Shown: positions 1 through 21,135 of the stretch, piece after piece
Numbering within the stretch: position 1 is the stretch's first letter
Layout: the number at the start of each line of letters is the position of its first letter
Source: Chthoniobacteraceae bacterium
Lineage (GTDB): Bacteria > Verrucomicrobiota > Verrucomicrobiia > Chthoniobacterales > Chthoniobacteraceae
Reading direction: 5' to 3'
Length of the DNA stretch: 21,135 nt
NCBI GenBank assembly: GCA_031409655.1
Contig: JANNXQ010000137.1
Location: forward strand, 1 to 21,135
Notes under the pieces: model-generated
The model's database searches: none
What the model was told of the DNA's origin: nothing
Seen by the model: the letters and a program-made list of their open reading frames with translations, nothing else
Translations under genes and position numbers: made by a program

Positions 1-1388
1 ATGTCGGCGAGGGAGGTAAGTTCGCCGCAGGCGCGGGCTTGCACGAGCACGTTGCCGAGCACGGTGGCTTCCACGGGGCCGGCGAGCACCGGACGCCGAC
101 AGGCATTGGCGGTGAATTGATTGAGCAGGCGATTGCGCGAGCCGCCACCGACGATGTTCACGGCACCGATAAAGCTGCCGGTCATCTCTTTCAGCCAGTT
201 TAGGACGTTGCCATATTTAATCGCGAGACTCTCCAAGGTGCAGCGGACGAATTCGCCTTCCGTATTCGGCACCGGCTGACCGGTCTCGCGGCAGAATTGG
301 GCGATGGCGGCGGGCATGTCCGGCGGGCTGAGAAAGAGCGCGTCGTCGGGATCGACGAGCGAACGGAACGCCGGCGCAACCGCGGCAGCGGCCACGAGCG
401 CCGCGTAGTCATTCGTGCTCCCTTTCTTTTCAAAAGAGCGTCGGCAACCCTGCACGAGCCAAAGGCCCATGATGTTTTTCAGCAGGCGATAGGTGCCGTC
501 CACGCCGCCTTCGTTAGTCAGATTCAATTCAAAGGCGCGGTCCGAAAGGTCGGGCTCGTGCAGTTCGACGCCGAGCAGGGACCACGTGCCGGAGCTGATG
601 TAGGCGAGTCGTCCGCGACCTTCCTCCGCCGCGCCAGGCACACCGGCGACGGCCGAGCCGGTGTCGTGAGTCGCGGGCGCGATCACTTCCACAGCGGCAG
701 GCAGGCCAGTGCGTTCGCGCACCTCAGGCAGCAAGCGCCCAAGCCGCGTGCCGGGCGGTACCACCTCCGGAAGCATCGCCGTGGGCAGTCCGAGCTTTTG
801 CAGCAGTTCCACGGACCATGTCTTCTTCGTCGGATGGAAAAACTGCGTTGTCGTAGCGTTTGTGAACTCCCCCACACGCGCTCCGCACATTTTGAAGTGC
901 AGATAGTCCGGGATCATCAGGAACTTATCTGCCGAGGCCAGCAGTGTCGGATCCCGCTCCTGCGTGGCGACGAGTTGGTAGAGCGTGTTGATCTCCATGA
1001 ATTGCACGCCGCTCGCCGCCCAGATCTCCTCGTGCGAGACCCGCGACTTCACCTTCTCCAGGATGCCGCGGGTGCGGGCGTCGCGGTAGTTCCACGGTTG
1101 CTCGATCAGCGCGCCCGTCTTGTCGATCAGCACGTAATCGACGCCCCACGTATCCACGCCCACCGACACGATCGCGTCGCCGAAACGCTTCGCCGCCAGC
1201 CCGAGCCCGCGCTCGATCTCGTCCCAGATGCGCGTGATGTCCCAGCGCAGGGTGTCGCCGATCGGCGTGATCCCGGTGGGGAAGCGATGGACCTCTTCGA
1301 GGCGCATCTTCGCGCCGTCCCAGAGTCCGGCCATCACGCGGCCGCTCTCGGCGCCGCAGTCCACGGCGAGGTAGCATTTGTCTTTCAT
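1..1388 (-). CDS. rhaB: Rhamnulokinase / FGGY-family sugar kinase (3' end runs off the window)
   Basis: Absent from the ORF track because there is no stop in the window. Manual translation from ATG 1388 gives MKDKCYLAVDCGAESGRV...GVDTWGVDY...THDTGSAV...YISSGTWSLLG...NEGGVDGTYRLLKNIMGLW...IVGGGSRN...GPVEAT, which are RhaB/FGGY motifs. Confidence 0.88.
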   Translation of the reverse strand, partial: MKDKCYLAVDCGAESGRVMAGLWDGAKMRLEEVHRFPTGITPIGDTLRWDITRIWDEIERGLGLAAKRFGDAIVSVGVDTWGVDYVLIDKTGALIEQPWNYRDARTRGILEKVKSRVSHEEIWAASGVQFMEINTLYQLVATQERDPTLLASADKFLMIPDYLHFKMCGARVGEFTNATTTQFFHPTKKTWSVELLQKLGLPTAMLPEVVPPGTRLGRLLPEVRERTGLPAAVEVIAPATHDTGSAVAGVPGAAEEGRGRLAYISSGTWSLLGVELHEPDLSDRAFELNLTNEGGVDGTYRLLKNIMGLWLVQGCRRSFEKKGSTNDYAALVAAAAVAPAFRSLVDPDDALFLSPPDMPAAIAQFCRETGQPVPNTEGEFVRCTLESLAIKYGNVLNWLKEMTGSFIGAVNIVGGGSRNRLLNQFTANACRRPVLAGPVEATVLGNVLVQARACGELTSLAD

Positions 1389-1398
1389 GTCGTGGCGA

Positions 1399-2697
1399 TT
1401 ATTTGGTGGAAAAAGCAGCCGTCAGCTCCGCGATCACGGCATCGGACATGGGCACGACTTCGCCGAGCGGGCGGCTATTGATCAGCGCCTCGGAGGTCGT
1501 CTCGAGTACCTCGAGTCGGTCAAAGGCATCCAGCACACTCGTGCCGCAGACGAGCACGCCGTCGTTCTCGATCAGTGCGATGGGATCGTTCGGCGACAGT
1601 CGCTCCGCGACGCTCGCGCCGTCGCCGTATTGCTCGCCGAAGGGGATGCGCGCCACGTCCTTGAGGAAGAGATAACTCTCGGGAATCGTGCGGCTGTCGA
1701 GCGCCGTGCCGGTGACGCTGAAGGCCGTGGAGTTCACCGGCAGCGCATTGACGATCGCGCGGAATTGCGGGTGCCGCCGGTAAATCGCCGCGTGCAGCCG
1801 CGTTGCCCGACTCGGCGAGCGTCCTGCCTCCGCCGAGCCATCGCGCACCAGCACCATGTCCGCGATGCCGACGGACCCACGATCCGCGCGCGCCGGGGTG
1901 ATGAGCATCGAGCCATCCGCAAGCCGCGCCGAGAAACTGCCTTCCGTGCTGATCAACAGCCGCTGCCGATAGCCGCGCTGGAGAAAGTCCGCGAGCTGCC
2001 GGCGCAGATCCTTTTCCTCTTCGCTCGCCGCATCCGGCGTGAAGTGCGGCAGCGCCACGCTGCTCCGTTGCGCCACCTGCGCCTCACTCAGATACCGCAC
2101 TTCGCCGAGATGACTCCCCTTGATGATCGTCTTGGCCGTGAACTCAAACGTCTCAAACCGCTCGAAGGCTCGTTGCAGATTTTCGCCCGCGCAGACGACG
2201 CCATGATTTTCCAGCACCACGCAGTCAAAGCCTTCGGCAAAAGTGCGCGCGATGTTCTCCCCCAGCGCCGCACTCCCCGGCAACGCATAGGGCGCGAAAC
2301 CCGCCGCCCCACACACGTGCCGCGCCTGCGGAAAGAGCCGCGTGTCCGGCACGCGCCGACACACACTGAAGGCCACCAGCGCCACCGCATGCGCATGCAC
2401 GATCCCGCCCAAATCCGGTCGCCGCGCATAGATCGCCTGGTGAAATGGCAACTCGCTGGAAGGCGGATGCAATCCCTCGCGCCGCCCATCTGCCCGCACA
2501 CAGACGATGTCCTCACGCCGCAGCGTCCCTTTATCCACCCGCGCCGGCGTGATCCAGATGTCGCCATTCGGCTCGCGGATGGAAAGATTGCCGCCCGATG
2601 TGGTCGTCATCCGGTAGCGATAAATGCGCTCCATGGTGCGCATGATTTCATCGCGGGGATGGAGGAGGGTGCGACAGCTTGTGGGATTCTGGTTCAT
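1399..2697 (-). CDS. Class II aldolase/adducin family protein with two tandem domains (fuculose/rhamnulose-1-P aldolase-like)
   Basis: Domain 1: GGNLS, ITP, PSSE, HAH, ENHG. Domain 2 repeats the scaffold: EGSFS, ITP, SPSR, ENDG. Ends 10 bp upstream of rhaB on the same strand. Confidence 0.88.
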
Positions 2698-2803
2698 ACG
2701 TGGCTCATGGCCGGAGACTGCCCGTAACTCAGGAGCGCTGCAAGACGCTCCGGGGGCCTTCCAGACCCTCCGGCTTATGACACGGGCGGGGCGGAAAAAG
2801 CAT

Positions 2804-2832
2804 TTGACGCCCCCGGCGTGGGCTCCTACTTT
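2804..2832 (+). promoter_or_regulatory. Sigma70-type promoter for the riboswitch operon
   Basis: TTGACG-N17-TACTTT, ending 9 nt before the riboswitch P1 5' strand. Confidence 0.7.
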
Positions 2833-2841
2833 CCGCCCACT

Positions 2842-3046
2842 TTCATCAAGAGTGACCGAGGGTTCTGGCCCGTAGAAGTCACGGCAACCGCCTGATGAAA
2901 GGATGAAGGCGGAAGGATGAAGGATGAAGAAGATGGGCGCACGAGGCGCTCTTCACTTCATCGTTCCGCCTTCATCCTTTTTCCTTTCGCCGGGGTCCAG
3001 GTGCCAAATCCAGCCCGAGGCGCGCAAGCGTCGAGGGGAAGATGAA
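2842..3046 (+). promoter_or_regulatory. SAM-I (S-box) riboswitch aptamer with an enlarged P3
   Basis: P1 TTCATC (2842-2847) pairs with GATGAA (3041-3046). ATCAAGAG; P2 GTGAC..GAGGG-TTCTGG-CCC..GTCAC; GGCAACC (2883-2889)...GGTGCC-AAAT-CCAG (3000-3013); pseudoknot CTGG/CCAG; P4 with a GCAA loop. Confidence 0.92.
2893..2988. repeat. Heptamer-repeat hairpin element 1 (GGATGAA units) inside riboswitch P3
   Basis: Left arm GGATGAA GGCGGAA GGATGAA GGATGAA (2901-2928). Right arm TTCATCG TTCCGCC TTCATCC TTTTTCC (2957-2984). Confidence 0.85.
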
Positions 3047-3127
3047 TGCAGGCAAGTTCCGCGCGGCTCGCAACCCCGGCACCGTCTTTGCACTCATTGG
3101 AAATATGATCCTTGGTGGGAGTGCAAA
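3041..3127 (+). promoter_or_regulatory. Riboswitch expression platform: RBS-sequestering hairpin with anti-sequestrator
   Basis: TTTGCACTC (3087-3095) and GAGTGCAAA (3119-3127) form a perfect 9-bp inverted repeat overlapping the GGGAG RBS before ATG 3132. GATGAATGCAGG (3041-3052) can alternatively pair with TTTGCACTCATT. Confidence 0.7.
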
Positions 3128-3131
3128 ACCT

Positions 3132-4394
3132 ATGGACAAACCGTCGCCCTATTTCTCGAATCTGAAGTGCCGCGAGTGCGGACGCCTTTACCCCAAACAG
3201 GCCATCCATGTCTGCGACTACGACTTTGGCCCGCTGGAGGCGGCCTATGACTATGAGGCCATCCGTGCGGTAATGACGCGGGCGGCGATCGAATCGCGGC
3301 CGCAGTCGATGTGGCGCTATCGCGAGCTGCTGCCGATCGATGGCGAACCGACGGTGGGTACGCAGGTTGGCTTCACGCCGCTGGTGAAAGCGGATCGGCT
3401 GGCGAAAGTGCTGGGCATCCGCGAGCTGTATATCAAGAACGACACCGTCAACTACCCGACGCTGAGCTTTAAGGATCGCGTGGTTTCGGTGGCGCTGAGC
3501 CGGGCGCGCGAGCTGGGCTTTTCGGTGGTGGCGTGTGCCTCGACGGGCAATCTGGCTAACTCCGTGGCGGCGAATGCGGCGAGCGTGGGGCTGAAGAGCT
3601 ACGTGCTCATCCCGGCGGATCTGGAGCAGGGGAAGGTGCTGGGGTCGCTGGTCTACGGGACGAATGTCATCGCCATCCACGGCGCCTACGATCAGGTGAA
3701 CCGGTTGTGTTCGGAGATCGCTGGGAAGTACGGCTGGGGTTTTGTGAATGTGAATTTGCGCCCTTATTACGCAGAGGGCTCGAAGACGATGGGCTTTGAG
3801 ATCGCGGAGCAACTCGGCTGGCGGCTGCCGCGGCATACGGTGATCCCGATGGCGTCGGGTTCGCTGCTCACGAAAATTCACAAGTCTTACAAGGAGTTCA
3901 TCCACCTCGGGTTGGTGGAGAAAAGCGCCTTCAGTGTGCATGGGTCGCAGGCGACGGGCTGTTCGCCGATTTCCGAAGCGCGGAAAAAGGGCACGGACAT
4001 CGTGAAGCCCGTGCCGAAGCCGAACACGATCGCCAAGTCCCTCGCCATCGGGACGCCCGCGGATGGTTACTACGCGATTCACTCGATGAAGGAGACCGGC
4101 GGCACGGCGGAAGACGCGACGGACGAAGAGATCGTCGAAGGTATCAAGCTGCTCGCGGAGCACGAGGGCATCTTCGCCGAAACCGCCGGCGGCGTGACTG
4201 TCGCCTGTGCGAGGAAGCTCATCGCGAACGGCTCCATCCCGCGCGGCGACAGTGCCGTGCTCTGCATTACCGGCCATGGGCTGAAGACGCAGGAGGCGAT
4301 CGTCGGGAAGTGCGGCGAGCCGCGGACCATCGCGCCAAGCTTGCGGGAATTTGAAGAGCAGATCTACAACGTGGACACCGCCGCCGCCACCTGA
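3132..4394 (+). CDS. thrC: Threonine-synthase-like fold-type II PLP enzyme; context suggests homocysteine/methionine synthesis
   Basis: N-terminal CRECG..CDYD, GFTPL, PTLSFKDR (PLP Lys), ASTGN, EGSKT, GIFAETAGG, ITGHGLK. Start moved to ATG 3132 because there is an RBS at ~3117-3121 and the upstream ORF part overlaps the riboswitch. Confidence 0.88.
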   Translation: MDKPSPYFSNLKCRECGRLYPKQAIHVCDYDFGPLEAAYDYEAIRAVMTRAAIESRPQSMWRYRELLPIDGEPTVGTQVGFTPLVKADRLAKVLGIRELYIKNDTVNYPTLSFKDRVVSVALSRARELGFSVVACASTGNLANSVAANAASVGLKSYVLIPADLEQGKVLGSLVYGTNVIAIHGAYDQVNRLCSEIAGKYGWGFVNVNLRPYYAEGSKTMGFEIAEQLGWRLPRHTVIPMASGSLLTKIHKSYKEFIHLGLVEKSAFSVHGSQATGCSPISEARKKGTDIVKPVPKPNTIAKSLAIGTPADGYYAIHSMKETGGTAEDATDEEIVEGIKLLAEHEGIFAETAGGVTVACARKLIANGSIPRGDSAVLCITGHGLKTQEAIVGKCGEPRTIAPSLREFEEQIYNVDTAAAT

Positions 4395-4402
4395 ACCTCT
4401 GC

Positions 4403-4490
4403 GTGAATGGTGATCGGTGATTGGTGGATCGACTTCCGCCTGCCGTCCGCGCGACCATCCACGAGTTACCGATCACCGATCACCATTCAC
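4403..4490. repeat. Heptamer-repeat hairpin element 2 (GTGATCG units), intergenic
   Basis: GTGAATG GTGATCG GTGATTG GTGGATC ... CATCCAC GAGTTAC CGATCAC CGATCAC CATTCAC. 4403-4421 and 4472-4490 form a perfect 19-bp inverted repeat. Confidence 0.88.
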
Positions 4491-4502
4491 ATCCGATCCC
4501 CA

Positions 4503-4775
4503 ATGCCCTCCGTCCTCATCCCCACACCCCTCCGCAAGCTCACCAACGAACTGGAAACCGTCAGCGCCGCCGGCGCGAATATCGGCGAACTGCTCGATAA
4601 TCTCGACGCGGCTTTTCCCGGCCTCAAAGACCGCATCTGCGACGAAGCCGGCAATGTCCGCCGCTTCGTGAATATCTTCGTCAACGGGGAGGATATTCGC
4701 TTTCTCGAAGAGAAGGCCACGCCAGTGAAGGACGCGGACGAGATCAGCATCGTGCCAGCGATTGCCGGCGGCTAG
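4503..4775 (+). CDS. MoaD/ThiS/CysO-family ubiquitin-fold sulfur carrier protein
   Basis: MPSVLIPTPLRKLT...RRFVNIFVNGEDIRF...SIVPAIAGG*, 90 aa with a free C-terminal GG. The longer ORF call (4407) only translates the repeat. Confidence 0.92.
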   Translation: MPSVLIPTPLRKLTNELETVSAAGANIGELLDNLDAAFPGLKDRICDEAGNVRRFVNIFVNGEDIRFLEEKATPVKDADEISIVPAIAGG

Positions 4776-4799
4776 AGGCCGGCGGAACGCAATTCTCCT

Positions 4800-5045
4800 A
4801 TGGAAGAAAAACAACGCCTCTGGCTCATGTTTCCCGCGCGGCTGATCACGCAGCCCGTGGTCTGGGAACTCGCGCAAAAATTCAAGGTCGTGACCAACGT
4901 GCGGCAAGCCAGCGTGACCGATGAGATCGGCATCGTCTCGCTTTCGCTGGGCGGCGAACGTGACGAAATTAAAAGGGCGATCAAGTGGCTCGAAGAGACC
5001 GGGGTCAAGGTGGAGCCAGTGGAGATCAATACGATCGAAGGCTGA
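4800..5045 (+). CDS. Stand-alone NIL-domain protein
   Basis: 81 aa: LMFP..ITQPVVWELAQKFKVVTNVRQA...LSLGG...AIKWLEETGVKVE, matching the NIL (MetN C-terminal-like) pattern. Confidence 0.82.
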   Translation: MEEKQRLWLMFPARLITQPVVWELAQKFKVVTNVRQASVTDEIGIVSLSLGGERDEIKRAIKWLEETGVKVEPVEINTIEG

Positions 5046-5050
5046 CGGGC

Positions 5051-5169
5051 CCCCGGGAGCGCCACCATCCCGTGCGGTAGTCTGTGGTCTGCGCGCAGCG
5101 CGCCCAACGAGGGAATGGCGCTGCGCGCGTTTGTTCGGACGGCCGCACGGGACGGCGGCGCTCCCGGGG
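5051..5169. repeat. REP/REPIN-like palindromic element, copy A, between convergent genes
   Basis: Outer arms 5051-5078 and 5142-5169 are 25/28 complementary. Inner perfect 11-bp inverted repeat at 5091-5101 / 5118-5128. Confidence 0.85.
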
Positions 5170-5170
5170 A

Positions 5171-7705
5171 TTAAAACTCCACCGGCGGCGGTGGGTCGAT
5201 TTTGATGGTTGTATCGACGGTCTGCACGGTGCCGGCTTGTTCGAGCGGTCGCACGGGTTCCGCGCGGCGCACCTCGATTTCCTTTTCCACCTCCGGCGTC
5301 TCGACGGGTGCCGGGATTTCCTTCGCGCTTTGCACGGGTGCCATCTGGCCGTTGAGCTGTTTCATGGCGATCAAGTTACTGATCGCCTGGCTGGAGTTGT
5401 AAGGATCTTCGCCAAGCACCGTGGGCGCGTTCAGCACGATGGGCGTATGGGCCGCCACGTTGACGGCGAGAGACGCCCGCGGCCATTCGGCACTCGGGAT
5501 GACTTTGACAAAGCTCTGAGGCGCGAACGTCCCGCTGTGATATTCGCAACCCCGCTTCGGCGCCTGTTCCTCGGTGCAGATCTCGAAGTAAGTGGTGCGG
5601 CGCTGGATGGTCTCTCCGGTCTCGCCGTTTTGGGCGGTCTCGACGCACTTGTCCGTCGCAAGCATGCCAGAGGCCGAGCAGATCTCGCATTTGAGCAGGC
5701 CCTTTGGTTCGGGGATTTCCTGCGCCTTGTAGTTGGCGAAGGTCGCCTTCATGACGTTCACCCAAATGGGGAGGGCGATGTCCTTGCTGAAGGCACCACG
5801 GTAGATGGGATGGGGCTTGTCAAAACCGGCCCACACGCCGCAGGTCACGGCACTCGAGTAACCGACGAACCAAGTGTCGGTGAAATTGTAAGCGGTGCCC
5901 GTCTTGCCTCCGAGTGGGAAGCGCTTCAGGCCGAGTTCCGTGAAAGTGGTATCGGCGGTGCCGCGCTCGAGCACATCGGCGAGGCAGCTATGCACTTCGT
6001 AAGCGGTGGTCGGTTTGAGCACGCGCTTCATGGGCGTGCGGCCTTGGAAAATCACTTTACCGTCCTTGGACTCGATGTGGTCGATGATGAAGGGTTTCTC
6101 CGGTCGCGTGCCGAGATTGGGGAAAAGGGTGTAAGCGGTCGTTAGCTCCATGAGGTTCACCTCACTGCTGCCGAGATAGGTCGCCGGGAAGGGGCGAAGA
6201 GGGCTTTCGATGCCAGCCTCCTTGGCGAGTGGGACCACCTTATCAAGGCCGGTCATCATGCCCATCAGCACCGTAGCCCCATTCTTTGATTTCATGAGCG
6301 CGGTGCGCGCGGAGATTGTGCCTTCGTATTTGTTGTCCACGCGCTCGGGCCCCCATTCGCCGAGGATCCCGGTCGTCCCACCGATCATGACTTTGCGATT
6401 TTCAAAGACCTCGTCCTTTAAAACCGTGCCGGGGAAATGGCCGCGCTCGAAGGCGGCCGCATAGACGATCGGCTTGAAGGCGGTCCCGGGTGGACGTTGC
6501 GAAGTCAGCGCGCGGTCGTACTCGCTGTGCTGAAACTCGCGACCTCCGACGAGCGTTAAAATTCCGCCCGTCGCATTGTCGAGCGCCACGATCGCGCCTT
6601 GTAAATACTCAGGCGTGGGGAGCGGCGGGATGTCGGCCGCATCCGGTGCCGCCAGCTTTCGCTCACGCGCCCGGAACTGCTGGTCGTAGTCCGAGAAGGT
6701 CGCACCTTCAAAACCCTCATGCCGCTCGACGGTGGCGAGCTGATCGCGGAGCGCCTGCTCCGCCTTTTTCTGCAGCTCCCCATCGATCGTCGTGTGAATC
6801 CGGAGGCCGTCGCTGATCGCTGAGTCGCGACCGAACTGCGCGATGACCTGCTGCGCGACGACGCTGAGCGCATACGATTCCTGATGGATCTGCTGCCGAT
6901 TTTTTACGAAAAACTCCTGGGTGATCGTGGCGTCGTATTCGGCCTTGGTGATGCTCCCGAGTTCGAGCATTCGACCGAGGACAAAGTTGCGCTGTTCGAG
7001 ACAAGCCTGGCGGTTCTTCCACGGCGCGAGATTGTTCGGGCTCTTGAGCATTCCGGCCAAGGCAGCGGCTTCGGAGAGGTTCACGTCCAGCGCGCGCTTG
7101 CCGAAATAGCCGCGGGCCGCCGCCTCCACTCCGTAGAAGCCTGAGCCGAAGAAGACACGGTTCAGGTAGAACTCGAGGATCTTCGCTTTGTCGTGACGCT
7201 TCTCGATTTCGCGGGCGACGAAGATTTCGAGCAGCTTCCGATGGTAGCCGCGGTCGTTGCTGGGGAGTTCGTCGGGGAAGGAGTTGCGGGCGAGCTGCTG
7301 AGTGAGCGTGCTCGCGCCCTGGCGGGTGCGTCCGGCCCGGTAGTTCTTCACCATCGCGCGGATGATGCCCTGATAGTCCACTCCAGAATGTTGATAGAAG
7401 CGGGTGTCTTCTGCGGCGACGACGGCCCGCAGAAGTTCGGGCGAAATCTTGTCCAGCGGCACCTTGTCGCGGTTCTGGATGAAGATGCGCCCGAGGACCG
7501 CGCCGGCGCGGTCCAGGATCACGCTGGCAGACTCCATCTCGCTGAGCTCGCGGTAGTCGTAAGCCGACGCGCGTTCCTCCCATTTGCTTTTCTCCATCCA
7601 CGCCCAGGTAAAGGCGACGATGAGCAGGCTCGCGATCAAGGCTAGGGGGATCCATAGCCATGGGCGGCGATAGAAGGCGGTGCGGTTTTGCTTAAGGTTC
7701 CACAT
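5171..7705 (-). CDS. mrcA: Class A penicillin-binding protein (PBP1A; transglycosylase plus transpeptidase)
   Basis: N-terminal TM helix; EDTRFYQHSGVD, GASTLTQQL, YLNRVFFG; transpeptidase motifs GTAFKP, SKN, KTGT; Cys-rich C-terminal extension. Confidence 0.92.
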   Translation of the reverse strand: MWNLKQNRTAFYRRPWLWIPLALIASLLIVAFTWAWMEKSKWEERASAYDYRELSEMESASVILDRAGAVLGRIFIQNRDKVPLDKISPELLRAVVAAEDTRFYQHSGVDYQGIIRAMVKNYRAGRTRQGASTLTQQLARNSFPDELPSNDRGYHRKLLEIFVAREIEKRHDKAKILEFYLNRVFFGSGFYGVEAAARGYFGKRALDVNLSEAAALAGMLKSPNNLAPWKNRQACLEQRNFVLGRMLELGSITKAEYDATITQEFFVKNRQQIHQESYALSVVAQQVIAQFGRDSAISDGLRIHTTIDGELQKKAEQALRDQLATVERHEGFEGATFSDYDQQFRARERKLAAPDAADIPPLPTPEYLQGAIVALDNATGGILTLVGGREFQHSEYDRALTSQRPPGTAFKPIVYAAAFERGHFPGTVLKDEVFENRKVMIGGTTGILGEWGPERVDNKYEGTISARTALMKSKNGATVLMGMMTGLDKVVPLAKEAGIESPLRPFPATYLGSSEVNLMELTTAYTLFPNLGTRPEKPFIIDHIESKDGKVIFQGRTPMKRVLKPTTAYEVHSCLADVLERGTADTTFTELGLKRFPLGGKTGTAYNFTDTWFVGYSSAVTCGVWAGFDKPHPIYRGAFSKDIALPIWVNVMKATFANYKAQEIPEPKGLLKCEICSASGMLATDKCVETAQNGETGETIQRRTTYFEICTEEQAPKRGCEYHSGTFAPQSFVKVIPSAEWPRASLAVNVAAHTPIVLNAPTVLGEDPYNSSQAISNLIAMKQLNGQMAPVQSAKEIPAPVETPEVEKEIEVRRAEPVRPLEQAGTVQTVDTTIKIDPPPPVEF

Positions 7706-7810
7706 CAGGGCAGCAACAAAGCGGCGCTTTAAGTCCCATGGATTTCAGGTGCGTGCAAGGCTCGATGCCGTGAACCGGATGGGCCCGCTCCAGAGTTTGA
7801 ATGAGCCCGT

Positions 7811-8581
7811 TTACTTGTGCAGCAGACCGGCAATGTGGGTGGCGAGAAAGACGGTGTTCAGCAGCACGAGCACCGCGATCAGTTTATCCGAGTGGCCGGG
7901 CTTTTCTCCCACGACCGTCGGTTCGCGCAGCAGAAAGGCCAGGACCGTGGCGCCGGCAAACCAGGTCGCGTAGTTTTGCAGCGGAGCGGTGCTTGGTTGA
8001 TTGCTCGCGGGCGCGTACCACGACCACCAGCCACGCAATTGGGACGCGAGCGATTCCAGATTCCAAATGGTGAGAACGGCGCAGATGCCGGCACCGAGGG
8101 CGACCTGGGTATGGCTGGCGTGCCGGAAGCAGCGCATCCAGAGCGCGCGGCCGCCAAAAATGAGGATCAGCCAAAGGAGCGGTGCGCACGCCGGAACCAG
8201 CCCGAGTTTTGCCCCGAAGCGCAGACTGTAGCGGATCGGTCCAAGCGGCCAGGTCGTCCCCACACTGAAGGCCGCGATAGTCGCGCCGCCGACGAAGACG
8301 ATCAGCGCCCACCGGCGCGCGACGGCGATGCCGTGGGTGTCCGCGAGGCACAAATAGGCGCTGGCCGCGGCGAGGGCGATCCAGATGGCGTCCGCCAGCT
8401 TGCAAAGAAGGACGAGTGCCGAGCGCAGGCCGAGATTTGGGATCCAAGCGTCGAGTTGTACCTCGCCGATACCGGTCGTCCAGAGCACCCCGACGAGGAC
8501 CGTCCAGAGGAGGAAAAGAATCCAGAGGATCGAGCCGAGAGGCTCGAGCCACAGGCCGAGGAGTGAGACGCGACGGAGCAT
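7811..8581 (-). CDS. CruF-like (carotenoid biosynthesis/hydratase family) membrane protein
   Basis: Multi-pass hydrophobic protein with WPLGPIRYS..G..LG.VP...PLLW, WWSW and PLQNYATWF motifs resembling the CruF family. Confidence 0.65.
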   Translation of the reverse strand: MLRRVSLLGLWLEPLGSILWILFLLWTVLVGVLWTTGIGEVQLDAWIPNLGLRSALVLLCKLADAIWIALAAASAYLCLADTHGIAVARRWALIVFVGGATIAAFSVGTTWPLGPIRYSLRFGAKLGLVPACAPLLWLILIFGGRALWMRCFRHASHTQVALGAGICAVLTIWNLESLASQLRGWWSWYAPASNQPSTAPLQNYATWFAGATVLAFLLREPTVVGEKPGHSDKLIAVLVLLNTVFLATHIAGLLHK

Positions 8582-8650
8582 AGGAGTACGGGCGGCGGGT
8601 GGCGCCGTTCGTATCGCTCGCTCCGCGCTCCTGGGCAGGCGCGGAGACTT

Positions 8651-9760
8651 TTAAGCGATCGATTCAGCCTGCCCGCCTGGAAAGCCTTGCAGCTTGAGGC
8701 TGCTCAGGGCCGCGCGCACTTCGGAGTTCAGCTCCGCGAGCATCTCGCGAGTGATCTCGGCCTGCGCGGCCTTGAACTGCGCCCATTCGCTCGCGGTCTT
8801 TTGCAGCCGGGCGTAAGCCTCGGCCATGTAAGCGCGAGCGGGGGCGGTAAGCTTGGGGCATTCAAGCTTGGTTTCGAATTGGCGCTGGGCTTCCGCCAAC
8901 TGGGAGAGGAGAATTTTTTCCGAAGGCACCCGGCGCAGATCGGAGGTCAGACCGAGTTTCGAGAAGGTCCAGATAATCCACTTTGTGGGGTCAAACTGCC
9001 ACGGCTTCACGCCATTCCGGTAGTCGTGCTGAAACTCGTGGTGATAGTTGTGATAGCCTTCGCCGAAGGTGAAGACCGCCATGAGCCAGGAGTCGCGGGC
9101 GCTGCAGTTTGAAGAATACGGACGGTTGCCGATGTAATGGCAGAGGGAATTGATGCAAAAGGTGCAGTGCTGGAGGAAGACGACGCGAGCGACGCCGGCG
9201 ATGAGGAACCCACCCAAGGCCGAAGACCAACCGCCCCACAGGTAACCGAGGATGGCCGGAAGGATGAAGGCGATGAAAACGCCGATCCACTGCACGTAGC
9301 GATGCTGCCACATGACGAGCGCGTCCTTCTTCAGATCGGGGACGTTTTCATAAGTCACGTCGGGCCGGAGCTTGAACATGAGCCAGCCCATGTGGGCGTG
9401 AAAGAGTCCCTTGGAAATGTCGTAGGGATCATCGTCGTGATCGACGTGCTTGTGATGAGTGCGATGCTCGCAACTCCACATGAGGGCGGAATTTTCAAAC
9501 GCGCCCGCGCCAAAGATGAGGGTGCCCAGCTTCACGGACCAGTGCGCCTTAAAGGCCAGATGGGAGAAAAGCCGATGGTAGCCCAAGGTGATCGAGAAGC
9601 CGCACAGGGCGAGCATCACGAAGAACATCGCCGCCTGAAACCAATCGAGCCCGAAGTGCCAGATGTAGAGCGGAACGGCAGTGAGCGAGAGGAAGAGGGT
9701 GCCGATGAGGAACGAACTGGTGATCCAGTTCACTTTGGCGAAGGGAATGCGCGGAAACAC
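8651..9760 (-). CDS. Acyl-CoA/acyl-lipid delta-9 desaturase (OLE1/DesC type)
   Basis: His boxes GYHRLFSH, HRTHH, INSLCH, GEGYHNYHH and DPTKW. Start uncertain: GTG 9760 preferred, ORF open to 9853. Confidence 0.92.
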   Translation of the reverse strand: MFPRIPFAKVNWITSSFLIGTLFLSLTAVPLYIWHFGLDWFQAAMFFVMLALCGFSITLGYHRLFSHLAFKAHWSVKLGTLIFGAGAFENSALMWSCEHRTHHKHVDHDDDPYDISKGLFHAHMGWLMFKLRPDVTYENVPDLKKDALVMWQHRYVQWIGVFIAFILPAILGYLWGGWSSALGGFLIAGVARVVFLQHCTFCINSLCHYIGNRPYSSNCSARDSWLMAVFTFGEGYHNYHHEFQHDYRNGVKPWQFDPTKWIIWTFSKLGLTSDLRRVPSEKILLSQLAEAQRQFETKLECPKLTAPARAYMAEAYARLQKTASEWAQFKAAQAEITREMLAELNSEVRAALSSLKLQGFPGGQAESIA

Positions 9761-9942
9761 TGTGGAAGGATTTTGAGTGGTCAGTGGAAGTGGGGATGGG
9801 CGCGTGTCCTGTAGAAGCAAACATCGTGCGGTGCAACCGGAAAAGCCGACCATGGTTTTGGTTTTCTCGTATCTGAAATTCCGCGCGGTGGTGGCCTGAT
9901 GAGGGGAAATGCGTCCATTCGGTGACGATCAAAAATGCGGTG

Positions 9943-9972
9943 TTGCACCCGCGGCTCCGCGCCGAATACCGT
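9943..9972 (+). promoter_or_regulatory. Possible sigma70 promoter giving a leaderless or near-leaderless helicase mRNA
   Basis: TTGCAC-N18-TACCGT, 8 nt before ATG 9981; no Shine-Dalgarno sequence visible. Confidence 0.35.
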
Positions 9973-9980
9973 CCGGCCTG

Positions 9981-11195
9981 ATGTCATTCCAGGATTTTGG
10001 CCTTCTCGATGAGGTCGTACAAGGTGTTAAGGCAATGGGCTACGTCGATCCATCGCCGATCCAGCTCCGCGCAATTCCAATCGTGCTCGAGGGCCGGGAC
10101 GTGATGGGCTCAGCGCAGACTGGCACCGGCAAGACGGCGGCCTTCGCGCTGCCCATCCTCACCAAGCTCAAGCAACACGGCAAGATGCGGGCGCTCATCC
10201 TCGAGCCCACACGGGAGCTGGCGGCGCAGGTGGATACGGCTTTTCGCGATTACGCCCGGTTTATGGACGTGCGGGTGGGCTTGGTCCACGGCGGCGTCGG
10301 CTACGGCAAGCAGCGCGAAGATCTGGCCAACGGACTCGATGTCCTGGTGGCAACGCCGGGTCGGTTGCTCGATTTCATGGAAGACGGCACCATCAAGCTC
10401 GATGCCATCGAGTATCTGGTGCTCGATGAAGTGGACCGAATGCTCGACATGGGCTTCCTCCCGCAAGTCCGGCGGATCGTCGATCGCGTGCCCAAGCAGC
10501 GCCAGACGCTCTTCTTTTCCGCGACGCTCCCTCCGGAACTCGCCACGATGACGAAGTGGCTGCTCAGCAACCCCGAGACGATCGAGATCGGGGCGCGGCG
10601 GTCGCCTGCGGAGACGGTGACGCATGCGCTTTATCCCGTGGCGAAGGATCAAAAATTTGACCTGCTCGTGGCCCTCCTGGAGCGGACGAATTTTGACAGC
10701 GTCATCATTTTCAGCAGCACGAAAGTGATGGCCGATAAGCTCACGCACTGGCTCAAGGACATGAAACACTCGGTGGCGGCGATGCATTCGGATCGCACCC
10801 AGAGCGAGCGGCTGGATGCGCTGGAAGGCTTCAAGGCCGGAAAATATGAACTCCTCGTGGCCACCGATCTCGCCGCGCGCGGGCTGGATGTGGCCGGGGT
10901 GAGTCACGTCATCAATTACGACGTGCCGGGACATCCCGAGGACTACGTCCATCGCATCGGCCGCACCGGTCGGGCACAGCTCACGGGCGACGCCTTTACG
11001 CTTTTTGTCGCGGAGGAAATGGACCATGTTCGAGCCATCGAGCGGTTCATCGGCTCAAAGATTCCGCGGCTGAAGCTGGAAGGCTTTGACTACACCTACA
11101 CGACGCTCTTCAACGAGGATTCGATCCCAAAGGGCGGATTCGGCAAAGGCGTGCGGACGCTCAAAGGCTACTCATTCGGCCGCCGGCGGAAGTAG
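9981..11195 (+). CDS. rhlE: DEAD-box RNA helicase (RhlE-like)
   Basis: MSFQDFGL, Q motif PSPIQ, AQTGTGKT, PTRELA, TPGRL, DEVD, SAT, ARGLD, HRIGRTGR. Confidence 0.92.
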   Translation: MSFQDFGLLDEVVQGVKAMGYVDPSPIQLRAIPIVLEGRDVMGSAQTGTGKTAAFALPILTKLKQHGKMRALILEPTRELAAQVDTAFRDYARFMDVRVGLVHGGVGYGKQREDLANGLDVLVATPGRLLDFMEDGTIKLDAIEYLVLDEVDRMLDMGFLPQVRRIVDRVPKQRQTLFFSATLPPELATMTKWLLSNPETIEIGARRSPAETVTHALYPVAKDQKFDLLVALLERTNFDSVIIFSSTKVMADKLTHWLKDMKHSVAAMHSDRTQSERLDALEGFKAGKYELLVATDLAARGLDVAGVSHVINYDVPGHPEDYVHRIGRTGRAQLTGDAFTLFVAEEMDHVRAIERFIGSKIPRLKLEGFDYTYTTLFNEDSIPKGGFGKGVRTLKGYSFGRRRK

Positions 11196-12419
11196 CGGGT
11201 GAGGGGATGCACTGGTGAGCGCGAGGATGGCATCCACGGTTCGAGCAGGGCCGTGCTCTTGCGCCCAGCGTTCCGCTCCCGCATCGGCGAGTGCGGCCAG
11301 GCCGTCGAAGTCGCGGATGGCTTGGGCCGTAGCGATGAGCACTGATTCTGCGGTCCACTGCGGGAAGGCGACACCGCCGCCGAAATCGAAGGCCGTCCGC
11401 GCGAGCGTCGTTTCGGCGGGCACGACGAGCGGGATTCCATTGGCCACCGCTTCGCAGGCGACTGCGGAATACGAGGCGACGAAGCGATTCGACTCGTAGG
11501 GGCAGACGATCAAGTCAGAGCTTTCCAGGAGCTGTGCCCAGTGGATCTCGTCGGCGGTCTTTTCCTCCACGACGAGACGGCGGTCGCGGGCGGCGATGCG
11601 AGTGAGCGCTTCCTGTTCCGCCGGCGCTTCGCCGACGCCGCCGTTGTGCGCGAGGAGGCGCACCTCGGAGCCGGGGAAAAGCTGGAGCAACCCCTCGAAG
11701 ATCGCCGGCACAAGGTGATAGCCCTTTTCCGGGCGCTGATGTCCGAGCACGGCGACGGTGATCGGCCGGAGACCGATCCGCGAACGCGGGCGGGTGACGC
11801 GGTTGCGCGCGACGGGCAGAGTGGCGACGGGGCGTCGGAGGAGCAGTTCGTAGATCTCGCTCGAGGCGCGGTCGAAGGTGCTCATCCGCAGCCGGCGCTG
11901 GACGCTTTCGTCCATTTCATTGGCGGCGAGACGCAAGAAGACCGCCCGCGGATCCTGCCGGGGATCGCGGATTTCCGCGTTCAACCCCGTGGGCGTGCGT
12001 TGCAAGTCCAGTCCCGGGTCGATGCCAAATTCGATGAGCGCGTGCTGAATGTCCGGCGCGTCCCGCAACCAGCCAACGAGGGCCCAAAGTTGCGCCGCCT
12101 GGCCGGAGTGCAGGAAGACGACGTCCTCCGGTCCGGGCGCAGGATTGAGGGTGCGCAGATCTTCGATGGTCAGGCGCGTCGTCTCGAGGAAAGCGGCGAG
12201 CCATCCGCAGATGGGATCGCCATCGCTATAGTGATAGGTAAATCCGCGGAAGTGCGGCCGGGCGGCGAACTCTTCCTGGAGCCTTGGCTCCACCTGCGAG
12301 CTGGCGAAGACATGGGTCTCGACGCCCCGCCGGCGCAGTTCCCCGACGATGGCACGGGCGGATTGCGCGTGATGCCCGACGTCCCCGAGGAGTCCTGGAT
12401 CGCAGAAGAAAAAGCGCAT
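11172..12419 (-). CDS. Glycosyltransferase (GT-B, GT4-like)
   Basis: N-terminal DPGL..DVGHH; LGHQRPEKG; SDLIVCPY...SAVACEAVANGIPLVVP. Its 3' end overlaps the helicase 3' end by 24 bp. Confidence 0.72.
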   Translation of the reverse strand: MRFFFCDPGLLGDVGHHAQSARAIVGELRRRGVETHVFASSQVEPRLQEEFAARPHFRGFTYHYSDGDPICGWLAAFLETTRLTIEDLRTLNPAPGPEDVVFLHSGQAAQLWALVGWLRDAPDIQHALIEFGIDPGLDLQRTPTGLNAEIRDPRQDPRAVFLRLAANEMDESVQRRLRMSTFDRASSEIYELLLRRPVATLPVARNRVTRPRSRIGLRPITVAVLGHQRPEKGYHLVPAIFEGLLQLFPGSEVRLLAHNGGVGEAPAEQEALTRIAARDRRLVVEEKTADEIHWAQLLESSDLIVCPYESNRFVASYSAVACEAVANGIPLVVPAETTLARTAFDFGGGVAFPQWTAESVLIATAQAIRDFDGLAALADAGAERWAQEHGPARTVDAILALTSASPHPLLPPAAE

Positions 12420-12474
12420 CAAATTCCCTGATCACGTCGGCTCGCGAGCGCCGGCCTGGCTTCGGGCGCTCGAT

Positions 12475-13053
12475 CTAGGAGGACTGCGGTTCCGTGGGCG
12501 TCGGCCCCTTCAGGCGCTCCTCGATCTCCGTGAAAATCTGCCGGGTCGGGTCCGGGTCGAACTTGTAGTCGTCGATGACGAACTGCCGCTGCTTGCCCCC
12601 GATCTGATAACGCACCGTGGCGAGCCCCTTCGCGTCCCAGTTTTTTTTCCCGAGTCCGGTGATCGCCTCGAAAGGCACCCGGTTGCCAGACGGCGTGTAC
12701 ACCGCTTGGTCATCGGAGCGCAGGACGCGGCCCTTTTGCGTCAGCCAATAGATCAGCACGGTGCTGCCGATCACACAGAGCAGGCCCGCGAGGACGAACT
12801 GCACATTGATGTCCTGCTGCTTGTGCAGCTTGTGCGGCTTCTCGGTGACCCAGCCGCGCGACTTCGCATACTCGCGCCAGCCAGCCATGTTCCGCGCGTT
12901 TTCGTACTCCTCGTATTTGACGAAGCGCTCGTTGCTCTTCGGATAACCGACGGCACCGTCCCAGAAAAACCAGCCACCGATCGCGATCAGAAAGAGAGAG
13001 ATGAAGAGCTTCTGCTTCTTCCAAATAGAGGTGACGCGTGCTTCGGCGGGCAT
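12475..13053 (-). CDS. Hypothetical two-TM membrane protein (192 aa)
   Basis: The natural-looking part of the 407-aa ORF starts at MPAEARVTSIWKKQK; two hydrophobic helices and a soluble C-terminal domain. The upstream part is an off-frame reading of queG. Confidence 0.75.
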   Translation of the reverse strand: MPAEARVTSIWKKQKLFISLFLIAIGGWFFWDGAVGYPKSNERFVKYEEYENARNMAGWREYAKSRGWVTEKPHKLHKQQDINVQFVLAGLLCVIGSTVLIYWLTQKGRVLRSDDQAVYTPSGNRVPFEAITGLGKKNWDAKGLATVRYQIGGKQRQFVIDDYKFDPDPTRQIFTEIEERLKGPTPTEPQSS

Positions 13054-13105
13054 GGGACGGGCACTCTTGCGGGAGATGCGGCGGGTGACTAGCGGAAAAA
13101 ACTCG

Positions 13106-14224
13106 TCAGGGAAATCGTTCGCGGATGTGGGCGATGGCCCAGGCGGCGTGCTCGGCGATGAGCGGCTCGGGATCGGCGGCGGCGCGTTCGAGCGTGGGCA
13201 GGTCGTCGAGCGTGCCCACGTTTCCGAGCGCGACGCAGACGTTGCGGAGGAAGCCGCGGCGCTTGATGCGTTTGATCGGGGATTTCTTAAAGAGCGCGCG
13301 GAAAGTGGCGTCATCGAGCGCGAGAAAATCGCGGAGGGTCCAGCCGTGGACAAACTCGCGCGCGGCGAAGGCCGTCTCGCGGCTGGCTTTCGCAAAGCGA
13401 TTCCAGGGGCAGGCGTCGAGGCAGTCGTCGCAGCCGTAAATGCGGTCGCCCATGAGGGAGCGGAATTCTTCGGGGATCGCGCCTTTGTGTTCGATGGTGA
13501 GATACGAGACACAGCGCCGGGCATCGAGTTGGTGGGGGGCGGTGATGGCCTGTGTCGGACACGCGACGATGCAGCGAGTGCAACTCCCGCAGCGATCTGG
13601 GAGCGGGGCGTCCGCCTCGAAGTCGAGGGTGGTGAACACTTCGGCGAGGAAGAACCAGGTACCGAGCTGCGGATGGATGAGCATGGTGGATTTCCCATGC
13701 CAGCCCGCGCCAGCGAGTGCGGCGAAGTCGCGCTCGAGCACTGGCCCCGTATCCACGTAGCACCGCTGTTTTCCGCCGCGCGCGGTGAGCCACTCGTCGA
13801 GGACGCGCAGCTTTTTCTCGATCAACTCGTGGTAGTCATCCCCCCAAGCGTAGCGGGCAATGCGGTGGTTCGTTCGATGTTCGGTGTTCGATGTTCGATG
13901 TTCGATGTTTCCGTCCGCGACCACCTTTTGCGAAGAGAACATCGAACGTCCAACATCGAACGTTGAACATCGAACGGCGGACTCTCCGACGGGATCGCCT
14001 TGGAAGTAACTGAGCGCCAGCACCACCACGCTCTGCACGCCGGGCAGCACTTCGTCTGGATTCGTCCGCCGATCCGCATTTCGCTTCAGCCACTCCATCT
14101 CTCCTGCGCGCCCGTCGTCGAGCCACGCGCGAAACTCCGCGGCATGGGGCGGCGGCTGCGCGCGGGCGATGCGGCAGAGATCAAAGCCGAGCGTGGCCGC
14201 GAGGGTGGTGAGTTCCGTCTTCAC
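13106..14224 (-). CDS. queG: Epoxyqueuosine reductase
   Basis: G.M.WL, IARYAWGDDYH, VDTGPVLER, CGSCTRCIVACPT, RCVSYLTIE, GCDDCLDACPWN, RNVCVALGN. The GTG start overlaps the aroK TGA (GTGA). Confidence 0.95.
   Translation of the reverse strand: MKTELTTLAATLGFDLCRIARAQPPPHAAEFRAWLDDGRAGEMEWLKRNADRRTNPDEVLPGVQSVVVLALSYFQGDPVGESAVRCSTFDVGRSMFSSQKVVADGNIEHRTSNTEHRTNHRIARYAWGDDYHELIEKKLRVLDEWLTARGGKQRCYVDTGPVLERDFAALAGAGWHGKSTMLIHPQLGTWFFLAEVFTTLDFEADAPLPDRCGSCTRCIVACPTQAITAPHQLDARRCVSYLTIEHKGAIPEEFRSLMGDRIYGCDDCLDACPWNRFAKASRETAFAAREFVHGWTLRDFLALDDATFRALFKKSPIKRIKRRGFLRNVCVALGNVGTLDDLPTLERAAADPEPLIAEHAAWAIAHIRERFP
13871..13976. repeat. Heptamer-repeat hairpin element 3 (TGTTCGA units), in frame within queG
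   Basis: CGTTCGA TGTTCGG (TGTTCGA)3 TGTTTCC, a 22-nt loop, then GAGAACA TCGAACG TCCAACA TCGAACG TTGAACA TCGAACG. Confidence 0.9.
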
Positions 14225-14763
14225 GCGCCACTCTTCCACGCAAAGGCTTCGCGCGCCGCCGCGATCACCGCGTCCGCCGACTGCCGATGGGTGAAGTGCG
14301 TGGTATCGACGACGAACGCAGCCGCCTCTTCGTACACCGCGCGCCGTTCGGAAAGCATCTTGGTCACTGTTTCGCGCGGGTTCTCGGTCTGGAGGAGGGG
14401 ACGCTTCGTATTGCGCGCGACGCGGCTGAAAATCGCCTCTTCGCTGGCCGTGAGACAGACCACGAATCCGAGTCCCCGCAGGAGCGCCCGATTCTTCTCC
14501 CGCAAGACGGCCCCGCCGCCCGTGGCGATGACGCAGCGCGAAAATTGCGCCAGCGATTCGATGGCCGCCGTCTCCTGATCGCGGAAGCTCTCCTCGCCCG
14601 CGGTCGCGAAAATCTGCGGAATCGGCAGGCCCGCGCGCTCGACGATGAGCGCGTCGGTATCGAGAAACTGAAAGCCCATGCGCGCCGCGACGATGCGCCC
14701 GACCGACGATTTTCCACTGCCCATGAAGCCGACCAGGATGATGTTCTTGCGATGCGCAGCCAT
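14221..14763 (-). CDS. aroK: Shikimate kinase
   Basis: NIILVGFMGSGKSSVG, DTD, GEESFRDQE, IATGGG, RPLL. Confidence 0.95.
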   Translation of the reverse strand: MAAHRKNIILVGFMGSGKSSVGRIVAARMGFQFLDTDALIVERAGLPIPQIFATAGEESFRDQETAAIESLAQFSRCVIATGGGAVLREKNRALLRGLGFVVCLTASEEAIFSRVARNTKRPLLQTENPRETVTKMLSERRAVYEEAAAFVVDTTHFTHRQSADAVIAAAREAFAWKSGA

Positions 14764-14810
14764 GGCGCAGCGTGGAAACTGAAAGCGAAAGTGGGAAGTG
14801 GATTCTGCGA

Positions 14811-14913
14811 CCCGGGAGCGCCGCCGTCCCGTGCGGCAAACGGAACGGACGCGCCCAGCGCCATTCTACAGAGGATGCGGAGTTTGCCGCCCGAGGACGG
14901 CGGCGCTCCCAGG
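14811..14913. repeat. REP/REPIN-like palindromic element, copy B (inverted relative to copy A)
   Basis: 14811-14837 is the exact reverse complement of 5142-5168 (27 bp). The interior ACGCGCCCAGCGCCATTC matches copy A at 17/18. Its own arms are 14811-14841 and 14882-14913. Confidence 0.85.
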
Positions 14914-14926
14914 CCAGCCTCCGGGC

Positions 14927-15145
14927 CTAAGCGGCGGCGCTCATCGGAGCGTGGCCGGAGACCGCCGAGACTTCGGCGAGCGTCGCCCAGATACAGGCGA
15001 CGTCGCGGGTGTCAGGCGTGAAATTGCGCCAGACGTAGTGAAAGCCATTCTCGTCCTGCCGGCCCTCGGGCGCACGCTGGATTTCCACGTTCGTGATGAT
15101 CATGCCAACGATGAGGAGAGCGGAGAGGATGATAAGCGTCGTCAT
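14927..15145 (-). CDS. Small single-TM hypothetical protein (72 aa)
   Basis: MTTLIILSALLIVGMII...APEGRQDENGFHY; sigma54 site directly upstream. Confidence 0.65.
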   Translation of the reverse strand: MTTLIILSALLIVGMIITNVEIQRAPEGRQDENGFHYVWRNFTPDTRDVACIWATLAEVSAVSGHAPMSAAA

Positions 15146-15160
15146 AGCAACCAGATTTTC

Positions 15161-15176
15161 AGCAATGGCTGTGCCA
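15161..15176 (-). promoter_or_regulatory. Sigma54 (-24/-12) promoter
   Basis: Minus strand TGGCAC-AGCCA-TTGCT exactly matches TGGCAC-N5-TTGCW, 15 nt before ATG 15145. Confidence 0.75.
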
Positions 15177-15278
15177 GCGGGCCTTGCCAATCCTGCCGCC
15201 CCCCCGGTACCGAGGGAAATTTATCTTTGGATCCGGCTCCAAACGCGATTTCCGGACCAGGGCGCTCTCAGATTTGAT

Positions 15279-16031
15279 TCAGAGCGGCTCCATCCAGAAC
15301 CACGGGGTCATCACGCCTCGCTCAAAGAGGGGAAACGCGCGGATGTGTTCGGGGAAGAGGCGGACGAGGCCGGAGCCGCAGAGATTTTCCTCCATCCGGC
15401 GCGGTTCGGGGTCGATCCGGGTGATGCGATGGGAAGGGGTAAAGCGCTCCCGAATCGTCTCCAGGATTCCCGGGGCGCAAAGCTCGTGCAGTTCCACCAG
15501 CACTGGCGTCCGCCTCAGGCCAGGAGCGAGGTCCGGGTCGAGCAGGGCCGACTCCGCGCCTTCAACGTCCATGACGATGAGGGCGCGCCCCTCGCCGAGC
15601 GCCTCAAATTCCCGCTGCAAGTCCGCGGGCGCGCACCGTCCTTTGATCGTCAGCCGATTCTCCACGCCGTTTGCGGTGGCCATTTTGCGGAGCAGCCGTT
15701 GCCCGGATTCCTCCGCTTCGTAAGCGATCACTTTGCGCGCGATCCCGGCGTGGAGGAGGCCGACGGCGTAGTAACCTTCGGCCGCACCGATATCGATCAC
15801 GAGGTCGAGCGGCGCTGCCCGGAAGCTCTCCACGATCGGGAAAAGCTCGCGCTCATAAGTGCCGAGGAGCTTCGGATGGAGCGAACTGCCGCAGGCCTCG
15901 TCCACATATTTCATCCCCCGGAAAGGCCCGGCCATGATGCGCATCCGGGACATCCGTTCCACCTGCCGCAACGCGTAAGAGGTCGGGAGAAAACGGTGCG
16001 GGATGAACCGCCGCAGGGAGGGGGCAAACAT
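15279..16031 (-). CDS. FkbM-like SAM-dependent methyltransferase
   Basis: [35 protein letters not shown]. Confidence 0.8.
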
Positions 16032-16134
16032 GGCGGTGAGGGCGGCCCAAGGCGTACAGCGACCCGCGCGCGAGCGTCAAGCGCGTCGGGCCGGGGCTTT
16101 CCCTCCGCGCAAATGCGAGGCAGTGTCGTCGACC

Positions 16135-17682
16135 ATGCCAGAGATCGTCCTCGCCACGCTCAACGCGCGCTACATCCATTGCGCGTTTGGGCTGCGCTAT
16201 CTGCTGGCAAATCTCGGTGCGTTGCAGAGTCGTGCGGCCCTCCTGGAGTTCGACATCAATCAGCGCCCGATCGAGATTGTCGAGGCGCTGCTGGCCCGCG
16301 AGCCGCGCATCCTGGGCTTCGGCGTGTACATTTGGAATGTCGCGCAGACCACGGAAGTCGTGGCGCTGCTCAAGCGCCTGCGGCCCGAACTCACGATCAT
16401 CCTCGGCGGCCCGGAAGTGAGCTACGAGACGGACTCGCAGGAGATCGTGCGCCTCGCGGATCACACCATCACCGGCGAGGCGGATTTGAAATTTGCGGAA
16501 GTCTGCCGTGCGCTGCTCGCGGGCGAAACGCTGCCCAGGATCATCGCCGCGGAGGTGCCGGTGCTCGATCGCCTGACGCTGCCCTACGAACTCTACACCG
16601 ACGAAGATCTGCGCCATCGCGTGCTCTACGTGGAAGCTTCGCGTGGCTGTCCCTTCACCTGCGAGTTCTGCCTGTCGTCGCTCGATATCCCGGTGCGCTC
16701 CTTCGCGCTGGCGCCGTTTTTGGCCGCGCTCGAGCGCCTCCTCGAACGCGGCGCGCGGCAGTTCAAATTCGTCGATCGCACCTTCAATCTCCATCTCCCG
16801 ACGAGCACCGCGATCCTCCAGTTTTTCCTCGATCGCTGGCGCGACGGGCTCTTCCTGCATTTTGAAATGATCCCCGATCGCCTGCCGGAAGCGCTGCGCG
16901 GGATCATCGCGAAATTCCCGCCGGGCGCGCTCCAGTTTGAGGTCGGCATCCAGACTTTCGACGACGCCACGTCGCTGAATATCAGCCGCCGGCAAAATGT
17001 GACGAAGCTCGAGGAAAACTTCCGCTACCTGCGCGAGCACACCGGCGTTCACATTCACGCCGATCTCATCGTCGGACTGCCCGGAGAAGATGTGGCGAGC
17101 TTTGGGCGGGGCTTTGACCGGCTCGTGGCCATGCGTCCGCAGGAGATCCAGATCGGCATCCTCAAGCGCCTGCGCGGCACACCCATCGTGCGCCACGACG
17201 CCGAATGGGGGATGCTCTACAGCCCGCAATCGCCCTATGAGATTTTGCAGACGCGGCTCATCGACTTCGCGACCATGCAGCGCCTGCGCCGCTTCGCGCG
17301 TTACTGGGATCTCGTGGGGAATAGCGGAAACTTCGTCGCGACCACGCCGCTGACTTGGGACGGCGGCGAATCGCCCTTCGCATCTTTCCTGCGCTTCAGT
17401 GATTGGATCGCAGAGACGCTTGGTCAGCGCCACGGTATCGCCCTGGCGGCGCTCGCGGAGTCGCTGTTTCGGTTTCTTACTGGCGAACGCCGCCTCGATG
17501 CGCACCGCGTGATCGAGGCGCTGACCGCAGATTGGAAAATGGGCGGACGCGGCGAGAAGCTGCCCTTCCTGGAGCCGACGGCGAAGCGGCGCGTCACGGT
17601 CGAGCCGCAGCTTCCGAAGCGTCAGTCGCGGCATCAGCGCACCGAGCCGATTGCGATCCTTCCGCTAGCTGAGCCGGGCTAG
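16135..17682 (+). CDS. Cobalamin-binding radical SAM protein
   Basis: N-terminal B12-binding region (YIWN, LGGPEVS, GEAD); [13 protein letters not shown] (CxxxCxxC); [21 protein letters not shown]. Confidence 0.9.
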
Positions 17683-17745
17683 ATGACGAGCCCGAGCGCG
17701 TGGTGGGCGGCGACGGTGTCGCCGCAGTTTCTGCGCAGCGCGAGC
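17681..17745 (-). pseudogene. 65-bp fragment homologous to the MMPL gene at 20712-20776
   Basis: Ungapped 51/65 nt identity by hand count. [21 protein letters not shown] versus LALRRNGGDTAEAHRSLGLVI (16/21 aa). Confidence 0.75.
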
Positions 17746-17998
17746 CGCCGCGGGATGCAGCGTCTGACCACTCCAACGGGCGACGATGCTGGCCCAACAC
17801 AAGGTCGCGAATCGCCAAGGCGCGGTCGGCGCGGATTGCACGTAGCGGCCCAGACTACCGATGAGGGGAGCACCCTTTCCCATGAAAAAGCCCAGAGAGT
17901 TGAAAGTCGGAAGCACCATCCCCGGTATGCGGTCGGTCAAAGGCGAGCCAGTGCCTGGTGAGAGCCACGCGGCCTGCCGCCCGCGCGGGAGGGTGGGC

Positions 17999-19348
17999 TT
18001 ACTGGGTGACTTTGAGTCGGACGAACTGTTTCGCTCCCGACGCGGGAATGGTGACGATCACTTGGTCCTTCAGGCTTCCCGGGGTGATGGTCACAGAAGC
18101 ACTCCTGCCCGCGATCACGGGGATGGCGGTCCAGTTGACCTGATCGGTGCCGTATTCCACCAGGTGAGCGATGGAGGAACGCGAAGCCGCACTGCGCTCG
18201 TAAGCGAAGACCCATTTGCCGCCACTAAAGGTCAGCGTGGGGAGAACCGACCGCGAAGGCGTCAGTGGAGCGCCACCGAGGGTGAACTCCAGCAAGTTTC
18301 CGACACCGTCGAGTTCGGGATCATCCAGTGGGCCGTCGTTCGTGCCGGAGGTGAGGCCGTGCTCGGGTTTGGACACCCAGGCGCGGTAGGGAGAAGGGGC
18401 CGCGAGGAAGGGGACGACACTCGCGACTCGGAACCCGAGGTGTTCGTAGGCGCCCATGGGGGCTGCGGGAACACGGATGTCGGCCCGGAGGAAAATCCAG
18501 GAGCTATCCACGTCGCCCCCACGATACCCGCGATTCTCGGTCGCGGAATCATTCGATCCATCAAAAGCACTCTCAAACCACTCCCACATGCACCCATTTT
18601 GGCCGAATGTGCCATAAGGATTCGCCCCTCCGACCATCGTTGCCGCACTTGGGATCAAATCATCGAACGTTGGGGTAAAATCTTGCACGAAGACGGCGTC
18701 GTACACCGGATCCCCAGGGAAATTCTTGCCATTAGGGACTTCGTTGCTTCCCACCGCGTAGGCCCAATAGTTCGCCGTTGGCCCATCGTTCTTATGATAG
18801 GCGGCCTTGCACCACTCGTCCTCGCTCGGCAGGAAGTAATACGCGTCCTTGTGCCGGTAAAGGTTCTCCCCGCCCGCCTGCCACGCCTCGCCGCTGCTCC
18901 ATAAGTTCATCCCTGTCACCTTGCCGTTGACGTCGGCGGTCAGATTGTAGGCGGCTTGCCGTCCCGTGCTCGTGTTCAGCCAGTTCACAAACTTCGCCCC
19001 ATCGAACCACTTGATGGTGGCGGTGGGTTGGATGCCAGTCCACGGCCCCGATTCCACGGGCGACATCCCTGAAGCCGTCGCTTTGTCGATTACTTCCTGA
19101 GAGGTCTCGAAGGTCGCGATCCGAAACTCGTAGGCCACGCTGCCGCGGGGAGGGGAGTCGACGCCGCCCTCGGGGCCGGGGTGATTTCCGTTTCCGGGAT
19201 TGCCGATGTGGGCGAAGTCGATGTTGAAGACGTTTTCCCCGCTCCCAAAACGGTCCGTGGTGATCGCGATGGACCCAGCCTGCGTGACGCCGACCGCAAG
19301 CCCGCTGAAGCACAGAGCGGCGAGAGTAGCCTTGAGGGTCGTTTTCAT
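17999..19348 (-). CDS. Secreted FGE-sulfatase (SUMF1-fold) domain protein with a ~100-aa C-terminal tail domain
   Basis: Signal peptide MKTTLKATLAALCFSGLAVGVTQA; IGNPGN, FVNWLN, LPSEDEWCKAAY, YGTFGQNG.MWEW, RGG, GFRVAS; tail DGVGNLLEFTLG...FVRLKVTQ. Confidence 0.85.
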   Translation of the reverse strand: MKTTLKATLAALCFSGLAVGVTQAGSIAITTDRFGSGENVFNIDFAHIGNPGNGNHPGPEGGVDSPPRGSVAYEFRIATFETSQEVIDKATASGMSPVESGPWTGIQPTATIKWFDGAKFVNWLNTSTGRQAAYNLTADVNGKVTGMNLWSSGEAWQAGGENLYRHKDAYYFLPSEDEWCKAAYHKNDGPTANYWAYAVGSNEVPNGKNFPGDPVYDAVFVQDFTPTFDDLIPSAATMVGGANPYGTFGQNGCMWEWFESAFDGSNDSATENRGYRGGDVDSSWIFLRADIRVPAAPMGAYEHLGFRVASVVPFLAAPSPYRAWVSKPEHGLTSGTNDGPLDDPELDGVGNLLEFTLGGAPLTPSRSVLPTLTFSGGKWVFAYERSAASRSSIAHLVEYGTDQVNWTAIPVIAGRSASVTITPGSLKDQVIVTIPASGAKQFVRLKVTQ

Positions 19349-19639
19349 TTTGAGTTGGAGATCGTAGTTTTGTGCAGCTTGGCTAATTCCACTTCTTCCG
19401 CCCATCGCTTCCGCAAAATGGGCGGCAACTGGTTCCGCCCCACGTCGGACAATGGACGCACGGCGCTTGCAGGAGGAGAAAGAGCAGCGGCCAAGGTGAG
19501 TGCAGAACCTGGTCGGCTCTTGCCTAGGTTCAGCCTCCGCTTGCTGCCAGGTCACTGTCCAGTGCAACGCTTACTAAAGATGGTGAAAACTGGCGATAAA
19601 TTTCGCCACGATGACCGATCCGCACCACGAGCACGGCAT

Positions 19640-19770
19640 CTGATAGACGATGAAGGAATCCCGACGCTGACCGTCAACGATGCGGTGCTTGCCCCGTCAG
19701 CTCTCCTCGAGGGAAATTAGCCGGACGGTGGAATCATCGAAGTTGTAGTAGAGCGCCACTTGCGCCCCTT
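19640..19770. pseudogene. Short remnants of surface-protein domains (Calx-beta-like on +, LamG-like on -)
   Basis: + strand 19640-19720: LIDDEGIPTLTVNDAVL...EGN*. - strand ~19720-19770: GAQVALYYNFDDSTV. Confidence 0.4.
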
Positions 19771-19807
19771 CAATCGGGAAATAAAGGACCAGGTAACATG
19801 AGAGCGA

Positions 19808-20439
19808 CATGAGAGCGTCTCGGCGCTGTGCGCGGGCGGCAAGGTGGTTGCGTGGGGAGACAACAGTTATGGCCAACTGGGGAATTCCGGTGCGGTGGGG
19901 CAAAGCGATCTGCAGGTGGCGGTGGTCATGCCGGGTTTGTCCGGACGGCACGGTGAAGGCGTGGGGTTACAACAGCAGTGGTCAGATGGCTAACGGTAGC
20001 ACGGCGGATAGCAACGTGCCGGTGCCAGTGAGCACTATGTAGCAGCGACCAGCGGCTCGACCGCAGCCCACAACCCGTGGCGCGACGAGTGGGGCATGTC
20101 CGCAGGCAACTCCGGCCCGACGGAGGGCTACGACCCCACGATGGTCTCGCGAATCTCCTCGAATACGGCCTCGGCCTGATCCCGACACATGGGGGTTCCT
20201 TGCAGCCCCCGCAACCGGCGTTCGGCATCGACGCCTTCTATGGCAGGTTCATGGTCATCAGCTTTACGCAGCCCGAGGAGGTGACCGGCATCACTCATGA
20301 CGCGGACTGGACGCCGACGATGGCCGCTGGAAGCTGGGTGCCGGTGCCGGACACCGGTAGTGGCGGCTTTCACGTCTTCTTCGTGCCGCTCGGCGCGGAG
20401 CCGAAGGGCTTTATGCGGCTGAAAGTGACGAGCCCGTGA
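19808..20439 (+). pseudogene. Decayed RCC1-repeat surface protein with the same type of C-terminal tail
   Basis: ALCAGGKVVAWGDNSYGQLGN, frameshift, CPDGTVKAWGYNSSGQMANGSTADSNVPV*, shift, SGSTAAHNPWRDEWG..NSGPTEGYD, shift, HDGLANLLEYGLGL...GFMRLKVTSP*. Confidence 0.8.
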
Positions 20440-20532
20440 GCGCTCTGGCTCCAACGCACGGGTGGCCGGAGCCGACGTGCGCCTTCATCGGCACGCGCAG
20501 GAGATGCGCACCACGACGATACGCCGGCCAGG

Positions 20533-21135
20533 CTATCCGGATCTCGCTGCGCCCCGGTGCAGCCAGGCGCGGGCGGGCGGCAGCAGGAAGACGGAGACCA
20601 CGGCGTCGATGGCGAGCCCGAGCGCGCACGTTTGGCCGAGGCTGGCGAGGCCCACATTATTCGCCCAGCCGAGCGTCGCAAATCCGCAGGCGCTCGAGGT
20701 GGCGCAGAGAAAGATGACGAGTCCGAGCGAGCGGTGCGCCTCCGCGGTGTCGCCGCCATTTCGCCGCAAGGCGAGCAGGAGCAGGATGCTGTAGTCCGTG
20801 CCGGTGCCGATGAGGAGAAGGATCGCGGCGAGGTTGAAGAGATTCCACGTCATCCCGAGGAGTGACATCGTGCCGGCGAGCGCAGCAAAGACGACGGCCG
20901 TGGTGGCGAAGAAAAGCACCACGTCTTTGAAACTGCGAAAGGCCACCCAAAGGATGACGAGGAGGATGGCGAACAGACCCACGATGACGCGCGCAAATTC
21001 CGCCGGGATCACGCTCTGAAGCTCGTGCCCGAGCTGCTTCCAACTCACCAGATAGACGCCTTCCGCTTCCACGGCTTTGGCGAGTTCCGTCTCGCGACCG
21101 GCGACGGGCTGCACGATGCCGAGCGCGAGAAATTC
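20533..21135 (-). CDS. MMPL/RND-family membrane transporter, C-terminal part (5' end outside the window)
   Basis: TM array with FRS, NLFN..AILLLIGTGTDYSI, ATS..GFATL, LASLG; frame open to the window edge. Confidence 0.85.
   Translation of the reverse strand, partial: EFLALGIVQPVAGRETELAKAVEAEGVYLVSWKQLGHELQSVIPAEFARVIVGLFAILLVILWVAFRSFKDVVLFFATTAVVFAALAGTMSLLGMTWNLFNLAAILLLIGTGTDYSILLLLALRRNGGDTAEAHRSLGLVIFLCATSSACGFATLGWANNVGLASLGQTCALGLAIDAVVSVFLLPPARAWLHRGAARSG

Follow-up and report, generated by a model that had tools for sequence, protein, structure and literature searches.

For riboswitches in general, extended stem-loops of non-conserved sequence have been described that occupy fixed positions without disturbing the core (PMC2258182). 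In 23S rRNA, intervening sequences (IVSs) form stem-loops that replace a helix tip: the Coxiella IVS occupies helix 45, has a 28-bp terminal stem with tandem heptameric repeats before the S23p ORF, and is excised by RNase III, and the same source extends RNase III cutting of 28-bp IVS stems to Salmonella, Leptospira and others and describes the origin and mobility of IVS-related elements as still unexplained (PMC4990558). Tandem heptamers are also found as dispersed elements between genes. In Geobacter metallireducens, families of four to five heptamers in tandem recur in many copies between genes, some of them drawn as hairpin pairs (PMC2700814), and the G-rich heptamers of Xanthomonas and Nostoc are dispersed elements at gene borders (PMC4692102); these are other heptads in other phyla, and none of them is reported from a riboswitch or in connection with PF05635.

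The locus described here lies in a window of 21,135 nucleotides from a Chthoniobacteraceae genome (assembly G000; 6.85 Mb in 306 contigs). Like SAM-I riboswitches with a variable insertion, it has a full-length aptamer match, a four-way junction and a methionine-pathway operon downstream; it differs from them in that the occupant of the variable site is a copy of a dispersed repeat and in that several heptamer families fill P3 in relatives. With the 23S IVSs of Coxiella and Leptospira, and the ORF-less IVS of Salmonella, it shares a stem-loop that replaces the helix tip of a structured RNA, complementary termini and tandem heptameric arm repeats, and full-size members of its own family carry a PF05635 gene in the loop (PMC4990558), but here the element sits in a stem of a riboswitch within an mRNA leader, it has no ORF, and its heptad is unlike the Coxiella repeat. 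REP/REPIN palindromes with their RAYT partners are likewise short, dispersed and mostly intergenic, and the genome has 13 Y1_Tnp matches, but, unlike REPINs, the elements here have arms of heptads in tandem, and their centres are not related from one copy to the next. Compared with a MITE, the element has inverted repeats for arms, with GCC at both insert edges (2890-2892 and 2989-2991); the empty sites of relatives carry a different tip, so that this GCC does not identify a target-site duplication. The Rickettsia palindromic elements (RPEs) are presumably a further likeness, as short palindromes that persist within genes that still function; RPEs lie mainly inside protein-coding genes, and their sequence is unrelated to the P3 insert. 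A literature search returned no paper that describes a riboswitch hosting a repeat or an IVS element.

We consider it probable that the locus is a SAM-I riboswitch of a MetM/MetO-type operon in which a gene-less IVS-type palindrome sits at the tip of P3 and lengthens that stem with no adaptation. The aptamer matches its family model over the full length, the same arms enclose PF05635 genes elsewhere in the genome, and the closest relatives and co-occurring strains are insert-free. An earlier note on this DNA had told a riboswitch-specific story of an insert that mimics its own P1; this is replaced by a broader one, in which the stem would be a landing place for repeats related to rRNA IVSs.

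The SAM-I aptamer and its operon

The Rfam SAM-I model RF00162 was matched by cmscan to the + strand at 2840-3048 with 60.6 bits (E 4.7e-12), 16 bits above the gathering score of 44.4 bits and with model positions 1-108 all aligned, so that the element belongs to the family by its whole-model score. Relative to the model, the P3 loop of the aptamer is longer by an insertion of 98 nt (2896-2993) and its P4 loop by one of 12 nt, and the aptamer was the sole SAM-I match when the entire assembly was searched with RF00162. The earlier note had read a SAM-I aptamer of 205 nt with a P3 insert of about 100 nt at 2842-3046, and the model match bears this out: the two are the same object, the earlier reading being 2 nt shorter at each end. 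The length of about 110 nt that it gave as typical was right only roughly, the median span within the same taxonomic family being 132 nt (n = 124).

In the cmscan alignment, P1 joins its 5' strand CTTTCATC (2840-2847) to its 3' strand GATGAATG (3041-3048) with a single U-U mismatch (2841/3047). Within it lie the P2 hairpin (2852-2882), the P3 base, with GGCAACCGCC on the 5' side (2883-2892) and GCCGGGGTCCAGGTGCC on the 3' side (2989-3005), and the P4 hairpin with its GCAA loop (3009-3040), the last also placed by the constrained fold. The loop of P2, CUGG (2865-2868), has its complement in J3/4 (CCAG, 3010-3013), a pairing read from the sequence that we take to be the pseudoknot of the SAM-I family. 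The conserved blocks of the four-way junction are present (AUC..AGAG, GAGGG..GGCCC, GCAACC, GGUGCCAA.UCC and GAAGAUGA), and one pair of P1 and two pairs of P4 are non-canonical in the alignment, three in total. The native, Rfam-constrained fold was computed at -94.6 kcal/mol versus -97.1 kcal/mol for the unconstrained one, and P1, P2 and the insert hairpin are held in both minimum folds. Because the conserved core is aligned and the native four-way fold, insert hairpin included, lies within 2.5 kcal/mol of the minimum, we infer that the aptamer would still be able to bind SAM.

That the insertion disabled the riboswitch and left the locus as a decaying relic is extremely improbable. In score the element ranks third from the bottom of the 33 matches listed for 41 relatives, and P1 contains the U-U mismatch; yet all 108 model positions are aligned and the cut-off is exceeded by 16 bits, the core is intact, as are the P3 base and both partners of the pseudoknot, inserts at P3 are common in the family, and this is the only SAM-I element of its genome, in a conserved place. 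Insert-free orthologues from the same genus score only 4-9 bits higher (64.5 and 69.4 bits). The enlarged P3 does lower the covariance-model score, as had been suggested from the sequence, but by these few bits only. For annotation, this means that inserts of this kind double the length of the aptamer at a cost of 4-9 bits, and that they would be lost under stricter thresholds or filters on length.

The aptamer sits, as a methionine/SAM leader does, 84 nt upstream of a + strand gene for a threonine-synthase-like PLP enzyme that is MetM-like (3132-4394; PALP 7.5e-65 in Pfam, thrC 275 bits in NCBIfam). The second gene, also on the + strand, encodes a ThiS/MoaD-type small sulfur-carrier protein that is MetO-like (4407-4775; ThiS 3.1e-17 in Pfam over residues 36-122, SAMP1/MoaD in NCBIfam), and its start may lie later within that ORF. 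A published table lists MetM as a MetO-thiocarboxylate-dependent homocysteine synthase and MetO as its sulfur carrier (PMC13759103, Table 2); judged by its genes, the operon is likely one of MetM/MetO-type homocysteine synthesis. The same arrangement of riboswitch and ThrC-like gene was present at 31 of the 31 relatives' loci examined. The start codon of the first gene is the ATG at 3132, fixed by an N-terminus, MDKPSPYF, that is conserved among relatives. The ATG within P1 (3042) was considered as a start codon and rejected: its frame is out of register or closed in most relatives, and MDKPSPYF begins at 3132.

Ahead of this start codon, TTTGCACTC and GAGTGCAAA form a leader hairpin on the + strand (3087-3127) from a perfect 9/9 inverted repeat (3087-3095 / 3119-3127). 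The hairpin covers the purine-rich GGTGGGAG (3114-3121), which lies 10 nt before the start codon, and is presumed to be a Shine-Dalgarno sequestor. Its GCACTC/GAGTGC is invariant in five of five aligned relatives, and covariation lends it no support because the pairs never vary in these sequences. Between 2650 and 3250 the + strand showed nothing resembling a terminator; given this, and given the hairpin over GGTGGGAG, translational control is expected, and the SAM-I riboswitch likely controls translation of the homocysteine-synthesis operon. A candidate anti-sequestor, 3042-3049 paired with 3090-3097 (-8.2 kcal/mol), was unsupported, since the 3087-3127 hairpin (-13.7 kcal/mol) forms in the computed folds regardless of whether the P1 3' strand is held.

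The P3 insert, its repeat family and IVS-type cassettes

The insert comprises, on the + strand, a purine arm at 2893-2930 (TGATGAA AGGATGAA GGCGGAA GGATGAA GGATGAA GAAGA), a G+C-rich centre at 2931-2955 that folds a small stem (2937-2940 / 2946-2949) and differs between family copies, and a pyrimidine arm at 2956-2988 (CTTCATCG TTCCGCC TTCATCC TTTTTCCTTTC). The arms are predicted to pair as 2897-2914 with 2964-2981, 2916-2922 with 2956-2962 and 2925-2930 with 2950-2955. Folded in isolation, these paired heptamer arms give a hairpin of -54.2 kcal/mol with a helix of ~35 bp and small interruptions only, and nearly all of its pairs are Watson-Crick (2 G-U in 40 bp).

The four GATGAA and two TTCATC copies counted in the earlier note are all in place: GATGAA occurs in the insert at 2894, 2902, 2916 and 2923, besides the copy at 3041 in the P1 3' strand, and TTCATC at 2957 and 2971, besides the copy at 2842 in the P1 5' strand. 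Each hexamer has a genome-wide rate of ~0.52 per kb, or ~0.05 copies expected in 96 nt. This clustering, far above chance, arises because GATGAA/TTCATC is the unit of a tandem heptad repeat, GGATGAA/TTCATCC.

The insert belongs to a dispersed family of repeats with heptamer arms. Copies follow the layout (GGATGAA)n, variable centre, (TTCATCC)n, and number about 40 in the genome, in which a regular-expression census found 25 + 25 arrays of at least three GGATGAA-type heptads. Where two arrays lie within 120 nt as a hairpin pair, the order is purine-then-pyrimidine in 20 cases and the reverse in none, and in these 20 hairpin-type copies the centres range from 20 to 59 nt in length, with no sequence relationship among them. 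At two mismatches or fewer, the 21-mer (GGATGAA)3 has 101 matches in the genome versus one for the reversed control. A blastn search with 2893-2991 returned 40 further loci spread over 32 contigs, with the top match on contig C107 (82.8% over 87 nt), where 14172-14199 is identical to the four-heptad block 2901-2928. Metagenome contigs from four sediment runs of one study, their depth summed, reach a depth of 3093-6521 over 2892-2939 versus ~3-60 elsewhere, a jump of ~100-fold with many unrelated flanks. A second family, with the unit GTTGAGA, has 48 matches in this genome; the reversed pattern is invalid as a control for these counts, being a rotation of the same repeat. In the same-genus genome G002, GTTGAGA has 250 matches and GGATGAA none.

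The claim that the insert specifically mimics its own P1 finds no support in this census, the insert being instead one copy of a dispersed palindrome with 40 other genomic loci. The GATGAA and TTCATC that had been read as P1 copies are the repeat unit of the element, and their likeness to the closing stem is likely a by-product.

A REPIN/RAYT origin was considered and rejected: none of the 13 Y1_Tnp matches has an array of the GGATGAA or GTTGAGA type within 900 nt. We observed one tandem run only, an unrelated one (C94:4839-4859) beside a Y1_Tnp match (C94:4448-4777).

The genome contains ten matches to PF05635 ('23S rRNA intervening-sequence protein', S23p), three of which lie between inverted GGATGAA arrays (C12:83780-84085, C184:12269-12568 and C63:521-814), with a fourth (C144) enclosed by arrays of another heptad. 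The three ORFs within GGATGAA arms begin ATG AAG GA(T/C), giving MKDE in C12 and C63 and MKDF in C184. The final two heptads of the purine arm spell this start, so that the heptad GGATGAA gives these genes their ATG as well as a GGA-rich ribosome-binding site. Among the PF05635 loci of five relatives, tandem heptamers stand on both sides in 6 of 28 and on one side in 7 of 28, each with its own heptad. The P3 insert looks like an internally deleted, gene-less cassette of this IVS type, because it shares the wording ATG AAG GAT GAA GAA, read from 2917 onward, and the CAC-TTCATC junction that precedes the pyrimidine arm in the PF05635 cassettes. Three copies with the same arms hold a PF05635 gene and the P3 copy, with its 25-nt centre, does not; we therefore filed it as a gene-less derivative and not as a full cassette. 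Its host is the tip of riboswitch stem P3 and not a 23S helix tip. An IVS in the organism's own 23S rRNA was also considered, but the assembly contains no 23S rRNA gene.

An insert of this kind may have an effect on the mRNA, because its ~35-bp duplex resembles the RNase III substrate of rRNA IVSs and the genome encodes RNase III (C78:30454-31104, 229.8 bits). We nevertheless think it quite unlikely that the enzyme cuts the leader inside P3 and so yields a working two-piece aptamer or an altered mRNA half-life while leaving SAM recognition untouched. The length and near-continuity of the predicted helix, the kinship of its arms with those of PF05635/IVS-type cassettes and the cutting of 28-bp IVS stems in Coxiella, Salmonella, Leptospira and others would all allow it. 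The choice of cleavage site, however, depends on features outside the present model, and cutting the leader is possibly costly for a biosynthetic operon; long inserts persist in 26 of 124 aptamers, which is as compatible with harmlessness as with use. In the reading that we prefer, the gene-less cassette copy at the P3 tip would fold into its own ~35-bp hairpin and merely lengthen P3.

The P3 tip among relatives

The relatives compared were Chthoniobacteraceae and Chthoniobacterales MAGs. Two genomes of the same genus, G001 and G003, whose MetM-like proteins are 92% and 90% identical to the one encoded here, have identical P3 flanks and carry a 27-nt GCAA-capped P3 in place of the insert. Metagenome contigs from runs X2 and X3 bridge 2891 to 2991 by 23 other letters, which form a short GCAA-capped tip, so that the 5' flank is kept to 2891 and the 3' flank from 2991 in these insert-free contigs. 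Judged by these empty sites, and by the nearly complete Watson-Crick pairing of its hairpin, the insert appears dispensable and recent. The P3 of G002, also of the same genus, is 92 nt long and made of GTTGAGA heptads.

Across the 124 full-length matches of the taxonomic family, a count that leaves out an 85-nt second match in G187 and two matches below the cut-off and that takes protein-scan loci from genomes already in the set only once, the aptamer spans at least 165 nt in 26 cases and at least 200 nt in nine. All 26 long aptamers were inspected, and ~20 of them have heptamer-palindrome extensions of P3, of the types GTTGAGA, GGATGAA, GGTTGAA, GGCGGAA and GTTGAAA, with at least five types within the single genus g39. 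Since such extensions of several types occupy most long aptamers, we infer that the P3 tip is a permissive and recurrent site of landing or growth. In 15 of 21 extensions the predicted fold is more stable for the sense strand than for its antisense, a tally in which relatedness between genomes was left in, and the difference is most extreme in G227 (-59.2 kcal/mol sense versus -33.0 kcal/mol antisense, with 11 G-U in 42 pairs); these predicted energies give a weak hint that the extension might be kept as an RNA helix.

We also looked for riboswitches split by a gene-bearing cassette. Five of 80 anchor-less loci (four under a looser test) were candidates, and they were rejected as contig-edge truncations or point variants.

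Taken with the folds, the distribution among relatives suggests that the insert is most likely a tolerated passenger rather than something the riboswitch uses. The RNA is small and alignable, its site is empty in some close relatives and filled in others, and a single genus has at least five heptad families; this combination offers a natural setting in which the choice of helix tips and the rate of gain and loss of such elements can be addressed. Wider proposals, namely that heptamer-arm, PF05635-type IVS elements are not confined to rRNA but colonise the tips of stable helices in structured RNAs at large and have entered this P3 stem repeatedly with several heptads, that an RNase III-split riboswitch might still sense SAM, and that a P1-like heptad (GATGAA or GATGAG, unpaired in many lineages) might be kept as a chaperone of P1 folding, are speculative, and we regard them as doubtful.

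Predicted pairing of the insert with the P1 5' strand

The earlier note had proposed that during transcription the P1 5' strand meets decoy partners first, and our growing-chain folds do predict this encounter. The segment 2893-2901 is a perfect 9-nt complement of 2840-2848 (a 'pseudo-P1'), and the two are paired in the folds, with 9/9 pairs, for transcript ends 2904-2976, a capture that spans ~75 nt of transcription. From transcript end 2982, when the element's own 3' arm is complete, the P1 5' strand is freed; this predicted release comes ~60 nt before the P1 3' strand (3041-3048), and the true P1 forms at ends 3054-3060. The computed duplex energies are -10.8 kcal/mol for the pseudo-P1, -10.0 kcal/mol for a canonical heptad and -6.6 kcal/mol for the true P1.

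On this model, the nascent P1 5' strand would pair transiently with the first repeat of the insert, the element's own 3' arm would then displace that strand, and the episode would have no lasting consequence, because the displacement precedes synthesis of the P1 3' strand. A kinetic effect of the decoy pairing on folding is possible. That the P1-like repeats act as co-transcriptional decoys tuning the folding kinetics, or the SAM concentration needed, is nonetheless very unlikely. The predicted capture and the greater strength of the decoy duplexes relative to P1 speak for it, but the capture is predicted to end at a transcript length of 2982, when the P1 3' strand has yet to be synthesised, the hexamers are the unit of an element that occurs at ~40 other places, and the closest relatives have no insert at all. 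Translational control can, moreover, re-equilibrate after transcription, and could do so here.

The match to P1 is itself unremarkable, because one in four purine-rich heptads pairs equally well: when all heptads that combine a single U with six purines are enumerated, 25% pair 8/8, with G-U allowed, with one of the common P1 5' strands, CUUUCAUC or CUCUUAUC. By this count, P1 mimicry is what would be expected of a purine-rich arm set against a pyrimidine-rich P1 strand. According to Barrick and Breaker, the P1 3' side of SAM-I is RBS-like (PMC2258182), which may explain the likeness between P1 and the repeat unit.

Growing-chain folds of the relatives give a further point in favour of decoys, in that transient capture is predicted in most relatives with a long P3 (29 of 52 steps in G066, 25 of 42 in G002, 16 of 43 in G091, 15 of 38 in G008 and 11 of 44 in G005) and, of the 26 aptamers below 165 nt, in only 4 (7 of 26 steps in G025, 4 of 29 in G013, 2 of 34 in G082 and 1 of 18 in G023), being absent in the other 22; this comparison was made without a shuffled control, however, and longer inserts offer more chance pairings. 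Under the passenger reading as well, these natural long-stem variants with built-in P1 competitors, together with matched insert-free controls, are material for ideas about kinetic folding.

A last point concerns the GATGAG heptad, which has the sequence of the P1 3' strand. It is found, usually as the second heptad, in 9 of 17 GTTGA-type P3 extensions (G087, G066, G091, G117, G274, G252, G208, G212 and G247), versus a GATGA heptad in only 2 of the 44 GTTGA-type arrays of G000, and its A is predicted to be unpaired in all nine. This frequency hints at selection for a P1-like word in P3 inserts. Against that, four of the nine carriers belong to one genus, and G091 has an intergenic copy, between apparent ATP-synthase genes, with an identical 31-nt arm and a near-identical partner arm; the variant therefore marks a sub-family and not the riboswitch. 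A pattern search of G000 did not find the ATP-synthase spacer copy. Genome-wide counts of GATGAGRGTTGAGR and GTTGAGRGTTGAGR, respectively, are 2 and 125 in G002, 5 and 53 in G091, 1 and 64 in G117, 3 and 36 in G066, and 1 and 0 in G087. The sole GATGAGRGTTGAGR of the G117 genome lies inside its riboswitch, versus 64 canonical pairs.

Surroundings of the riboswitch

A candidate promoter lies at 2804-2832 of the window, where TTGACG and TACTTT are separated by a 17-nt spacer, and transcription from it would begin at roughly 2839-2840, on P1's first base. The consensus promoter scan made no call at this position because the second hexamer matches at just 3/6 positions. Upstream of the riboswitch and on the opposite strand are a class II aldolase-domain gene (1399-2697, minus strand) and an FGGY sugar kinase gene (3-1388, minus strand), and downstream is a class A penicillin-binding protein gene (5171-7705, minus strand); no obvious connection ties any of these three genes to the riboswitch.

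Start codons beside gene-less GGATGAA hairpins

Elsewhere in the genome assembly that holds the window, start codons directly follow gene-less GGATGAA hairpins, as on contigs C237 (30120-30200), C39 (37510-37609), C187 (29854-29919) and C195 (83661-83750). Counting ATG-led ORFs of at least 100 aa that start 0-20 nt beyond a hairpin end, we found such a start at 12 of the 19 gene-less hairpins, compared with 14.8% of random 80-nt windows, and on both sides at 3/19 versus 0.8% of these windows. Several copies occupy the entire gap between divergent genes, thus leaving no obvious space for promoters or a Shine-Dalgarno sequence.

Hairpins with PF05635 genes and in a common spacer

At three loci of the same assembly, inverted GGATGAA arrays enclose genes of the 23S rRNA intervening-sequence protein family PF05635 (C12:83707-84130, C184:12233-12638 and C63:456-863), and the heptad array itself supplies the ORF start, which reads MKDE, MKDF and MKDE, respectively. 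The locus at C144:34251-34712 has an equal layout built on another heptad. A GATGAG/GTTGAGA hairpin sits in the same intergenic spacer in two relatives of different taxonomic families (G091:C121:9453-9706, locus L155; G087:C138:48509-48762, locus L161), beside genes that, from a reading of the flanks, look like those for ATP synthase beta and epsilon. This common spacer suggests that some heptamer hairpins are old and held in place.

SAM-I matches in two relatives

The P3 extension of the SAM-I match in relative G227 (L143, C248:569-770) has (GGTTGAA)4 and (TTTCGCC)4 arms, which on the sense strand pair only via G-U wobbles. Its predicted fold reaches -59.2 kcal/mol for the sense strand versus -33.0 kcal/mol for the antisense strand, with 11 G-U among 42 pairs; the extension is an RNA-level helix and not a DNA palindrome. 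One relative, G187, carries two SAM-I matches, a normal copy and an unusually short one of 85 nt (C225:1733-1817, 46.1 bits).

Follow-up and report, generated by a model that had tools for sequence, protein, structure and literature searches.

The window analyzed here is a 21,135-nt stretch of contig JANNXQ010000137.1 from a Chthoniobacteraceae bacterium. It carries three hairpins, E1, E2, and E3, with arms built of tandem 7-mers, and all three were confirmed at the positions given for them in the earlier note. The features of the locus are as follows.

2840-3048, + strand: SAM-I riboswitch, whose P3 stem hosts E1 (RF00162, 60.6 bits with the cut-off at 44.4, E 4.7e-12)
2894-2929, + strand: E1 left arm, about 5 x GATGAAG (5.0 copies; TRF), including one GCGGAAG variant
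2951-2991, + strand: E1 right arm, degenerate, mirroring the GCGGAAG variant of the left arm
3132-4394, + strand: threonine-synthase-like gene upstream of E2 (TIGR00260 above cut-off; start codon inferred)
4403-4431, + strand: E2 left arm, about 4 GGTGAT(C/T)-type units, 8 nt past the stop codon
4457-4490, + strand: E2 right arm; 12 nt separate its end from the moaD-like ATG
4503-4775, + strand: MoaD/ThiS/SAMP-like gene downstream of E2 (PF02597)
4776-4799, + strand: moaD-NIL junction, empty in the window
13106-14239, - strand: queG, host gene of E3 (gene call; TIGR00276, 379 bits; start codon inferred)
13871-13909, no strand assigned: E3 arm, 5.4 x GTTCGAT on the + strand (TRF)
13937-13976, no strand assigned: E3 partner arm, 5.6 x GAACATC on the + strand (TRF)

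Three hairpins and their host sites

By its Rfam profile, which scored above the gathering threshold with the P1-P4 core, the host of E1 is a SAM-I riboswitch, and SAM binding is predicted. Its P3 segment is 108 nt long here, compared to 24 nt in relatives G001 and G003. The core stem of E1 (2898-2922/2956-2980) is 96% complementary, and its left arm with the inner flank is exactly identical over 41 nt to an element on contig C55, which points to common descent of the copies; this was the only inner-flank match used, anchors having fallen inside the arms for several families. E2 occupies the 108-nt spacer between the thrC-like and moaD-like genes. The E3 arms are 28 nt apart, and the element is translated in frame within queG, giving a linker of 48 aa versus 13 aa in G001 and G002.

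All three elements have two inverted arms of about 4 to 6 tandem 7-mers. The earlier note assigned a regular array to both arms of each element; in E1 and E2, the right arm is degenerate (TRF called no repeat in E1 and 2.4 copies in E2). The predicted RNA folds are strong, with z-scores of -5.9 to -6.4 and 0/200 shuffles as good for each element.

DNA contigs of sequencing run X1, which may be the source sample, matched the window with 0 differences over E2 (3996-5169), and a pair of overlapping pieces did so over E3; no listed piece spanned E1. Among the DNA contigs of runs X1 to X4 there was no clean empty allele of the source organism, either for the window or for positions 24000-40000 of contig C144. 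Joints across the arms proved to be other copies or other organisms (sides of <30 nt), and a joint of 2891-2991 with 23 other letters in between is the short P3 of a relative. One low-depth X3 contig has a different loop at the C144 site, a weak hint only.

A genome-wide heptamer family

Paired heptamer elements number 210 in the genome, and their loop sizes are bimodal: 203 have loops of <150 nt, none falls at 150 to 340 nt, and 7 have loops of 348 to 432 nt. Tandem arrays of period 7 total 411, compared to 5 to 20 for periods 5, 8, 10, and 11, 105 for period 6, 67 for period 9, and 54 for period 12. An inverted partner lies within 700 nt of 349/491 arrays, versus 3/300 arrays moved to random places. 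Together, the excess of period 7 and the excess of inverted partners rule out chance; 142 arrays are solo, with no inverted partner. Stems have a median length of 5.1 units (interquartile range, 4.2 to 5.7). The family foreseen in the earlier note, one defined by periodicity and structure and present in more than a few copies, is thus borne out. Its consensus, GRTGWWS, was rejected as a family-wide motif, since it fits only 36/210 elements.

The two arms of an element also vary together, as the same note had anticipated: variants are mirrored in the partner arm in 435/812 native pairings versus 8091/24549 swapped ones, a difference inflated by the selection of elements for good native stems. 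The loops are structurally unremarkable (mean z of -0.21, n = 168) and have almost no 12-mers in common, and no shared terminus was found across the many units.

Cargo gene and turnover at orthologous sites

Six of the seven long loops enclose a TIGR02436/PF05635 four-helix-bundle gene. To our knowledge, no catalytic activity has been described for this protein family. Filled cassettes with GATGAAG arms lie on contigs C12, C63, and C184, one with GTGAT(C/T)G arms on C239, and one with GAACATC arms on C144. The last has the arm order opposite to that of E3, whose polarity is the minority form in the genome (11 GATGTTC-first elements and 45 GAACATC-first elements). Each of the three units in the window therefore flanks a four-helix-bundle gene elsewhere in the genome. 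The cargo guessed in the earlier note was right, and its suggestion that the hairpins are the empty form of a gene-carrying cassette now has filled counterparts for E1, E2, and E3 alike.

In this genome and its relatives, inverted arms surround 85/98 four-helix-bundle loci, with 7 the best period in 76. The distance between units is negatively correlated with protein identity (Mantel rho of -0.29, 0/2000 permutations, n = 66), and a unit differs by 1.64 mismatches from the one that accompanies its closest protein in a different genome, compared to 3.27 between cassettes of one genome. Across relatives, the repeat unit goes with the clade of the protein rather than with the host, the proteins being placed on a quick tree (SH-aLRT only, 38/93 forks open) and the hosts on a ThrC tree that is poorly resolved beyond genus. 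For several large gene-less families of this genome (the AAACGCC/CGTTTGG/AAACTCC types, AGAGTTG, and AGATTTC), the assembly, which is 95% complete, contains no filled partner. Relative G011 has a hairpin and no TIGR02436 match, and relatives G008 and G054 have cognate proteins that are 82 to 84% identical and no exact GATGAAG triple. Co-occurrence at the genome level is modest (4/7 versus 7/53, p = 0.017; 5/10 versus 8/50, p = 0.031), in tests that include nonindependent kin and use thresholds set in this analysis. A possible gene remnant in a loop of relative G015 was not significant against the whole gene (56 to 967/1000 shuffles), unanchored, or at the 3' end; it reached significance (19 to 40/5000 shuffles) only with post hoc anchoring at the 5' end.

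The comparison of orthologous loci suggested in the earlier note revealed empty sites, along with sites that are hairpin bearing or filled. With the many copies in the genome and the covariation of the arms, none of the three outcomes that the note named as refuting its view was observed. Among 27 genomes, the riboswitch P3 stem has a heptamer hairpin in 4 and the QueG loop has a heptamer array in 5, with differing units in both cases; in the control for QueG, the maximum was 7 in 297 windows, versus 12 or more in the arrays. Loops of UbiD and squalene-hopene cyclase also have different units at one site. The moaD-NIL junction, empty in the window, has hairpins in G002, G003, and G010 and a full four-helix-bundle cassette in G022. 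At trpE-trpG (30 loci), 4 are filled, 1 is gene-less with the unit of the filled copies, and 12 are short; at moxR-DUF58, 3 are filled and 3 are gene-less with other units. Orthologous sites therefore turn over between an empty state, a hairpin (often of another unit), and a full gene cassette. In the UbiD of G012, the native WPAAPD motif lies between the arms in a linker of 32 aa, compared to 30 to 31 aa in native linkers, suggesting, at this single locus, overwriting rather than a gain in length.

Origin and meaning of the elements

On balance, we think it probable that the hairpins are gene-less versions of heptamer-armed PF05635/TIGR02436 cassettes, likely spread by DNA-level copying or replacement and found at sites that tolerate them. 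The best reading of E1 to E3 is as tolerated gene-less copies of an intervening sequence (IVS)-like cassette. The ORF-bearing 23S rRNA IVS likewise has inverted arms around a PF05635 gene and a sporadic distribution, and that of Coxiella has tandem GACAGAT heptamers, variable in copy number, upstream of its S23p/PF05635 ORF (PMC4990558). The elements described here differ in lying at operon junctions and in a riboswitch and protein loops, with about 200 copies and many units; the hosts of E1 to E3 are a riboswitch, a spacer, and queG, none of them an rRNA gene. The assembly contains no 23S gene, so an rRNA-borne copy may exist.

Other parts of the picture are also in print. Geobacter metallireducens has 4 to 5 tandem 7- or 8-mers, mostly in opposite-strand pairs, between and inside genes and in several unit classes per genome; these were read as regulator binding sites or RNAs, and the parts of that paper used here make no link to four-helix-bundle genes or site turnover, although its supplements list the neighboring genes and may bear on the former (PMC2700814). 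The convergent GGGAATC pairs of Xanthomonas are heptamer arrays as well, with 70 to 75 inverted pairs per genome, mostly intergenic, but they have a single unit, were studied as quadruplexes, and are commoner between convergent than divergent genes, opposite to the bias seen here (PMC4692102). In the P6b stem of the Nostoc tRNA-Leu intron, classes of 7-nt motif repeatedly replace each other, much as in the P3 stem here, although at one locus, and the parts of that paper used here name no cargo gene or protein partner (PMC4476775). In the open-access literature, supplements aside, we found only such separate pieces and no paper on the whole system.

A different account, which we regard as unlikely, is that the hairpins are functional RNA elements, either RNase III stems in the manner of an IVS or operators at which the protein pentamer would control the translation or stability of downstream genes. 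The predicted stems are strong, the genome encodes RNase III, and the Coxiella IVS stem is cut by RNase III (PMC4990558). Location is also suggestive: 46 elements lie at divergent junctions and 9 at convergent ones (p = 3e-7 by junction count and 0.011 for junctions of at least 80 nt), a bias that neutrality alone does not explain, and 77/139 tandem-junction elements end -30 to +20 nt from the next start, as Beggiatoa heptamers also adjoin start codons (PMC4679880). However, mispairs are symmetric between strands (G·U 184 and A·C 194; in filled copies, 100 and 117), and there is no sense-strand G·U bias (58 versus 57 elements, with no per-element overdispersion; p = 0.70), which argues against the RNA-processing element envisaged in the earlier note. 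Copies in coding sequence pair worse on the sense strand (G·U 4 and A·C 17; 0 versus 7 elements), both queG and the riboswitch would be disrupted by cleavage if the ends were not rejoined, and close relatives have no elements, or other units, at the same sites.

We rate still lower, as improbable, the possibility of MITE- or REPIN-like units moved in trans by a separate transposase such as Y1/RAYT, with the four-helix-bundle gene as a passenger. REPIN/RAYT systems and Rickettsia palindromic elements are dispersed hairpins, some of them in frame within genes, whose short form has a gene-bearing relative. The inverted-arm design, the >200 dispersed copies, the 13 Y1_Tnp matches in the genome, the founder variants common to different loci, and the appearance of E3 as a unit inserted in a linker that is otherwise of normal length are all in keeping with such an origin. 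Here, in contrast, the arms are tandem heptamers of many units, and no known transposase is encoded by the partner gene. None of the 13 Y1 matches lies within 500 nt of a heptamer array, compared to a background of 629/5347 genes; this search, which covered the Y1_Tnp family, gave no RAYT gene flanked by the repeats and no linked transposase. Only 4/208 flanks have at least 6 nt in common, versus 4.9 expected with approximate element ends; the target-site duplication of a MITE is thus missing, and the non-autonomous mobile element of the earlier note is not borne out as a classical transposon. Nor do the units have a terminus, or the loops more than a trace of sequence, in common, and, for a passenger gene, agreement between unit and protein clade would be surprising. 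Avd of diversity-generating retroelements belongs to a related fold family, by a weak match to PF22296 (25 bits, below the cut-off of 40), but no reverse transcriptase was found in this assembly (0 matches to PF00078), as a diversity-generating retroelement would require.

Independent slippage products, their hairpins perfected by template switching with no dedicated protein, would suit the solo arrays, the locus-specific loops, and the strand symmetry and mirrored variants that template switching predicts, but this account leaves unexplained the dominance of period 7 and the recurrence of a small number of units, with exactly matching flanks, at different loci. Those flanks, the similarly wrapped genes, and the tracking of protein clades largely refute it, making it very improbable.

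In the reading of the hairpins as gene-less cassettes, E1 to E3 would likely have arrived by DNA-level copying or replacement, a process with which the strand symmetry of mispairs fits, and they likely persist because their sites can take up one more closed stem, or a flexible stretch of peptide, at little cost. Solved relatives of the cargo protein (2RLD and 2GSC) have five chains each. A five-chain protein might bind about five cognate 7-mers per arm, in line with the median stem of 5.1 units, and stabilize the folded-back arms, which host recombination or repair would then paste into or over tolerant sites. Some gene-less copies may derive from loss of the gene between the arms and others from arms written around host sequence, and template switching from arm to arm may keep the two arms matched. 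This fuller scheme, in which each five-chain protein has a clade-specific 7-base word and drives its arms into or over host DNA although it brings neither a transposase nor a reverse transcriptase, is put forward tentatively, as possible though doubtful.

The elements add 25 to 35 residues to enzymes such as QueG and lengthen riboswitch stems, confusing annotation and alignment. They also join three published puzzles: the excess of heptamer repeats, the PF05635 IVS protein that lacks a function, and the swapping of repeat classes in one RNA stem. With clade and unit paired, cognate and non-cognate controls are already at hand for a binding assay, and fixed sites in three states offer a direct readout for a movement assay. 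If the scheme is true, it would give a function to the large PF05635 family and explain much of the bacterial heptamer-repeat excess, and riboswitch stems, gene junctions, and protein loops would be rewritten again and again at the same places.

Heptamer hairpins in the window and across the genome

The three heptamer hairpins that an earlier note had described in the window are present where it placed them. Each folds with a z score near -6, and none of 200 shuffles of each folded equally well.

E1, unit GATGAAG: P3 of the SAM-I riboswitch, upstream of an operon of threonine-synthase-like, MoaD/ThiS-like and NIL genes
E2, unit GGTGAT(C/T): spacer separating operon genes 1 and 2 (threonine-synthase-like and MoaD/ThiS-like; the thrC-moaD spacer)
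E3, unit GATGTTC/GAACATC: in-frame within queG

At 2840-5045 a SAM riboswitch heads the operon of threonine-synthase-like, sulfur-carrier and NIL genes, an arrangement that suggests a role in methionine or homocysteine rather than threonine synthesis. The window also encodes an FGE-sulfatase-like secreted protein (17999-19567, minus strand) and a gene fragment (20077-20439, plus strand) with no family match, whose C-terminal motif is similar to that of the secreted protein. The source assembly (6.85 Mb, 63% GC, 95% complete), in which the window is contig C137, is found in freshwater-sediment runs.

A scan of this genome returned 411 period-7 arrays and 5 to 20 arrays for periods 5, 8, 10 and 11. 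Among 231 array pairs at most 3 kb apart, 108 were inverted, 91 of them with <100 nt between partners; the 16 direct pairs included none that close. Under looser scan settings, an inverted partner was found for 349 of 491 arrays, compared with 3 of 300 relocated controls, and the yield was 210 paired elements and 142 solo arrays. A genome-wide family of 7-nt-periodic hairpins, as proposed, is present; its proposed consensus, GRTGWWS, fits just 36 of the 210 elements, and dozens of units occur. Long arrays probably break assemblies, so array counts from fragmented genomes should be read as minima; upstream of trpG in the relative G019 (L181), a very long perfect 7-mer run lies at a contig end.

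By our own rough gene calls, 139 of the 210 elements lie at co-directional junctions, 46 at divergent and 9 at convergent ones, while a further 11 fall within coding sequence and 5 at contig edges; genome-wide, the junctions number 733 divergent and 720 convergent. Besides E3, nine in-frame hairpins of about 24 to 40 codons each (L163-L171) were seen on contigs C53, C55, C103, C127, C130, C234, C239, C253 and C273. Within coding sequence, pairing on the sense strand is poorer than on the antisense strand (4 G·U, 17 A·C), in a sample that is small and post hoc.

A second, non-periodic hairpin family with GC-rich, REPIN-like arms is represented at 5051-5169 and 14811-14913. Genome-wide, its arm motif occurs 235 times and forms 79 inverted pairs, and no copy lies within 500 nt of any of the 13 Y1 transposase matches.

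Four-helix-bundle genes between the arms

Loop lengths are bimodal, with 203 elements <150 nt and 7 at 348 to 432 nt. In six of these long elements the arms enclose a TIGR02436/PF05635 four-helix-bundle gene; the seventh stretches between two smaller elements across part of an unrelated gene. Eight of the ten such genes in the genome have inverted arms above a threshold of our own, one of them with period 6. The arms of these filled copies include GATGAAG, GTGAT(C/T)G and GAACATC, the last in the arm order opposite to that of E3; all three window units thus arm such genes elsewhere in the genome, which bears out the cargo guessed in the earlier note. We are highly confident that the window hairpins belong to the gene-less form of this cassette family.

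Across this genome and its relatives we analysed 101 loci, most of them among the better-scoring of 158 TIGR02436 matches in 41 genomes; 99 gave a protein and 98 were distinct. Inverted arms flank 85 of the 98, and the best arm period is 7 in 76, 6 in 11, 8 in 10 and 9 in 1. The repeat unit follows the protein clade: like units cluster across genomes in a quick protein tree, unit distance falls with protein identity (rho = -0.29, 0 of 2,000 permutations, 66 period-7 loci), and units mismatch at 1.64 positions relative to the nearest protein in another genome, versus 3.27 among cassettes of the same genome. The two genomes in which GAACATC is very strongly expanded (148 pattern matches in the source genome, 217 in G012) each have a GAACATC-armed gene; co-occurrence of unit and gene at the genome level is otherwise modest, with counter-examples.

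The gene at C23:6337-6663 (L067) and its relatives form a well-supported clade of eight four-helix-bundle proteins with hexamer arms, and other groups have octamer arms, so that the period itself tracks the clade. Just ahead of the shikimate kinase start (14770-14800, minus strand) lies a lone pyrimidine-rich stretch with a period of roughly 6, perhaps one half arm of the hexamer type. At C179:4200-4421 (L070), a four-helix-bundle gene is apparently frame-shifted and its arms are weak. Both PF13366 (GxxExxY-type) genes of the genome, at C84:19617-19955 and C28:11569-11919 (L071, L072), lie between arms that by eye seem 9-periodic and look like a parallel system with different cargo.

Turnover of orthologous sites and origin of gene-less copies

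Vacant orthologous sites, which the earlier note had sought, were found. Riboswitch P3 (27 of 30 loci parsed) carries a heptamer hairpin in four genomes, GATGAAG in the source genome and GTTGA-type units in G002, G007 and G031, and has none in the other 23, the congeners G001 and G003 among them. In the thrC-moaD spacer, the G003 hairpin shares the E2 unit, and in G001, G002, G012, G022, G025 and G028 inspection by eye shows single arms, rich in pyrimidines and built of other units. In the ThrC tree G001 and G003 are close sisters, yet two junctions differ between them. The QueG loop (27 of 30 parsed) has a period-7 score of at least 12 in five genomes, compared with a control maximum of 7 (297 windows, same genes); the source genome, G025 and G028 have hairpins of three different units, and G036 and G012 have partial or single arms. 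The moaD-NIL junction (30 loci) is vacant in the window, holds hairpins in G002, G003 and G010, and holds a full cassette in G022. The 30 trpE-trpG loci comprise 4 filled copies, 1 gene-less hairpin with the unit of the filled ones, 12 short junctions, 1 locus with a different gene and 12 that did not parse; the 30 moxR-DUF58 loci include 3 filled copies and 3 gene-less hairpins whose units differ from theirs. Elements in frame in UbiD (17 parsed of 25) and in squalene-hopene cyclase (23 parsed of 25) likewise differ in unit between genomes.

Gene-less copies may arise by two routes, each with some support. For deletion, the start of the G015 trpE-trpG loop resembles the gene start of filled orthologues (19 to 40 of 5,000 shuffles, anchored post hoc); unanchored or at the 3' end, no significant likeness of loop to gene was found. 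For overwriting, the single case is G012 UbiD, whose arms flank a native WPAAPD motif at native length. Flanks that sum to a normal linker give E3 the look of a unit insertion. E1 is identical to an element on C55 over 41 nt, non-repeat flank included, which indicates common ancestry of these copies. The arm-to-arm covariation at issue in the earlier note is observed: in elements chosen for good stems, 435 of 812 deviant arm bases are mirrored in their own partner versus 33% in swapped partners, and 126 elements exceed their swapped mean whereas 30 fall short of it.

Mechanism and known relatives

A regulatory role for the elements seems improbable to us. Its best argument is the attraction to gene starts and avoidance of convergent junctions, which are left unexplained; against it, sense-strand mismatches are level, with 184 G·U and 194 A·C in 150 oriented elements and 100 and 117 in 85 filled cassettes, which counts against a selected RNA-level stem. 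No target duplication was found at element flanks and no linkage of arrays to the Y1 transposase matches of the source genome, which argues against classical transposition, and the lack of any RT found in its 95% complete assembly argues against retro-mobility. Arms are near five units long, the solved relatives 2RLD and 2GSC are five-chain, and a homopentamer is described in PMC4990558; five-unit arms beside five-chain relatives, together with clade-specific units, favor a protein-arm partnership. On this evidence we adopt, with a slight preference, a view of DNA-level copying or replacement. A cognate pentamer and host enzymes would guide the process, and copies would survive at tolerant sites; we infer binding and neutrality as well as the catalytic step.

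REPIN/RAYT, Rickettsia elements and Avd are further systems compared with this one. Published reports describe heptamers preceding S23p in the Coxiella IVS (PMC4990558), paired hepta/octamer sites in Geobacter (PMC2700814), inverted GGGAATC pairs in Xanthomonas (PMC4692102), TAACTGA runs preceding start codons in Beggiatoa (PMC4679880) and replacement of one repeat class by another in Nostoc P6b (PMC4476775). The components of the system are already known; our searches of the open-access literature turned up nothing relevant on the combined system, and no union of the components outside rRNA. Within a single genome, the window brings together three units, each with its own cognate clade, at three sites that all turn over, with a three-state junction adjoining.
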